Shown here: piece after piece, positions 1 through 64,000 of the stretch
Layout of the letters: each line of letters starts with the position of its first letter
How positions within the stretch are numbered: position 1 is the stretch's first letter
DNA from: Rhizobium sp. Q54
Lineage (GTDB): Bacteria > Pseudomonadota > Alphaproteobacteria > Rhizobiales > Rhizobiaceae
Assembly (NCBI GenBank): GCA_943372805.1
Contig: CALSAF010000002.1
Coordinates: 6,004-70,003 of the forward strand
Length of the DNA: 64,000 nucleotides
Reading direction: 5' to 3'
Translations under genes and position numbers: made by a program
The notes under the pieces: model-generated
Databases searched by the model: none
The model's input: the letters and a program-made list of their open reading frames with translations, nothing else
Told to the model about the DNA's origin: nothing

Positions 1-2
1 AC

Positions 3-767
3 GAGATCAAGCGGGTGGAGCGGGCGAAGCTCAATGCGCTCTTGGCGATCTGCGAGACGCCCGGTTGCAGAAGACAGGCTATCCTCAAGCATTTTGGCGA
101 GAGCCATGCCGGAAACTGCGGCAATTGCGACACCTGCCTGAAACCGGTCGAGACCTGGGAGGGGACCGACGCGGCGATCAAGGCGCTGGCGGCGGTCTAT
201 CGCACCGGCGAGCGTTTCGGCACCGGGCATCTGATCGATGTGCTCCTGGGCAATGAGAACGACAAGACGACGCGGTTTGGACATACCGACATGCCGATCT
301 TCGGGGCGGGCAAGGATCTGCCGTCAAAGACCTGGCAATCGGTGTTTCGCCAGTTGCTGGCCGCAGGTTACGTGCGGGTGGATCACACGGCGTTTGGCGC
401 GCTTAAGCTTGAGGAGACGGCACGCGCCGTGTTCAAGCGCGAAGTCGATGTCCGGTTCCGCAAGGACCGGCCCACAACAGGCAAGGCTGCGCGTGGGGCC
501 TCATCTGCGCGGGCGGCAAGCGCTAGAGCCGGGCTTGATGGCGCCGACCTCGAGCTGTTCGAGGCACTGCGCGCCAAACGCATGGAGATCGCCAAAGACC
601 AGGGCGTCCCGCCTTACGTGGTCTTCCCCGACACGACACTGATTGCGATGGCCAACGAACGGCCGATGGACGAAGACGAAATGCTCGGCATTTCCGGCAT
701 CGGGCAATCGAAACTCGAGCGTTATGGGGATGCGTTTCTCGAGGTGATCACGGCGTATTCGCGGTGA
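3..767 (+). CDS. recQ: ATP-dependent DNA helicase RecQ, C-terminal part (Zn-binding, RQC and HRDC domains); 5' end outside the window
   Basis: CRRQAILKHFGE..CGNCDTC Zn motif, RQC winged helix (GERFGTGHLIDVLLG), HRDC (LFEALRAKRMEIA..VPPYVVFPD..GIGQSKLERYG). Confidence 0.97.
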   Translation, partial: EIKRVERAKLNALLAICETPGCRRQAILKHFGESHAGNCGNCDTCLKPVETWEGTDAAIKALAAVYRTGERFGTGHLIDVLLGNENDKTTRFGHTDMPIFGAGKDLPSKTWQSVFRQLLAAGYVRVDHTAFGALKLEETARAVFKREVDVRFRKDRPTTGKAARGASSARAASARAGLDGADLELFEALRAKRMEIAKDQGVPPYVVFPDTTLIAMANERPMDEDEMLGISGIGQSKLERYGDAFLEVITAYSR

Positions 768-803
768 GGTCAGGTGTAGGCAGAGACTGAGGCGACACCG
801 TAG

Positions 804-1021
804 CCTCCTCTCCCCCTTGGGGAGAGGGAAGCCGAGCGCAGCGGAGGCAGGGTGAGGGGGCTGGCGGGTAGCCACCCTCCCCTCGAGGGGGAGGGTCGGA
901 GCGCAGCTCCGGGGTGGGGTGATGGTGTCAACATTTTCCCTGCTTGATGCGTCGAACTCGCAGTATGGTTCACCCCCACCCGCCGCTTTGCTGCGACCTC
1001 CCCCTCAAGGGGGAGGTGGGG
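804..1021. repeat. Cluster of three REP/RIME-like palindromic elements (804-860, 874-921, and 971-1021 inverted relative to the first two)
   Basis: Each copy has a CTCCCC(C)-short loop-GGGGAG stem plus a second GC stem; lies between convergent recQ and araC 3' ends. Confidence 0.85.
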
Positions 1022-2159
1022 AAACCCGCCTCCGCCAGTCGCTCGGGCTTTCGCCGGTGACACGCAGAAATTCCCGATTGAAGTTGGACTTGGTCATGAA
1101 GCCCGCCTCGAAGAGGATGCGGGTCACGGGCATGTCTGTCTCGGCGAGCAGGCGGCAGGCCTCGGTGATGCGGTGGTTGTTGACGTAGTGCGAGACGCTG
1201 ATGCCGTGAACGCGGTTGACCGCTTCGGAGACGGCGCGGGCCGGCATGCCAAGGCGGCGGGCGAGACGGGCTAGGTTCAGGTTCGTGTCGGTCCAAAGAC
1301 GCTTTTCCGTCATCAGGCGGTCAAGATCGGCGGCAAGGCGGTGATGGTCTTCGGTGGCGGCCCTTGCCGTGGAGGCGACTGCCGTTTGCAACCGGGCATC
1401 GGGGGACGCTGCAGGCAAGGCGTCGGCCTGACCCCGGCCGGATGTCGGCCGATCCGACCGGTCTGTTTCCGCATCCGCTCCATCGGCCCCGCCTGTTTCC
1501 TCGCCGGCGCAGACGGCGCCGAGACCGAGCAGAAGCAGGATCAGCGTGGTGGCGGCGGAGACGACCATGGGCGAATAGCGACCGCCGGACCAGAGCATGT
1601 CGAGGCTGATCGCGACATCGGTCAGCGCCGAGGTGATCAGGGCAATGCCGGTCAACTGCAGCGCGCGCCAGGAGCGCAGGGAGCCGTCGAGGCGCGAGGC
1701 GACAAGGCCATCGGGACCCAGCCGGGCCAGCCAGAGCAGCGCGAGGCCATAGGCAAGGAATACGGCAATCAGAATGACATCGACGGGGATATACCGGATG
1801 GGCGGAATGCCGAGCCCCGCCGGCAGGTGGGTGATGAGCAGGATCACCGCAATCAGCAGTGTGGGCAGCAGATGCGGCCAGTCGGCGGCGGAAATTCCCT
1901 GCCGTTCCCGGGCGAGATCGCGAAAGGCCAGATAGGAAAGCGCCGGCATCAGACTTGCCAGGACCGGCAGGATGGCAAGCACCTGTGTCAGGCCATAGCC
2001 CCAGCGCAGACCGACCAGCAGGCTCTGCAGGATGTATAGGGCGATCAGGGGCAGGAAGAGGCCATGTGCGGTCCAGCTGTCGCGCCCCTCGCGCAAAAGA
2101 CGCACAAGGAAGATGCCAAGGACGAGCGCAACGAGAAAGGAGAGCGGGACGAAGAGCAT
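1005..2159 (-). CDS. AraC-family transcriptional regulator with N-terminal multi-pass membrane sensor
   Basis: About 6-7 hydrophobic segments, then C-terminal double HTH (LARLARRLG..VSEAVN; ILFEAGFMTKSNFNREFLRVTGESPSDWR). Confidence 0.9.
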   Translation of the reverse strand: MLFVPLSFLVALVLGIFLVRLLREGRDSWTAHGLFLPLIALYILQSLLVGLRWGYGLTQVLAILPVLASLMPALSYLAFRDLARERQGISAADWPHLLPTLLIAVILLITHLPAGLGIPPIRYIPVDVILIAVFLAYGLALLWLARLGPDGLVASRLDGSLRSWRALQLTGIALITSALTDVAISLDMLWSGGRYSPMVVSAATTLILLLLGLGAVCAGEETGGADGADAETDRSDRPTSGRGQADALPAASPDARLQTAVASTARAATEDHHRLAADLDRLMTEKRLWTDTNLNLARLARRLGMPARAVSEAVNRVHGISVSHYVNNHRITEACRLLAETDMPVTRILFEAGFMTKSNFNREFLRVTGESPSDWRRRVSPPPP

Positions 2160-2340
2160 GGGGCGGTTTTCGAACTTTCGGCATCAGGATGGCGCGATCA
2201 TGACCGCAAGCGCGATCCAGGTCGACCTGAAACGCGATCGAGGTCGAAGGTCCGGCACTGCTTGGCGCAGATGAGGCATCGAAACGGCCCGGGGGATCCC
2301 GACGGCGAACACCACCGGGCCACTGCAAAGGAGCTTTATC

Positions 2341-3087
2341 ATGCGCAAGAGAACCATCGTGCTTTCCATCCTCGGCGGCCTTGTCGGCCTCGCCATTCTC
2401 GACGGCAGCGTGCAGATGATCCGGGCCGACGAGGCGATCTCCGGCCCCCTCGACCTGACAGGCGTCACGCGGCTGGAGGTGACGGGCGCGGCGAGCGACA
2501 TCGTCATTTCGACACGCGGCGACGGCGCCCGGGAGGCGGTGCTGACCGGAACGCGGCGCGGCTGGGGCGCGCTGTGGCGCTCGGCCTGGTTCTCCCCCGG
2601 CTGCGCCCGGCAGGGCCGGATGGGCCGCGATGGCACGACGCTGACAGTGGACATGGGCGACCGAGGCGGTTTCTTCGGCTGGAACGACCTCGACGACTGC
2701 ACGCTGACCCTGGATGCGACGCTTGCGCCGGATGTGGCGGTGTCGATCAACCAGAATGCCGCCCGCATGCGGCTTGATGGCGATTTTTCCAGCATCGACG
2801 TTTCCAGCGATGCCGGGGACTTTTCACTCGTCGGCCATGCCACACGCGTGGCGGTGGATGGGGCAGCGCTCAGGGCGCGGCTGACCTTCGACCGGGTGAT
2901 GCGCAACGAGGCGGTGCTCGTTTCCGGAACGATGCTGGATGCTTCCATCCGCTTCCTCGTCCCGACCACCATTTCCTATGGCGTCGATGCCGTCGCGTCC
3001 TATGTCGACAGCGCGCTTGCCAATACGCCGGGCGCGCAACCGGCCATCACCATCCGGGGCGAGATGGTGCATGCAACCATCCGGTGA
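2341..3087 (+). CDS. Exported/membrane-anchored protein with DUF2807/DUF4097-like beta-rich repeats
   Basis: GGAG upstream; N-terminal MRKR plus hydrophobic segment; repeated beta-strand motifs (LEVTGAASDI, IDVSSDAGDFSL); divergent from araC. Confidence 0.6.
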   Translation: MRKRTIVLSILGGLVGLAILDGSVQMIRADEAISGPLDLTGVTRLEVTGAASDIVISTRGDGAREAVLTGTRRGWGALWRSAWFSPGCARQGRMGRDGTTLTVDMGDRGGFFGWNDLDDCTLTLDATLAPDVAVSINQNAARMRLDGDFSSIDVSSDAGDFSLVGHATRVAVDGAALRARLTFDRVMRNEAVLVSGTMLDASIRFLVPTTISYGVDAVASYVDSALANTPGAQPAITIRGEMVHATIR

Positions 3088-3152
3088 CGGTGCATGGAGG
3101 AGTGCGGCGCCAGCGTGCGGCGCCCGTCACCGAAGCGAAAAGAGGAGCTCTG

Positions 3153-4274
3153 TCAGGCCGCAGCGCGGTCCATCGCCTTGATCAGACGGATGAGATGATC
3201 GCCGATCGCCTTACCGAGTAGCGGAGGCACGGCATTGCCGACCTGCACATATTGCTCGGTTCGGGAGCCGGCAAATTCGAACCAGTCCGGGAAGGCCTGC
3301 AGGCGTGCCGCTTCTCGGACTGTGATCGCCCTGTCCTGTTCGGGGTGGATATAGGCGCCCCAATGAATGTCGCATTTGGTCAGGACCGTGCAGGAGAGCC
3401 CGTCCCAGGTCATCCGCCCATAACGTTTCGTGTGGTCCGAGCGCTTCGCGCGCTTCATGCCCTCCGGCAGGAGCTCATGGGGAATGTCGCGCCAGCTTCC
3501 GCCCGGCGGAATGTAGGGCAGGCGCTGCATGTTGACCTTGCCCAACGTCGGTGCGGCATGGCCGTCCACGACTGTCTGATTGCCGCGCATCAGCTGCTGG
3601 AAACGGCTTGGGACTTCATCCCGGTAACGTACCCGACCTTTGTCCTCGCCATTTTGCAAGGGTGGCAAGTCCCCGATCGCATCCTTGATCGTGGTGAAGG
3701 GTTCGTCGCGATCCGGACCATGCGTCGGCAGCGGATGGGAAATCGGTGCGCCGAGCCGGTTGCCGATGAAGACGACACGGCGACGCTCCTGGGGCACGCC
3801 ATAATCTTCGGATCTTAGGACCTGCTCCTCCACCGCATATCCCAATGCGCCAAGCTCCGCCTTGATCGCGCGGACAGCCTCACCGCCACCGATCGAATAG
3901 ATGCCGGTGACATTCTCCATCACGATCCATTCGGGCCGCAGACCATCGACGATGCGCAGATATTCCTTGAACAGCGTGGCGCGCGCATCATGCATGCCGC
4001 GCTGGTGGTTATAAACCGAATAGGCCTGGCAGGGCGGGCCTCCGGCAAGCACGGTGAGTTCGCCCCGGCGAAGCCCCGTCTGCTTCATCAGGTCTTCGAC
4101 GGCAAGCGCCTCGATCGGGCCAGGAATGAACTTCGCGTCCGGATGGGTGCGGGCAAAAGTCTCTCCGGCTGCCGCAAAGATATCATTGCCGGCCAGCACC
4201 TTGAACCCGGCCATTTCCAGGCCGGCAGACAATCCACCAGCACCGCAGAATAGGTCGATTGCCGTGTGGCTCAT
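3153..4274 (-). CDS. DNA (cytosine-5)-methyltransferase
   Basis: Motif I IDLFCGAGG, catalytic GGPPCQ, motif VI MENV, VPQERRRV, motifs IX/X TVREAARLQAFPD..QVGNAVPP; start taken at MSHTAIDLF. Confidence 0.96.
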   Translation of the reverse strand: MSHTAIDLFCGAGGLSAGLEMAGFKVLAGNDIFAAAGETFARTHPDAKFIPGPIEALAVEDLMKQTGLRRGELTVLAGGPPCQAYSVYNHQRGMHDARATLFKEYLRIVDGLRPEWIVMENVTGIYSIGGGEAVRAIKAELGALGYAVEEQVLRSEDYGVPQERRRVVFIGNRLGAPISHPLPTHGPDRDEPFTTIKDAIGDLPPLQNGEDKGRVRYRDEVPSRFQQLMRGNQTVVDGHAAPTLGKVNMQRLPYIPPGGSWRDIPHELLPEGMKRAKRSDHTKRYGRMTWDGLSCTVLTKCDIHWGAYIHPEQDRAITVREAARLQAFPDWFEFAGSRTEQYVQVGNAVPPLLGKAIGDHLIRLIKAMDRAAA

Positions 4275-4328
4275 GGTCGCTACCGCCTCGGTTGTTCTCA
4301 CTTTGTACTCGTTATAGCAACAAAATAT

Positions 4329-5369
4329 TCAACGAACAATGTGGTCCTGTTTCGTCTTCGATCTTATTCGCTGTTCAAACTCTGCCTTTGTCACTGGCAA
4401 GCCGCCGGTGAGGCCCAACGTGGCCGCGTCGAGCGTCGTACACACCTCGCTAACCACCTTCAGTCGAAATGGGCCGCCGTTTGGATTTTCAACAAAATCG
4501 ACAAGAAACCAGACGATATCAGCGTTAGAGACATCGCTAACCGTTTCCATCGTTCCCATGGACTGAAAGAAGGGCGCATCAACCACTACGGCCATCTTGC
4601 GCCCCCAGCGCCTGAGCGTCGGCACCTTTGTCAGCAGTTGCGGCATCAGGCGCTTAACGCCGCTGCTGCGGTAATCGGGGCGCCGCTTGACCCGTGCCAT
4701 CGACAGGGCGCCGCCGGTGTCCTTGATGTGATCGAACTCCAGGGACATTTTCTCGCCGGAGAAATAGACCGCTTGTATCTCGACCGCCACCCAGTCGATA
4801 ACATCGGATGGGCCGCCATTGCCCTTGACGAGGATCATGTCGATCCGACCGACGTCTTCGCCCGGCGAACTGTCGAGATTGCCGGTCGACTTCAGGAAAC
4901 CGACTTCGCCGACACGGTTTGCCTCGGGATCGCCAAGCAGGCTCTCGCCGATCGCGTCGAAGACAAGACCGCCCTGGTGAAAGCGCGCGGGACACAGGGC
5001 GCGGATTCGACCGCGATCCCCCTCGACCGGGGCGATCCGCCCTTCATCCTCGCCATAGATTCGGATGGAGCAGACACCGCCCGGCTTGGTGCAGGTCGGA
5101 TGGGCGCTGTTGATCTTGAAGGGACAGGGACGCTCCTCCGCTTGCTGTTTCTCCAGTTTGCGGCGCAGCTCTTCCAACCGCTTTTCTTCCCGCGCACGCA
5201 AATTCCCAAGCTGCGTCTGGCGCTCAAGATCCGCCAGACGATCCAGATCCGCCTTGCTCATTGCCGCACCACCGACCTCATGGTCCGCCAAGGCCAGACG
5301 CTCGGCATCGGTCAGGGCCAGGAAGGGGTGCCCATACCATTCAGCAATGTGAAACCGTTCCTGGGACAC
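4329..5369 (-). CDS. NotI-family type II restriction endonuclease
   Basis: Cys4 pattern CPF..CTKPGGVCS..LCPARF, PD-(D/E)XK-like core (GRIDMILV..VEIQAVYFSG), C-terminal PDYRSSGVKRLMPQL..K; directly upstream of the MTase. Confidence 0.85.
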   Translation of the reverse strand: MSQERFHIAEWYGHPFLALTDAERLALADHEVGGAAMSKADLDRLADLERQTQLGNLRAREEKRLEELRRKLEKQQAEERPCPFKINSAHPTCTKPGGVCSIRIYGEDEGRIAPVEGDRGRIRALCPARFHQGGLVFDAIGESLLGDPEANRVGEVGFLKSTGNLDSSPGEDVGRIDMILVKGNGGPSDVIDWVAVEIQAVYFSGEKMSLEFDHIKDTGGALSMARVKRRPDYRSSGVKRLMPQLLTKVPTLRRWGRKMAVVVDAPFFQSMGTMETVSDVSNADIVWFLVDFVENPNGGPFRLKVVSEVCTTLDAATLGLTGGLPVTKAEFEQRIRSKTKQDHIVR

Positions 5370-5488
5370 GCAAGCACTCCAATGATCCAGCAGCCATTGG
5401 GCTGATTCGCACCTTTGCCGTCAACTGCGTGGCGCCACCGGCCATGTCCTGCAGATGTCCAATCGTAAGGATGTCCCAGCGCCCTTAC

Positions 5489-5539
5489 CACCCCCACCCG
5501 CCGCTTTGCGGCGACCTCCCCCTCAAGGGGGAGGTGGGG
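5489..5539. repeat. REP/RIME-like element, direct repeat of 971-1021
   Basis: CACCCCCACCCGCCGCTTTGC(T/G)GCGACCTCCCCCTCAAGGGGGAGGTGGGG: 50 of 51 positions identical. Confidence 0.92.
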
Positions 5540-5542
5540 GCT

Positions 5543-6049
5543 TCACGCGCCCAGCTTCAGTTCCATCATCGTCAGGTCCAGCCAGCGGCCGAATTTCTTG
5601 CCCACCTCAAGATGCGTGCCGACGAGGCGGAAGCCGAGCTTTTGGTGGAGCGCGATGGAGCCTGTATTGCCGGCTTCGATGGCGGCGATCATGACATGGA
5701 TGTCCCCTGCCCTGGCGCGCTCGATCAGGGCGGTCATCAGGGCCTTGCCGATGCCGCGGCCATGGTGGTCTTTCTCCACATAGACGGAATGTTCAACCGA
5801 GTGGCGGAAGCCATCGAAGGCGCGCCAGTCGCCATAGGAGGCATAACCGGCGATGCGGCCATCGACTTCGGCAACCAGGATCGGAAAGCCGCGCGTTTGG
5901 CGAAGCTCGAACCAGGCCTTTCGGTTGTCGAGATCGACAAGGGTCTCGTTCCAGATCGCAGTGGTTTCCGCGACGGCGTGGTTGTAGATGGCGAGAATTT
6001 CGGGCAGGTCGGCTTGCGTTGCATCGCGCAGCGTGACGGGCATGGTCAT
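5543..6049 (-). CDS. GNAT N-acetyltransferase, phosphinothricin-acetyltransferase (YncA/MddA-like) family
   Basis: EILAIYNHAV, YASYGDWR, VEHSVYV, GRGIGKALM, N..SIALHQKLGF, GKKFGRWLD; start likely 6043 or 6049 rather than 6244. Confidence 0.93.
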   Translation of the reverse strand: MTMPVTLRDATQADLPEILAIYNHAVAETTAIWNETLVDLDNRKAWFELRQTRGFPILVAEVDGRIAGYASYGDWRAFDGFRHSVEHSVYVEKDHHGRGIGKALMTALIERARAGDIHVMIAAIEAGNTGSIALHQKLGFRLVGTHLEVGKKFGRWLDLTMMELKLGA

Positions 6050-6178
6050 GATCGGTATTCTACATTTTACGGCGGAAAAACCGCCATGCGGGACTGAGAT
6101 GTGACGGGCGATACTTCGCCGCATCGACACATCGGGCAACAAGGGTGCAAAGGCAAGACCCAAGACATTCGGAAACCA

Positions 6179-6664
6179 ATGCCCATGACCTCTCTGCTTC
6201 CCGGACTGCTGACCCGCTACGTTCTCGTGCTGATCGGCGCACAATTTGCGATCTTCCTGCTGGCGCTGGTGCTCGACGCCTTCGGCTGGGGCGACAGCCT
6301 GTCCTCTGCGGCCAATGTCGCCGTGTTGATTGCGGCCGGGTCTTCCGCCGGCAGCTTCGTTGCCCAGCGGCTGAAAGCCAGGCCCGGCTGGGGGCTCAGC
6401 CTGAAGCTCTCAGGCCTGCTGGCCCTTGTTGCCGTGGTGGCGGGCTCGCTGATGCTTGTCGGCATCGTGCTGCTGAACGGGATTACCGAAGCGGAACTAC
6501 AGCTTCTCGCAGCCCAGATGGGCATGACGCCCGTCACGGCGGCGCTGGTGGTTGCGGGCGTTTCGCTGGTGCTGAGCTATCCCGTAACGCTGGCAGGGTT
6601 CCGGATCGGCGCGGGCGCAACGGCAAAGCAGATGGCACGCCAGGCGGCGCTGACGGGAATCTGA
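6179..6664 (+). CDS. Hypothetical integral membrane protein (about 4 TM)
   Basis: Hydrophobic ORF with host-like codon usage; start uncertain. Confidence 0.65.
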   Translation: MPMTSLLPGLLTRYVLVLIGAQFAIFLLALVLDAFGWGDSLSSAANVAVLIAAGSSAGSFVAQRLKARPGWGLSLKLSGLLALVAVVAGSLMLVGIVLLNGITEAELQLLAAQMGMTPVTAALVVAGVSLVLSYPVTLAGFRIGAGATAKQMARQAALTGI

Positions 6665-6831
6665 GGCGATCCGGCCTTACCCGTCGTCATGCTCGGGCCG
6701 TGTCCGGAGCCTCCACTGCCGTTGCAACGCGTTTGACGAGAGCGGACGCCTTGAGACTGCGGCAGGCCTCGGCAGATCCTCGGCACGAGGGCCGAGGATG
6801 ACGTTCCTTCATGCCCGGGCGTGCGGTTTCT

Positions 6832-7491
6832 TCAGCCAAGGCTGATGGCCGTGAACACCGCAGAATAATGGACGATGGCGGCGGTGACGACGAAGGCGTG
6901 CCAGATGGCGTTCTGGAAGCGCAGACGTTCCCAGACATGGAAGACGACGCCGGCGGAATAGATGCAGCCGCCGATGATGATCAGCGTCAGCGTGATGCCG
7001 GGGATGATTTCCGACAGCGGGCCCATGGCCAGTGCGCCGCTCCAGCCCATGCCGAGATAAAGCAGGATGGCGAGCCGGTCATAACGGCCGGGGAAGCGGA
7101 ATTTCAGCCAGATGCCGGTGAAGGCCGTCGCCCAGATGCCAAGAAGCAGCGCCAGGATCAGCGGGCGGTCGGCGCCCTGGATGAGGAAGGGCGTATAGGT
7201 CGAGGCGATCAGGATGAAGATCGCCGAGTGATCGCATCGGCGCAGCCACCACTTGACCTTGGAATGCGGCCACATGTTGTAGGTGAAGGAGACGCCGAGC
7301 GCGATGATCAGGCCTAGCCCATAGATCCAGCTGGCGGCGATATCGGCATAATCCGAATAGACGGTGGCGTAGAAGATCAGCGCGGTGGCTCCGACCAAAG
7401 CAAAGACGACACCGATGCCATGGATGATCCCGTCAGCGACCAGCTCGTGCAGGTCATAGGCGCGGCCAAACTTGAAATTCTCGGTGGTCAT
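6832..7491 (-). CDS. Hemolysin III / PAQR family membrane protein
   Basis: ELVADGIIHGIG, RRCDHSAIFILIASTYTP, HAIW-like NAIWHAFV; 7 TM. Confidence 0.92.
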   Translation of the reverse strand: MTTENFKFGRAYDLHELVADGIIHGIGVVFALVGATALIFYATVYSDYADIAASWIYGLGLIIALGVSFTYNMWPHSKVKWWLRRCDHSAIFILIASTYTPFLIQGADRPLILALLLGIWATAFTGIWLKFRFPGRYDRLAILLYLGMGWSGALAMGPLSEIIPGITLTLIIIGGCIYSAGVVFHVWERLRFQNAIWHAFVVTAAIVHYSAVFTAISLG

Positions 7492-7690
7492 CGCAGCTCT
7501 TCGTCTTTCGTCATGGCGGCGGCTTCCGGTCGCGAAGCGGCCCTTGGGAAGGATGGCGGAAATGGCCGGAGTGAACAAGCGGTGTGGTCTTCACAAACAC
7601 ACCGTGACCGTAACCTTCCTTGCTTGCCTTATCGTGACACGCCGCCTACCAATCAATGGTTACCGCCAAAATTGGTTGCCGAGAAAAATC

Positions 7691-8074
7691 ATGCGTTTCA
7701 CGATCCTTGCCACGTTTGCTGCGCTCACCACCTATTGCTGGTTTCTCCTCAAGGTCGGCCAGGCGCGCCGAAAGTTCGGGGTCGAGGCGCCGAAGACCAC
7801 CGGAAGCGCCGATTTCGAACGGGTCTTTCGGGTGCAACAGAATACGGTGGAGCAACTGGTCCTCTTCCTGCCGTCGCTGTGGATCTTCGGCTTTTATGTT
7901 TCGGACGTTGTCGCCGGACTGCTGGGCCTCGGCTGGACGGCGGCACGGGCACTTTACGCGGCGGAATATTACGACGATGCGAAGAAACGCGGGCCAGGGG
8001 CAGCGCTGACATTCCTTGTTGGCATCGTGCTTTTGATCGGCGGTACGATCGGGGCCCTGATCAAGGGGGCGTGA
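7691..8074 (+). CDS. MAPEG family protein
   Basis: VGQARRKFGVEAPKTTGSADFERVFRVQQNTVEQL. Confidence 0.9.
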   Translation: MRFTILATFAALTTYCWFLLKVGQARRKFGVEAPKTTGSADFERVFRVQQNTVEQLVLFLPSLWIFGFYVSDVVAGLLGLGWTAARALYAAEYYDDAKKRGPGAALTFLVGIVLLIGGTIGALIKGA

Positions 8075-8422
8075 GAGCCGGGCCCGTCTCCCGGCACACA
8101 ATCCCACGCCTACAGAAAATGCATGTGCCGATTATCTGGGCCTGCTCTCGCCCGCAAGGGTTGCGGCGTTAACACATCATTGTTCTGAATCTGCGCAAAT
8201 ACTCACGTAAGTGGCGTATTTGAAGGCAAAGTTTAGCAAAGCGTAAACGGATCACCCCTAAATCTTGCAGGGGTCGGCACAGCGACGGCAGAAGCTGGTT
8301 ATGCGTAGACCGACGAGCATGCCACCCGTGACAGGGTGTGAAGCCGGCTTTTTGCGGGCAGAACCGTCATGTGTTTGCTTGCGCCTTTGTGACTTGAAAC
8401 CGTAGACGCATCCGAGGTTCTC

Positions 8423-10234
8423 ATGACCATAAGATTGAAACTGCTGGCCTGCATTTCGCTTTTGACAGGTGCCATTTTCGTCATCTCGGCTTTCGCCTTC
8501 TATGCAAAGGAAGAGCAATCAAAACTGACCACGTCGATCGTGGCCGACCGGGTCATTCCGATGGAACAGCTGAAGGTGATTGCCGACTCCTATGCAGTCG
8601 ACATCGTCGATGCCGTGCACAAGGTGCGATCGGGCGCGTTCAGCTTCGAACAGGGGCAAAAGAGCGTCGATGCGGCCATGGGCAAGATCGAGCAGAAGTG
8701 GGGCGAATACATCGTCACCTACCTGACTCCCGAGGAAAAGACGATTGCCGACGAGTTCCTGAAGGTCCGGGAGGGCGCCGATGCCGGCGTCAAGGAATTG
8801 CAGGCGCTGCTTCTCGCCAAGGACATGGAGGGGCTGGCCAGCTTTGCCGACAAGAAGCTCTATCCGACGATTGATCCGCTCGGCACCGAGATTTCCCGTC
8901 TGATCGAGTTGCAGATCCGGGTGGCCAAGGAAAACCTTGAGACGGCCAATATGCTGAAGGCCATGCTGACGACGCTGATGGTGGCCATGTCCGTCATGGC
9001 GGCTGGCGTTGCGGGTTTTTCGATCTGGACCGTGGTTGCCGGCGTCATTCGCCCGGTCAATTCGATCACCACGGCGATGGACAGGCTGGCGCATGGCGAT
9101 CTCGATGTCACCATCTATGGCGAGGGCCGCCGCGACGAGATCGGCGTGATGGCCTCGACCGTTGCCGTGTTCCGCGACAATGCCCGCGAGCGGGTTCGGC
9201 TGGAGAAAGAGGCGGAGGCCAACCGCACGCTGTCCGAGCAGGAGCGCATGGAACGCGAACGCCAGCAGGCGCAGGATGCCGCCGAAGTGCGCTTTGCGGT
9301 AGACAGGATCGGCCATGCGCTCGGCCAATTGTCGGATGGCAAGCTGACCTATCGGATCACGGAAGCCTTTGCCGAGCGGCTGGATGCGATCCGGGTGAAT
9401 TTCAACGATGCGGTGGCAAAGCTCGAAGATGCCATGCGCCGCGTCGGGCAGAATGCTCAGGTGATCGCCGCGGGCTCAAGCCAGATCCATGCCGCCGCAG
9501 ACGACCTGTCGAAGCGCACCGAGCGCCAGGCGGCGTCTGTCGAGGAGACCGCCGCAGCGCTCGAGCAGATCACCACCACGATCGGCGAAACCAGCCACCG
9601 CGCCCAGGAGGCAGGACGGCAGGTGCACGAGACACGCGGGGCGGCGGAACGCTCCGGGACGATCGTCGAGCGGGCGGTTTCGGCCATGCAGGAGATCGAG
9701 GGCTCGTCGAAGGAAATCACCACGATCATCAGCGTGATCGACGAAATCGCCTTCCAGACCAATCTTCTGGCGCTCAATGCCGGCGTCGAGGCCGCCCGCG
9801 CCGGGGAAGCCGGCAAGGGCTTTGCCGTCGTCGCCCAGGAGGTGCGCGAACTTGCCCAGCGTTCGGCCAGTGCTGCGAAGGAAATCCGCTCGCTGATCGG
9901 CAAGTCCGGCGACCAGGTGAAGAATGGTGTCGACCTCGTGGTGGCGACCGGCAAGGCGCTGGAGGAGATCGTCGCCCAGGTTCAGGCCGTCAGTGTCAAT
10001 GTGAACGCCATTGTCGAAGCCTCCGGCGACCAGGCGACGGGGCTCAAGGAAATCAACACGGCCGTCGCCGTCATGGACCAGGGCACGCAGCAGAATGCCG
10101 CCATGGTCGAGGAATCCACCGCGGCCAGCCGGTCACTCGCCAAGGAGGCGGAGGCGCTATTCCAGCTGATCGCGAAATTCGAGATATCAGGGCAGAGCAA
10201 CCAGAGCCAGCCGGGCACGCGCCGGGCGGCGTGA
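8423..10234 (+). CDS. Methyl-accepting chemotaxis protein (four-helix sensor, HAMP, MA domain)
   Basis: Two TM, HAMP ([10 protein letters not shown]), [40 protein letters not shown]. Confidence 0.97.
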
Positions 10235-10371
10235 GGCGTCGGCCGTTGCGCGTCACGCCTCTGGCTGAGCTGCCCGTCCCTCGCGACAACGGGCGCGCCG
10301 TCTTCGCGTCGACAGCGCCGTGCGGTTGCCATATGATTAGAGCGAGACACCCAGACGGCAGGTGACCCGGC

Positions 10372-10614
10372 ATGAACCGCCCTTTTCTCCTCGACGACGC
10401 GTTGCAGGCCCGGCTCACGGAGCTTGCGATCCGCGAGCAGCAGACGGAAGAGCAACTGCTGCAGGAGGCGGTGCGGGATTTTACCGACCAGGAAGACGGG
10501 CGGGCCGGAATCCTGGTCGAGGCGCGGTGGCAATCGCTTGCGGTTGCCAGGTGTCCCAATGCAGATGCTGATCAGACGTTTGTCGATGCCGTTTCGGATT
10601 GGCAGCATGCATGA
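10372..10614 (+). CDS. Small ribbon-helix-helix (CopG-like) protein, putative antitoxin/regulator
   Basis: FLLDDALQARLTELA...EQLLQEAVRDF resembles RHH antitoxins; stop overlaps next ORF. Confidence 0.55.
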   Translation: MNRPFLLDDALQARLTELAIREQQTEEQLLQEAVRDFTDQEDGRAGILVEARWQSLAVARCPNADADQTFVDAVSDWQHA

Positions 10615-11317
10615 CGAACAGGACGGTCGCCAGGGTTCCCGCCTCGTCGGCGGACCTACCCCCGACGCCAGCGCTGCGCTGTTCCTGTTGCAAGGCTTTG
10701 ATGACGTCACCAATACCGTCAGCGCAGAATGGTGCGTCCGCATCAAGGATATGGAGCAATTAAAAGCGGTTCTGGCGCCTGAAAGCGACTCGGATCCCGA
10801 TCTCCACAACCTCTATGCCGGATTGTCGCAATCCGAGATGCAGAAAATCGGCGCCTTGTGCATGCCGCCGATCGTTCCGGATGCCATTCTGACGGGCATC
10901 GCTCGACCGCACCCCGCCCTCAGCGGCACTCCCTATCTCATCCATACGCGTTTTGAACTTCCGCTGATGTTGGACGGACGAAAGCCATTGGCTGTGTTCA
11001 GGGATGTTTACCCATCCGACTGGTTCGACGACTTTCTCGCCCCATTCGAACCCTTTGTGGCCTCTGGCCAAATCCTGCGCCGTATCATCGACACACCGGC
11101 GCCCGCCCTCAAGCAACAGCACCCCGATCTTGATCGCATGCGGGACGTGCTCTTTGCCCTTCCGGATCAGGCGTGGCGGATCGACGCTTATGTCGAAGAG
11201 ATCTTGAACCGAACCCGCGACTGGGACGACGATCTCGAGCGCCGGCAAGGGTCGTTGCTCGGATATGAGGACTGGCAGAATGACTGGTGGATCGAGCAAC
11301 GGTCGAAAGGCAGGTAG
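10607..11317 (+). CDS. Hypothetical protein (236 aa)
   Basis: ATG overlaps upstream stop by 8 nt; globular composition with LPLMLDGRKPLAVF and LERRQGSLLGYEDWQNDWW segments; family not recognised. Confidence 0.7.
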   Translation: MHDEQDGRQGSRLVGGPTPDASAALFLLQGFDDVTNTVSAEWCVRIKDMEQLKAVLAPESDSDPDLHNLYAGLSQSEMQKIGALCMPPIVPDAILTGIARPHPALSGTPYLIHTRFELPLMLDGRKPLAVFRDVYPSDWFDDFLAPFEPFVASGQILRRIIDTPAPALKQQHPDLDRMRDVLFALPDQAWRIDAYVEEILNRTRDWDDDLERRQGSLLGYEDWQNDWWIEQRSKGR

Positions 11318-11447
11318 GCTTTGGCGCGGCTTTCTGCCGTCGCGCGACGATGCGTTCCGGCTGATCAGGCCAATGTCGCATAGTGCGGCGTCGCTGGAGG
11401 TGGCCAGATCAGGGAGATAGCGGCTGGAGACCCGATTGCAGCAAAGG

Positions 11448-11513
11448 CCGACGGTTTCTTTCGCCCAAGCGGTAAAAGAACTCAGCGTCCGGGTTTGGCC
11501 CGAATTCGCCTCT
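11448..11513 (+). repeat. Two ~30-bp 12-6-12 imperfect palindromes (sites A 11448-11477 and B 11484-11513)
   Basis: CCGACGGTTTCT-TTCGCC-CAAGCGGTAAAA and AGCGTCCGGGTT-TGGCCC-GAATTCGCCTCT; share spacer/arm features with sites at 12366, 14171, 14298; degenerate. Confidence 0.45.
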
Positions 11514-11631
11514 GCCCTTAAGGGATACAAACCCACGGCCGCAAAGCTTTCAATACCAGCCATCCCAAACGAGTCGTGGATACCCGCACCAAATGGTGCT
11601 AAATTGGCCACTCGTCTCCGGGAACATAGAC

Positions 11632-11832
11632 ATGCGGTCTACCATAAATCTTGATGATACTCTGTTGGAACGGGCGCGGTCGCTGACGGGCACGAAGGAA
11701 ACGGCAGCTCTTGTTCGACAGGCGCTGGAGACCCTTGTGCGTGTTGAATCGGGTAAACGGCTCATCGCACTCGGAGGCTCCATGCCAGAAGCCGAGGCCG
11801 CACCGCGCCGCCGGAGCAACGACGCAACGTGA
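11632..11832 (+). CDS. vapB: VapB-family antitoxin
   Basis: MRSTINLDDTLLERARSLTG..LVRQALETLV; GTGA overlap with PIN toxin. Confidence 0.9.
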   Translation: MRSTINLDDTLLERARSLTGTKETAALVRQALETLVRVESGKRLIALGGSMPEAEAAPRRRSNDAT

Positions 11833-12212
11833 TCCTGGTCGACACGTCAATCTGGATCGACCATTTTCGTTACGGTGATGCAGACCTTGAAAAAGTCATC
11901 ACGGATGACTGGCTGCTCTGCCACCCTTTCATTATCGGCGAACTGGCGCTTGGAAGTCTGCGACAAAGGGAAGCCGTCATCGCGTTCCTGACCGCTCAGC
12001 GTGAAGCGGCGATTGCGACGCATGCAGAGGTCATGATGACGATTGATCGACATTCGATATTCAGCATGGGGATCGGCTACACCGACGCCCATTTGTTGAC
12101 GTCAACATTGCTCGACCGGCGAGCCTGCTTGTGGACAAGAGATAAGCGTTTAGCGGCCGCAGCACAAAAAGTCGGTGCGGCGCTCTATCAGCCCGCGCAA
12201 GCGTCTCATTAG
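11829..12212 (+). CDS. vapC: VapC PIN-domain toxin
   Basis: MILVDTSIWIDHF, HPFIIGELALG, GIGYTDAHLL, LWTRDKRL. Confidence 0.93.
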   Translation: MILVDTSIWIDHFRYGDADLEKVITDDWLLCHPFIIGELALGSLRQREAVIAFLTAQREAAIATHAEVMMTIDRHSIFSMGIGYTDAHLLTSTLLDRRACLWTRDKRLAAAAQKVGAALYQPAQASH

Positions 12213-12365
12213 AATGGGAAGGCCCCGATGGAGGTGTTGATGGGATGCGCACCCGCAACCGTTGTCTGGAGGATGGGCGGCATGAGTGCTCGGTATGTTT
12301 AGCACAAGTGCCGCGCCGGATTGGGCCAGTCTCGGCCCTACCCGGACGTCCAGGTTTGAAATCCT

Positions 12366-12395
12366 GAAGGCAGCTTTTGGCCCAAACCGGTCATC
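12366..12395 (+). repeat. ~30-bp 12-6-12 imperfect palindrome (site C)
   Basis: GAAGGCAGCTTT-TGGCCC-AAACCGGTCATC. Confidence 0.55.
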
Positions 12396-12526
12396 GGTGG
12401 CTGGATGCCATAGCGCAGCTATGCGGAGTATAGCCGCGAAACGCGGACCTCGTCCGACATCAGCCTCAGAAGGAGTCTAGGGCCCCGCGTCACGGCCCGT
12501 GAGCGCCGTAGCTTGCGGGTGGGCCA

Positions 12527-13168
12527 CTAGCGGCTGAATGTGAGGTGAATGATTCCACTTTCTGCCGTTTCCGATTTCACATTATAGCCAGCTTCCAGGC
12601 CGCGCAGGTCGTCCCAGAGGCGTATGCCTCCTCCCAGCAGTATCGGAGCGATCGCAACATGCAGATGGTCAACAAGTCCAGCTTTGAGATAGTCGCGCAC
12701 CATGGTCGGTCCACCACCTATCCGTACATCCTTGCCGTTTGCGGCACCCACGGCCATCTGGAGCGCTTCAACCGGGGTCGCGGCGAGAAAGTGGAACGTG
12801 GTGCCACCAACCATTTCGATCGACGGCCGCGTGGTATGGGTGAGGACGAAGACCGGGCAGTGGAAGGGCGGCTCGTCACCCCACCACCCCTTCCAGTTCG
12901 GGTCATCGGGAAAGTTGTGCAGCCCGAACTTGCCAGCACCCATGATCTCGGCACCGATGTTGTCGAAATAGTCCTTCGCATAGGCGTCGTCCAAGCCGGT
13001 TGTTCCTGTGCCGCTGTCATCGTGCAGCACTCGCTCCTGGAAGGTCCTCGTTGCAACATAGGCACTCGTGAGGCGCGACCAGTCTTGGCCGAACGGATTG
13101 TCTGGTGTCTGGTCTGTGGTCGTTGCGAAACCATCGAGAGATATAAGAAGATCGACGCGAACTGCCAT
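12527..13168 (-). CDS. Dihydrofolate reductase / RibD C-terminal domain protein
   Basis: ISLDGF, IMGAGKF, WWGDEPPFHCPVFVLTH, KDVRIGGG, HVAIAPILLGGGIRL. Confidence 0.92.
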   Translation of the reverse strand: MAVRVDLLISLDGFATTTDQTPDNPFGQDWSRLTSAYVATRTFQERVLHDDSGTGTTGLDDAYAKDYFDNIGAEIMGAGKFGLHNFPDDPNWKGWWGDEPPFHCPVFVLTHTTRPSIEMVGGTTFHFLAATPVEALQMAVGAANGKDVRIGGGPTMVRDYLKAGLVDHLHVAIAPILLGGGIRLWDDLRGLEAGYNVKSETAESGIIHLTFSR

Positions 13169-13188
13169 TCGGGTGCTCCGAGGAAACT

Positions 13189-13236
13189 AAGGTAATTGCC
13201 TTTGTAATAGCACGTATACACTAAGGCAAGTACCTT
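13189..13236. promoter_or_regulatory. Two imperfect palindromes, putative ArsR operator pair
   Basis: AAGGTAATTGCCTT (13189-13202) and AAGGCAAGTACCTT (13223-13236), both preceded by ACT, between divergent DHFR-like and arsR genes. Confidence 0.55.
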
Positions 13237-13277
13237 TTTGTTCTTGACCGGCCCGGGCAGTCGCTTTACCTAGCGGT

Positions 13278-13628
13278 ATGCCTTTTCATTCGAACCCGCT
13301 CGACCTCGCATTCCATGCTCTCAGCGATCCGACACGCCGGGCGGTGATATCACGTCTCGCCGAGGGAGAGATGCCCGTTAGCGTGCTGGCTGAACCTTTT
13401 GACATGGCGCTCCCCTCGTTCGTCCAGCACCTCAAGGTGCTGGAGGATTGTGGGTTGATCGCCAGCGAGAAGCGCGGACGCAGCCGCTGGTGCCGCCTTG
13501 AACGAGCGCGCTTCGAGGAGGCGGCAAACTGGATGGAAGCGGAGCGCAGATGCTGGGCCGAGCGGCTCGACCGACTGGAAGCCTATCTGGACAACACAAA
13601 AGAGAGCGACGATGGAAAAGCTGTTTGA
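13278..13628 (+). CDS. ArsR/SmtB family transcriptional regulator
   Basis: AFHALSDPTRRAVISRL, HLKVLEDCGLI..EKRGR. Confidence 0.93.
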   Translation: MPFHSNPLDLAFHALSDPTRRAVISRLAEGEMPVSVLAEPFDMALPSFVQHLKVLEDCGLIASEKRGRSRWCRLERARFEEAANWMEAERRCWAERLDRLEAYLDNTKESDDGKAV

Positions 13629-14091
13629 TACCTGGTCGCTGGACCGTGAGATCGTGCTCGTAAAGGTGTTGAAGCACCCGCGCCATAAGGTCTTTGCCGC
13701 CTGGATGGACCCGGAAGCACTCGCGCAGTGGTACGGTCCGGCAGGCCTCACCATCGAGAACCGGAAGGCAGATATCCGCGAGGGCGGGGAATGGCGCTTC
13801 GACATGGTGGGTGTGTTTGAGGGGAAAATGCAGCGCTTTCCCAATCTTATGCGCTTTTTGAAGATCGTGCCGAACGAACTGATCGTGGTGGACTACGGCA
13901 CTCCCGAGCCGAACGATCCGGAGCGTTTCTACATGACGATATCGTTCGATGAGCAGACCGACGGGAAGACCGTGCTGACCATGCGCCAACTTCACCCGAG
14001 CCGTGAACGCCGCCAGACCGTCATCGGCTTCGGCGCGGTGGAGTACGGGCTGCAGACGCTGGACGGGCTGGCGGCCTGGCTCGAAGCCTGA
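13612..14091 (+). CDS. SRPBCC (AHSA1/START-like) domain protein
   Basis: REIVLVKVLKHPRHKVFAAWMDPEALAQWYGP, DIREGGEWRF; overlaps arsR stop. Confidence 0.9.
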   Translation: MEKLFDTWSLDREIVLVKVLKHPRHKVFAAWMDPEALAQWYGPAGLTIENRKADIREGGEWRFDMVGVFEGKMQRFPNLMRFLKIVPNELIVVDYGTPEPNDPERFYMTISFDEQTDGKTVLTMRQLHPSRERRQTVIGFGAVEYGLQTLDGLAAWLEA

Positions 14092-14170
14092 ACGCTCTAC
14101 AGCTAGGGGCGGGCGGGCTCGTTGCAGCGCTAAGAGACCGTCGGCTGTCTGCGGGGTCTGGCCGCCCCCT

Positions 14171-14327
14171 ACTTGCGGATGTGGGTCGGAAGCGGCCATT
14201 GAAGTTGCCCGCACTCTGAGGTTGCTATTCCATCCTGCGTCTAGGTCCAGACAGTTGCGAAGCGGCTCCTAACTGGACCGTGTCCAGGCTTGCCGTTAAT
14301 GTCCCCTATTGGCGCAAAGCGGAAGCC
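14171..14327 (+). repeat. Two ~30-bp 12-6-12 imperfect palindromes (sites E 14171-14200 and F 14298-14327)
   Basis: ACTTGCGGATGT-GGGTCG-GAAGCGGCCATT and AATGTCCCCTAT-TGGCGC-AAAGCGGAAGCC. Confidence 0.55.
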
Positions 14328-14370
14328 TCCATCCAGCCCCCTTCGCCATCCAGAACTACGGTCAAAACTG

Positions 14371-14393
14371 AAAAGGGGGCCGAGGCCCCCTTA
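14371..14393. terminator. Intrinsic terminator hairpin downstream of xylG
   Basis: AAAAGGGGGCCGAGGCCCCCTT; T-run on the minus strand. Confidence 0.75.
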
Positions 14394-14418
14394 AGTATGT
14401 GCGAAGCGTTGCAGCCGC

Positions 14419-15204
14419 TTACGCCGTCTGCATGGCGCCTGGCCCTGGCACTGCCCCCGGAGGGCACTTGCCGAGGATGATCATGCCCAGCACTTCGTCC
14501 TTGGTGACATCCTCTGTGCGGGCATGGCCCACCACGCGGCCGTTCTTCATGACGAAGACGCGGTCGGCGAGGTCGAAGACGTCGTGGATGTCGTGACTGA
14601 TCAGGAAGATGCCGATGCCGTCCTTCTTCAGCTGCATGATGAGGTCACCGACCTGGGCGGTTTCCTGCGGTCCAAGAGCGGCCGTCGGTTCGTCCATGAT
14701 CAGGATCTGGGCGTCGAAGAGGATCGCGCGGGCGATCGCCACCGACTGGCGCTGACCACCTGACAGAGCCTTGACCGGCTCCTTGAAGCGCTGGAAGTTG
14801 GGGTTGAGGCGTCCCATGACTTCGCGGGCCTTGGCTTCCATCGCGACGTCGTCGAGCGTGCCCCAGGCGGTGCGCAGCTCGCGGCCGAGATAGAGGTTGG
14901 CGGCGGCATCGACGTTATCGGCGACGGCGAGCGTCTGATAGATCGTCTCGATGCCATACTTCTTGGCGTCGCGCGGGTTGTTGATGTCGGCGAATTCGCC
15001 CTTGACCAGGATGTCACCATTGTCGCGCTTGTAGGCGCCCGAGAGGATCTTGATCAGGGTCGACTTGCCGGCACCGTTGTGGCCGAGCAGGGCCACGACT
15101 TCACCCGGGAAGAGATCGATCGTGGCATCATCGACAGCGTGAATGCCGCCGAACGAGATGGAAACGTTGCGCATTTCCACGAGGGGGGTGCGATTTTCGG
15201 TCAT
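14419..15204 (-). CDS. xylG: Sugar (xylose-type) ABC transporter ATP-binding protein
   Basis: Walker [26 protein letters not shown]; start MTENRTPLV. Confidence 0.85.
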
Positions 15205-15218
15205 GAGTTCAACTCCCC

Positions 15219-16532
15219 TTACTTCGCACGGGCGCGGTAGACGGTGTCGAGCCAGACCGCAACGACGAGCACGATACCGATGACGATGCTCTGGAGCGGT
15301 GTGTCGAGACCGAGCAGGACCATGCCCGAATTCAGTGATTGCATGACGATGGCGCCGAGCATGGCGCCGGCGATGGTGCCCACGCCGCCGGCCAGCGAGG
15401 TGCCGCCGATGACGGCTGCGGCGATGGTGTAGAGCTCGTCGAGCGTGCCCTGCGCATTGGTCGCAGCGTTGAGGCGGGCGGTCGAGATGGCAGCGGCGAT
15501 GGCGCAGAGTGCACCCATCAGCGCAAACATCTTGACGGTCACCCACTTCACCTTGATGCCGGCAAGTTCGGCGGCTTCAGGGTTGCCGCCGATGGCGAAG
15601 ACATAGCGGCCGAAGCGGGTGCGGTTGGTGATGAAGGCCATGACCATGGCGATGCCGATGGCAATGAGAACGGGAACGGCAATGCCGAGACCGATCTGCA
15701 GACCACCTTCCGGCCAGGCGATGCCATTGGCTTCTGCGTATTTGCGAGCCAGGTTCACTGGCATGTAATAGCTGTTGGCCACCCAGACCGCGCCGAGCAC
15801 GGCCACGCAGCCGGAGGCCACGAGGAAATATTCGGCCCAGATCGGACGCAGCGGGAAGCCGAAACGACGGCGCTGACGGCGGGTGTTGAGGATCGACAAG
15901 ACGATCATCAGGCAGGCTACGAGGCCGACGATCCAGCTGGCCGTCACGCCGATAGAGCCATCCGCGCCACCGCCCATCAGGCGGTAGGTGGTGTCCATCG
16001 GGGCGACGGTGGCGCCCGAGGTGACCATCCAGGCCGCACCGCGCCAGACGAGCAGGCCGCCGAGCGTGACGATGAAGGCCGGCACGCCGAGGAAGGCGAT
16101 GATCGCGCCATGGAAAGCGCCGATCGCGGTACCGACCAGGATGCCGGCGCCGAGTGCGATGATCCACATCATCGGATGTTCGAAACCGATGATCGGCGGC
16201 AGGATGCGGGCCTGAAGGACCGCCATGATCATGCCGACGAAGCCGAGGATCGAGCCGACGGACAAGTCGATGTTGCGGGTGACGATGACCAGCACCATGC
16301 CGGTGGCCATGACCGAAACGGAGGCGGCCTGGACCGACAGGTTCCACAGGTTACGCGAGGTCAGGAACAGGCCGTTCGACAGGATGTCGAAGCCGACCCA
16401 GATCAGCCCTAGCGCGATCACCATGCCGAGCAGGCGCGTGTCGATCTCGGTGGCCTGGAAGAAGCGTTTTACCGCTGAAACATTGGATGCCCGGGCTCCG
16501 TGCGCGGGCGTGGCAAGGCTGTGATCCGCCAT
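15219..16532 (-). CDS. xylH: Sugar (xylose-type) ABC transporter permease
   Basis: [44 protein letters not shown]. Confidence 0.88.
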
Positions 16533-16776
16533 TACGAATTATTCTCCCCAGTCGTTTGTCGGCTTGCGAAGGGCACGCGTCTCGCGCGGGCTTGCGGGCT
16601 TCGTGCCCGCCATGCGAATCGAGGCATCTCTCATTCGTCGGCGGCTATTGGGTACTCCGAACGGTGGCCCTTCAGGCCGGCCGCCGCGTCCCTGCCGCGA
16701 TGCTCCCGATCAGTCGAAACGCCGCAGCGCAAAAGGCTGCGGCGTCCCGGCTCAAGCTCTAAGGTCAGTCACTCGA

Positions 16777-17817
16777 TCAGTTGCAGGCGGCAACAGAACC
16801 GGCGGCAACGCCCTGGCAGGCCTCTTCCTTGGAGATCCAGCCAGCGTCGATGACGACGTTGAGGTTTTCCTTGGTGACCGGCAGCGGAGCGATGAAGTAG
16901 GAGTTCATTTCGACGCCCTTCGGGCCGCCGGAGAACTTCACCGTACCTTCGACTTCGTCCATGGTCTTGCCGGCTGCGAGAGCGGATGCGATCTCACCAG
17001 CCTTCTGGCCGAGCACGCGGCTGTCCTTCCAGACAGACACGGTCTGGGTGCCGAGAGCAACGCGGTTCAGAGCGGCCTTGTCGCCGTCCTGGCCGGAGAC
17101 CGGAACGGAACCGGCGAGACCCTGGGCTTCCAGAGCTGCAACCACACCGCCGGCCATGCCGTCGTTGGACGAAACAACGGCGTCAACGGCGTTGTTGTTG
17201 GCGGTCAGGAACTGCTCCATGTTCTTCTGGGCAGCTTCCGGCTTCCAGCCGTCGGTGTAGGCTTCGCCGACATTCTTGATCTTGCCGGAATCGATGGCTT
17301 CCTTGAGCACTTCGATCTGGCCGGAATAGAGGAAGTCGGAGTTCGGGTCGGTCGAGGCACCCTTGATGAAGACGTAGTTGCCTTCCGGCTTCGCCTTGAA
17401 CACTTCGCGAGCCTGCATGCGGCCCACTTCCTTGTTGTCGAAGGTGATGTAGTAGGCGTCCGGGTTCTCGATCAGACGGTCGTAACCGACGACCGGGATA
17501 CCTTCAGCGGTGGCCTTTTCGATGGCCGGGCCGATGGCTTCCGAATCCTGGGCGAGAACGATCAGGGCGTTTGCGCCCTGGGCGATCAGGCTTTCGATGT
17601 CGGTCAGCTGCTTGGCGGCAGACGTCTGAGCGTCGGCAGAGATGTACTTGTTGCCAGCGGCTTCAAGCGCTGCCTTGATCGCGGCTTCGTCCGTCTTCCA
17701 ACGCTCTTCCTGGAAGTTCGACCAGGAAACGCCGACCGTCAGGCCTTCGGCGTTGGCAACAGAATGCAGGCTCACGATGACGGCAGTTGCTGCCATCAGC
17801 TTCATAACGGATTTCAT
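16777..17817 (-). CDS. xylF: D-xylose ABC transporter substrate-binding protein
   Basis: Signal peptide; VSWSNFQEERWKTDE, VVGYDRLI, FDNKEVGRMQA, VSGQDGD. Confidence 0.9.
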   Translation of the reverse strand: MKSVMKLMAATAVIVSLHSVANAEGLTVGVSWSNFQEERWKTDEAAIKAALEAAGNKYISADAQTSAAKQLTDIESLIAQGANALIVLAQDSEAIGPAIEKATAEGIPVVGYDRLIENPDAYYITFDNKEVGRMQAREVFKAKPEGNYVFIKGASTDPNSDFLYSGQIEVLKEAIDSGKIKNVGEAYTDGWKPEAAQKNMEQFLTANNNAVDAVVSSNDGMAGGVVAALEAQGLAGSVPVSGQDGDKAALNRVALGTQTVSVWKDSRVLGQKAGEIASALAAGKTMDEVEGTVKFSGGPKGVEMNSYFIAPLPVTKENLNVVIDAGWISKEEACQGVAAGSVAACN

Positions 17818-17917
17818 TTTTAAAACCTCCCAAGGTGATAGCGGACCGTCGGAAGACCTCCCAACCGTACGACCCGCTGCGAAACTGCCCTTACCCCATG
17901 GACCCCCGTCCAATGGT

Positions 17918-17938
17918 TTTTCTCGACAGTCGAGAAAA
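17918..17938. promoter_or_regulatory. Perfect 10-1-10 inverted repeat, putative ROK-repressor operator
   Basis: TTTTCTCGAC-A-GTCGAGAAAA between divergent xylF and ROK regulator. Confidence 0.6.
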
Positions 17939-18054
17939 TAACTGGCAGAAGATTCTCACGCTGTCAACACGGGCCGGAAGCGTCTTGCCAAGACAGTGAC
18001 CAAATGCTTTGGGAGGAGCATGCGGTGGACCATACAAGAGCGGGCGACAAGCCC

Positions 18055-19269
18055 ATGACGACTGCCAGTCCGAGGGCGAGCACGGAGGCCGTTCGCCACC
18101 AGAACAATGGACTGGTGCTGAAGGTGCTGCGCCGGGAAGGACCGCTGGCGCATACAGATCTGTCTGCGGCGACGGGGCTTTCCTCGGCGACCGTATCAGC
18201 GATCACGGCGCATCTCGACAAGAACGGACTGCTGGAACGGCGCGAGGTGGCCAATGCCGGTCAGCGCGGCCGACCGCGCGTGCTGTTTGCCCGCAGGCGG
18301 GACGCAGCCCATGTGATCGCGGTGCGCATCTCCTCGCATGCCGTGCAATATTCGCTCGCCGATTTTCGCGGCACAATGATCGACCGGTTCGAGGAAGCGC
18401 GCGAACAGGGGCCTGAAACGCCGCAGCATTTCCTCGACGGATTTCGGGCCGCGATCGCCCGCTTGATCCAGCGCTCCCGCCTGCCGGCCTCGGCGATCTC
18501 GACCATCTCCATCTCCAGCAAGGGGCTGGTCGACCGCGAGGGGGCAAAGCTCCTTTGGTCGCCGGTCTTCGGCTATCAGGAACTCGATTTCGAGGCGGCG
18601 CTTTCCGATTTCGCCGCCAGCCGCATCCATCTCTTCAACGAGAGCCTGCTGGTGACCCATGCGCTGGCGCTTCGGCTGGAAAAGAATCGCAGCGGCCCGC
18701 TTGCCTCGCTCGCCACACTGTCGCTCGGCCATTCGATCGGGCTCGGATTGGCCTATCGCGACCAGCATGGCGATCTCGAGATCCGGGCACCGAATTTCGG
18801 CCACATGCTGCATGCCGATGACGGCAAGCTCTGTCGTTGCGGGGCGATCGGCTGCATCGAGGCCTCGGCCGGCTTTTACGGCATCCTGCGCATGGCGTTT
18901 GAAGTGCCGCCGGACACCATCCCGGCGAAGTTCGTGCCGCTTGCGGAAATGGAGAAGATCGCGACCCGCGCCCGGCAAGGGCACCGCGCCTCGCAATATG
19001 CTTTCCGTCAGGCAGGACTGGCGCTCGGCCAGGGGCTTTCGCGCATGCTGAGCCTCGCCGAAGAGACGATGCCGATCGCGATCACCGGCCCGGGCACGCG
19101 GTTCATGGACCTGCTCACCCGAGGGCTGGACGAGGGGCTGGCGCAATCGCAGCATGTGCGTGTGCGGGGCGCGCCGGAAATCCTGATCATCACCGAAGAA
19201 GAGACGCTGGTGTTCGAGGGGCATGTCGACCGGGCGCTGACGGAGATTGACCAGGATCTGGGTGGGTGA
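18055..19269 (+). CDS. ROK family transcriptional regulator (XylR/NagC-like)
   Basis: N-terminal HTH (TDLSAATGLSSATVSAI), GRPR, FGHM..CRCGAIGCIEA Zn motif. Confidence 0.9.
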   Translation: MTTASPRASTEAVRHQNNGLVLKVLRREGPLAHTDLSAATGLSSATVSAITAHLDKNGLLERREVANAGQRGRPRVLFARRRDAAHVIAVRISSHAVQYSLADFRGTMIDRFEEAREQGPETPQHFLDGFRAAIARLIQRSRLPASAISTISISSKGLVDREGAKLLWSPVFGYQELDFEAALSDFAASRIHLFNESLLVTHALALRLEKNRSGPLASLATLSLGHSIGLGLAYRDQHGDLEIRAPNFGHMLHADDGKLCRCGAIGCIEASAGFYGILRMAFEVPPDTIPAKFVPLAEMEKIATRARQGHRASQYAFRQAGLALGQGLSRMLSLAEETMPIAITGPGTRFMDLLTRGLDEGLAQSQHVRVRGAPEILIITEEETLVFEGHVDRALTEIDQDLGG

Positions 19270-19324
19270 TCCCAGTAGTAGCTTGATCAAGAGCCGATTT
19301 TTCCAAGCCTGCTAGGGCTTGGCT

Positions 19325-20284
19325 TCATTTCCGCAATGGGATCGTCGAGTACGATGTGTCAATCTCGTAGTGGTGATCGGCCAAGAACTGCTTCAGGGCC
19401 AAGTCAGTCACTTGCGCATAGGGTGACGGGCCAACAGTAACTTTCCTGATGGGAAGTTTCCCACCGTCACCGCTCCGCCACTCATAGTATGGCACGACGC
19501 CTAGATTGCTGGTTCGATAGCGCCTTGCGATGCCGGCGTTCCTCAGGTCAACCGTTGTAGTGACCAGTCGCCATTCCTGTTCAGCTTCGAATGCTGGATT
19601 CTTGAACCTGAGAGCCAGCAGAACAAACTCCATTGCCGCGCTGTCATACAACCTGTCCAGGAGTTCATCCGTTAGCGTCCATTCCTCGTTCTGAAGCGAG
19701 AATTGTTTTTCGATTTCGGTAAAAAGTTCCTCGCACATCGAAAGCATGCGATCCCAGCTGTAAACAACCTCCACCAAAAACGTTGGGAAGATAAATCCGG
19801 GCGTTAACAGCTCGCTTGTTTCAAGCTCAATGCAATAAGGAACAACGTCTTTACCGTAGTCGCGCCACTGGTTCAGGAGATTGTTTTGCCGACTCATGCA
19901 AAACACAACGGGGATCAGCGTGGTAACCGCTGCGTGGATGTGCCGCATCAACCGCTCGCCCACTTCTCGCTCAATGTGAGGGTTCGATACCAAAAACCTC
20001 TCGATTGCGTGGGCGGCCGCACTTAGCGAAACTGAGTTTTCGGATCCATCATTGACAAAGCTTGTATCGGAGAAGCGTAGCGTGTTGGTGCTGATAATGC
20101 CCAGCAAACCCTCGGAACTGGTGTAGTGATACAGCGAACGCGGCAGCTCTGACTGATGTGGCCTTACAACTCGCCCCGCGGCCCCCTGAAAGAATGAGTG
20201 CTCTTCCTCAACCTTCGGGCTGTCTTGCGTCTTCAATGCTGCCGGAGGATCAATCTCTGTGCCGCCATCGTCGGGAGTTATCAT
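19325..20284 (-). CDS. DUF2971 domain protein (AT-richer than flanks)
   Basis: LYHYTSSEGLLGII, VNDGSE, FCMSRQNNLLNQWRDYG, KNPAFEAEQEWRL, VTVGP. Confidence 0.8.
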   Translation of the reverse strand: MITPDDGGTEIDPPAALKTQDSPKVEEEHSFFQGAAGRVVRPHQSELPRSLYHYTSSEGLLGIISTNTLRFSDTSFVNDGSENSVSLSAAAHAIERFLVSNPHIEREVGERLMRHIHAAVTTLIPVVFCMSRQNNLLNQWRDYGKDVVPYCIELETSELLTPGFIFPTFLVEVVYSWDRMLSMCEELFTEIEKQFSLQNEEWTLTDELLDRLYDSAAMEFVLLALRFKNPAFEAEQEWRLVTTTVDLRNAGIARRYRTSNLGVVPYYEWRSGDGGKLPIRKVTVGPSPYAQVTDLALKQFLADHHYEIDTSYSTIPLRK

Positions 20285-20387
20285 CTAACGACTCCAAGTT
20301 TCTTTAATCACCCGGAAAAGTAGCAACTCCAGTCCGTATTCGATACTGTGTACCAGCGCAAAGACATCTCATTTTTTGGCAGGTTAC

Positions 20388-20552
20388 ATGACCATCCCTG
20401 AAATCAAAGTAGCCGACAATGATGCCCCCGATCTTGCGCTCTCCCCGTGGCGCGAGAAACTCGATGCAGCGCAGATCCGGATGGGGCGCCCGAAAGGCCC
20501 GTTGACCAAGGTTTCAACGACAAGCCGCACCGACCAAGAAAAGAAGAGCTGA
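20388..20552 (+). pseudogene. Truncated BrnA-like antitoxin remnant (54 codons)
   Basis: My translation: MTIPEIKVADNDAPDLALSPWREKLDAAQIRMGRPKGPLTKVSTTSRTDQEKKS*; GRPK..KVSTTSRTDQE aligns with GRPR..KKAISIRLDQE of the intact BrnA at 34115; lacks the C-terminal GWQ..N..LR part. Confidence 0.6.
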
Positions 20553-20765
20553 GGAACGCTAGGGCCGAATGCCGCCCGGACCTACCGACCAATACACTCC
20601 AAAATCACATTTTCGAATCGACGCTTGCGAAAAGCTCAGGCATAGCAGCACGCAATTTACGTTTTGACGCGCCGGCGGATATTCGCTGTGCCCGCGTCAT
20701 CCGATCTGTGGTCTGGCCTCAAGACTGGGAAGGCTGTGATCGGCATTGTCCGGAGAGAGACCCCG

Positions 20766-20978
20766 ATGATCAAGATCATGATATTGCTGCATGCGGCTCA
20801 AGGCCGGGACTGGCAGACGCCGCCGAAGGGCACGAGCCTGAAGACTTTGGCCGAGGCCGAGGAACAGGGACTGATCGAGATCCGTGGCGAATTTCAGAAG
20901 CGCCAGTTCCGGCTGACGACGCGTGGCTTTTCGACCGTCGAACACGACCGAAAGCGGCTTGCGGCACGCCGCAGCTGA
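20766..20978 (+). CDS. Small hypothetical protein (70 aa), possible winged-helix-like
   Basis: GGAGAG upstream; MIKIMILLHAA..AEEQGLIEIRG..FRLTTRG. Confidence 0.6.
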   Translation: MIKIMILLHAAQGRDWQTPPKGTSLKTLAEAEEQGLIEIRGEFQKRQFRLTTRGFSTVEHDRKRLAARRS

Positions 20979-21054
20979 TTGCGGTCTCGCGCGGATCCCT
21001 GCCCGCTTGAACGGCGGGCACCTGCGCCCTACCCTCCTTCAAGGAGGACGCTTC

Positions 21055-21774
21055 ATGACCGACCCAATCGCATTGCAGGATGAGGATGGGCTCAAGGCCG
21101 GGCCCAAGGACGGGCCAAAGGCCTATGTCTTCGACGCCTATGGCACCCTCTTTGACGTGCATGCCGCCGTACGTCGTTATGCCGAGGCGATCGGGCCGCA
21201 GGCACAGGCCTTTTCCGATCTCTGGCGAGTGAAGCAGCTGGAGTATACCTGGGTGACGAGCCTGATGGGGCAATACCGGGATTTTCGCGCTCTGACCGAG
21301 GATGCGCTCGACTTCTGTCTTTCCCGCTTTCCCGCAGTGGATCGGAGCCTCAGGGCCGATCTCCTCGACACCTACAGCCGGCTCGACTGCTTTGCCGAGG
21401 TGCCGGCGGTGCTGGCCGCACTGCGGGAGCGCGGGGCGAAGATTGCGATCCTGTCGAACGGCACGCCCGAGATGCTCGATCAGGCGGTCGGGGCGGCCGG
21501 AATCGGCGGCCTGGTCGACGACATCTTCTCCGTCGATCCGCTGAAGATCTACAAGACCGCGCCGGCGGCCTATGCACTGGTCACCTCGACCTACAGGATC
21601 GCCGCACCCGACATCGCCTTCCAGTCCTCCAACCGATGGGACATCGCCGGCGCCAAGGCCTTCGGCTTTGTCTGTCACTGGATCAACCGCTCCGGTGCGC
21701 CGGACGAGTATGGCGATTTCCCGCCTGATACGGTTTTGTCCTCGCTTGCGGGCCTGCTGGAGATGAGGTCATGA
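21055..21774 (+). CDS. Haloacid dehalogenase type II
   Basis: AGGAGG RBS; YVFDAYGTLFDV, WRVKQLEYTW, ILSNG, YKTAP, SSNRWDIAGA. Confidence 0.92.
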   Translation: MTDPIALQDEDGLKAGPKDGPKAYVFDAYGTLFDVHAAVRRYAEAIGPQAQAFSDLWRVKQLEYTWVTSLMGQYRDFRALTEDALDFCLSRFPAVDRSLRADLLDTYSRLDCFAEVPAVLAALRERGAKIAILSNGTPEMLDQAVGAAGIGGLVDDIFSVDPLKIYKTAPAAYALVTSTYRIAAPDIAFQSSNRWDIAGAKAFGFVCHWINRSGAPDEYGDFPPDTVLSSLAGLLEMRS

Positions 21775-21958
21775 GACGCGTGTGGGCGCGGGATCCGATG
21801 TCCAGGCGCGGGCGAAGGCTGCGGCTTCCGGTCTACCCGGATCTTTTCCGATCGCCAAGAACAGCTGCCCGACCATGGCGGAATGTCGGTCTCATCGTTA
21901 TAGAGGCGGCCATGAACAGGCGCTGACGCGCCGCCGAACACGAAAGAGACACGAAGAC

Positions 21959-22207
21959 ATGACGAAGACCTGGAGCAAGCCGGTGATCCTGCACGGGATC
22001 GGCGAAGAGGGCGAGGATGTGGTGGTCGACTGCTCGCTCGGCGCCTCCTGGGCGCTGATCGAGGACTGGCCGGAAGAAGAGAGCGAGGCGCTGGACAAGG
22101 CACTCCTGGTGCTCGGCGCGGTGGCCCAAGGCAAGGCCAAGGAAGAGGACGGGCGCAAGGCGCTCATTTCGGCGGCGATGGCAGCCGGGGTGAAGTTCAC
22201 CGCCTGA
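21959..22207 (+). CDS. DUF982-like small protein
   Basis: WSKPV..ASWALIEDWP..ARKALISAAMAAG pattern. Confidence 0.7.
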   Translation: MTKTWSKPVILHGIGEEGEDVVVDCSLGASWALIEDWPEEESEALDKALLVLGAVAQGKAKEEDGRKALISAAMAAGVKFTA

Positions 22208-22270
22208 CACGCCCTGGCGTTCGCGCGGAATTCCAGCATCACGGCCCTTGCGCCGCCGTTTCGACATGCG

Positions 22271-23398
22271 ATGATGGCGGCATCTCATTCCGAAACCGTT
22301 TTGTCCTTCACCTCTCAATACGTGCAATTCATGTTCAATCTCGCCGAAGAGCGCCCTTTCCATCTACAGATCAATATCGCGGCGGCCATTTCGGTGGTCA
22401 TCCTGCTGTTCGGCAGGCTGATCCAGCCGCAGACCGGGGGGTTCGGCAGCCCCTCCCATCTGGCGAGTGTCGGCCTGTTGTGCATCTGCTGGGCCGTTCT
22501 CGTGCGGACGCGGCGGGACATGACGTTCCGGATCTTCGGGCTGCTCGGCATCGTGGTCTGCGCCATCGCATTCCGCATGCTTCTGAGCAAGCTCGCCCCG
22601 CACGGAGACTATTGGCGCTTTCTTGTCTTCGCGCTGATCCTGGTCCATTGCGCCGTGCTCTTCTCGCGGATCCGAGACTATGTCGTGGTGGCCATGCTCA
22701 GCGGCGCAATCTCGTTCGTTGGTCTGGGCCCCGACTATTTCGCTGCCGCCGGCTATCCGGAATTCGTCATCGCCACGGCGGCGGCATCGGTGATCGGCGT
22801 CATGCTGAACATCATCGTCATGTCTTCCTACAAGAGGTTGTACGAGGCCAAGGAGGGTTACAGGCTGCTGTCGAGCACCGATCCCCTGACCCGGCTGTTG
22901 AACCGGCGGGCCTTCATGGCGCGGTTTGCCGAATTGCGGATCGAAGACCGCAGCCGACCGCTGCATCTGGCGATGATTGATCTCGACCATTTCAAGCAGA
23001 TCAACGACACGCATGGGCACGAGCGTGGCGATGCGGTGCTGCTCGCCGTGGCCGACTGCCTGCAACGGCATGTGCACGGCATGGCCGGGCGGCTGGGCGG
23101 CGAGGAATTCGCCATACTGTTTTCCGAAGGCAGCCGAAGCGAGGCATTGCAGCGGCTGGAAACGCTGCTGACCGAGGTGCGCAGGCTTGATGTCGACGGG
23201 GTAAGCCTGACCTTCAGTGCCGGCCTCGTGACGGCAGGACCGGAGGAGGAAGCCGCCCTGGCACTGGCACGGGCGGATGCTGCGCTTTACCAGGCGAAGG
23301 CGGCCGGGCGAAACCGGATCGTGTCCGGCGACGTGGCGGCCATCTCCCGGGACGACAATGTCAGGCCCTTCCCTCGGCAACGGGTTCCGGCAGAATAG
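22271..23398 (+). CDS. Membrane-bound diguanylate cyclase (GGDEF)
   Basis: Several TM; TDPLTRLLNRR, MIDLDHFKQINDTHGHERGD, RLGGEEF; start may be 22331. Confidence 0.92.
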   Translation: MMAASHSETVLSFTSQYVQFMFNLAEERPFHLQINIAAAISVVILLFGRLIQPQTGGFGSPSHLASVGLLCICWAVLVRTRRDMTFRIFGLLGIVVCAIAFRMLLSKLAPHGDYWRFLVFALILVHCAVLFSRIRDYVVVAMLSGAISFVGLGPDYFAAAGYPEFVIATAAASVIGVMLNIIVMSSYKRLYEAKEGYRLLSSTDPLTRLLNRRAFMARFAELRIEDRSRPLHLAMIDLDHFKQINDTHGHERGDAVLLAVADCLQRHVHGMAGRLGGEEFAILFSEGSRSEALQRLETLLTEVRRLDVDGVSLTFSAGLVTAGPEEEAALALARADAALYQAKAAGRNRIVSGDVAAISRDDNVRPFPRQRVPAE

Positions 23399-23417
23399 CG
23401 TCGCTCGCGTCCGCGCG

Positions 23418-23858
23418 TCACATCAGCCCAAGCGTCACCGCCGCCAGCACAGCATAGCGCCCGGCCTTGGCAAGCGTGACGAGTGCCAGAAAGGTGAGGA
23501 AGGGCGTGCGTAGCACACCGGCGACGACCGTCAGCGGATCGCCGATGATCGGCACCCAGGACAGCAGCAGCGACCAGATGCCGAAGCGGCGATACCAGGC
23601 CTCGGCGCGGCCGAGCTTGTCGGCGGATACGGGAAACCAGGGCCGATTGCGAAAATGCTCGATGAAGCGGCCGAGCAGCCAGTTGACGACGGAACCCAGC
23701 ACATTGCCTGTCGTCGCGACGAGAAGAAGCATGGGGAGCGACTGATCGCCGGCGAGGATGAGGCCGACAAGCACGGCTTCCGACTGCGCAGGCACGATGG
23801 TCGCGGCGAGGAAGGCAGCCAGGAAAAGGGCGAGATAGGCGGCAAGAGCTGTGATCAC
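23418..23858 (-). CDS. YqaA/DedA-family membrane protein
   Basis: AFLAATIVPAQSE, GNVLGSVVNW, LSWVPIIGDPLTVVAG. Confidence 0.9.
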   Translation of the reverse strand: MITALAAYLALFLAAFLAATIVPAQSEAVLVGLILAGDQSLPMLLLVATTGNVLGSVVNWLLGRFIEHFRNRPWFPVSADKLGRAEAWYRRFGIWSLLLSWVPIIGDPLTVVAGVLRTPFLTFLALVTLAKAGRYAVLAAVTLGLM

Positions 23859-24059
23859 GCAGCCGGTCTAGCCTGCGCACCTTGCTCTGGCAATGCGCAG
23901 CGCGCAGGGAGGGCGCCGAGATTGATCGGCGCGTTGCCGCCGACGCTCCGTGTTGCGACGCCCGAGACGTCTCAGACATGAAGGAGGCCGCCATGCAGCG
24001 TGGGACGATGCATGACGGCCAGATGGCCCCCGGGGGCGGGCCATCGAGACCGTGCCGGA

Positions 24060-24365
24060 TCAGACAACGCGGCGGGCAGCCTGTTCGATACGGTCGTCGT
24101 GTTCGACCGCATCGGCATCGATCACGCGGTGGCCCTGGACGCGTGCACCGGGTTCGAGGCCGTCAGGCCCGTGTTGGCGCACCTGATGCGGTGCCGGCGT
24201 GGTGATCGCACCATGGTTCGGGTCGTTGACATCCTGGCCGCGCACGCCGTTTTCATCTGCCGCGCATTCGCCGGGCGCGCTGCGTGTCTCGCGCTCGCGG
24301 CTGGCATCGGCGATCAGCCGGTCGAGTTCGTGCCGTGTCATGGCGCTCAGATCGAATTCCTGCAT
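24060..24365 (-). CDS. Small hydrophilic hypothetical protein (101 aa)
   Basis: GGGAGA RBS before MQEFDLSAMTRHELDRLIA. Confidence 0.6.
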   Translation of the reverse strand: MQEFDLSAMTRHELDRLIADASRERETRSAPGECAADENGVRGQDVNDPNHGAITTPAPHQVRQHGPDGLEPGARVQGHRVIDADAVEHDDRIEQAARRVV

Positions 24366-24502
24366 AGTGGTCTCCCTGTTCGTCCGCTGGATGAAGCGTG
24401 TTCGCAGCATCAACGCGCGAGCGGGCGAAAGGTGCCGCAGGGGAGCCGGAACATTGCAACCGACCGGCGCGGCGGGCGTTGCGTTCGGCAAGGAGACAGA
24501 CC

Positions 24503-24895
24503 ATGGAATTTGCCAGCATCATGCATGTCATCACCCGCGCGATCGAAGCCGTGGGCGTGTCGGTGATCGTGATCGGGATCGCGGTGGCGGGCGTCGCCTA
24601 TCTCAGGGCGCCGCGCACGCTTTCCTCCTATGGCGAGCTCAGGGCCGGCATGGGCCGGGCGATCCTGCTCGGGCTGGAACTGATGGTGGCCGGCGACATC
24701 ATCAATACGGTGGCGGTGGAGCCGAGCCTCAATTCAGTGCTGGTGCTTGCCATCATCGTGGTCATCCGGACCTTCCTCAGCCTGTCGCTGGAGGTGGAGA
24801 TCTCCGGGCGCTGGCCCTGGCAGGGCGTGCGCGGTGAGCAATCCGTGCATCACGGCAGAACGGGGCCGGCGGAAGAGAAGGGCGAGCGCGCCTGA
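24503..24895 (+). CDS. DUF1622 domain membrane protein
   Basis: AGGAG RBS; LRAGMGRAILLGLELMVAGDIINTV, IRTFLSLSLEVEISGRWPW. Confidence 0.9.
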   Translation: MEFASIMHVITRAIEAVGVSVIVIGIAVAGVAYLRAPRTLSSYGELRAGMGRAILLGLELMVAGDIINTVAVEPSLNSVLVLAIIVVIRTFLSLSLEVEISGRWPWQGVRGEQSVHHGRTGPAEEKGERA

Positions 24896-24955
24896 AAGAG
24901 GCGTCTGGCGTGTTTCCGGGCACGACTTCTCAGTTCCGCACGAGGCGATTGATCG

Positions 24956-25444
24956 TCACTTCGAAGTCTTGATGATGCTCAACGTTCCATCGCTTTCCAG
25001 CACCACCGCCTCGACAAGGGCGATGTCCTCGCCACCATTGGAGCGCACCGCGCTCATGATCTCATCCTCGGTCAAGCGCTGGCGCTTCATCGCGGCGTGG
25101 CAGAAGGTGCCCCTGCTGACAAGCAGTGTCGGTTCGGAGCGGATGGCCTTGGCCACGCCGCGGGAGCGAACCGACGCAACGGTGACAAGATATTGCAGCA
25201 GGATGAGAAGGCCCAGCGCCGTTGCCCCTTCTGCCAGGGCGATCGTTTCCTGCAGCAGGATCGACGACAGGGTGGAGCCGAGCGCCACTGTGACGACCAG
25301 ATCGAACGCGTTGAGCTTGGACAACGTGCGCTTGCCGGAGATGCGCAGGAAGAGAACGACGGCAACATAGGCAAGCGTCCCGACCACAAGGGTGCGAAAA
25401 ATGCCCGGCCACCCCTGAAACAGCATGTTCTGCCAGTCCATCAA
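24956..25444 (-). CDS. DUF421 (YetF) domain protein
   Basis: LRISGKRTLSKLNAFDLVVTVALGS, PTLLV, VVLESDGTLSII. Confidence 0.9.
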   Translation of the reverse strand: MMDWQNMLFQGWPGIFRTLVVGTLAYVAVVLFLRISGKRTLSKLNAFDLVVTVALGSTLSSILLQETIALAEGATALGLLILLQYLVTVASVRSRGVAKAIRSEPTLLVSRGTFCHAAMKRQRLTEDEIMSAVRSNGGEDIALVEAVVLESDGTLSIIKTSK

Positions 25445-25739
25445 TAGGCTCCGTTTGCTGGATATGCTGCTGACCGCGGCGCCCGATGCAGCCCGACCGG
25501 ATCATCTCCCCATCCGGCCTCGCACTTGCGCCGTTTTGCGGTGATTGGTCCCGATCCGGCTCATCGTCGCGCCCCACGCGGTTCAATCACCTCGTTTGTC
25601 TCCAACCAATGTGGCGGCCGGTTCGTTCCCGACCGCAGGTTCGATGCGGCGTGCGCTTTGGCGGATAGGTTGCAAAGCACCCTGCAACCTGCTTTATGAA
25701 CAGGCACTTAAATATTTTCACGATGGTATTGGAGGACGT

Positions 25740-27290
25740 ATGGCCTTGACGGTCTGGGGTCCCGACATGGTGTTGCGCTGGTTCCGGACCATCCAGATCG
25801 GAAGCGTCCTGTTGCCGATCATCGGCTGCCTGATCTGGGGGGCAATCGCCTGGCGCGACCAGCGGGCCATCGCCACGGATCATGCGGTCGATACCGTGGA
25901 ACTGGTGCGCCAGTATTCGCAGCGACTGCTGGAAACCCAGACGGTGAAACACCGGGCCGCACAGGCCCGCGCCGCGACGGAACCCGAAGGCTTCCTACGC
26001 TCCGAAAGCTATCACCGTTTCCTGACGCGCCTCGATACGGCAGACCCGAACGACTATGGGCTGGCGGTCGTGGCGCTGGACGGCACGGTGCTCGCGTCCA
26101 GCCAGCAGTTTCCCGCTTCCACCCGTTTCGGGCAGCGCGACTATATCGATGCGATCCGGGAGGGGGCCGCGGTCTTCATCGACCGGATCAAGCTGCAGCC
26201 GGGCGATGAGGACGCCATTATCGTCGCCCGCCCCTTTGTCACCGACAGCTTTCGCGGCCTGATCGTGTCCTCGATGGCGACCGAAAGCAGCCGCAGCTTC
26301 CTCGACAGCATCACCACGCGGGAGGGGGAATCGGCCTCGCTGATGCGCGACGACGGCAAGCTTCTGGTGCGGCACGAGCCTGGCGAGCCCGTCTGGCTGC
26401 CGGAGGATACGCCGGCGCGGCAAAGCCTTACCCGCGCCAGTTCCGGCACCTATGAGGTGGTCGCCATTTCCGACGGCGTACGGCGGATCTATGCTTACAA
26501 CCGGATTGGCGACCTGCCGCTGGTGGTCAATTTTGGCGTGCCGACAGAGGCGATCCTGACGGCGACCGTGCGCAACTCCCTGCCCGTCTGGATCCTGATG
26601 CTGGCCATGGGTGCCTTTACGCTGATTGCCTCGGCGCTCGCGCGGCGCAGCGTGGAGGCGCAGATGGAGGCCGAGCTCAAGGCGCTGAAGCTCGCCGAGG
26701 CGCAAAGCCTGGCGCAGCAGCGGGCCGAACTGGTGCGCGAAATGAACCACCGGGTGAAGAACAATCTCGCCCTGGTGACGAGCCTGATCAATATCCAGGC
26801 GCGGCGCGGCAGCTTCGATCCGCAGGACCTGCAGCGACGGATCAAGGCGCTGGCGGAGGTGCATGACCTGCTCTATCGCTCGAACCACGGCGAACGGATC
26901 GATCTCGGCACCCTGCTGGAGCGTGCCTGCGACCCGGAAACCCTGGTGCCGGAGGACAGCCGGATCTCCCTGCAGACAAGCCTGCCCGAGGGCATGTTGA
27001 TCCCGGCCGACCGGGCCTCGCCTCTCGCGCTCGCCGCGCTCGAACTCGTCACCAATGCCGTGAAACACGCCTTTGCCGGACGGGACCAGGGGATCATCCG
27101 CCTGGTTCTGGCAGAGACCGCGGACGGCCAGGCGTGCCTGACGGTGGCCGACGACGGGATCGGCATGGCACAGGCCTCATCCCGCCGCTCCGGCACCGGC
27201 CTGGTCGATGCCTTTGTCCGGCAGATCGACGGCGAGATGACGCGGGCCTCCGACCACGGCACGACCTACACGATCCGCTTCACCCTGTGA
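25740..27290 (+). CDS. Sensor histidine kinase (Cache-like periplasmic domain, HisKA_2/HWE-type core)
   Basis: GGAGG RBS; EMNHRVKNNL, ELVTNAVKHAF, VADDGIG, GTGLV; no adjacent response regulator. Confidence 0.9.
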   Translation: MALTVWGPDMVLRWFRTIQIGSVLLPIIGCLIWGAIAWRDQRAIATDHAVDTVELVRQYSQRLLETQTVKHRAAQARAATEPEGFLRSESYHRFLTRLDTADPNDYGLAVVALDGTVLASSQQFPASTRFGQRDYIDAIREGAAVFIDRIKLQPGDEDAIIVARPFVTDSFRGLIVSSMATESSRSFLDSITTREGESASLMRDDGKLLVRHEPGEPVWLPEDTPARQSLTRASSGTYEVVAISDGVRRIYAYNRIGDLPLVVNFGVPTEAILTATVRNSLPVWILMLAMGAFTLIASALARRSVEAQMEAELKALKLAEAQSLAQQRAELVREMNHRVKNNLALVTSLINIQARRGSFDPQDLQRRIKALAEVHDLLYRSNHGERIDLGTLLERACDPETLVPEDSRISLQTSLPEGMLIPADRASPLALAALELVTNAVKHAFAGRDQGIIRLVLAETADGQACLTVADDGIGMAQASSRRSGTGLVDAFVRQIDGEMTRASDHGTTYTIRFTL

Positions 27291-27386
27291 GGGATGCCGG
27301 CCGGGGCTGCCTCCGGCCTCCCCCTTGCGTCTCTCTGCCTTCTGCCCTCGCCCGTCGCTTCTCAGCTATTTCCCCCCATCTGTCTC

Positions 27387-28202
27387 TCAGACGCTCATCT
27401 TCTCCTTCGGGTGCGGGCTGTCTTCATAGGCACCCCAGACAGACTGGTCGAAATTGATCGTGGCGCCGGTCATCAGTCCGCTTTCTTCCGACGACAGATA
27501 GGCGCAGGCGCGCGCCACTTCGGCCGGATCGACGAGGCGGCCGAAGGGCTGGCGGGCGGCGGCCTGTTGCAGCCAGTCATCGGGGGCGCCGTGATGTTCG
27601 CGCTGGATGCGGTCCTCGCCGTCGCTCGCCATCCAGCCGATGTTCAAGGCATTGCAGCGGATGCGGTTTTTCAGAAGGCCGAAGGCGACGTTGCGGGTCA
27701 GCGTGTCGAGCGCGCCCTTGGAGGCGCAATAGGCGGCGATGAAGGGCTGGCCGGCCATCGCCGACATCGAGGAGATATTGACGATGCTGCCCTCGATGCC
27801 ATCGCGCAGCATCAGCTTCACCGTCTCCTGGATGAGGAAGAAGGGGGCGCGGGTGTTGATCGCGAACATGCGATCAAACAGCGCCTCGTCGGTATCGAGT
27901 ATGGTGCCGCGATCGGTGATGGCGGCGACATTGACCAGGGCATCGATGCGGCCGAATTTGTCACCCGCAGCGGCAATGACGGCGCGGCAATCCGCGACCT
28001 GGCCGAGATCGGCGGCGACGAAATGCACCGGCGTGCCATACCGCTCCGTGATCTCGCGCGCCTTCGCCTCGCCCTTGTCGCGGCTTCGCCCGCAGATGAC
28101 GAGGCCGCCCGCACCCCGCTCGGCAAACAGGCGGGCGACTTCTGCGCCCAGCCCCTGCGTGCCGCCGGTGACGACGGCGATCTTGTTGTCCAGTCTGCCC
28201 AT
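27387..28202 (-). CDS. Short-chain dehydrogenase/reductase
   Basis: VTGGTQGLG, NVAA, NISS, YCASK. Confidence 0.95.
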   Translation of the reverse strand: MGRLDNKIAVVTGGTQGLGAEVARLFAERGAGGLVICGRSRDKGEAKAREITERYGTPVHFVAADLGQVADCRAVIAAAGDKFGRIDALVNVAAITDRGTILDTDEALFDRMFAINTRAPFFLIQETVKLMLRDGIEGSIVNISSMSAMAGQPFIAAYCASKGALDTLTRNVAFGLLKNRIRCNALNIGWMASDGEDRIQREHHGAPDDWLQQAAARQPFGRLVDPAEVARACAYLSSEESGLMTGATINFDQSVWGAYEDSPHPKEKMSV

Positions 28203-28278
28203 GCTGTTGCCTCCCGATGGCCGTGATTCCTCTGTCGCTATCCTCGCGGTTTGGAGGGGCGGCGCAAGAGCGGGAGGG

Positions 28279-28464
28279 TCAGTCGTCGCGGCGGATCATG
28301 CCGGAGATGGCGGCAGCGGCGATGGCGGTGACGCCCCAGCCGAGGACGATGAACATCTTCTGGAGGTAGAACATCCAGTAGCCCCATGCGCCACGCGCCG
28401 GGGACGGCGCCTAGGCATCGGTCTGGCCGAGATCGAGCACGGGGACGACGTCGAGCGCCAGCCA
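28279..28464 (-). pseudogene. C-terminal remnant of a membrane protein with an in-frame TAG
   Basis: Reads WLALDVVPVLDLGQTDA*APSPARGAWGYWMFYLQKMFIVLGWGVTAIAAAAISGMIRRDD*; stop at 28411-28413; no 5' part before the AT-rich block. Confidence 0.6.
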
Positions 28465-28653
28465 TTCATCAAGAGGGGGGCGGATTACAGGTTGCTCCAT
28501 AGAAAGCGTCCGAGATGGAACTCCCCAAAGAACGTCCGCATGCATCGGTACGCATCGGCTAGAAAGGTCTCGACTCCACAACCAAACCGTGCTTTAGTAC
28601 AAGAAGTATTGATAATACTTCGGTTGCCGCTCCTAGACAACTAGGGTCTAACT

Positions 28654-29601
28654 ATGACCAAGAGCTACGCAAGCGTATATTTTGCAATTTTCCTCTGCGC
28701 GGCTACAGCGTGCGGTGCGGAAGATTTGTATCGAAAGCTCGATCAAAATCTTGAAAAGATTCTTCCAAGCGTTTCTCCCAAGAAATTTGAAGAACTCAGT
28801 ATAAGTGATTTTCGCCTGAATCCCAGCGAAACGGGTCCATTCAAAAATTACAACGACTTCGGCACGACAGGATCAGCTGATCTGAATTCATTTGGAACAA
28901 TTGAAAGCTTCCGAAACTTAGAGATATTAAACTCAGGATACTACGAAGGCGGCAATAGAGGCGTTCTTCCAGCTACGCCGATCGGACCTATAGACCCTGT
29001 CGGTGGCATAGTGCCTATCGCGCCAACGGGCGCGATCCAATTCAATTATAACTGGGGCTTGCCCCAATACGCTGCCCTTCCCTCTTCTGCTATGGATCAA
29101 TCTTTACCAGCTCACATTTCTTCGAAGATAGAAAACTTACTAGGGTTTATACCTGTCTACAGAAAGCACAAACTGAGCATTGGATGCTCCTCGATTCTAA
29201 AATCACTGGGATTGCAGCTTGTGGAGTTGGGCAATCAAAGCTGTGACGGTGAATACATTGAAAAAATTAAATCATCTGTATCTATATACATTTCAGACGA
29301 TGAACGAGAATACATCATAGAATTGATCGGACCGAGCGATAGATTTATAGGAAAACCAGGAGTATCGAGAGATTTGTTCATGGTTGTATCTTCTATAGAT
29401 ATGAACTTTGATTTCGGAGTTAAAACCTACTCGCATTCCCACCACTACGCTTCCGATGCAAGCAGTACATACTGGAGGGATGTCGGCTCGCTCGAGGACA
29501 GACACATAAACAACTTTAAAACAAACATTGATAGACTTAAACGAAAAATGTATTCTACAATCACAATTGACCTTGAAAATTCTTTGAGAGAATCTCAATG
29601 A
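28654..29601 (+). CDS. Hypothetical protein with possible signal/lipoprotein N-terminus (AT-rich)
   Basis: 315-aa ORF in an AT-rich block; hydrophobic N-terminus with AATAC. Confidence 0.75.
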   Translation: MTKSYASVYFAIFLCAATACGAEDLYRKLDQNLEKILPSVSPKKFEELSISDFRLNPSETGPFKNYNDFGTTGSADLNSFGTIESFRNLEILNSGYYEGGNRGVLPATPIGPIDPVGGIVPIAPTGAIQFNYNWGLPQYAALPSSAMDQSLPAHISSKIENLLGFIPVYRKHKLSIGCSSILKSLGLQLVELGNQSCDGEYIEKIKSSVSIYISDDEREYIIELIGPSDRFIGKPGVSRDLFMVVSSIDMNFDFGVKTYSHSHHYASDASSTYWRDVGSLEDRHINNFKTNIDRLKRKMYSTITIDLENSLRESQ

Positions 29602-30029
29602 AGCTTTTAACACTGAAAAGGATCCTCGGAACGACAAGTTTAATATGTCATTTTTTGGGAATAATATTTATCTTTGCAGCCGGATTTCGGCGAGATGAAT
29701 TCAATAACGCTTATGAGTTAAGCGTTATACTGGCCCCCATGACAAGCGTCTACGGAGCCGCCTTCCTTAGAGAATTAGTAGCAAATCAAACGAATTTTGA
29801 CGATTCGTACTTAAATCAAACCGTCCACACTTTTTCTTTTTATACACAAATTACAATCGTGGGACTTTTTGCCTTTCTTTTAGTTATTTGCACAGGCGCG
29901 CTCGTATTTTTTCCGGCGATCGAATTTAGCCAAACAAAAACATTTATTGTAATAATCGAAAGCGTATTCGGAATATTTGTCGGCCTCATATTCGAAACAC
30001 TGTTCGGAAAAATCACAAAGCCTGCTTAG
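29598..30029 (+). CDS. Hypothetical 4-TM membrane protein (AT-rich)
   Basis: ATGA overlap with upstream ORF; four hydrophobic segments. Confidence 0.75.
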   Translation: MKLLTLKRILGTTSLICHFLGIIFIFAAGFRRDEFNNAYELSVILAPMTSVYGAAFLRELVANQTNFDDSYLNQTVHTFSFYTQITIVGLFAFLLVICTGALVFFPAIEFSQTKTFIVIIESVFGIFVGLIFETLFGKITKPA

Positions 30030-30189
30030 CTTGAGCATAGCCGCCCGCTATCGGAGGCGGCCAACATTGCGGCTCGTCGTGTCATTGCTTTCAGGGTGCA
30101 AGCATTCAGGGGGCCAACATGCTCCATATCTCGTATGAGCTATGGAAACCATTAGATTGCTAACCAGAACCCCTCAACGCGACACAACA

Positions 30190-30217
30190 AAACCGCCGGC
30201 TTGCCCCGGCGGCTTTC
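30190..30217. terminator. Intrinsic terminator hairpin
   Basis: AAAACCGCCGG-CTTGCC-CCGGCGGCTTT downstream of the 30242-30634 gene. Confidence 0.7.
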
Positions 30218-30241
30218 TCATTTCAAACCTTGCAATCCGTC

Positions 30242-30634
30242 TCAGACGAACTGGCTCAGCCCCGGAACCGAGGCCACAACTTCATCGACCACATCAGCAC
30301 CCGCATATTCGCGGGCGACGGCCATGGTTTCCTTGGCGAGGGTGGAGATTTCGCCCATGCCGAGGCCCTGGGACATCAGCTGCTGGCCGAGCCCCATGAT
30401 GCCGCCGCCGCCGATGGCGCTCATCAGGCCGCCGAGCAGGCCGCCGCCGCCTGTACCTTCGCCATTGTGCTTGGCGACGAGTTCAGCTGCACCGGGGATC
30501 GCTTCGATCATCTTGGCAACCGGGCCGTCTGCGGCTTCGCGCTGCAGGAAGCCGAGCATCATGCCGAGTGCCTTTTCGGCGACTTCAGGGGAAATGCCGA
30601 CCGTGTCGGCGATGCGGGTGACGAGTTCGCTCAT
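30242..30634 (-). CDS. Conserved hypothetical helical protein (DUF2267/DUF2780-like)
   Basis: AGGAGG RBS; MSELVTRIADTVGISPEVAEKALG..VPGLSQFV; family label tentative. Confidence 0.7.
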   Translation of the reverse strand: MSELVTRIADTVGISPEVAEKALGMMLGFLQREAADGPVAKMIEAIPGAAELVAKHNGEGTGGGGLLGGLMSAIGGGGIMGLGQQLMSQGLGMGEISTLAKETMAVAREYAGADVVDEVVASVPGLSQFV

Positions 30635-30656
30635 GGGTAATCCTCCTGCGGAAAAT

Positions 30657-30672
30657 TTGACGTTAACGTCAA
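30657..30672. promoter_or_regulatory. Perfect 16-bp palindrome, LiuR/MerR-like operator candidate
   Basis: TTGACGTTAACGTCAA in the divergent promoter region. Confidence 0.5.
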
Positions 30673-30914
30673 CGTAATGGATGTTCACGGTGAACTCAAG
30701 CAGTCCAGCCGTGGCGCGGCAAAAAATGCCGGGGCGGCTGCGCCCGTCCGCCGGGCGCCCCGCCCCCAGCACCTGCGGCGTCTGCTCCGCCGGCGCGGTG
30801 GAGGCAGGCTTGCCGCGAGGCGTACCGAAACGGGACGGTCGACCGTTGTCGATGTTCCACAGTCCTCCTATAAGAGCAAGCTCAAGTCTTGATGACGCAG
30901 GGAGAAACGTCCGC

Positions 30915-32477
30915 ATGCTGCAAGAAGGTTCGCTTTATCTCGGCACCAGCCGCAATCCGGACGACAGCCTGAACAAGGCGGAATATCTGGCGCTGAAATA
31001 CGGCAACCGACATGGCATCGTGACCGGGGCCACCGGCACCGGCAAGACCGTGACGCTGCAGGTGCTGGCGGAAAGCTTCTCCGAGGCCGGCGTGCCGGTG
31101 TTTGCCTCCGACATCAAGGGCGACCTCTCGGGCATCGCGGCCATGGGCGAGCCGAAGGACTGGATCACCCAGCGGGCGGAGCAGATCGGCTTTACCGATT
31201 ATGCGCCCTCCGAATTTCCCGTGATCTTCTGGGATCTCTATGGCGAAAAGGGCCACCGGGTGCGCACGACGGTGGCCGAGATGGGGCCGCTCCTGCTATC
31301 GCGATTGATGAATGCCTCGGAGGCGCAGGAAGGCGCGCTCAACATCGCCTTCAAGATCGCCGACGACGGCGGCTTGCCGCTGATGGACCTCAAGGACCTG
31401 CAGGCGCTGCTCACCTATATGGCGGAGCATGCCGCCGAGCTTTCCAGCCAGTTTGGTCTCATCTCCAAGGCGTCGATCGCCACGTTGCAGCGGGGCTTGC
31501 TGATTCTCGAGCAGCAGGGCGCGGAGAATTTCTTCGGCGAACCGGCGCTCAAGGTGACCGACATCATGCGCACGACGCATGACGGGCGTGGCGCGATCTC
31601 AATCCTTGCCGCCGACAAGCTGATGATGAACCCGAGGCTCTACGCGACCTTCCTGCTCTGGCTCTTGTCGGAGCTGTTCGAGGAACTGCCGGAAGTGGGC
31701 GATCTCGACAAGCCGAAGCTGGTCTTCTTCTTCGATGAGGCACATCTGCTCTTCAACGATGCGCCGAAGGTGCTGATCGAGCGCGTGGAACAGGTGGTGC
31801 GGCTGATCCGCTCGAAGGGCGTCGGCGTCTATTTCGTCACGCAGAACCCGCTCGATGTGCCGGAAACCGTGCTCGCCCAGCTCGGCAACCGCGTGCAGCA
31901 TGCGCTGCGGGCCTATACGCCCAGGGAGCAGAAGGCGGTGAAGACGGCAGCCGATACCTTCCGGCCGAACCCGGCCTTCGACTGTGCCACCGCCATCACC
32001 CAGCTCGGCATCGGCGAAGCCTTGGTTTCGACGCTGGAGGCCAAGGGGATCCCCTCCATGGTCGAGCGCACGCTGATCCGCCCGCCCTCGGGCAAGGTCG
32101 GCCCGATCTCCGACAGCGAGCGGCAGAAGGTGATGAGCCTGTCGCCGGTGGCCGGCCAGTATGACGTCGATCTTGATTCGGAATCGGCCTACGAGATCCT
32201 TTCAGCCCGCGCCAGGAAGGCCGCCGAGGCAGACGCGGCCCGCAAGGCGGCAGAGGAGAAGGCGGAAGGCGACGACAGCGCTGCAGGTCGCTGGACGCTT
32301 CCAGGCTTCGGAGACGAACCCAAGGAGACATCCTCGGGGCGCAGCACGACGAAACGGTCCAGTGGCTATCAGCGCGAAACCGTGGTCGAGGCGGCGATGA
32401 AGAGCGCGGCGCGCTCTGTCGCAACCTCTGTCGGTCGGGCGCTGGTGCGCGGCATCCTGGGCAGCCTGCGGCGCTGA
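30915..32477 (+). CDS. HerA-like/DUF853 (YjgR) P-loop ATPase
   Basis: NRHGIVTGATGTGKT, DIKGDLSG, FFFDEAHLLF, IRSKGVGVYFVTQNP. Confidence 0.93.
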   Translation: MLQEGSLYLGTSRNPDDSLNKAEYLALKYGNRHGIVTGATGTGKTVTLQVLAESFSEAGVPVFASDIKGDLSGIAAMGEPKDWITQRAEQIGFTDYAPSEFPVIFWDLYGEKGHRVRTTVAEMGPLLLSRLMNASEAQEGALNIAFKIADDGGLPLMDLKDLQALLTYMAEHAAELSSQFGLISKASIATLQRGLLILEQQGAENFFGEPALKVTDIMRTTHDGRGAISILAADKLMMNPRLYATFLLWLLSELFEELPEVGDLDKPKLVFFFDEAHLLFNDAPKVLIERVEQVVRLIRSKGVGVYFVTQNPLDVPETVLAQLGNRVQHALRAYTPREQKAVKTAADTFRPNPAFDCATAITQLGIGEALVSTLEAKGIPSMVERTLIRPPSGKVGPISDSERQKVMSLSPVAGQYDVDLDSESAYEILSARARKAAEADAARKAAEEKAEGDDSAAGRWTLPGFGDEPKETSSGRSTTKRSSGYQRETVVEAAMKSAARSVATSVGRALVRGILGSLRR

Positions 32478-32510
32478 CCACGCCGATTTTACGCAAAACA
32501 CAAGAACTGA

Positions 32511-33434
32511 GTGACGAAAGCTCACCCTTTTGCACCAGTTTTTGTTCACCTCCGTGCAACCATCCCTGATATACAGTGCATCGGTACAATTCGCCTGTCG
32601 GATGGCAGGCAGACCCTGAGGTTGATCTTGGACAGCAGCCTGGACCACATCGTTCTGGTCAATAATGCGAAGCGCGCGCTGGAACGCGGTCGCTTCGAGC
32701 TCACCTATCAACCCATCTATTCCGTCGATCACCGCGAAGTGGACAGCGTCGAAACCCTGCTGCGCTGGCGCCTGGGACCGGGCACGCTGGCCGCGGCGCA
32801 GGATTTCCGCTCCGTCTTCCGCGATCCGATGCTGTCTCTGTCGATCCGCGACTTCGTGCTGTCGACCACGCTGCGGCAGGCCGCACGCTGGCGGGCCGAG
32901 GGACATGATTTCGGCCGGATCAGCGTCAATGCCACGGCGTTCGATCTGTGTGCCGGCGATTTTGCGCTCAGGCTCAGCGACATGGTGCAGGATTTTGGCC
33001 TCACGCCCGACATGCTGGAGATCGAGGTGGCGGAGCCGGCTTTTTACGGCCCGCTGGCCAAGCAGGTGGGGCTGGCACTGGAAGGGCTGCATTACTGCGG
33101 CTTCGCGCTGGCCATGGACAATTTCGGCGCCACCCATGCCGGACTTTCGGCGCTCAGAAACCACGCCTTCCGGCGCCTGAAGATCGATCATGGGCTGATG
33201 CGCAGCGCGCTCACCAATCCGGTCGACAAGGCGATCGTGCGGCATGTCATCGCGCTTGGTCACGATCTCGGCCTGATCGTCACGGCGGCCGGCGTGGAGA
33301 ACGAGGACCAGATGGAAACGGCGGTGCAGCTGGGCTTCGACAGCGTGCAGGGCTTCTTCGTGTGCTTCCCGAAGGAGGCAGAGCTTCTGCCGCGGGTCTG
33401 TCACGTGCTGAACCTGCAGGGCCGTTCCGGCTGA
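32511..33434 (+). CDS. Stand-alone EAL-domain protein with degenerate motifs
   Basis: YQPI..VETLLRW, ISVNA, MDNFG, LKID, AAGVE, VQGF; true start probably downstream. Confidence 0.85.
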   Translation: MTKAHPFAPVFVHLRATIPDIQCIGTIRLSDGRQTLRLILDSSLDHIVLVNNAKRALERGRFELTYQPIYSVDHREVDSVETLLRWRLGPGTLAAAQDFRSVFRDPMLSLSIRDFVLSTTLRQAARWRAEGHDFGRISVNATAFDLCAGDFALRLSDMVQDFGLTPDMLEIEVAEPAFYGPLAKQVGLALEGLHYCGFALAMDNFGATHAGLSALRNHAFRRLKIDHGLMRSALTNPVDKAIVRHVIALGHDLGLIVTAAGVENEDQMETAVQLGFDSVQGFFVCFPKEAELLPRVCHVLNLQGRSG

Positions 33435-33489
33435 GCCTCCTCGCCCCCTGCCCTTTCCGGCCGTGGCATGACATGGCAGGATCGCTGGC

Positions 33490-33810
33490 ATGACCTTCAT
33501 CATCTATCCCGCCGCCGCGCTTGCCGAAATTGCCGGCTGTTTTGCCTTCTGGGCCTGGCTGAAGCTCGACCGCTCGCCGCTCTGGATAGCGCCCGGCCTC
33601 CTGTCGCTAGCTCTGTTTGCCTGGCTTCTGACGCTGGTGCCATCCGATGCCGCAGGCCGGGCCTATGCCGCCTATGGCGGGGTCTATATTGCAGCCTCGC
33701 TTGGCTGGCTCTGGCTGATCGAGGGGCAGAGGCCGGATCGTTTCGACCTCGCGGGTGCTGCGATCTGCCTCGTCGGGGCAGCGGTGATCCTGCTGCCCAG
33801 CCGGACATGA
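33490..33810 (+). CDS. ynfA: YnfA (UPF0060) family small membrane protein
   Basis: [33 protein letters not shown]. Confidence 0.9.
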
Positions 33811-33869
33811 GGCGAAAGCCCTAGAATTGCAGGATGCCGGCTTGCGGAATTTTCGTATATACATAAACT

Positions 33870-34118
33870 ATGATCATCGTCTGGGACGAACCGAAGCGGC
33901 TGGCGAATATCGAGAAGCATGGTCTGGATTTTGCCGACCTGTCGCTCGACTTCTTTGACCGTGCCGTGATCCGCCCGGCAAAACGTGGTCGCCTGCAGGC
34001 GATCGGACGACTGAAAGGCGGTGTAGCCGCCGTCATTTTCATGCATCTCGGCACACAGGGCCTATCGATCATTTCGATGCGGACGGCCCACGCCAGAGAA
34101 AGGACGTTAATCCGATGA
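33870..34118 (+). CDS. brnT: BrnT family toxin
   Basis: WDEPKRLANIEKHGLDF, IISMRTAHARER. Confidence 0.92.
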   Translation: MIIVWDEPKRLANIEKHGLDFADLSLDFFDRAVIRPAKRGRLQAIGRLKGGVAAVIFMHLGTQGLSIISMRTAHARERTLIR

Positions 34119-34423
34119 AAGCTGAAAAAACCAAGGCCCGCCGTTTCGTCGAAGGACGGGGCTATACTCAAGCGGACTGGGACGAGGTGAGCGACAATCC
34201 CGAAGTGACCGAAGAGGAGTTGAAGGAATTCCGCCCCTTCCGCGAGGTCTTTCCGGATCTCGCCGAAGCAATCGACCGCAAGCTCGGTCGCCCCAGGGCC
34301 GAGAGCCCGAAAAAGGCGATCAGCATCCGGCTCGACCAGGAGGTCATCGACCGGTTCAAGGCGGGTGGCGAGGGATGGCAGTCGCGGATGAACGAAGCCT
34401 TGCGCAAGGCGGTGGGGCTGTAA
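34115..34423 (+). CDS. brnA: BrnA family antitoxin
   Basis: GRPR..KKAISIRLDQEVIDRFKAGGEGWQSRMNEALR; ATGA overlap with brnT. Confidence 0.92.
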   Translation: MKAEKTKARRFVEGRGYTQADWDEVSDNPEVTEEELKEFRPFREVFPDLAEAIDRKLGRPRAESPKKAISIRLDQEVIDRFKAGGEGWQSRMNEALRKAVGL

Positions 34424-34448
34424 AGCCCCTGCCGCCGTCCCCGGCATC

Positions 34449-35084
34449 TCACCAGCTGCGCCAGCCTTCCATGAGCATCAGCGCCGCCACGGCAACCAGC
34501 AGCCAGCCGGCGGCGCGGCCGATCCAGATGGTGATCTCGGGCTTCGAGACCAGCGCATCCCTGCCCCTGGCTGCGGCAAAGGCCAGTCCGCCATAGACCA
34601 GCCCCTGCAGCATGAGGGTGAGCGCACCCATGACCAGCGCCTGGCGCCAGAAGGGGCCGTATTCGGGCCGCATGAATTGCGGGTAGACGGCGAGGATGAA
34701 GAGCCAGGCCTTCGGGTTGAGCAGGCAGGTGATCAGGCCCTGGGTGAAGATGCGGGCCGTCCGGTGCAGCTTCGAGGCCTCGATGCCGTCGATGACGATG
34801 GCGCTTCTGGCCAGCGTATAGCCGATCCAGATCATGTAGCCGGAACCGATCACCAGCATGGGGCCGGCAAGCTCTGGCACGAGCGTCGATAGGGCAGTGA
34901 CGGCGACGGTGCCGAACAGGGTGTGGAAGGCGCCGCCAAGCATGATGCCGGAGGTGGCTGCGATGCCGGCCCGGCGACCGCCGGTCAGGCCATTGGCGAT
35001 GACGAAGATCATGTCCATGCCGGGCACGATGATGATGCCCGCCAGCAGGGCGGAGAAGAGCCAGAGGTTTTCGGCATAGGTCAT
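34449..35084 (-). CDS. LysE/RhtB family translocator
   Basis: IVPGMDM, G..YMIWIG, QGLITCLLNPKAWLF. Confidence 0.92.
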   Translation of the reverse strand: MTYAENLWLFSALLAGIIIVPGMDMIFVIANGLTGGRRAGIAATSGIMLGGAFHTLFGTVAVTALSTLVPELAGPMLVIGSGYMIWIGYTLARSAIVIDGIEASKLHRTARIFTQGLITCLLNPKAWLFILAVYPQFMRPEYGPFWRQALVMGALTLMLQGLVYGGLAFAAARGRDALVSKPEITIWIGRAAGWLLVAVAALMLMEGWRSW

Positions 35085-35168
35085 GTCAGTATCAACTCCT
35101 TGAACAGGCAGGTCATCCGCAGGGAATGGCCTGTTTTCAATGCTTTGGAGATGCTTTAGACAAGGGCT

Positions 35169-35188
35169 ACTGACAAAGGTGTGTCAGT
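35169..35188. promoter_or_regulatory. Inverted repeat, putative operator of the HTH-WYL regulator
   Basis: ACTGACA-AAGGTG-TGTCAGT just upstream of the WYL gene. Confidence 0.6.
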
Positions 35189-35206
35189 TGAGATGAGGTC
35201 TGACCC

Positions 35207-35911
35207 ATGCGCAAGGCGTCCCGGCTGTTCGAGATCATCCAGACCTTAAGGCTTGCTGCCCACCCGATAACCGCCCAGCAGATCGCGGAAAAGCTGGAGG
35301 TTACCCAGCGGTCGATCTATCGCGATATTGCAGCGCTTCAGGCGATGCGGGTGCCGATCGAGGGTGAACGCGGCATAGGCTATATCCTGCGCCCAGGCTT
35401 TCACCTGCCGCCCCTGATGTTCACGCCGGAGGAGACGGAAGCGATCGTGCTTGGCATGGCGCTGACGAAGCGGACAGCCGACCCCGAACTGCGCGAGGCC
35501 TCGGCGCGGGTACTGGACAAGATCGCGGCAGCGCTGCCCGATCCTTTGCGCGAGGCGATCATCTCGCGCACGCTTTATGCCTGGGGGCGGGTGGCGGAGG
35601 CGCCCGAGGCCATCGACTTTGCGATGATCCGTCGGGCGATCCGCGACGAGGAAAAGCTAGATATCGATTATGTCGACGAGCAGCAGCAGGCAACGACGCG
35701 GCGGATCCGGCCGATTGCCGTCATCCATTATGCGCAAGCCGCGGTGATCGTCGGCTGGTGCGAGCTGCGCGAGGGCATCCGCAACTTCCGGGTCGACAGG
35801 GTGCGTGACTGCCGGGCGACGGGGGTGCATTTTCGCCGCGAGGGGGATCGGCTGCGGAAGTTGTGGGTCGCGGGGTGGGAGACATCCGGGCAGAGCGCGG
35901 GGCGTGACTGA
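35207..35911 (+). CDS. YafY-family HTH-WYL transcriptional regulator
   Basis: MRKASRLFEII, RSIYRDIAAL, IEGERGIGY, WCELREGIRNFRVDR. Confidence 0.93.
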   Translation: MRKASRLFEIIQTLRLAAHPITAQQIAEKLEVTQRSIYRDIAALQAMRVPIEGERGIGYILRPGFHLPPLMFTPEETEAIVLGMALTKRTADPELREASARVLDKIAAALPDPLREAIISRTLYAWGRVAEAPEAIDFAMIRRAIRDEEKLDIDYVDEQQQATTRRIRPIAVIHYAQAAVIVGWCELREGIRNFRVDRVRDCRATGVHFRREGDRLRKLWVAGWETSGQSAGRD

Positions 35912-35923
35912 CCGGAAGCTCAG

Positions 35924-36301
35924 CTATTGCGCCGCTGCCCGATCCGCCTGGCTGAGGCCGTCATAACCCCAGTCGGTGGCCGGCAATTCATGCACCACGA
36001 CATAGGTGGCCGGATGCAGTTCCGGCCATTCGGCGCGCAGCAGGGCCATGGCTTTATTCAGAAACTCCCGCTTCTGCTCGACCGTGTTGGTGCCGGCGGT
36101 GACGAAGACTTCGAGATGCGCGGTCCTTGGCGGCAGCTTCCCGCCGATGGTCCAGGTCTGCGCAGGTGCGGCCTCGATATGCACCGAAGTGAGATCATGG
36201 CGCTTGGCGAGATCGGTGGCGATGAGGTCGGTCAGGGCGCGGGCCAGATCGCGCTCACGATCCGGATGCGGCGGATGATAGCTCAGGCGGGCAAAGGGCA
36301 T
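35924..36301 (-). CDS. 4-oxalocrotonate tautomerase family protein
   Basis: Starts M-P (catalytic Pro1), TAGTNTVEQK, WGYDG. Confidence 0.85.
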   Translation of the reverse strand: MPFARLSYHPPHPDRERDLARALTDLIATDLAKRHDLTSVHIEAAPAQTWTIGGKLPPRTAHLEVFVTAGTNTVEQKREFLNKAMALLRAEWPELHPATYVVVHELPATDWGYDGLSQADRAAAQ

Positions 36302-36396
36302 GGTGGGATTCTCCGAAACAGGGTGACGGAGGCAGGATAGTCGCGCTATTCTCAAATGATATCGATCAAATGCGCATTCTGACTTGAGGAAAACTC

Positions 36397-37239
36397 ATGC
36401 TTTCGGATCTTCCCTCGCCGCTGCTGCGCAGCTTCGTCGCCGTGGCCGATGGCGGTTCGCTGGCCGCCGCCGCGATCCGGGTGAACCGCAGCGAGTCGGC
36501 GCTCAGCCTGCAGATGCAGCGGCTGGAGGATATTGTCGGACAGACGCTTTTCGACCGGGACGGGCGGGCGCTGAAGCTCAATGGCACGGGCAGCTGGCTG
36601 CTTGCTCATAGTCGGGCGATCCTTGCACGGATCGATGCGGCGCGGGCCGAGCTCGATGCGGCCGCGCGCCCACCGATCCGGCTCGGCGTGGTACAGGATT
36701 TTGTCGGCCAGGTGCTGCAGCCGACCCTTGCCGACCTGCGCGGGGAGGACGGGGCGGCACGGTTTTCGATCGTGATCGGCAGCACCAGTGAGTTGCTGCA
36801 GGCAATGAGCGAGGACAGGATCGATATGGCGGTCTGCGTCGGCGATGTGGCCGCCGGCGGGGCTGGCGGGACCGTGCTTCCGATGGCGTGGTTTGGTGAT
36901 GCGCGGCTGCTGGAGGACGAGGTGCTGCCGCTGGTCAGCATCACGCCGCCCTGCCCGTTTCTCTCGGCGGCAACGCGGGCGCTGGATGCGATTGGACGGC
37001 CATGGCGGCTGGCTCTGGTGACGCCGAGCCTTGACGGGGTAAGAGCGGCGGTCGCCGCCGGTCTCGGCATTGCCTGCCGGACAGAGGCAGGCATGGGCCA
37101 GGTTGCCCTGACGGGGGCGGGATTGCCTGATCTTTCCGACATCCGTTATGCGGTGATCGAAAAACGGCCCGGGAAAACCGGGCCGTCAGAGGCAGCACTC
37201 AGGATGGCCGCGCATCTATCGACGCTTGGCCAGACCTGA
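36397..37239 (+). CDS. LysR family transcriptional regulator
   Basis: LRSFVAVADGGSLAAAA..SALSLQMQRLE. Confidence 0.93.
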   Translation: MLSDLPSPLLRSFVAVADGGSLAAAAIRVNRSESALSLQMQRLEDIVGQTLFDRDGRALKLNGTGSWLLAHSRAILARIDAARAELDAAARPPIRLGVVQDFVGQVLQPTLADLRGEDGAARFSIVIGSTSELLQAMSEDRIDMAVCVGDVAAGGAGGTVLPMAWFGDARLLEDEVLPLVSITPPCPFLSAATRALDAIGRPWRLALVTPSLDGVRAAVAAGLGIACRTEAGMGQVALTGAGLPDLSDIRYAVIEKRPGKTGPSEAALRMAAHLSTLGQT

Positions 37240-37244
37240 CAGGT

Positions 37245-38294
37245 TCAGGCCACAGCCATCCGGCGGGCTTCGCGGAAGGACACCAGACGGCCGCGGGCTT
37301 CGTCCCACAGCACCAGCTTCACGCAGGCAAAACTTTCCTTCAGCGTGATGCGGCTGATGGACTTCAGCTCCGGGTGATCGCGCAGGACTTCCGGCAGACG
37401 GTAGAAGGGGATCTTGCTCGACAGGTGATGCACATGGTGCACGCCGATATGGCCGGTCAGCCAGCGCAGGCCCCAGGGCAGATCGTAATGCGAGGCACCG
37501 TGGAGAGCCGCATGCTGGAACTGCCATTCCGGCGGGGCCGACCAGTGGGTGTCTTCGAACTGGTGCTGGACATAGAAGAGCCAGATGCCGAGCGCACCGG
37601 CCAGCAGCACGATCGGCAGATGCACGATCAGGAAGGCATCGAGACCGGCGAGCCAGATCATCAGCGCGGCCACGGCGACCATGCCGGCATTGGTGGCCAT
37701 GGTGGAGACCCAGGGCAAAGCGCCGTCCTTCATCATCCCGAAGGGCAGACGCTGCTTGAGCAGGAAGACCCAGATCGGGCCGATGCCGAAGAGCACGACC
37801 GGATTGCGATAGAGGCGATAGCCGAGGCGGCGAAGCGGCGACAGGGCCTTGTATTCGGCAACCGTCAGCGTGGTGATGTCGCCGACGCCGCGTTCCTCGA
37901 GATTTCCGGCGGTCGCATGATGTTCGGCATGCGCGCGGCGCCAGTAGTCGTATGGCGTGTAGGTCAAAACGCCGAGCAGGCGGCCGGTCCAGTCATCGAC
38001 GCTGCGGCGGGCGAAGAAGGCGCCGTGACCGCAATCATGCTGGATGATGAAGAGGCGCAGCAGGAAGGCGGCAGCCGGAACGACAAGGATGAGACCCGGC
38101 CAGAAGGCGAAATGGAAACTCGCCCAGGCGCCCATCCAGAGAAGGATGAAGGGCACAAGCGTGATGCCTAGCTCGAAGCTCGAACGGGTGATGTCGGGCT
38201 TGCGATAGGCATTGACGATCTTCAACCAGGCCTTGGCATCCGGCGTCTCGTCCTCGGGCGTGCGATCATCGCGGTAGTCGAGTGCAGCGCTCAT
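37245..38294 (-). CDS. Membrane fatty acid desaturase
   Basis: Three His boxes: HDCGH, HAEHH, HHVHH. Confidence 0.93.
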   Translation of the reverse strand: MSAALDYRDDRTPEDETPDAKAWLKIVNAYRKPDITRSSFELGITLVPFILLWMGAWASFHFAFWPGLILVVPAAAFLLRLFIIQHDCGHGAFFARRSVDDWTGRLLGVLTYTPYDYWRRAHAEHHATAGNLEERGVGDITTLTVAEYKALSPLRRLGYRLYRNPVVLFGIGPIWVFLLKQRLPFGMMKDGALPWVSTMATNAGMVAVAALMIWLAGLDAFLIVHLPIVLLAGALGIWLFYVQHQFEDTHWSAPPEWQFQHAALHGASHYDLPWGLRWLTGHIGVHHVHHLSSKIPFYRLPEVLRDHPELKSISRITLKESFACVKLVLWDEARGRLVSFREARRMAVA

Positions 38295-38685
38295 CGGCCG
38301 GCCTCCGCAAGGTTTTCAAGGTAGAGGAAGGTGGCGAGGAGGCTCGGCACGCTGCAAATCGAGGCGTGCGACACGGGGCATCCGAGGGAGAGGCCCGCAG
38401 CAATGGTCATGGTCGGCTGGCTTTCGTGACGGGAGAAATCGGCCCGTCCTCCCATGGACGGGTGCGTTCTCCTATCAGATCACGACCGGCTTGTCGCCAT
38501 GGATCTCGGTCACGCGAGCGACTGCGGCATTTGGTCGAGCGGCAGGAGAATGGCACGATACGCCTTGATCCGACGATGACGATGGCGCCCGGCCAGCGAA
38601 CTCAAGGATGACAACGCTTTCAGTGGCCGCGTCGACACCTTCACCACTCAGGCTCAAGCCTCTGTCGCTTGAAAGACAAACGCCC

Positions 38686-38708
38686 CGCGGCAAAAGCTGC
38701 GGGGCGCT
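38686..38708. terminator. Intrinsic terminator hairpin
   Basis: AAACGCCCCGC-GGCAAAAGCT-GCGGGGCG downstream of the 38759 gene. Confidence 0.6.
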
Positions 38709-38758
38709 GAGGCATGGGTGGACAGCGAATCGCGGGCTGCTTGCGCCCGCTTTCAGGC

Positions 38759-39250
38759 TCACTCGGCCGGCTTGATCGATTCGAGGATCTTGTTGACTTC
38801 CGGAATGTTCTTTTCTTCCGTCTCGGCCGAGGCCCAGTAGGTGACGATGGCGATCTTTTCTGCCGACAGGGTGACGACGCCGACGCCGATGGTGACCGGG
38901 CCGTCCTTGTCCGTGCCCTTCCAGGACAGCGTCTCATAGGCCATGCCGTTCTGCTCGCCCTTGCTTTCGGTCTGGCTCGTGGGATCAGGCGTGACGCCGT
39001 TTTCCTCAAGGAAGGCGAAGACGTCGGTCATCACCTGGTCCATGTCCTCGGCGCCGGCGATGTCGAAGGAGATATAGGTGCCGGCGTCGGGCGAATTGCC
39101 CTCGATGCCGTAATCGGTTTCGGTCGGCTGCCAGTCATCCGGGATTTCGACGGTGGCGGCCGGCTCGTCGGCCGGGAAGGTGAAGCTGCCCGCCAGGGGG
39201 GCCGTGGCGGAAATCAGAAGAATGGTGGTTGCGGCGAGGAACTTGTTCAT
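38759..39250 (-). CDS. Exported acidic hypothetical protein
   Basis: Signal peptide MNKFLAATTILLISATAPLA; start at 39250, not 39559. Confidence 0.7.
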   Translation of the reverse strand: MNKFLAATTILLISATAPLAGSFTFPADEPAATVEIPDDWQPTETDYGIEGNSPDAGTYISFDIAGAEDMDQVMTDVFAFLEENGVTPDPTSQTESKGEQNGMAYETLSWKGTDKDGPVTIGVGVVTLSAEKIAIVTYWASAETEEKNIPEVNKILESIKPAE

Positions 39251-39564
39251 CGGTGATGCCCGTTGCTGAGAGATGTTCGGGTGCCGGCACGGTGCCTTCA
39301 GGACACTGAGGCCGGAACGGGCAAGTCCTAGCAAGGGCTCGTGAAGATTCGTTGTACTGTTTTTGCGTGGAACGACCGCTGCCCGCTCGAAGGGCAGATA
39401 ATGCCGAATTTGGATAAGAAAGTACGAATAAACCCCGTTCGGCGGGACCGGGTTCCACCAGCACAGGGAGGTTGGCGACATCACCAAAACCCTGTTTCCC
39501 CGGGCATTTTCGAACTCCATGCACCGGGAATTGCGACCTGCGGGGTGGCAGATGGCCATTTTTG

Positions 39565-39593
39565 CTTGTCATGGGCGCTCACACCCACTATAT
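39565..39593 (+). promoter_or_regulatory. Sigma70 promoter of cspA, followed by a ~125-nt 5' leader
   Basis: CTTGTC-N17-CTATAT matches the rhizobial RpoD consensus CTTGAC-N17-CTATAT. Confidence 0.7.
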
Positions 39594-39720
39594 TGCCGCC
39601 ATCGAAGATTGCGAGCGACTTTGTCTACGCGCCTCCGGCGCACGCCAGATTTCCTTCAACGTCGATATACCGCCGGTCGAATGTCTCTCCGGCAAGCCCA
39701 ACGATTGAAAGGAAATCGTT

Positions 39721-39930
39721 ATGAGCACAGGTACCGTAAAGTGGTTCAACAGCACCAAGGGTTTCGGTTTCATCCAGCCGGATGAAGGCTCTGCCGACGT
39801 GTTTGTCCACATCTCCGCAGTTCAGCGCGCTGGTCTGCGCGACCTCGTCGAAGGCCAGAAGATCGCCTACGACATCGTTCAGGACAAGCGTTCGGGCAAG
39901 AGCTCGGCCGACAACCTGCGCGCCGCTTGA
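39721..39930 (+). CDS. cspA: Cold-shock protein
   Basis: [22 protein letters not shown]. Confidence 0.97.
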
Positions 39931-40165
39931 GGATTTGTCGCTCGCCCCGCTGACCACGGATATACCGGGCAGAGGGGCTGAGTGACGAGGGAAGGTCGGG
40001 TTACGCCCGGCCTTTTTTGTTTATCCGCCGATCGCCTTTCTGCTGTGCGACCGGTTTTGCCCGACCTTGTCGGGATCTTCGCCGGGGCATGGCGCGTTAG
40101 CCTGTCGTATCCCCTCTTTTGCAACTCGAGATCAATCGGGCTTTCGGCCCGGAAAGGAAACGATC

Positions 40166-40408
40166 GTGCAAGTTCTCGTTCGTGACAACAATGTCGACCA
40201 GGCACTGCGTGTGCTCAAGAAGAAGATGCAGCGCGAAGGCCTGTTTCGCGAAATGAAGGCCCGCAGCGCCTTTGAAAAGCCGTCGGAAAAGCGCGTGCGC
40301 GAAAAGGCAGAAGCCATTCGCCGCCAGCGCAAGCTGGCGCGCAAGAAGCTGCAGCGCGAAGGCCTGCTGCCGGCGCCGAAGAAGGCTGCCGTTCGCGGCG
40401 CACGCTGA
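40166..40408 (+). CDS. rpsU: 30S ribosomal protein S21
   Basis: GTG start after AGGA; [32 protein letters not shown]. Confidence 0.97.
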
Positions 40409-40515
40409 TCGCCGGAACCTCCGCGCGCCCACGGGCGCGCGGAAGGCCTCACCTTGCCAAAGGGGCCGTCACACGACATGCCGAGACAGCAGCCAGACTG
40501 CGGGAAGGATTCGAA

Positions 40516-40743
40516 ATGACTGCCACGAAAGACACATTCTTCAAGCCGGACAAGGTATCGCCGCAGGACAAGGCGGCCACGACGGATAGCGTTGCCCGCT
40601 CCCTGATCGAAGCCGAAGCCGTTGCCCGCGAGCGCAAGACAGAAGCTCTCAAGGCGCTGCGCCTGCAGCGCGAGGCGCTGGAAGCCGACAACGCACCGGC
40701 GCCCAAGAAGCGCATCGCGAAGAAAGCCGTGAAGCGCGGCTGA
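40516..40743 (+). CDS. Small basic coiled-coil hypothetical protein
   Basis: GAAGGA RBS; ARERKTEALKALRLQRE. Confidence 0.7.
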   Translation: MTATKDTFFKPDKVSPQDKAATTDSVARSLIEAEAVARERKTEALKALRLQREALEADNAPAPKKRIAKKAVKRG

Positions 40744-40796
40744 AGGCCGGGAGCACATCGCCCCCCTCAGAAGCGCCGGGCGTTTCACCCGGTTCG

Positions 40797-40842
40797 CCCC
40801 CTCCGTCGGCTAAGCCGACATCTCCCCCACAGGCGGGGAGAT
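40797..40842. repeat. RIME-like palindromic element
   Basis: CCCCCTCCGTCGGCTAAGCCGACATCTCCCCCACAGGCGGGGAGAT between convergent genes. Confidence 0.75.
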
Positions 40843-40882
40843 TGCCAGCCGGTGCTGCGGCCCGGCCACCTTCAGCCCCTCT

Positions 40883-41659
40883 TCAACGCGTGCCCGCCGT
40901 CAGGTTGAAAAACGCCCCCTGCGGATCCTGGCAGGCGGCGATCCACGAGCCGCCGGGAACCTGATGCGGCTCCATCAGCAGCTGTCCGCCGAGCGATTTC
41001 AACTTCTCGACCGCTGCATCAATGCCCGGCACGATGAAGTAAAAACCCCAATAGGGCATGGGCATTTCCGGCATCTTGGTCATCATGCCGCCAATGCTCT
41101 GGTCGCCGCGCTTGAAGGTCTGGTAGATGCCCATGGCGTCCATGTCGACGGCCATGTCCTTTTCCCAGCCGAAGCGGGCGGCGTAGAAGTCCCAGACTTT
41201 CTCCCAGTCGCCGGCAATCAGCTCGTTCCAGCCGACGGTGCCGGTGCTGCCCGGCGTCGGCCAGTTGCCGATCTCGCCATCGGGCATTTGCGGGGTCATG
41301 AGGCAGACCACCGCGCCTTGCGGATCGGCGACCACGGCGAATCGACCGATGCCGGGGATGTCTTCGGGGGCCTTGTGGATCGCGCCGCCGTTTTGCTCGT
41401 ATTCAGCAGCCGTCCTGTCGACGTTGTCGACGGCGATGTAGCCGGTCCAGTTGGGTGGCAGGCCCTGGGCAGCCATTTCGGGGGTGAGCGCCATCATGCC
41501 TGCGACGCCGGAGGGGAAACCCGGGACTGCGAAGGTGGTATAGGTGAAGCCTTCCCCTTCCATATCCGTCGGCTCCCAGCCGAGCAGTGCGCCGTAAAAA
41601 GCCTTGGCTGCCGCCGGATCCGGGGTCATCAATTCGTGCCAGATGAATGTGCCATGCAT
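40883..41659 (-). CDS. VOC/glyoxalase family protein (two domains)
   Basis: WHELMTPD..AKAFYG, WTGYIAVD, GRFAVVADPQGA, DPQGAFF. Confidence 0.92.
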   Translation of the reverse strand: MHGTFIWHELMTPDPAAAKAFYGALLGWEPTDMEGEGFTYTTFAVPGFPSGVAGMMALTPEMAAQGLPPNWTGYIAVDNVDRTAAEYEQNGGAIHKAPEDIPGIGRFAVVADPQGAVVCLMTPQMPDGEIGNWPTPGSTGTVGWNELIAGDWEKVWDFYAARFGWEKDMAVDMDAMGIYQTFKRGDQSIGGMMTKMPEMPMPYWGFYFIVPGIDAAVEKLKSLGGQLLMEPHQVPGGSWIAACQDPQGAFFNLTAGTR

Positions 41660-41689
41660 GCGCAGTCCCTCTCCTTATCGTTTTCGGCA

Positions 41690-42178
41690 TCAGCCGATGC
41701 GTTTTGATTCGCTTTTCATGAAGGTCTTGAAACTGCCGTCCGGCTGACGAACGCTGCCGGAAAAGGTTCTGGTGTCATCATCGATGAAGTGGATGACATC
41801 GCGATAAAGCTCGGTGCGGGAAGGGTCTTCCATGCCCGGGCCTTCGGCCTCGAGGATGAGTGTCTGGCCGTTATCCTCCAGCCAGCCCTTGTAGATCCAG
41901 AACTTGTCCATCATCGAGCCGATCCAGCTACCGACATAATGGCCGAGGCGCGGGTCGTAACCCAGCGTCATGAGCATGGTGGCGCGCGTGCCGTCGCCCA
42001 TGCCGCCCTCCCCTTCGGCGACGACCCAGAGGCCGCCGATGGAGCGAACCTTTTCGGTCCAGCGCTTCAGCGGGTCATCGGGGTCATAGCCTTCATGGCC
42101 GGTGGAGGTGACATAGAGCCAGTCGCCGACGAGGCGGTCGAGCACGCGGTGATGGTCAGTCGGCTTGGGAAATTCCAT
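41690..42178 (-). CDS. DUF1579 domain protein
   Basis: HRVLDRLVGDW, GGLWVV, LGYDP..YVGSWIGSM. Confidence 0.85.
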   Translation of the reverse strand: MEFPKPTDHHRVLDRLVGDWLYVTSTGHEGYDPDDPLKRWTEKVRSIGGLWVVAEGEGGMGDGTRATMLMTLGYDPRLGHYVGSWIGSMMDKFWIYKGWLEDNGQTLILEAEGPGMEDPSRTELYRDVIHFIDDDTRTFSGSVRQPDGSFKTFMKSESKRIG

Positions 42179-42191
42179 GAGACGCCCTCCC

Positions 42192-42923
42192 TCAGTGACA
42201 GCAACCGGCCTTCTCGACCGGCTTTGCAACATATTCGTCCTTGCGCTTGACGAAACTCAGCGTGCCCGTCTCGTTGCGGCCGAGCGGGGCATGGTCGAGG
42301 ATCATCAGGGTCCCCAGCGTCTCTTCGCCGCCACGGGCATATTGCGAATAGGTGTGGAAGATCTGACCCTTGTCGTTGCGATAGAAGGCCGAGAGACCGG
42401 GCAGCTCATCATGCGCCTTTTCGCTCGGCGTCTCCCGGAAATTGTAGGTGACCGCGCCGGAAGCAAGCTGCTCCTTGGTGAAGGAGACGTTGAAATCGTA
42501 GTTGAACTCGCTGCCGAAGGAGGAAACCCAGGGGAAATGCCAGTTCATCCTGTTCTTATAGGCCTCGATCTTCTCAAGGGGCGCCCGCGAGACGGTGATC
42601 AGGGTGACATCGTGGTTGTTGAGGTGCGGCAGCATGCCATCGATATGATCGGCGAAGAAGGAGCAGCCGGGGCAGCCGGCATCCCAGTCGGGTCCGAACA
42701 TGAAATGGTTGATCATCAACTGGCTGCGACCGTCAAAGAGATCGGCAAGGGTTTTGTGACCGCTCGGGGTGTCGAAGACATAGTCGCTGTCAACCTTCAC
42801 CCAGGGCAGCGCCAGACGTTCTGCGTTGACCCGATCACGGGCGCGGGTCAGTTCCTTTTCCCTTGCCAGCAAGGCCTTGCGGGCCTCCAGCCATTCGTCG
42901 CGGGACACAACGGAATTCTGCAT
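42192..42923 (-). CDS. DUF899 thioredoxin-like protein
   Basis: EWLEARKALLAREKELTR, LFDGRSQL, CPGCS, YSQYARG. Confidence 0.92.
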   Translation of the reverse strand: MQNSVVSRDEWLEARKALLAREKELTRARDRVNAERLALPWVKVDSDYVFDTPSGHKTLADLFDGRSQLMINHFMFGPDWDAGCPGCSFFADHIDGMLPHLNNHDVTLITVSRAPLEKIEAYKNRMNWHFPWVSSFGSEFNYDFNVSFTKEQLASGAVTYNFRETPSEKAHDELPGLSAFYRNDKGQIFHTYSQYARGGEETLGTLMILDHAPLGRNETGTLSFVKRKDEYVAKPVEKAGCCH

Positions 42924-42950
42924 GATGATTGCCCTCCTCTTGATTTTTAG

Positions 42951-42962
42951 GTTGATATCAAC
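42951..42962. promoter_or_regulatory. Perfect 12-bp palindrome, putative MarR operator
   Basis: GTTGATATCAAC between divergent DUF899 and MarR genes. Confidence 0.5.
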
Positions 42963-42973
42963 ATATATAGTGC

Positions 42974-43420
42974 ATGTCAATGAACCCAGTGATTCCTTAT
43001 TCGACCACCCTACATGTGCGCGACACGTGTCTTTGCCTGCATGCGCAGCGCGCCGCACGGGCACTGGCCCGGCGCTTCGATGCCGCGCTGAAGCCGGCGG
43101 GCCTTACCAATCAGCAATTTTCCCTGATGATGGCGCTGAACCGCCCCGAGCCACCGCCGATGGGTCCTGTTGCCAGACTTCTGGCCATGGATCGCACCAC
43201 TTTGACGGCGGCCTTGAAGCCGCTTGCGGCGCGCGGCTGGGTGGCGATCGAGCCTGATACGAAGGATAAGCGCGGCAAGCGGCTAAGGCTGACGCTTGAT
43301 GGCGCGCAGGCGCTGGCGGCGGCAGTCCCGATCTGGAAGGAACTGCATGGGGAGATTGAGGCGGGCATGGACAGCGATCCGCATCTGCTGCGGCGGGGCC
43401 TGATCGAGGTGAGCGTCTGA
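42974..43420 (+). CDS. MarR family transcriptional regulator
   Basis: CLCLHAQRAARALARRFD, MDRTTLT..LKPL, DKRGK. Confidence 0.9.
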   Translation: MSMNPVIPYSTTLHVRDTCLCLHAQRAARALARRFDAALKPAGLTNQQFSLMMALNRPEPPPMGPVARLLAMDRTTLTAALKPLAARGWVAIEPDTKDKRGKRLRLTLDGAQALAAAVPIWKELHGEIEAGMDSDPHLLRRGLIEVSV

Positions 43421-43497
43421 TCGGCCTCAGATGATCAAGGCAATTGTGATGACGGGGGCGGTTCGTGTCGAACCGCCCCCTCCTCTGGTATTGATGA

Positions 43498-45654
43498 TCA
43501 GGCCTTTTTCAGCTCTTCCGCGTTGACCGGAAGAGTGCGGATACGATGGCCAGTGGCGGCGAAGATCGCATTGGTCAGAGCCGGGAAGACCGCCGAGGTT
43601 GCCGCCTCGCCCATGCCGCCGGGCGCTTCTGCGCTTTCAACGAGATGGGTTTCGACATGCGGCGCCTCGTCGATGCGCAGCGGCAGGTAGTTGTCGAAAT
43701 TGCTCTGCTCGACACGGCCATCGGCAAAGGTGATCGCGCCGTAGAGGCCGGCGGTCAGGCCGTAGAGCGCCCCGCCTTCCGCCTGGGCGGTGATCGTATC
43801 CGGGTTCACCGTCATCCCGCAGTCGACAGCCGTGACGATGCGGTCAACCTTGACCGTGCCGTCATCATCCACCGTGGTCTCCAGGACCATGGCGAGATAG
43901 CTGCCAAAGGCGAACTGGACCGAGACACCGCGCCCCTTTCGCTCGCCGAGTGGCGTGCCCCAGCCGGCCTTTTCGGCAACGAGTTCGAGGACTTTCAGTG
44001 CGCGCGGGTTCTCGGTCAGGAGGCCCTTGCGGTATTCCACCGGATCGACCTTGGCGAGTGCCGCCAGTTCGTCGATGAAGCTTTCGACCACGAAGACATT
44101 GTGGGACGGGCCGACGCCGCGCCACCAACTGGTCATGACGCCCTGCGGCTCGACCTGACGGAATTCGACGCGCATGTTCGGAAAGGCATAAGGCGTTTCC
44201 TTTGCACCGTCGACACCATCAGGGTCAACGCCGCTTGCCATGACCGGCGGTGCAATGCGGGCAAAGATCGAGGAGCCGGAGACGCGATGGGTCCAGGCGA
44301 CCGGCTTGCCGGCAGCATCGAGGCCCGCCGAGACACGGTCGTAGTAATAGGGGCGGTAATAGCCGTGCTGGATGTCTTCCTCGCGGCTCCAGATCACCTT
44401 GACCGGTCCCTCGACCTGCATGGCAACCTCGACGGCATGCATGATGCCGTCGACCTCAAGGCGCCGGCCGAAACCGCCGCCGATGATGTGGTTGTGGATC
44501 TTGATCGTTTCCGGCGCGAGGCCGGTCAGGGCTGCGGTTGCCGCCTGTGCGCTGCCCATGACCTGGGTGCCGACCCACATTTCACAGCCATCCTTGCGGA
44601 CATGCAGGGTGCAGTTCATCGGCTCCATGGTGGTATGGGCGAGGAAGGGCAGCTGGTAGACCGCGTCATGGCGGGTGACCGCAGACGCCAGCGCCTGTTC
44701 GACATCACCGTCATTGCGGGCGACGGCGCCCGGCTTCTGGGATTCTTCCTCGAGATGCTTGATGATCGCGGCGCTGGACACCGTGGCATTCGGGCCGTCA
44801 TCCCATTCGATGGCGGCGGCTTCGAGGCCCTTCTTGGCCGCACCCGTGTGGTCGGCGACCACAGCCACGGCACTTGCCGTCAGCACGACCTGGCGCACGC
44901 CCTTGACGGCCAGTGCGGCATCACGGTCGACCGTCTTGGGCTTGCCGCCCAGCACCGGGGAAATGGCGATCGCGGCGATCTTGACGCCTTCGGGCATGGC
45001 GTCGATGCCGTATTTCTGCGTGCCGTTGACCTTGGCCGGCGTATCGAGACGCTTCGTGGCCTTGCCGAGCAGCTTGAACTGGTCCGGCTGCTTGAGCAGG
45101 ACGGCTTCAGGCGCAGGAACGGGAAGCGTTGCGGCGAGATCGACCAGATCGCCATAGGCAAGCGTCTTGCCGGAGGCATCGACGACGGCGCCGTCTTTGG
45201 TGGTCAGCGTTGCGGCATCGACCTTCCATTCGCTGGCGGCGGCCTGGATCAGCAGGGTGCGGGCGGTGGCGCCGGCAGTGCGCAACGGGGTCCAGAAGGC
45301 GCGGATCGAGGTGGAGCCGCCGGTCAGCTGGCCACCGATCAGCGGGTTTGCAAAGGCCTGACCGACCGGTGCGTGTTCAAGCACGACCTTGTCGAGCGCG
45401 ACATCAAGCTCTTCGGCGAGCAGCATGGCCTGGGCGGTATAGATGCCCTGGCCCATTTCGACCTGCGGCAGGACCAGCGTCACGAGGCCCTTGGTATCGA
45501 TGCGTATGAAGGCACTGGGGGCGAATTCGGTCGCGGCCAGTGCCGGAAAGGCGGAGCCCAGGGACAGGTTGATGACAAGGCCACCGCCGATGATGGCACT
45601 GGCCTGGAGAAAGCGGCGGCGGCTCAGGTCTGGGCCGGAAACATGGTTCGACAT
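43498..45654 (-). CDS. Molybdopterin-binding subunit, isoquinoline 1-oxidoreductase beta/aldehyde dehydrogenase family; Tat signal
   Basis: SRRRFL, EMGQG, GGSTS, GGGFGRR, WRGVG, GGMGE. Confidence 0.93.
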   Translation of the reverse strand: MSNHVSGPDLSRRRFLQASAIIGGGLVINLSLGSAFPALAATEFAPSAFIRIDTKGLVTLVLPQVEMGQGIYTAQAMLLAEELDVALDKVVLEHAPVGQAFANPLIGGQLTGGSTSIRAFWTPLRTAGATARTLLIQAAASEWKVDAATLTTKDGAVVDASGKTLAYGDLVDLAATLPVPAPEAVLLKQPDQFKLLGKATKRLDTPAKVNGTQKYGIDAMPEGVKIAAIAISPVLGGKPKTVDRDAALAVKGVRQVVLTASAVAVVADHTGAAKKGLEAAAIEWDDGPNATVSSAAIIKHLEEESQKPGAVARNDGDVEQALASAVTRHDAVYQLPFLAHTTMEPMNCTLHVRKDGCEMWVGTQVMGSAQAATAALTGLAPETIKIHNHIIGGGFGRRLEVDGIMHAVEVAMQVEGPVKVIWSREEDIQHGYYRPYYYDRVSAGLDAAGKPVAWTHRVSGSSIFARIAPPVMASGVDPDGVDGAKETPYAFPNMRVEFRQVEPQGVMTSWWRGVGPSHNVFVVESFIDELAALAKVDPVEYRKGLLTENPRALKVLELVAEKAGWGTPLGERKGRGVSVQFAFGSYLAMVLETTVDDDGTVKVDRIVTAVDCGMTVNPDTITAQAEGGALYGLTAGLYGAITFADGRVEQSNFDNYLPLRIDEAPHVETHLVESAEAPGGMGEAATSAVFPALTNAIFAATGHRIRTLPVNAEELKKA

Positions 45655-45667
45655 GGTGAGCCCTCCT

Positions 45668-46120
45668 TCAAGCGCTGGCAAGTTTGATGGCAGCGCGGAT
45701 GCGCTGATAGGTTCCGCACCGACAGACATTGCCGGACATGGCAGCGTCGATGTCGTCATCGGTCGGCTTGGGCGTGTCGGTCAAAAGGGCCGCTGCAGAC
45801 ATCAGCTGGCCCGACTGACAGTAACCACATTGGGGAACATCAAGCTCCACCCAGGCTTCCTGCAGGGCCTTGCCATGGGCCAGCGTATCCAGCGCTTCAA
45901 TGGTGGTGATCTGGCTTTCGCCGATGCTGTCGATGGTCGTGACGCAGGAGCGCGTGGCGACGCCGTCGACATGCACGGTGCAGGCGCCGCACAGCGCCTG
46001 GCCGCAGCCGAACTTGGTCCCCGTCATGCCGAGCACATCCCGGATGACCCAGAGCAGCGGCGTGTCGCCATCGACATCCACGGTATAGGCACGACTGTTG
46101 AGTTGGATCGAAAATGTCAT
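45668..46120 (-). CDS. [2Fe-2S] small subunit (IorA-like)
   Basis: GTKFGCGQALCGACTV, QCGYCQSG, CRCGTY. Confidence 0.95.
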   Translation of the reverse strand: MTFSIQLNSRAYTVDVDGDTPLLWVIRDVLGMTGTKFGCGQALCGACTVHVDGVATRSCVTTIDSIGESQITTIEALDTLAHGKALQEAWVELDVPQCGYCQSGQLMSAAALLTDTPKPTDDDIDAAMSGNVCRCGTYQRIRAAIKLASA

Positions 46121-46408
46121 TGAGACCTCCGCTGGAAATTGTATGTGTCGCACACGTTGACTGTTGTGGGGTATAAGTAAAGCGCCTTGCAGTGCACGAA
46201 GTGTTCATCGATCGGCATCATTGCGGCTCCCATGGGCGCTTCGCTCACCGCTGAGGCTCACCCCATGGCCAGGGGACTGTCGGTCCACTCGACGCTGAAA
46301 AACGTCTTCTGATCGAACGAGCTCCAATCCATTCCGCAGTTGCGCCTGTCGGGCGACTGCCCACAAAACACCGCCCTCTCTCCGTTCAGGGAAAAGTGCC
46401 AGGACAGT

Positions 46409-46786
46409 TCAGGTCGCGACGACCGGCAGGTTGTACCAGTCTGGTTTCGAATCGGCCCAGAGGTTCCTGATGATGCGGCGGCCGGTCGGACCTTCGATCA
46501 GTCCGGCGGAGATCAGCCAGCGACCGGCCTCCGTCACCTCCTTCAGCACACGCGCGCCGCAGGTGGCGCAGAAGGCGCGGCGGGCGGCGGGCGAGGACTG
46601 GTACCAGACGAGATGCTCGGTGCCGGTCGCTTCAACATCTTCCGCAGGGACCGCAAGGAAGGCGTTGAAATTGCCGTGCATCTTCTGGCAGTCGTCGCAA
46701 TGGCAGGCCAGCATACCGGCTGCGCTCTGCGGGAGCGTCAGGTGAACCTTGCCGCAGTGGCAGCGGGCAGTCAGGCGATCGTTCAT
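46409..46786 (-). CDS. GFA (CENP-V) family protein
   Basis: CHCG, CHCDDCQK, RAFCATCG. Confidence 0.9.
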   Translation of the reverse strand: MNDRLTARCHCGKVHLTLPQSAAGMLACHCDDCQKMHGNFNAFLAVPAEDVEATGTEHLVWYQSSPAARRAFCATCGARVLKEVTEAGRWLISAGLIEGPTGRRIIRNLWADSKPDWYNLPVVAT

Positions 46787-46808
46787 GCTGTGTCTCCCTC
46801 GTGGTTCT

Positions 46809-47465
46809 TCAGTCGAGCGGCGGTTCAGGATGAGGCTGGGCTGATGGCGGCGAGCGCCCAATTTCGCCCCTTGCCACGCAGCAAGCCTGGTTGATCCAGA
46901 CCATGGCGAGGGGTTCGAGGATGCGGGCGCGGACGAGATCGCCGGCATCGAGCGGCTCGAAACCGAGATCGGCGAGCAGGATGGCGACCCTGGCTTTCGC
47001 GGCGGGATCATTGCCGGCCATGAACTGCACGGGCCGATGTGGCAGGTCTGCATTGTCCTGCATGATCTCGGCGCCGACCTGGTTCAGCGTCTTTACCACG
47101 CGGGCGCCCGGCAGCCAGGACTGCACCTGCTCGGCACCGCTGGTCGTATGGCCGATCGCCAGCGACAGGACGCCATCGACCATGGCGAGCGGGTTCATGC
47201 AGTCGATGACGACCTTGCCGGAGAGATCGCCGAGGGCGCGTATGGCGCCTTCCGCCTTGTCCCAGGGGAGCGCAAGGATGATCACTTCGGCAGCCTGGCC
47301 GGCCTGTCGAGGGTCGACGAGACTGGCATGCACCTCTTCGGCGAGGGCGACCAGATCCGGACGGATCACATCACGAACGCCAAGCATGACGTCATGTCCC
47401 CTGCCCTGCAGACCGCGAGCGATTGCGCTGCCGACATTGCCGGCCCCGATGATGGCGATCTGCAT
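46809..47465 (-). CDS. NADPH-dependent F420 reductase-like oxidoreductase
   Basis: IAIIGAGNVG, VIDCMNP, VVKTLN, DAGDL. Confidence 0.88.
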   Translation of the reverse strand: MQIAIIGAGNVGSAIARGLQGRGHDVMLGVRDVIRPDLVALAEEVHASLVDPRQAGQAAEVIILALPWDKAEGAIRALGDLSGKVVIDCMNPLAMVDGVLSLAIGHTTSGAEQVQSWLPGARVVKTLNQVGAEIMQDNADLPHRPVQFMAGNDPAAKARVAILLADLGFEPLDAGDLVRARILEPLAMVWINQACCVARGEIGRSPPSAQPHPEPPLD

Positions 47466-47537
47466 GGCGTCCTCCTTGCGTTTCTGGTGGGCATAGGGAT
47501 AGGACGATAGCGAATGGCATAAAATCGAAATCGGATC

Positions 47538-48458
47538 ATGTCTGACTTAAGCCAAACCGAACTTAGGAAACTCGACCTGACCCTGCTGCTGGTTTTTCTC
47601 GGCCTGCTGCGGCATCGCAAGGCGGCAACCGTGGCCAGCGAACTGGGCCTGACGCAATCGGCGATCAGCCAGGCATTGAAACGATTGCGGGATGTGTTTC
47701 GCGACGAGCTCTTCCTGCGCCGACCGCATGGCATGGAGCCGACGGCCGCGGCGCTTGCGCTGGAGGTGCCGGTCGCACAGGCGGTGGCGGCGCTGCGGAG
47801 CGCACTCACCGTGACGCGCAGCTTCGACCCGACGACGGCCGATGGCATCGTCCGGATCGGAGCGCTCGATTCCGAGCAGGCGGTGATCATGCCGCGCTTT
47901 GCCGCGAGGGTGCGGCAGCTTGCACCAAACCTCAGGCTCTCGGTGCTGCCGCTTGCCCGGCGCGATGCGATCGAGGCGCTGGGAGACGGCCGGGCCGAGC
48001 TGGCGCTCGGCTTTCTCTGGGATGCGCCGGAGACGCTGTCGAACCGGCGGCTCTACGAGGAGAGTTTTCTGGTGGCGGGGCTCAGCACCACCCTGCCCGA
48101 GGCGCCCATCATGACACTCGACGCCTATTGCGAGGCCGAACATGTTCTGGTTGCGCCGGGCGGCGACATGAGCGGGATCGCCGACCGGACGCTGGAGGCG
48201 ATCGGGCGGAGCCGGCGGATCGTGCTCGGGCTGCCATCCTTCCTGCCGGCGCTTGCGGCCGTCGCGCAATCGGGTGCGATCGTGACACTTCCCAGGCGGG
48301 TGGCAGAGGATTTTGCCAAGGGCTTCGGCCTGGTGACGGCAGAACCGCCGATCGGTATCCGGCGCTTCCCGGTCTCCGCCTTCTGGCACCGGCGCAACGA
48401 CAGCGATCCGTTGACGCAATGGCTGGTGCAGGAGCTCGCGGTGACCGTCGACCGCTGA
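47538..48458 (+). CDS. LysR family transcriptional regulator
   Basis: LDLTLLLVF..TQSAISQALKRLR..DELFLR. Confidence 0.94.
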   Translation: MSDLSQTELRKLDLTLLLVFLGLLRHRKAATVASELGLTQSAISQALKRLRDVFRDELFLRRPHGMEPTAAALALEVPVAQAVAALRSALTVTRSFDPTTADGIVRIGALDSEQAVIMPRFAARVRQLAPNLRLSVLPLARRDAIEALGDGRAELALGFLWDAPETLSNRRLYEESFLVAGLSTTLPEAPIMTLDAYCEAEHVLVAPGGDMSGIADRTLEAIGRSRRIVLGLPSFLPALAAVAQSGAIVTLPRRVAEDFAKGFGLVTAEPPIGIRRFPVSAFWHRRNDSDPLTQWLVQELAVTVDR

Positions 48459-48469
48459 TGTCAGACGCA

Positions 48470-48495
48470 AGAAGGCCGGCACGAGGCCGGCCTTC
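48470..48495. terminator. Hairpin between convergent lysR and ohr
   Basis: GAAGGCCGGC-ACGAG-GCCGGCCTTC. Confidence 0.65.
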
Positions 48496-48528
48496 AGGCG
48501 GTGGATCAGAGAGGATCGGATCAGGCGA

Positions 48529-48951
48529 TCAGCGAACCGAGACCGGAACTTCGGTCGAGGTGCGCAGCGCGTGGCTGTAGGGGCAGACGATGTGGGCGGC
48601 GGCGACCAGTTTTTCGGCCAGCGCGCGCTCCATGCCAGGGATTTCGGCGGAGATCTTCACATCGATCTCAAAACCGGTGCCATCGGCGCGCGGGCCAATG
48701 CCGACATCGGTGTAGATCTTCGTGTCAGCCGGGATCGTCACCTTTTCCTTGCCGGCGACGAATTTCAGCGCACCGAGGAAGCAGGCGGAATAGCCGGCTG
48801 CGAAGAGCTGTTCGGGATTGGTGCCGGTGGCGCCATCGCCGCCGAGTTCCTTCGGCGTGGTCAGTGTCACATCCAGGACGCCATTGTCGGATACGGCTTG
48901 GCCGCTGCGGCCGCCGGTGGCATGGGCGTGGGCTGTGTAAAGAATGGCCAT
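48529..48951 (-). CDS. ohr: Organic hydroperoxide resistance protein
   Basis: TNPEQLFAAGYSACF, AHIVCPYS. Confidence 0.96.
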   Translation of the reverse strand: MAILYTAHAHATGGRSGQAVSDNGVLDVTLTTPKELGGDGATGTNPEQLFAAGYSACFLGALKFVAGKEKVTIPADTKIYTDVGIGPRADGTGFEIDVKISAEIPGMERALAEKLVAAAHIVCPYSHALRTSTEVPVSVR

Positions 48952-48992
48952 GAGTGTTCTCCTTGTTTCGGTTGCGATGATCACTACATAGA

Positions 48993-49019
48993 GCACAATT
49001 GAATTGCGCGCAATTGATT
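48993..49019. promoter_or_regulatory. Putative OhrR operator
   Basis: GCACAATT-G-AATTGCGC plus overlapping CAATTG, similar to the ACAATT-N-AATTGT OhrR box. Confidence 0.65.
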
Positions 49020-49094
49020 TTTGCGCATTGCATCGTGGCGCAGATTTCGCCACAGTCGAAACAGATAGGACGCCTGCGGGATTTCTAAAAGACC

Positions 49095-49562
49095 ATGACC
49101 GATCACGACCTCGAAAAGGAGCTGCGGCTCGACAAGCAATTGTGCTTTGCGCTTTATGGCGCCGCACATGCCTTCACGCGCGCCTACAAGCCGCTTCTTT
49201 CGCCGCTTGGCCTGACCTATCCGCAATATGTGGTGATGATGGCCCTGTGGGAGGAAGATGATGTGGCGGTGAAGGCGCTGGGCGAGAAGGTCGGGCTTGA
49301 TTCCGGCACACTCTCGCCGCTTCTGAAACGGCTCGAACAGGTCGGCTATGTCTCGCGCCGCCGCGACTCGGCCGACGAGCGGCAGGTGTTCATCACGCTG
49401 ACCGCGCAAGGCCGGGCGCTCAAGACCCGCGCCGTCGACGTGCTGCGCGGCATCGGCAGCCAGACCGGATGCGACATTGGCGAGATCGAAAGCCTGCGCG
49501 ACAGCCTCACGCGGCTGAAGCGGCAGCTTGACGCCGTCAAGGGAACGAACGAGGAAGGCTGA
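49095..49562 (+). CDS. ohrR: OhrR (MarR family) regulator
   Basis: LDKQLCFALY (sensory Cys), GLTYPQY, LDSGTLSPLLKRLE; divergent from ohr. Confidence 0.93.
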   Translation: MTDHDLEKELRLDKQLCFALYGAAHAFTRAYKPLLSPLGLTYPQYVVMMALWEEDDVAVKALGEKVGLDSGTLSPLLKRLEQVGYVSRRRDSADERQVFITLTAQGRALKTRAVDVLRGIGSQTGCDIGEIESLRDSLTRLKRQLDAVKGTNEEG

Positions 49563-49611
49563 GAGGCTGGAAGTGGCATAGACTTCGGCACGAAGCCTGT
49601 CGCCTGCGACC

Positions 49612-50091
49612 TCAAAGAGGTGGAAGGCGGCGCTTGACCGAGGTTCCCTTGATGACGGCGGTGCTGGTGACCGCGTGTTCCGAAAGGGCTTCCAGAACAT
49701 CATCCATCTCTTCGATCGATTGGACGACAAGGCGCGCCAGAAAGGGATCGTCGCCGGTGATCTTGTCGCATTCGATGAATTCCGGCCGCTCCTGAATGAG
49801 CCTTTCGACCAGATGCAGCTTGCCCGGCAGCGGCCTGATGCGCACCATGGCCCGGATCTGATAGCCGATGGCGCGCGCATCGACGTCAAGGGTAAAGCCC
49901 CGGATGACGCCAGAAGCCTCCATCCGACGGACACGCTCCGACACACTTGGCGCCGACATGCCGACAAGGCGTGCGAGTTCGCTCATCGAAAGACGGGCAT
50001 CGGCATCGAGCGCCACGAGAATGCGGGCGTCGATGTCATCCAGCGTCGATTTTTCAATTTGAAGGCTCTTCGTCGCTTTTACTTTCGACAT
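49612..50091 (-). CDS. Lrp/AsnC family regulator (copy 1)
   Basis: LDDIDARIL..ELARLVGMSAPSVSERVRRME..GVIRGF. Confidence 0.92.
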   Translation of the reverse strand: MSKVKATKSLQIEKSTLDDIDARILVALDADARLSMSELARLVGMSAPSVSERVRRMEASGVIRGFTLDVDARAIGYQIRAMVRIRPLPGKLHLVERLIQERPEFIECDKITGDDPFLARLVVQSIEEMDDVLEALSEHAVTSTAVIKGTSVKRRLPPL

Positions 50092-50176
50092 CGAAAGCAG
50101 GATACGCAAACAGGCTTCGTCATTCCATATAAATCGGCGTAGCAGCGTCGCATGATGGTTCGAAAAGGAGACCATC

Positions 50177-50437
50177 ATGTTTCATGGGATCATTGCCGGG
50201 CTGACGACCTGCGCCTTATGGGGGCTGACCTTTGTCGCGCCCCGCACCGTCGCGCCGTTCAGCGCATGGGACCTGACCATGGCGCGATATGGCATCTTCG
50301 GATTGGCGTGCCTGCTGCTGATGGTCGACCGCCGCTTCCGGCCGATTGCGATGGCGCCCAAATCGGAATGCTTTATCAACTCCGGTGAAATGCTGGATCA
50401 ACAGCCGGTCAATGACAGGCTTCGTTCGCTTCTATAG
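50177..50437 (+). pseudogene. 5' fragment of an EamA/DMT transporter (paralog of 52321-53271)
   Basis: First ~61 codons match the intact copy; homology stops after GCGCCCA at 50360, followed by unrelated sequence and an early stop. Confidence 0.85.
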
Positions 50438-50676
50438 CCTTTCCCCAACCGGCGGTCGTTCCAGGCTTGCCGGAGCTGCCGGGGGTGCCGCACCAACACG
50501 ACTGCGCTGACCGTTGGGGGCGTCGCGGAGCCAGTCAAACGTCCTCGCGACGGAAGGAGACCTGGGGGCCTGAAACGGTTCTCGGCGACCTCCGGCTCCG
50601 TCGTCCATCCCGCCCCGGCCTCCCCAGGGAATGCCGATACCGTGCTGCAATGTTTCGCAGACGGCCAAAGAGAAGC

Positions 50677-51576
50677 ATGACGATGACCTCTTCGCCCTCC
50701 CCGCCCCGCCCGGTGCTCACAGCCGACCAGCCGATCCCAAGACAAGGGCTCGGACGCCGCCAGACGGCTCGCCTGGCCACATGGCTCGTGCCGCTTGCGC
50801 TGATGAGCAGCGCCTGCACCAGCGTGCCGCTGACTGAAAATGGCGGTCTGTCCTCCTACAGCCAGCTGGGAGAAACCACGGGAAAACTCACCAAGTCGCG
50901 CAGCTTTGCCGACAAGCCCGCACTCGAGGCGGCACGAACCGTGCGCATCATGCCAACCTCGTTCTCCTATGCAGCGGCGAGCCGGATCAAAAAGCCGGAG
51001 GACAGGGCGCTTGTCGCTCATGCCCTGGACCGGGCGCTTTGCGTGGCGCTCAGCGACCGCTACCAGATCGTGCCCCCGGACGCGCCGGCGGACCTCACGG
51101 TGCGCAACGTCGTTTCCGACATCGTGCCCACGGACAAGGTGATGGCAGGTGCCTCGACAGTCACCTCGCTTGGCACCAGCCTGGTGCTGCCGGTCAGCGT
51201 GCCGCGCCTGCCCTTCGGCCTTGGTGGCCTTGCCGTCGAGGGCGAGGTGCAGGATCCAACCGGCCAGCAGCGTGCAGCCTTTCTCTGGGCTAAAGGGGCC
51301 AATTCGATCACCAGCAGCCCGCGGCTGTCGGAGGTCGGGGATGCCTATGCGCTCGCCACGTCCTATGGCGACAGCTTCGCCAAGCTGATTATCAAGGGCA
51401 AGACACCGTCGTTGATGGACATCAGCCTTCCGTCGCAGCAGCGGATTCAGGCCTTCTTCGGCGGCAAACCGAAATATGCCGCCTGCGAAAACTTTGGCCG
51501 CGCCCCCGGCGTGCCGGGTCTCGTCGCCGGCATGGTCGGCGCACCGCCGGAATGGACCGACAAGGGTGCCCGATGA
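50677..51576 (+). CDS. DUF3313-like lipoprotein
   Basis: Lipobox-like MSSAC; GGLSSYSQL, DRALCVALS, GGLAVEGE; family label tentative. Confidence 0.75.
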   Translation: MTMTSSPSPPRPVLTADQPIPRQGLGRRQTARLATWLVPLALMSSACTSVPLTENGGLSSYSQLGETTGKLTKSRSFADKPALEAARTVRIMPTSFSYAAASRIKKPEDRALVAHALDRALCVALSDRYQIVPPDAPADLTVRNVVSDIVPTDKVMAGASTVTSLGTSLVLPVSVPRLPFGLGGLAVEGEVQDPTGQQRAAFLWAKGANSITSSPRLSEVGDAYALATSYGDSFAKLIIKGKTPSLMDISLPSQQRIQAFFGGKPKYAACENFGRAPGVPGLVAGMVGAPPEWTDKGAR

Positions 51577-51755
51577 GGGGCTGACCGCAGCTGCTTCTGC
51601 GGTATCCGTCCCGCCACTGCGGTGGGGCGGATGCCGGCTTTTCCATCCACCTTCTCGAGGTTTCGGTACGCCGGGGCCTTCCGCCAAAACAGAAACCGAC
51701 GGCCCTGGGACCGGGCGTCAATCAACATCTGACTTGGCCGAGACCTCAACGCCTC

Positions 51756-52235
51756 CTACAGAGGCGGAAGGCGGCGTTTGACAGATGTTCCCTTGATCAC
51801 CGCGGTGCTCGTCACCGCATGCTCCGACAGAGCTTCCAGCACGTCATCCATCTGCTCGATCGACTGCACGACGAGGCGTGCCAGAAAGGGGTCGTCGCCG
51901 GTGACCTTGTCACACTCGATGAATTCCGGCCGTTCCTGGATTAGCCTTTCGACCAGATGAAGCTTGCCCGGCAGGGGTCTGATCCGCACCATGGCACGGA
52001 TCTGATAACCCATGGCGCGCGGATCGACGTCTATCGTAAAACCTCGGATCACGCCGGTCGCCTGCATCCGGCGGACGCGCTCCGATACGCTCGGCGGTGA
52101 CATGCCGACCAGCCGTGCGAGTTCACTCATGGAGAGACGGGCATTGGCATCGAGCGCCACAAGAATGCGGGCGTCGACATCATCCAGATCCGGATTTTCA
52201 ATTCGAAGGTCTTTGGCTGGTTTTGCTTTGGGCAT
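51756..52235 (-). CDS. Lrp/AsnC family regulator (copy 2)
   Basis: Near-identical protein to 49612-50091. Confidence 0.92.
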   Translation of the reverse strand: MPKAKPAKDLRIENPDLDDVDARILVALDANARLSMSELARLVGMSPPSVSERVRRMQATGVIRGFTIDVDPRAMGYQIRAMVRIRPLPGKLHLVERLIQERPEFIECDKVTGDDPFLARLVVQSIEQMDDVLEALSEHAVTSTAVIKGTSVKRRLPPL

Positions 52236-52320
52236 GAAAGGCAGAATAGGCGAAGCGGCTTCGTTGTTCCATATAAATCGCAGCAGCGGCACCGCATGAT
52301 GGTCTCAAAAGGAGATCATC

Positions 52321-53271
52321 ATGTTTTACGGAATCATTGCCGGCCTGACGACCTGCGCCTTGTGGGGACTGACCTTTGTCGCGCCCCGAGCGGTAGCGCC
52401 CTTCAGCACCTGGGACCTGACCATCGCGCGTTACGGTATTTTTGGCCTGGCATGCCTGTTGCTGATGGTCGATCAGCGGTTCCGTCCGGTTGCCATTGCG
52501 CCCAGACGCATGATCATCGGGATCACGCTCGGAGGAGTCGGCTATGTCGGCTATTTCGTCTTTGCGGCACTCGCCGTGCAGCTTTCGGGCGCGGCAATAC
52601 CGCCCGTCATCATCGGGACCATGCCGGTCGCTCTGGCAATCATAGCCAATCTCCGAGATCGCTCCGTCGCATGGTCGAGGCTTGTTTTGCCCCTGGCGCT
52701 GATTGCGCTCGGCGTCGCGATCGTGAATGTCACGACATTGCAATCCGCAGACAGTGCCGGAGCGGCTTCGGCGACGTGGGGCATCCTGTCGAGCGTGGCC
52801 GCACTTGCTGTCTGGATCGTCTACGGACTGGTCAACTCAACCGTCATGCGCGCGCCCGATGCGCCCGATGGACTTCGTTGGACGGGGGTGCAGGGGATCG
52901 GGGCAGCAATGGGCAGTCTCGCGCTCCTGCCCCTCGCATCCTTCGACCTTGCGCAGACCGCATCCGGCCCAGAGATCCTGCGCTTTGCCGGCTGGGCGTT
53001 GCTGATGGGGCTCGCGGGCTCCTGGCTTGCAACATGGTGCTGGGCGCTCGCGTCCAGCCGGCTGCCGCTGGCGCTGGCTGCGCAATTGATCGTTGCCGAG
53101 ACGGTATTCGGCCTCGTCTACGGCTTCTGGTTCGAGGGCCGGTTGCCGACGGCGTCGGAAGGCCTGGGTGCGGCGCTCCAAGTCGGCGGCGTCAGCCTGG
53201 CGATCACCGCTTTCCATGCCAGGGGGTGCCCTCCCCGGTCGGCGCAAGCATCCAGGAAAGGCTTGGCATGA
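52321..53271 (+). CDS. EamA/DMT family transporter
   Basis: About 10 TM; CALWGLTFVAP, QLIVAETVFG. Confidence 0.9.
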   Translation: MFYGIIAGLTTCALWGLTFVAPRAVAPFSTWDLTIARYGIFGLACLLLMVDQRFRPVAIAPRRMIIGITLGGVGYVGYFVFAALAVQLSGAAIPPVIIGTMPVALAIIANLRDRSVAWSRLVLPLALIALGVAIVNVTTLQSADSAGAASATWGILSSVAALAVWIVYGLVNSTVMRAPDAPDGLRWTGVQGIGAAMGSLALLPLASFDLAQTASGPEILRFAGWALLMGLAGSWLATWCWALASSRLPLALAAQLIVAETVFGLVYGFWFEGRLPTASEGLGAALQVGGVSLAITAFHARGCPPRSAQASRKGLA

Positions 53272-53280
53272 CCCGGGCAG

Positions 53281-53988
53281 TTACTGCCGGACGACGATCC
53301 GTGCCTTGGTCGGCACGCGCTCGTAGAGGTCGATGATGTCCTGGTTCATCAGGCGCACGCAGCCGGAGGAAACGGCCTTGCCGATCGAATTCCATTCCGG
53401 ATTGCCGTGCAGGCGGTAGAGCGTGTCTTCCCCGTTCTGGAAGATGTAGAGCGCACGCGCGCCGAGCGGATTGTCGATGCCGCCCGGCTTTCCGCCGTTG
53501 CGGACGGAGTATTTCTCGAGTTCCGGCTGGCGGGCGATCATTTCGTCCGGCGGGGTCCATTTCGGCCATTTCTGGCGCCACTGGATGACGCCCGCGCCAC
53601 CCCAGGCGAAGCCGTCGCGGCCAATCCCGACACCATAGCGCATGGCAGTGCCGCCGTGCTCGACGAGGTAGAGGAAGCGGTTCGGCGTGTCGACGACGAC
53701 AGTGCCCGGGGCCTCGCCGGTGGGATCGATGACCTGCTGGCGATAGAAGCGCTCGGGGATCTTCCAATAGGGAACGGCGGGGATGACGAAGCCACCGTCA
53801 TAGATCTCGCCATACATGGCGTCGAGTTCAGGCGTGCGGCCGGTCGGGGCCGCCGGCACGACCGGACCCTCGAGGCGGGCGCCTGACGGAAGCGGGCGGG
53901 ACGTGGTGCAGCTGGCGAGCAGGGAGGCCGCGCCGAGACCTGTCAGCGACAGGAGCGAGCGGCGGGTCAGATGCGGTGTAGAGGACAT
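53281..53988 (-). CDS. L,D-transpeptidase (YkuD/ErfK family), Tat-lipoprotein signal
   Basis: TRRSLL..LASC; YRLHGNPEWNSIGKAVSSGCVRL. Confidence 0.95.
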   Translation of the reverse strand: MSSTPHLTRRSLLSLTGLGAASLLASCTTSRPLPSGARLEGPVVPAAPTGRTPELDAMYGEIYDGGFVIPAVPYWKIPERFYRQQVIDPTGEAPGTVVVDTPNRFLYLVEHGGTAMRYGVGIGRDGFAWGGAGVIQWRQKWPKWTPPDEMIARQPELEKYSVRNGGKPGGIDNPLGARALYIFQNGEDTLYRLHGNPEWNSIGKAVSSGCVRLMNQDIIDLYERVPTKARIVVRQ

Positions 53989-54145
53989 GAAGGTATCGGT
54001 TTCCTATGGCAATGCTGCGGAGGAAGACGCTGGGAGGTGCGCTTTGTTCCGCGATGATGCGATGCAAACAGGAAAGGTTCAATTAAAGCAACGCTGCCCC
54101 CCTTTCACGTTTTGGAGAGAGGGGCACCGTCGCAAACGGGTGTCG

Positions 54146-54973
54146 CTAAATGACAACAATCGGGGTGTTGTCTGGCACACGCTCGAAGAGATCGATGACA
54201 TCCTGGTTGAACATGCGCACACAGCCCGAAGACGTTGCCTTGCCGACCGACTGCCAGTCCGGCGTGCCGTGGACGCGGTAAAGCGTGTCCTTGCCGTTCT
54301 GATAGATATAGAGCGCGCGGGCGCCGAGCGGATTGTTGAGGCCGGCAACGAGACCGCCGCGCTCTGCCGACACGGGGCGCAGGTTTGGGTTTTTCTCGAC
54401 CATCTCGTCGGTCGGCGTCCAGTGCGGCCACTTGGCCTTGCGCTGGATGACGCCCCGGCCCGACCAGGCATAACCATCGCGACCGAGGCCGACGCCGTAG
54501 CGGATCGCCTTGCCATTGGCCTGCACGAGATAGAGGTAATGCGCCTTGGTATCGACGACGATGGTGCCCGGGGCCTCCGTCGTCTGGTAGCTCACCTCCT
54601 GGCGCAGCATGTCGGAACGCACCCGGTCGAGCGGGATCGCCGGCAGGGTGTGCCCCTCGTCGACCATCAGGCCATAGATTGTCCTGTGCAGCGGATTGGA
54701 GACCGGCAGGCCATAGGTCTGATGAAACTGCGTCTGGTAGAGGCTGCGCTTCTGCGGCGCGGCCTGATCGGCGGCCGGCGGCGTGCGAGCCGGATCATAC
54801 CACACGGGGGCCACCTCATCCTGGAAGACATCGATGTTCATGCGGCTGGTGTCGGTCATCAGGATGCAGCCCGAGAGAGAGCCGACAAGCGCCGTCCCGA
54901 GCCCGAGCGACAGCATGCGCTTCGACAGGAGAAAGGCCGTGGCGCCCGGACCGGACGAGGGAGACTGGGACAT
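54146..54973 (-). CDS. L,D-transpeptidase (YkuD/ErfK family), lipoprotein
   Basis: LSGC lipobox; YRVHGTPDWQSVGKATSSGCVRM; start uncertain. Confidence 0.93.
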   Translation of the reverse strand: MSQSPSSGPGATAFLLSKRMLSLGLGTALVGSLSGCILMTDTSRMNIDVFQDEVAPVWYDPARTPPAADQAAPQKRSLYQTQFHQTYGLPVSNPLHRTIYGLMVDEGHTLPAIPLDRVRSDMLRQEVSYQTTEAPGTIVVDTKAHYLYLVQANGKAIRYGVGLGRDGYAWSGRGVIQRKAKWPHWTPTDEMVEKNPNLRPVSAERGGLVAGLNNPLGARALYIYQNGKDTLYRVHGTPDWQSVGKATSSGCVRMFNQDVIDLFERVPDNTPIVVI

Positions 54974-55257
54974 GCTGCACCGATTCACTGACATCGTTGC
55001 AGCCACCCTGTCAGCCGCGGCTGGCGCGAAGCTTATGGCAAGAAGCGCCTGATCACGTCGTGTTAGCGCGATCATTTTTGGATTCGAATTCGCCGCCTGT
55101 CGAGCCGTTACTGGATTAGTCCTTCATTTCATTCGCGAATTCTCACTCAACTTAAAAATACATGACCTCCGGTCCATACACCGTGGTTAACTTTCTTTAA
55201 AGAAAATTGCTCAACTCATAAGTACATCATGGCAATACTTCCAAGAGGGAAATTAAA

Positions 55258-57480
55258 ATGATGAACAACATTTACATAGGCAATAAAATATACATCGGAT
55301 TCGGGCTGGTTTTGTCGATTCTGACAGTATTCGCCGGGATCTCGATCCACTCCAACCTGACCAATGCGGGCTACTTCAGCGAATATCGGAGTGCGGCACG
55401 GCTGACGAATGAGTCCGGCCGAATCCAGGCCAACATGCTGGAGGCTCGACTGTCGTTTCTCAAATACAGAACCTCCCAGACCGAGGAGTTGCATCAGGAA
55501 GTGCTGAGCCGTCTCGCAACCACACGGCAGTCCATTGATGCGACGGCAGGCATGGTTGAAACCGATCAGGAGCGCACGTCGATCCAGGGCTTCCTGACCC
55601 AGGTGGAGGCCTATGAAGAAGGCTTCAAGAAAGTCTCCGCATATCAGGCGCAGCGCGCTGCTCTGGTGACGGAGACGCTTAATCCTCTCGGCTCGGCAAT
55701 AGCCGAAGAACTCTCCGCAATCAGCGAGGCTTTCGCCGATGCGGGCAATACCGAAGCCGCTCTTGCCGCCAGCCGGATGCAGTATCAGATGGCCAACCTG
55801 CGCCTGTCCGCCAACAAGTTTCTTCTCGACAACAACGAGGCCAACTACACTGCCGCGACGGAATCCGCCGGCAGGGTTTCGGAGGAGGCCACCAAGGTCG
55901 CCGCCCTGATCATCGATGCCTCGCGCGCCGAACGCTTCAAGGCGATCACTGCTGATGTTGCCACCTATGTCGAAGCCTTTGGCAAGGTGCATGGCGTCGT
56001 TACCGAGCGCAATGCCGTGATTGCCGGGACGATGGATGTCGCCGGCCCCGCCGTGACCAGCGCTGTGGAAGACCTCAAGCTCGGACTGAAGAAGGAGCAG
56101 GACACGCTTGGCCCGATGATCGCGGCAACCATGGACGGTTCCGTCACGACGGCTGTCAGCATCGGCGTCGTGGGCATAATGCTAGCGCTGACAATCGCCT
56201 TCCTGATTGCCCGCAGCATCACCAAACCGATCGGGCAGATCACCGGCGCCATGGGTGCGCTCGCCGCCAACAAGCTGGAGACCGAGATCCCCAGCCTCGA
56301 CCACAGAAGCGAGATCGGCCTGATGGCCAAGGCGGTCGATGTGTTCAAGCAGAATGCCATCAAGATCCGCGATCTCGCGGCCCAGGAGGCGGCGCTGCAG
56401 GAAAAGAATGCCGACCTGCAGTCCAACATCGCGACCGTGGTGGATGCCGCCGTTGCCGGCGATTTCACCCGCCGGATCACAAAGCATTACGACAATCCGG
56501 ACCTCGACCAGTTTGCCGCGAATGTGAACACCCTGGTTCAATCGGTCGATACGGGTATCGCCGAGACCAGGCGCGTGATCTCGGCCCTGGCGCAGGGCGA
56601 CCTGACGGAAAGCATGGATGGCCGCTATCAGGGCGTGTTTGCCGAACTGCAGACCAACATGAACGAGACCATGGGCACGCTGCGCACGCTGATGCAGGAG
56701 GTGCGCCAGTCCGCCGACGTAATCAATGGCGGTGCGGACGAAATCCGTCAGGCGTCGAACGACCTGTCGAAGCGCACCGAAACCCAGGCTGCCTCGCTGG
56801 AGGAAACATCTTCGGCGCTGGAGGAGATCACGGTCGCGGTAAAGACCTCGACGGAGCGGGCGCAGGATTCGAGCCGCATGGTGACCGAGGCGCGGCAGTT
56901 CGCCGAGGCCTCGTCGAGCGTGGTGGGCGACGCCACCTCCGCTATGAGCCGGATCGAACAGGCCTCGAACGAGATCACCCAGATCATCAACGTGATCGAC
57001 GAGATCGCCTTCCAGACCAACCTGCTGGCGCTGAATGCCGGGGTCGAGGCCGCGCGTGCCGGTGAAGCCGGCAAGGGCTTTGCGGTCGTTGCCCAGGAAG
57101 TCCGTGAACTCGCCCAACGTTCGGCGACCGCCGCCAAGGACATCAAGGCGCTGATTACCAAGTCGTCGCACGAGGTAGAGACCGGGGTGAAGCTCGTCAC
57201 CTCAACCGGCCAGGCGCTTCGGGAGATCCAGGTCAAGGTCGTCGGCATCGCAAGCCAGGTGACCTCGATCGCGACCGCCGCCCAGGAGCAGTCGACCGGC
57301 CTTTCGGAGGTCAACATGGCCGTCAACCAGATGGACCAGATGACACAGCAGAACGCCGCCATGGTCGAGGAAGCTGCCGCCAGCACCTCCCGCCTGGCCG
57401 ACGAAACGGCGCATCTGAAGGCACTGATCGCCCGCTTCAAGGTGCATAGGGAGGGTGGCGCCCAGCGCTATGCTGCCTGA
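55258..57480 (+). CDS. Methyl-accepting chemotaxis protein (large helical periplasmic sensor, HAMP, MA)
   Basis: Two TM; [40 protein letters not shown]. Confidence 0.96.
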
Positions 57481-57496
57481 GGCTTCCGAAGATCAA

Positions 57497-57527
57497 AGCC
57501 CCCGGTCGCGCTGCGGTCGGGGGCTTC
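57497..57527. terminator. Hairpin downstream of MCP
   Basis: AAGCCCCCG-GTCGCGCTGCGGT-CGGGGGCTT. Confidence 0.6.
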
Positions 57528-57583
57528 CCATGCAGCAAGGTTTTGCGCAAGCGCGCAAGACACGGCGCATCACACGCTTGGTA

Positions 57584-58231
57584 TCAAGCCGAGACAATGT
57601 CCAGCAATTCGTTGATCTGGTCCCTCTGCGCGTCTTCCACGCTAGCACTCTGGCCCGGCGCCGGCTTGTTCAACAGTTCGAGGACCTGATCGATGAAGCT
57701 GTCAGTGCCGGGTGAGATGTTGTAAGCCGCCAGTATGGCGCCGACGTTCTCTGAGGTCAGCTCTCCCTCAAAGTAACCTTCGGCTCGACACATCATGATG
57801 TCAGAAATGAAATCGAACGCTTGTTCAACTGATGATTGATCGGCTGCTGCCGGCGGAAAGCCGTCGTCATCCAGCACTACGGGATGGTCCCCTAGTATGA
57901 GAAGGTTGTAGCCCGTCAACTGCTTGAACAACTGGACGTCCGATTCAGATGGCAATATCCAGCCTTCGGTCCCGATGAGGCTGAAGCTGTCGCCATTCAG
58001 TTCCGTGATGATTGCATGCGCTGCGAAGGTCTTTGCGGTCCGTGTGTCGGCACCTATGTTGTACTCATAGCTGCCGTCCTCATTTTCAGTGATGCTGGCA
58101 TTGATCGCGGGGTCTTTGCGCAGATTTTCGAGCATCTGCTCCAGATCTGGCCTCTCTTCTGACGCTGCGGCGCTGGCCGGCTTCGCGCCGGCCGAGTAGG
58201 ACGATGAACTATAGGCGGATTGTATCTGCAT
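57584..58231 (-). CDS. Hypothetical acidic protein with Ser/Ala-rich N-terminus
   Basis: GAGG RBS; 215-aa ORF, somewhat lower GC than flanks. Confidence 0.7.
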   Translation of the reverse strand: MQIQSAYSSSSYSAGAKPASAAASEERPDLEQMLENLRKDPAINASITENEDGSYEYNIGADTRTAKTFAAHAIITELNGDSFSLIGTEGWILPSESDVQLFKQLTGYNLLILGDHPVVLDDDGFPPAAADQSSVEQAFDFISDIMMCRAEGYFEGELTSENVGAILAAYNISPGTDSFIDQVLELLNKPAPGQSASVEDAQRDQINELLDIVSA

Positions 58232-58367
58232 AATTGAAACCTCGAAGCTAAAAGGACTTGCGCGAATTCAGTCGATTTATGCAGCATAAGGTTGCGCGCT
58301 TGCGCGAGGCGTTTGGTGATTTCCTCCAGATGCCAGGGACTACGAGAAGTCAGTCCGCGCTCAAACT

Positions 58368-59981
58368 TCACTCCGCCACGACCGCGTCCGCCACTTTGCC
58401 CTCACCTTCGCGCGGCAGGCGGATGTTGGGCAGGAGAAGCGCGCAGATGAGGCCGATGACCATCATGCCGGAGGCGGTCAGGAAGAGGGGCACGAAGGCG
58501 TCGGAATAGGCGTTGGCGACGAGGGTGCGGGCGGCGTCCGGCAGGGCGGCCAGGGCTTCGGGGGTGAGGTTGCGGAAATCGACGCCGCCGGGAAGAGCGA
58601 TCTGGACCTTGGCGAGGCCGGAGCTGACGATGGCGCCGTAGATGGAGATGGCGATTGCCGCGCCGCCCATGCGGGTGAGCGTCACGGTGCCGGTGGCGGC
58701 GCCGACATCGGCCCTTGAGGCGGCGTTCTGGACGCCGATGACGGGGACCTGCTGGCCGATGCCAACGCCGAAACCCTGCAGCAGCATGACGAGCGCGATG
58801 ACGACCAGCGGCGTACCGGCATGCGTGAACGAGAAGATGCCGAGACTAATGACGCCAAGGGCTGCAGAAGCAATCGAGAAGGGCTTGTAGCGGCCGCTTC
58901 TGGCAATCAGGCGGCCGGCGGCGATCGAGCCGATGGCAATGCCACCGGTCGTGGCGATGAAAAGCAGGCCGGCCATGGAGGGCGAGAGGCCTGTTGTCGT
59001 CTGCAGGAAGAGCGCGATGTAATTGACCGAGCCGATACCGATCGCGCCCGAGACCAGGGAGATGATAAGGAGCAGGTTGATGGTCGGCTTGGCAAAGAGC
59101 GAGAGCGGCACGACGGGTTCGGGGGCGCGGCGCTCGACCAGCACCCAGCCCATGGCGCAGAGCGCACCGAAGGCGACGACGGCAAGGCTTTCCCATGAAA
59201 TCAGCGAGCCGAAGATCTGGCCGCTATCGGCCCAGAGGACGACCGAGGCGACGGCACCGGCGAGCAGGATGGCACCGGCGTAATCGATCTTCGGTTTGCG
59301 GTCTGGCTTGCGGTAGGGCAGCAGGACGGCAAGACCGATGAGAACGGCGATGCCGATCGGCAGGTTGACCAGGAAGATCGAGCGCCAGCCGAAGAGATCC
59401 GACAGGGTCCCACCGAGGACCGGCCCCAGCGCGCCCGAGGCCATCAGCACCAGGCTCGAATAGCTCTGGTAGCGGGCGCGTTCGCGCGGTTCGAAGAGAT
59501 CGGCATTGATGGAGAAGATCGAGACCATGATGCCGCCGCCGCCCAGCGCCTGCAGCACGCGGGCGGCAATCAGCGTGTCCATGGAGACGGCGAGGCCGCA
59601 GACCAGGGAGCCGAGCGTGAAGATCGCGATGGCCGCCATGATCACGTATTTGCGGCCGAAGAGATCGCCGAGCTTGCCGTAGAGCGGCATGACGGCGCTG
59701 GTGGTCAGCAGATAGGCGGAGCCGACCCAGCCGAAGCGTTCAAGCTCGCCGAATTCGCCGACGATGGTGGGCAGCGCGGTGGAGACGATCTGGTTGTCGA
59801 GGGTGGCCATGAACATGGCCGACATCAAGAGGAGATAGACGAAGAGGCGAAGTTTCGGATCGGTGACCAGGGGCGTGCTGCCCGAGCCCGCCGGGCCGCC
59901 CGTTGCGGCTGACGGCGCATTGGGATGCGGTTCAAAGCGTGTATCAGGCCCGGACTGGGCCGCGGTGGTGAACTTGGTCAT
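58368..59981 (-). CDS. MFS drug:H+ antiporter (DHA2, 14 TM)
   Basis: MATLDNQIVSTALPTI, YGKLGDLFGRK, ARVLQALGGGG, WRSIFLVNLPIG. Confidence 0.94.
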   Translation of the reverse strand: MTKFTTAAQSGPDTRFEPHPNAPSAATGGPAGSGSTPLVTDPKLRLFVYLLLMSAMFMATLDNQIVSTALPTIVGEFGELERFGWVGSAYLLTTSAVMPLYGKLGDLFGRKYVIMAAIAIFTLGSLVCGLAVSMDTLIAARVLQALGGGGIMVSIFSINADLFEPRERARYQSYSSLVLMASGALGPVLGGTLSDLFGWRSIFLVNLPIGIAVLIGLAVLLPYRKPDRKPKIDYAGAILLAGAVASVVLWADSGQIFGSLISWESLAVVAFGALCAMGWVLVERRAPEPVVPLSLFAKPTINLLLIISLVSGAIGIGSVNYIALFLQTTTGLSPSMAGLLFIATTGGIAIGSIAAGRLIARSGRYKPFSIASAALGVISLGIFSFTHAGTPLVVIALVMLLQGFGVGIGQQVPVIGVQNAASRADVGAATGTVTLTRMGGAAIAISIYGAIVSSGLAKVQIALPGGVDFRNLTPEALAALPDAARTLVANAYSDAFVPLFLTASGMMVIGLICALLLPNIRLPREGEGKVADAVVAE

Positions 59982-60026
59982 GGATCGGGGGCTCCTGTCT
60001 GACCGCAAAATGTGCCTCTCGCAATT

Positions 60027-60045
60027 ATATGTCAATAGCACATAT
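60027..60045. promoter_or_regulatory. Inverted repeat, putative MarR operator
   Basis: ATATGT-CAATAGC-ACATAT between divergent MFS and MarR genes. Confidence 0.5.
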
Positions 60046-60102
60046 TTGCTGATGGCATCTATTTTGCTTTTCGAGAAAGGCGCGCTCTGTTATGCTCCCG
60101 CC

Positions 60103-60651
60103 ATGATGTCTGCTTCACACCCCAAACCCGCCGCCGATGAACCCGTCACCGAACCCGCCGCGGTTCCCTTCTCAGGCGATCCGCCGCTGGCCGCGATCGG
60201 CCAGGCGATGACCCGCATGCGGCTTCTGATCGGCCGCCGGTTCATCGGGCGCATGGCCTTGAAGCGCATCGGCACCGGGCTCGAACTCTCCGACCTCGAT
60301 GCGATTGGCGTCATCAAGCGGATCGGCAGCCAGCAGGAGGTGACGGTGGGCACGATTGCCGAGCAGCTGAGGATAGACCCCTCGCGCGGCAGTCGGATCG
60401 TGGCGGACCTCGTGCGTCAGGGCCTGCTGGAGCGGGCCGCATCACAGGAGGACGGGCGCCGCAGCCTGGTCAAGGTGACGGCGGCCGGACGGCAGGTGCT
60501 GGACGAGATCGAGACGATCAAGCGGGAGATCATCGCAGAGGCCACGGCCGGATGGCCGGCGACAGACGTGGAGGCCTTCGGGCGCCTCTACACGCGCTTC
60601 ACCGAGGGCCTGGAAGCCCGGTTCGACCGCTTCGAGCGGGACGAGAGCTGA
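60103..60651 (+). CDS. MarR family transcriptional regulator
   Basis: IAEQLRIDPSRGSRIVADLVRQGLLER..DGRRSLV. Confidence 0.9.
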   Translation: MMSASHPKPAADEPVTEPAAVPFSGDPPLAAIGQAMTRMRLLIGRRFIGRMALKRIGTGLELSDLDAIGVIKRIGSQQEVTVGTIAEQLRIDPSRGSRIVADLVRQGLLERAASQEDGRRSLVKVTAAGRQVLDEIETIKREIIAEATAGWPATDVEAFGRLYTRFTEGLEARFDRFERDES

Positions 60652-60837
60652 GAGGGGCATGCCGCAGGGCATGACGGCACCGGCCCGGAATTCGGGCAAG
60701 ACTGCCGCAGAAACGACCCGACCGGCACTCCCTCCCCCGAGAAAATGCCGGCCGGTCGTCATGGGACTGGTTGTTCACCACCTTCCCGCTCCGCCAGAAC
60801 AGGAAAGGCTTGCGTCCCATGCCGAAGGAAAATGGGA

Positions 60838-61041
60838 TCAGACGGGCTTGGGGCCCTGCAGGGCATTGTAGATCTTCTTGCCCAATACGATGGCAATCGG
60901 AATGGAGATCACCAGACCCGTCGCAAAAGCCGCCGCGATCTGCCAGCCTTCACGCATGTCCAGGGACAAGACCGCGATGACCGCTGCGCCGCCCACGGCG
61001 CTGGCAACCAGGATATAGAGGACTGCGGCCAGACGAAGCAT
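60838..61041 (-). CDS. Small two-TM membrane protein
   Basis: AGGAG RBS; MLRLAAVLYILVASAVGG. Confidence 0.7.
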   Translation of the reverse strand: MLRLAAVLYILVASAVGGAAVIAVLSLDMREGWQIAAAFATGLVISIPIAIVLGKKIYNALQGPKPV

Positions 61042-61169
61042 GGTCTTTCTCCTTCGCACTCACGTCTTTCGATGATCACCATAGAAGTCTGGCGGCGAAC
61101 TTCCTTGATCTGGCTCAAGTCCTTGCTCGCAATCGCTTAGACCAAAGGCGAAGTCCTTCATCTCGGGCG

Positions 61170-61184
61170 TTAACACTGTTTTAA
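61170..61184. promoter_or_regulatory. CtrA-type binding box
   Basis: TTAA-CACTGTT-TTAA (TTAA-N7-TTAA) between divergent genes. Confidence 0.55.
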
Positions 61185-61260
61185 GCCTGTTCTTGCCGGT
61201 CCATCGCACTTGCTCCAAGGTTTTGCCCATCCGCAATCCACCCGAAACGGAACGAACAGG

Positions 61261-62640
61261 ATGCCTTCTCGACGCTCGGTCATGCTTGGCCTCGGCGGGC
61301 TGCTCGCAACGGCGGGCCTGCCCGCTGGCCCGCGCATGGCTGGAGCCCAGACGCTTGCCTTGGCGGAGCTGCGTGGTGGTTTCGATGCGGCTGAGGCCGG
61401 GATCCTGCCGGGCACGGAAGACGACCAGAGCCGCAAGCTGCAGGCGCTGATCGACCGCGCAGCCGCCGTCGGCCAGCCGGTCTTCCTGCCGGCCGGCACC
61501 TATGACGTTGCCAACCTGGAACTGCGCGACGGCAGCCGACTGGCCGGGGTTCCGGGTCTGACCCGGCTCATCTATCGCGGCGACGGCCACCTGATCGCAG
61601 GCCAGGACATCTCCCGGGTCAGCCTTTCCGGCATCACCTTCGACGGCGCCAATCGCTGGCTGGCGGACTATACGGAAGGGCTTCTTGCCTTCCGAAGCGT
61701 CGACGAGGTCGTGATCGACGGCTGCGAGATCGTCGGCAGCCGCAAATGCGGGATCTATTTCGCGCGCTCCGGCGGCCGGATCGAGGGCACACGCGTTTCG
61801 GGAGCCGCCGAGGCCGGTGTCTGGGCGATCGAGAACAGGGCCTTTTCAGTTCGCAACAATCATGTCTCCGACTGCGGCAATGGCGGCATCCTCGTGCATC
61901 GCTGGACGAAAGGCGAGGACGGCACGGTCATCACCGGCAACCGGGTGGCGCGGATCGGCGCGACCAATGGCGGCACCGGCCAGTATGGCAACGGCATCAA
62001 CGTCTTCAGGGCCGACAACGTGCTGGTTTCCCAGAACCACGTCTCCGACTGTGCCTTTTCCGCGATCCGGGCGAACTCGGCCTCCAACATCACCATCAGC
62101 GGCAACCAGGCCTTCCGCTCGGGCGAGACGGCTGTCTATGCCGAGTTCGAATTCGAGGCAGCGCTGATTACGGACAACCTGATCGATGGCGCGGCGATCG
62201 GCATCTCGGTCGCCAATTTCGACCAGGGCGGGCGGCTTTCGACCGTCAGCAACAACATTGTCAGGGGCATCGTGAACAAGGGCCCCTATGAGCCGATCGT
62301 CAGCGGCTTCGGCTTCGGCATTTCGGTGGAGGCAGACACGCTGGTGAGCGGCAACCTGGTGGAGGGCGCGCAAACGGCGGCCATCGCGCTCGGTTGGGGT
62401 CCGTATCTTCGTAACGTCATCGTCAGCGACAACATCCTGCGCGGCAGCCCGGAGGGCATGCGGATCAGCGTGGTGGAGGGTGCGGGCCATGCGGTGGTGC
62501 GCGACAACATCATCGAAGGCGCATCAGATGGTGCCATCCTCGGCTATCGCTGGAACGACCGGGTGACAGAAGACCTGGCCGACGAGAACTCCTCCTTCGT
62601 TAACCTCAGCCTTTCCGGCAACATACGCGTGGCGTCCTGA
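61261..62640 (+). CDS. Tat-exported right-handed beta-helix protein (TIGR03808-like)
   Basis: SRRSV twin-arginine signal; GILPGTEDDQSRKLQALID; many parallel beta-helix repeats (NHVSDC, GNGINVF). Confidence 0.85.
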   Translation: MPSRRSVMLGLGGLLATAGLPAGPRMAGAQTLALAELRGGFDAAEAGILPGTEDDQSRKLQALIDRAAAVGQPVFLPAGTYDVANLELRDGSRLAGVPGLTRLIYRGDGHLIAGQDISRVSLSGITFDGANRWLADYTEGLLAFRSVDEVVIDGCEIVGSRKCGIYFARSGGRIEGTRVSGAAEAGVWAIENRAFSVRNNHVSDCGNGGILVHRWTKGEDGTVITGNRVARIGATNGGTGQYGNGINVFRADNVLVSQNHVSDCAFSAIRANSASNITISGNQAFRSGETAVYAEFEFEAALITDNLIDGAAIGISVANFDQGGRLSTVSNNIVRGIVNKGPYEPIVSGFGFGISVEADTLVSGNLVEGAQTAAIALGWGPYLRNVIVSDNILRGSPEGMRISVVEGAGHAVVRDNIIEGASDGAILGYRWNDRVTEDLADENSSFVNLSLSGNIRVAS

Positions 62641-62763
62641 TCCGGGACAATGTGGCGCCGATCGTTTACGGATCGGAAACCAATATCGGCATTTCCGGGT
62701 AGTCGTAATTTCTGTTTAAGATGACGCTGATCTACTCGTTGCAGTCACACGGCAACGGCACCC

Positions 62764-64000
62764 ATGTTCCTGAAACTTCAGAATACCATCCTCGAAATGA
62801 TCGCCACCGGGCGTTCCCTGGCCGAAACCGTCGATCTACTTTGCCGCGAGGTCGAGCGGATGAGCAACGACATCGTCTGCTCGGTGCTGCTGCTCGATGA
62901 GGAGAAGCGCTTGCGCCACCTCGCCGGACCGTCCCTGCCATTCGAATACACCGCGGCCATCGACGGGACCGCCGCCGGGCCGGGTGTCGGCTCCTGCGGG
63001 ACGGCGGCGCATACGGGCGAACCGGTGCTGGTGGAAGACATCGACACCCATCCCTACTGGCAGCCCTACAAGGGTCTTGCCCTGCCCATCGGCCTGAAGG
63101 CCTGCTGGTCCACCCCCATTTTCGGTTCCGGAAAGGTGCTCGGCACCTTTGCATTCTACTACCGTGTGCAGCGCGGGCCCTCCGCTGACGAGCGAGCGGT
63201 GGTCGCAGCCTGCGTGCATCTCTGCGCGATCGCCATCGAGCGTGACCAGCGTATCGCCGAACGGCGGCGGCTCGCCGAAACCGACAATCTGACAGGGCTC
63301 GGCAATCGCAGCCGGTTCAACGAAACGATCAGCGAGGTGGCACGCAGGGGGACGGACTGGGCCCTGATGCTGATCGACCTCGACAATCTGAAGATGGTCA
63401 ACGACACCTTCGGCCATGGCGCCGGTGACGACCTGATTCACATCGTTGCGCAGCGGCTGAAGGAACTGGCCCCGGCCAACATGACCTTCCGGATCGGCGG
63501 CGACGAATTCGCGGTGATCGTGCCCTGCCTGGAAACGACGGATCCGACGGAACTCGCCGATCGGCTGATCCATCGGATCAAGGAGCCGGCCGATTGCGGC
63601 GGGCACCTGGTCTATCCCGCCGCCACACTGGGCGGCGCCAAGGCCGGCCTGGAGCGAAGCCCGCAACAGGTGCGGCAGAATGCCGACTACGCGCTTTATC
63701 ACGCCAAGGAACGGGCGCGCGGGCGCTATCTGGAATATGCCCCCGGCCTCGGCACCGCGATCGTCAAACGTTTCCGCTCGGTGCAGGATGTCGACAAGGC
63801 GCTGCGCGACGACCGGATCGATGCCCATTATCAGGCTGTGGTGCATCTGACGACCGGCCGGATCATGGGTTTCGAATCGCTCTGCCGGATGATCGCCCCG
63901 GACGGCACGCTGGTGGCAGCCGCCCATTTCCACGAAGCGATGAAGGATGCGCATGTGGCGATCGAGATCACCGATCGCATGCTGGAGCGGGTTGCCGCCG
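62764..64000 (+). CDS. GAF-GGDEF-EAL protein, runs off the 3' end of the window (absent from ORF track because it has no stop)
   Basis: MFLKLQNTILEMIATG; GAF (GSCGTAA, CWSTPI); DNLTGLGNR, DLDNLKMVNDTFGHGAGD, RIGGDEF; GFESLCR start of EAL. Confidence 0.92.
   Translation, partial: MFLKLQNTILEMIATGRSLAETVDLLCREVERMSNDIVCSVLLLDEEKRLRHLAGPSLPFEYTAAIDGTAAGPGVGSCGTAAHTGEPVLVEDIDTHPYWQPYKGLALPIGLKACWSTPIFGSGKVLGTFAFYYRVQRGPSADERAVVAACVHLCAIAIERDQRIAERRRLAETDNLTGLGNRSRFNETISEVARRGTDWALMLIDLDNLKMVNDTFGHGAGDDLIHIVAQRLKELAPANMTFRIGGDEFAVIVPCLETTDPTELADRLIHRIKEPADCGGHLVYPAATLGGAKAGLERSPQQVRQNADYALYHAKERARGRYLEYAPGLGTAIVKRFRSVQDVDKALRDDRIDAHYQAVVHLTTGRIMGFESLCRMIAPDGTLVAAAHFHEAMKDAHVAIEITDRMLERVAA

Follow-up and report, generated by a model that had tools for sequence, protein, structure and literature searches.

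Several bacterial systems are known in which short sites or repeats border exchangeable DNA. In integron arrays and CALINs, rows of co-oriented recombination-type sites lie between small accessory genes, toxin-antitoxin pairs among them; their content varies between close relatives and, in CALINs, no integrase is required nearby. The 2016 integron surveys of Cury et al. are said to have found that Alphaproteobacteria lack integrons. Sites of the lox/FRT and Xer/dif type consist of inverted arms around an asymmetric spacer that sets their direction, and sites also bound the modules of pdif (Acinetobacter plasmids) and IMEX, pdif being served in trans. REP, BIME and REPIN sequences are short palindromes that lie extragenically, downstream of genes and in many cases as doublets or clusters, and are known hotspots of rearrangement and IS insertion. 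The CGTC-tagged REPs of Alphaproteobacteria have no known dedicated transposase (Di Nocera et al. 2013, PMC3733652). In the Neisseria NIMEs, short (20-bp) dRS3 repeats bound variable intergenic modules and are integration targets for mobile DNA; dRS3 has been classed with the CGTC-1 REPs (Di Nocera et al., PMC3733652). The rAID-1 arrays of Bacteroidales consist of orphan immunity genes, between which lie repetitive sequences 'reminiscent of integrons'; the genes are co-directional and a conserved XerD-like recombinase gene lies at the 5' end (Ross et al., bioRxiv 10.1101/471110).

The window analysed here is a stretch of 64,000 nucleotides from Rhizobium sp. Q54. Its slot between a chemotaxis receptor (MCP) gene and a xylG-like ABC ATPase gene, a hypervariable position in the host genus (which includes Peteryoungia aggregata), carries an array in the order A/B segment, vapBC, RibD_C-ArsR-SRPBCC, site F. 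An initial annotation had proposed that co-oriented 12-6-12 palindromes separate the gene blocks. Sites were scored against a 28-mer consensus, ATGTCCGCTTT-TGGCGC-AAAGCGGACAT, which was derived solely from other alphaproteobacterial genomes before being applied to the host genome, and in which two inverted arms of 11 bp enclose an asymmetric, conserved spacer of 6 bp (TGACCC forms a second spacer class). The features are the following, with mismatches counted against this consensus:

10372..10614, + strand: orf80, small RHH-type antitoxin-like gene, N-terminus MNRPF(T/L)LDD
10607..11317, + strand: orf236, protein without assigned family, overlapping the orf80 stop
11420..11513, + strand: A/B segment, bounding the variable array on its left in five species
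11485..11512, + strand: site B, decayed, 12 mismatches, recognised through better orthologues
11632..12212, + strand: vapB-vapC toxin-antitoxin module (Pfam VapB_antitoxin, E = 5e-11; PIN, E = 7e-4)
12322..12349, + strand: site C1, newly seen, decayed first member of a doublet, 12 mismatches
12367..12394, + strand: site C (C2), AAGGCAGCTTT-TGGCCC-AAACCGGTCAT, 6 mismatches
12527..14091: cargo block with a RibD_C reductase-like gene (- strand), an ArsR regulator and an AHSA1/SRPBCC gene (both + strand), assigned by Pfam
14172..14199, + strand: site E, possible half-site, right arm GAAGCGGCCAT matching at 9/11 positions
14299..14326, + strand: site F, ATGTCCCCTAT-TGGCGC-AAAGCGGAAGC, right array boundary, 5 mismatches, the best match of the genome
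14371..14395: GC-rich hairpin GGGGGCCGAGGCCCCC, 'type II' terminator, between F and the stop codon of the xylG-like gene

At ≤6 mismatches the 4.86-Mb genome has just two matches to the consensus, sites C (12367) and F (14299), both on one strand and separated by 1.9 kb. By comparison, 150 composition-matched control palindromes gave a mean of 0.067 matches per genome, and none of the 150 had two within 2.5 kb. That an independent consensus picks exactly C and F, and that four other species have orthologous and extra copies at the same locus, makes a chance likeness among GC-rich intergenic sequences highly improbable. Chance would account for the pairwise identity of only 15-18/30 bases among B, C and F, for the weak arm complementarity and for a PWM from the local sites that retrieves no genome-wide family. 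It is effectively refuted for C and F; it stands for site A (17 mismatches) and the copy at 11310 (18 mismatches), which are unsupported as motif copies.

The five 30-mers quoted in the initial annotation are present where it placed them and share one orientation. The palindrome label is a weak one in this window: arm complementarity is 1/12 in A, 5/12 in B, 8/12 in C, 6/12 in E and in F and 1/12 in the 11310 copy, against about 3/12 by chance. The consensus that it implied has no match in the window at ≤3 mismatches and practically no genomic match when ≤4 mismatches and spacers of 0-11 are allowed, and the intergenic regions of the window belong to no BLAST repeat family of the genome. From its list of six to eight sites, two to four are retained as real (C and F, B through its orthologues, and of E the right arm only, its left arm and spacer being unrecognisable against the consensus). 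The 'lone left-arm pieces' GTCCAGGYTT correspond to the right-arm end and linker of the upstream member of the doublet. Putative sites B and C1 draw their support entirely from better-preserved orthologues. Those of B are found in the relatives G012, G386 and G006 (in G012, TCGTCCGCGTTTGGCCCGAAGCGGCCTT, 7 mismatches). C1, whose orthologue in G339 (Peteryoungia aggregata) reads TGGGGCAGTCT-TGGCGC-GAAGCGGTCAT, lies 45 bp upstream of C, which is the canonical doublet spacing. In the three intergenic regions, right-arm cores NAAGCGG occur four times on the + strand (0.39 expected, P = 7e-4) and not at all on the minus strand. Of the sites first reported, two or three are worn copies of an alphaproteobacterial 28-base palindrome.

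This palindrome is real and widespread. Its exact pattern of 21 specified bases occurs in more than 120 contigs from at least five orders (Rhizobiales, Caulobacterales, Sphingomonadales, Rhodospirillales and Micropepsales), in agreement with the initial annotation, which had mentioned similar repeats beside accessory genes in other Alphaproteobacteria. The flanks of the copies are unrelated, so that the unit is about 28 bp. At least two copies were found in 71/120 8-kb motif loci, against 0/120 for a reversed control. Neighbouring copies are separated by a median of 1.47 kb and are co-oriented (98:7), as are doublets (23:3). The copies are extragenic and lie at gene 3' ends: for flanks with a callable coding strand, the upstream gene points toward the site in a ratio of 26:8 and the downstream gene in a ratio of 30:8. 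The cargo is of accessory type and comprises toxin-antitoxin genes, Imm8 and SUKH immunity genes and orphan enzymes. Between loci of different genomes, homology ends ≤10 bp from a site in 24/210 cases, compared with 5/210 for random positions; in one locus pair with 96% identity, divergence starts right after the last base of the site. Since the sites are near-identical to one another, the exact crossover point is not resolvable.

Part of this behaviour is that of REP-like dispersed palindromic repeats, the main rival explanation, which we regard as possible although rather doubtful. Short selfish or structural repeats would have piled up downstream of genes, especially acquired ones, and identical cruciform-prone repeats of 28 bp (or 74 bp for a doublet) would act as passive hotspots of RecA-dependent, illegitimate or end-joining recombination, with no dedicated cassette machinery. 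The extragenic position at gene 3' ends agrees with this, as do cargo that occurs elsewhere without sites, the failure to find a dedicated recombinase, and the fact that the CGTC-tagged REPs typical of Alphaproteobacteria also do without a dedicated transposase (PMC3733652). However, RAYT (Y1_Tnp) was found in 0/17 motif-bearing genomes and was detected in the control genomes, and copies number tens, not hundreds, per genome. REP stems measure 8-9 bp and their loops 4-5 nt, whereas the motif has 11-bp arms and a conserved 6-nt centre. Its doublets are tandem and its arrays co-oriented, whereas REPINs and CGTC REPs are mostly head-to-head, and passive hotspots leave this co-orientation unexplained. 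Finally, typical REP families are lineage-specific, whereas the motif, 'loop' included, is near-invariant across orders and exhibits no structure-preserving covariation.

Compensatory arm changes show no excess (26 observed vs 23 expected), and conservation is 88-93% at spacer positions 12, 13, 15 and 17, the spacer having two alleles. Such conservation without covariation fits recognition of duplex DNA by a protein together with a need for matching overlap regions. It also fits a dimeric DNA-binding protein. The sites, found at gene 3' ends, might then be operators bound by a conserved alphaproteobacterial protein that silences or insulates acquired genes, or bidirectional transcript-end hairpins, with a secondary association to breakpoints. 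We consider this quite improbable: the co-orientation is independent of gene orientation in G339, breakpoints are enriched at the sites, a U-tract is absent, no Rfam family matches, and the setting of the arrays is accessory DNA, not regulons.

At the MCP-xylG locus itself, the boundary segments are shared among relatives and the cargo between them differs, with breakpoints at the sites. The placement of sites at module junctions by the initial annotation was correct, these boundaries separating exchangeable gene modules. The A/B segment is present in one copy per genome; G012, G386 and G339 share it at 82-83% identity, and in G006 the similarity is weaker. The cargo to the right of the segment varies among the species that bear it. 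Site F is kept in all four, with different cargo on its left. In G012 the A/B segment is followed by a gene without assigned function, a metallophosphoesterase gene and F, with motif copies at the junctions; in G386 by vapBC, one C-type site, a 246-aa membrane ORF and F. In G339, A/B and vapBC precede about seven modules of one gene each, which lie in both orientations and include Imm8 and SUKH-1 immunity genes; six motif copies at ≤9 mismatches (about nine visible by eye) all lie on one strand. The array is absent from G022 and G003, whose empty locus has no motif copy. The 45-bp tandem doublet at C is found in the window and in G339, while G386 has at this point one hybrid site composed of the C1 left arm and a C2-type right arm. 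Recombination between one spacer of the doublet and the other would be expected to yield just such a hybrid.

The modules themselves, where found elsewhere, do not bring the sites with them. This holds for vapBC in G022 and G006, for the RibD_C-ArsR-SRPBCC block, which is entire (74% identical) in G031, a member of another family, and for orf236, whose homologue in G002 is 84% identical and has a different neighbour gene. These are therefore not integron-like cassettes each bearing its own site. At the MCP-xylG locus, vapBC follows the A/B segment also in G386 (92%) and G339 (89%), and orf236 is missing in G012, G386 and G339. Neither orf80 nor orf236 matches a Pfam family; the orf80 homologue in G022 and G003, with the same N-terminus, is followed by a ParE/RelE-like toxin ORF.

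The variation could also stem from a single small integrative islet at the xylG 3' end, the contents of which were later swapped between species by homologous recombination via A/B and F, the internal motif copies being incidental passengers. A/B and F, single copy and 82-92% conserved, would suffice for such flank-mediated replacement. Upstream of its A/B segment, G006 retains a diverged piece (46 bp) of the xylG 3' end, a signature of insertion replacing the 3' end of a gene. Moreover, the 'type II' terminator is found in the window, G012, G006 and G386, all array-bearing, and travels with the array beside F, whereas array-less relatives and, among array-bearing genomes, G339 carry a different hairpin, AACGAGGGAGCTTAACGCCCCCTCG. 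We nevertheless hold an islet to be unlikely. It leaves unexplained the same motif at internal junctions of G012, G386 and G339, the status of C and F as the two best genomic matches to a consensus from other orders, and the spacer-to-spacer deletion at the C doublet; neither a xylG remnant nor an integrase is present in the window.

No partner enzyme emerged, in the host or in motif-rich genomes, and two integrase families are inconsistently linked to the sites. A 200-aa tyrosine recombinase occurs in 4/120 motif loci and is flanked by sites in three of the four. It is absent from the host genome and from G339, has no adjoining sites at 12 loci in the host genus, shows a site at just 8/80 of its loci elsewhere, and is missing from 7/15 motif-rich genomes, one of them a complete chromosome. 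A 355-aa integrase family adjoins sites at two loci, yet only 3/80 of its own loci have sites. In a complete 3.4-Mb chromosome, 5/12 integrase genes lie ≤400 bp from a site, which speaks for recombination sites. IS91-type transposase is rare with the motif. As the initial annotation had stated, no recombinase lies nearby: the 10 Phage_integrase genes of the host genome are all off the contig of the window.

The reading that we tentatively favour, and which may be correct, is that the sites are lox/dif-type recombination sites in a decayed array and were served in trans. The 11-6-11 geometry and length of the motif are those of dif, and its two spacer alleles would act as heterospecific sites in the manner of lox/FRT. 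However, its arms are unrelated to the dif-like site of the host, which is ordinary; we know of no cognate enzyme for the motif. Around pdif modules the sites alternate in orientation, unlike the co-oriented motif copies. Unlike integrons, the motif arrays have neither IntI nor an attI-Pc platform and hold genes in both orientations, and attC sites (57-141 nt) conserve their fold with a variable sequence, whereas the motif is a sequence-conserved 28-bp duplex-type palindrome. The array of P. aggregata recalls rAID-1 in its immunity genes and differs from it by its mixed gene orientations and the lack of a recombinase. NIMEs differ in sequence and taxon, and are built of non-coding units of 50-150 bp instead of genes.

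For the cassette system first proposed, the boundaries, the co-orientation and the breakpoints in relatives (in one case at the two spacers of a doublet) are borne out, a cognate recombinase is not. From the anatomy and the comparative breakpoints we infer site-specific recombination by an enzyme of the tyrosine-recombinase type. The 28-bp site would be a duplex, sequence-specific site of lox/FRT/dif type, and a recombinase encoded elsewhere would bind both arms, with strand exchange taking place across the spacer. Two co-oriented sites would result when a circular module inserts at an existing one, and recombination between co-oriented sites would cause loss of the intervening DNA. The host genome has no intact motif copy, and its sites appear too degraded for present activity; as the initial annotation had suggested of the local copies, the window most likely preserves scars of past events. 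In Alphaproteobacteria, these rows of palindromes between swappable accessory genes look like an undescribed gene-cassette system.

The motif copies of the window lie in a slot bounded by a chemotaxis receptor gene and a convergent xylG-like gene:

8423-10234: gene for a methyl-accepting chemotaxis protein (MCP), left neighbour of the slot
10372-10614: orf80, no Pfam match
10607-11317: orf236, no Pfam match
11632-11832: VapB gene (Pfam)
11829-12212: VapC gene, PIN domain (Pfam)
12527-13168, minus strand: RibD_C reductase-like gene (Pfam)
13278-13628: ArsR regulator gene (Pfam)
13612-14091: AHSA1/SRPBCC protein gene (Pfam)
stop near 14419: xylG-like ABC ATPase gene, convergent with the MCP gene, right neighbour of the slot

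The Pfam matches bear out the gene map of the initial annotation. In two relatives of the same genus (G022 and G003) the homologue of orf80 is the RHH antitoxin in a ParDE-like pair. orf236 is unrelated to the ParDE-like toxin partner and stands in its place, its ATG at 10607 overlapping the orf80 stop; the two genes may reflect exchange of the toxin or an antitoxin left orphaned. The locus genes occupy both strands, and the RibD_C-ArsR-SRPBCC module comprises three genes with their own divergent promoter region. This block (12527-14091) recurs with 74% DNA identity in a genome from another family of the same taxonomic order (G031, loci L002/L019). The homology stops exactly at the coding limits, suggesting horizontal transfer as a unit.

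The initial annotation had described five palindromes in the slot (A, B, C, E and F, from left to right) and a weaker copy at 11310. All five quoted 30-mers are present at the coordinates given for them. The complementarity of their arms is weak: it amounts to 1/12 in A, 5/12 in B, 8/12 in C, 6/12 in E, 6/12 in F and 1/12 in the 11310 copy. The consensus implied by these strings has no match in the window with up to 3 mismatches and essentially none in the 4.86-Mb genome with up to 4. A weight matrix built from the local sites recovered no family beyond its training sites (25 matches at ≥16 bits, against 10 for the control). In BLAST searches within the genome the three intergenic regions gave chance matches only, and an Rfam scan of 9-17 kb gave no credible family. 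Judged on its own genome alone, the observation would look like over-reading.

Better copies than those of the window occur in relatives of the same genus. The exact pattern ATGTCCGC-N3-TGGCGC-N-AAGCGGA was found in more than 120 contigs of Rhizobiales, Caulobacterales, Sphingomonadales, Rhodospirillales and Micropepsales, including contig 11 of Peteryoungia aggregata LMG 23059. The copies stand in rows between accessory genes; the initial annotation had suspected similar repeats beside such genes in other alphaproteobacteria. The shared unit is a 28-mer, ATGTCCGCTTT-TGGCGC-AAAGCGGACAT, whose flanks are unrelated among copies. An 11-6-11 consensus was built on 126 exact and 162 further copies, from genome collections holding one genome per species. 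At least two copies are present in 71 of 120 8-kb loci around exact copies (reversed control, 0/120), with a maximum of nine in one locus and a median spacing of 1.47 kb between neighbours. Neighbouring copies are co-oriented (98:7), as are doublets about 45 bp apart (23:3), in which a TGGCGC site is followed after about 17 nt by a TGACCC site. Copy number ranges from about 2 in the window's genome to 35 in the richest complete genome checked. Cluster orientation flips along a complete chromosome, so that polarity is independent of replichores; such flips between clusters of complete chromosomes rule out a KOPS/Chi-like polarity. A search of 80 genomes of the genus with the 13-mer TGGCGCRAAGCGG gave just about twice the control count, the string being too short to inform.

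The modules of the motif loci carry single accessory genes: an aldose epimerase, an HWE kinase, a PLD enzyme, a cyclase-hydrolase or an orphan solute-binding protein. When loci of different genomes are compared, 24 of 210 ends of homology have a site no more than 10 bp away; for random positions the count is 5 of 210. In one locus pair that is 96% identical, divergence begins directly past the last base of the site. The crossover point itself is beyond resolution because the sites are nearly identical. Integron attC sites are imperfect palindromes of 57-141 nt which are read as folded single strands and conserve structure while their sequence varies. The motif differs in its 28-bp unit and in its sequence conservation, which includes a centre with two alleles. 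Moreover, its arms show no excess of covariation (26 compensatory substitutions where 23 are expected, with 31 non-compensatory doubles). The conserved centre and the lack of compensatory excess argue for a protein reading duplex sequence rather than a fold of the attC or REP type.

With this consensus, derived from other alphaproteobacterial genomes, the whole genome of the window contains only two sites with up to six mismatches. These are C (12367) and F (14299), on the same strand and 1.9 kb apart. Among 150 composition-matched control palindromes the mean was 0.067 matches, and none gave two within 2.5 kb. B has 12 mismatches and is accepted solely because of its orthologues, that of G012 having 7. 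A further decayed copy, C1 (12322), precedes C by 45 bp, the canonical doublet period, and E preserves the right arm alone (9/11). A and the 11310 copy, proposed as sites, score at chance level, and the GTCCAGGYTT pieces taken for left arms are actually the right-arm end and linker belonging to a doublet's upstream member. Over the three intergenic regions, NAAGCGG right-arm cores number 4 on the plus strand against 0.39 expected and 0 on the minus strand (P = 7e-4). A reading of F as a small ORF (MSPIGAKRKPP...) was rejected as spurious since the substitutions among three species do not follow a codon pattern. The 28-mer opens with an ATG and translates as MSAFGAKRT, or as GGKADI in another frame, and thereby seeds spurious short ORF calls, here that of 14280-14480. 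Such ORFs are presumably behind many of the "hypothetical proteins" of alphaproteobacterial annotations.

The slot is hypervariable in the genus, where it was compared within a set of 80 species genomes. It contains the ParDE-like pair alone before xylG in G022 and G003, and orf236 with another gene in G002. In G012 the MCP gene is followed by the A/B segment (11420-11513 in the window), an unknown gene, a metallophosphoesterase gene and F, with motif copies in the middle and at both ends. G386 carries A/B, vapBC (92% identical), a single C-type site, a 246-aa membrane ORF and F. In G339 (Peteryoungia aggregata), A/B and vapBC precede some seven modules of one gene each, which lie on both strands, with a co-oriented motif copy at each junction (six copies with ≤9 mismatches, all on the same strand). 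Two of these modules are orphan SUKH-1 and Imm8 immunity genes (L033, 2055-2420 and 3520-3855) with no toxin gene in view, and the array looks like a small polyimmunity islet. The boundaries A/B and F are single copy and 82-92% conserved, and the DNA between them differs. A/B was also considered as a dispersed repeat; this was rejected, the segment being single copy and restricted, within the genus, to a few species.

The C junction is a tandem doublet in the window and in G339 and a single hybrid site in G386, in which the left arm and spacer of C1 are joined to a right arm of the type of C. This matches the product that recombination between the two doublet spacers would be expected to leave. 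The initial annotation had proposed that breakpoints in relatives should fall in the spacer, and the G386 hybrid favours it.

Upstream of A/B, G006 carries a diverged duplicate, 46 bp long, of the xylG 3' end (L018, G006:C55, about 2050-2110), immediately followed by a motif-like ATGTTTCCTTTGGCCAAAGGCC; both contigs of G006 end within the array. This remnant suggests that the whole array first entered via integration into the xylG 3' end, and supports the insertion origin assumed by an alternative in which the array is an islet inserted there and exchanged afterwards by way of its conserved flanks. Such an islet leaves the internal sites unexplained, and we consider this explanation improbable. 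Two alternative hairpin terminators occur downstream of xylG in the genus (14371-14395 in the window, and in relatives): AAAAGGGGGCCGAGGCCCCCTTAAG in array-bearing genomes, and AACGAGGGAGCTTAACGCCCCCTCG in array-less genomes and G339.

In array-less relatives the empty locus is devoid of the motif. Copies of vapBC, orf236 and RibD_C-ArsR-SRPBCC elsewhere in other genomes are without sites. Both findings count against a strict cassette model. The site-less cargo also speaks for the main rival explanation, a REP-like repeat family merely attracting general recombination, as do the location of the sites at 3' ends and the failure to find a dedicated enzyme. REP/REPIN-RAYT systems comprise a RAYT gene (Y1_Tnp, an HUH protein), head-to-head doublets and hundreds of copies. 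The motif departs from this in its tandem doublets (23:3), its copy numbers (about 2 to 35) and the absence of RAYT (Y1_Tnp, PF01797) from all 17 motif-bearing genomes searched, control genomes being detected. CGTC REPs are described as a CGTC/TGTC tag, a stem of 8-9 bp, a loop of 4-5 nt and a CCA tail, mainly in head-to-head dimers (PMC3733652). The outer end of the motif does contain TGTC/CGTC; its 11-bp arms, 6-nt centre and tandem doublets differ from what that textual description gives (PMC3733652). Br-REP1 and Br-REP2 of Bradyrhizobium have sequences different from the motif (PMC5082802). Overall, a REP-like family appears a rather unlikely explanation.

The initial annotation had placed no recombinase near the sites. 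Indeed, the genome has 10 Phage_integrase matches (tyrosine recombinase genes) with none on the contig of the window, and the Pfam scan of the locus gave none. In the window, G012, G386 and G339 the arrays have no recombinase at their flanks, and the co-occurring tyrosine recombinase or HUH nuclease envisaged as a partner shows no consistent link to the motif. One candidate, a tyrosine recombinase of 200 aa that comprises just the catalytic domain, occurs in 4 of 120 motif loci and is site-flanked in three. Its family extends over Alpha-, Beta- and Gammaproteobacteria, with a site in just 8 of 80 of its loci and beside none of 12 examined in the genus. It is absent from the window's genome and from G339, and encoded in 6-8 of 15 motif-rich genomes, the 7 without it including a complete chromosome. 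Its flanks are ordinary variable terminator hairpins with no common site. It is therefore enriched near sites, yet not consistently linked to them, and was rejected as the partner. Its loci include L125:2326-2970, L134:6797-7417, L090:2895-3563 and L166-L245. These proteins are 55-86% identical across classes (including Pseudomonas, Methylomonas and Massilia), more conserved than is usual for the product of a mobile gene, and their genes are often pseudogenes in the genus.

Other candidates were also rejected: a 355-aa integrase family (sites in 3 of 80 loci), an IS91-type Y2 transposase (2 of 15 genomes only) and serine recombinases (2 of 120 motif loci). Clustering of 2,266 ORFs from the 120 motif loci revealed no recurrent neighbour family beyond generic paralogues. 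Of the 12 integrase genes of one complete chromosome, 5 have a site within 400 bp, toward which their 3' ends point. They belong to different families; the one examined is the 355-aa family, with its sites in 3 of 80 loci. These scattered links indicate that the arrays are variable regions rich in integrases, with no one dedicated enzyme in cis. A tandem pair of overlapping tyrosine recombinase genes, which may belong to a recombinase trio, is located 250 bp upstream of a motif doublet on a 3.4-Mb metagenome chromosome (L248, G396:C1:139700-142200).

In integrons an IntI-type tyrosine recombinase gene adjoins an array in which co-oriented sites separate mostly promoterless, co-directional single-gene cassettes. 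No IntI-type gene adjoins the present arrays. Their sites are co-oriented (98:7 overall, and all G339 copies), and their genes lie on both strands. The Alphaproteobacteria are a class reported without integrons. The 11-6-11 bp architecture is that of Xer/dif-dependent modules (pdif, IMEX), but the motif arms do not resemble the host dif-like site. The sole CATAA-N6-TTATG site of the genome (C158:3472, TTCCATAATCTATCTTATGCGATTT), whose arms are unrelated to the motif, is probably a site of chromosome dimer resolution (dif). Compared with simple sites of the lox/FRT type, the motif has no co-occurring cognate recombinase among the candidates tested. The nearest analogue of the G339 immunity-gene array is rAID-1 of Bacteroidales, but there a XerD-like recombinase is linked to the array, at the 5' end of co-directional immunity genes (bioRxiv 10.1101/471110). 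Moreover, immunity genes occur in G339 alone among the window, G012, G386 and G339. A literature search by sequence string and topic, mostly outside subscription journals, turned up no account of the motif, and an earlier description may exist.

Taken together, the 11-6-11 geometry, the conserved asymmetric spacer of two classes, the strict local co-orientation whatever the gene direction, the module turnover with breakpoints at sites and the spacer-to-spacer deletion find their best explanation, tentatively and with slightly more doubt than confidence, in a site-specific recombination system of the lox/dif type acting in trans, of which the window would hold decayed scars. The broader proposal is more doubtful: that Alphaproteobacteria own a widespread gene-cassette system, with a 28-bp lox/dif-like site and a conserved chromosomal recombinase unlinked to the arrays, of which the window would be a fossil array. 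The spacers of such a system would fall into two heterospecific classes (TGGCGC and TGACCC), and its sites would often be paired in tandem.

Even if only REP-like, the motif would still be an unusually conserved class-wide repeat marking synteny breakpoints, useful for pangenome analysis. Should the 28-mer prove to be a genuine site of recombination, it would provide a simple sequence tag for locating hypervariable slots in alphaproteobacterial genomes and account for a large class of spurious ORF calls of the MSAFGAKRT/GGKADI type. Being short, natural and available with two orthogonal spacers, it could also be of use in genome engineering. In that case it would further explain how single accessory genes, among them toxin-antitoxin pairs, immunity genes and orphan enzymes, are shuffled in many Alphaproteobacteria, such as rhizobia, bradyrhizobia, sphingomonads and caulobacters.
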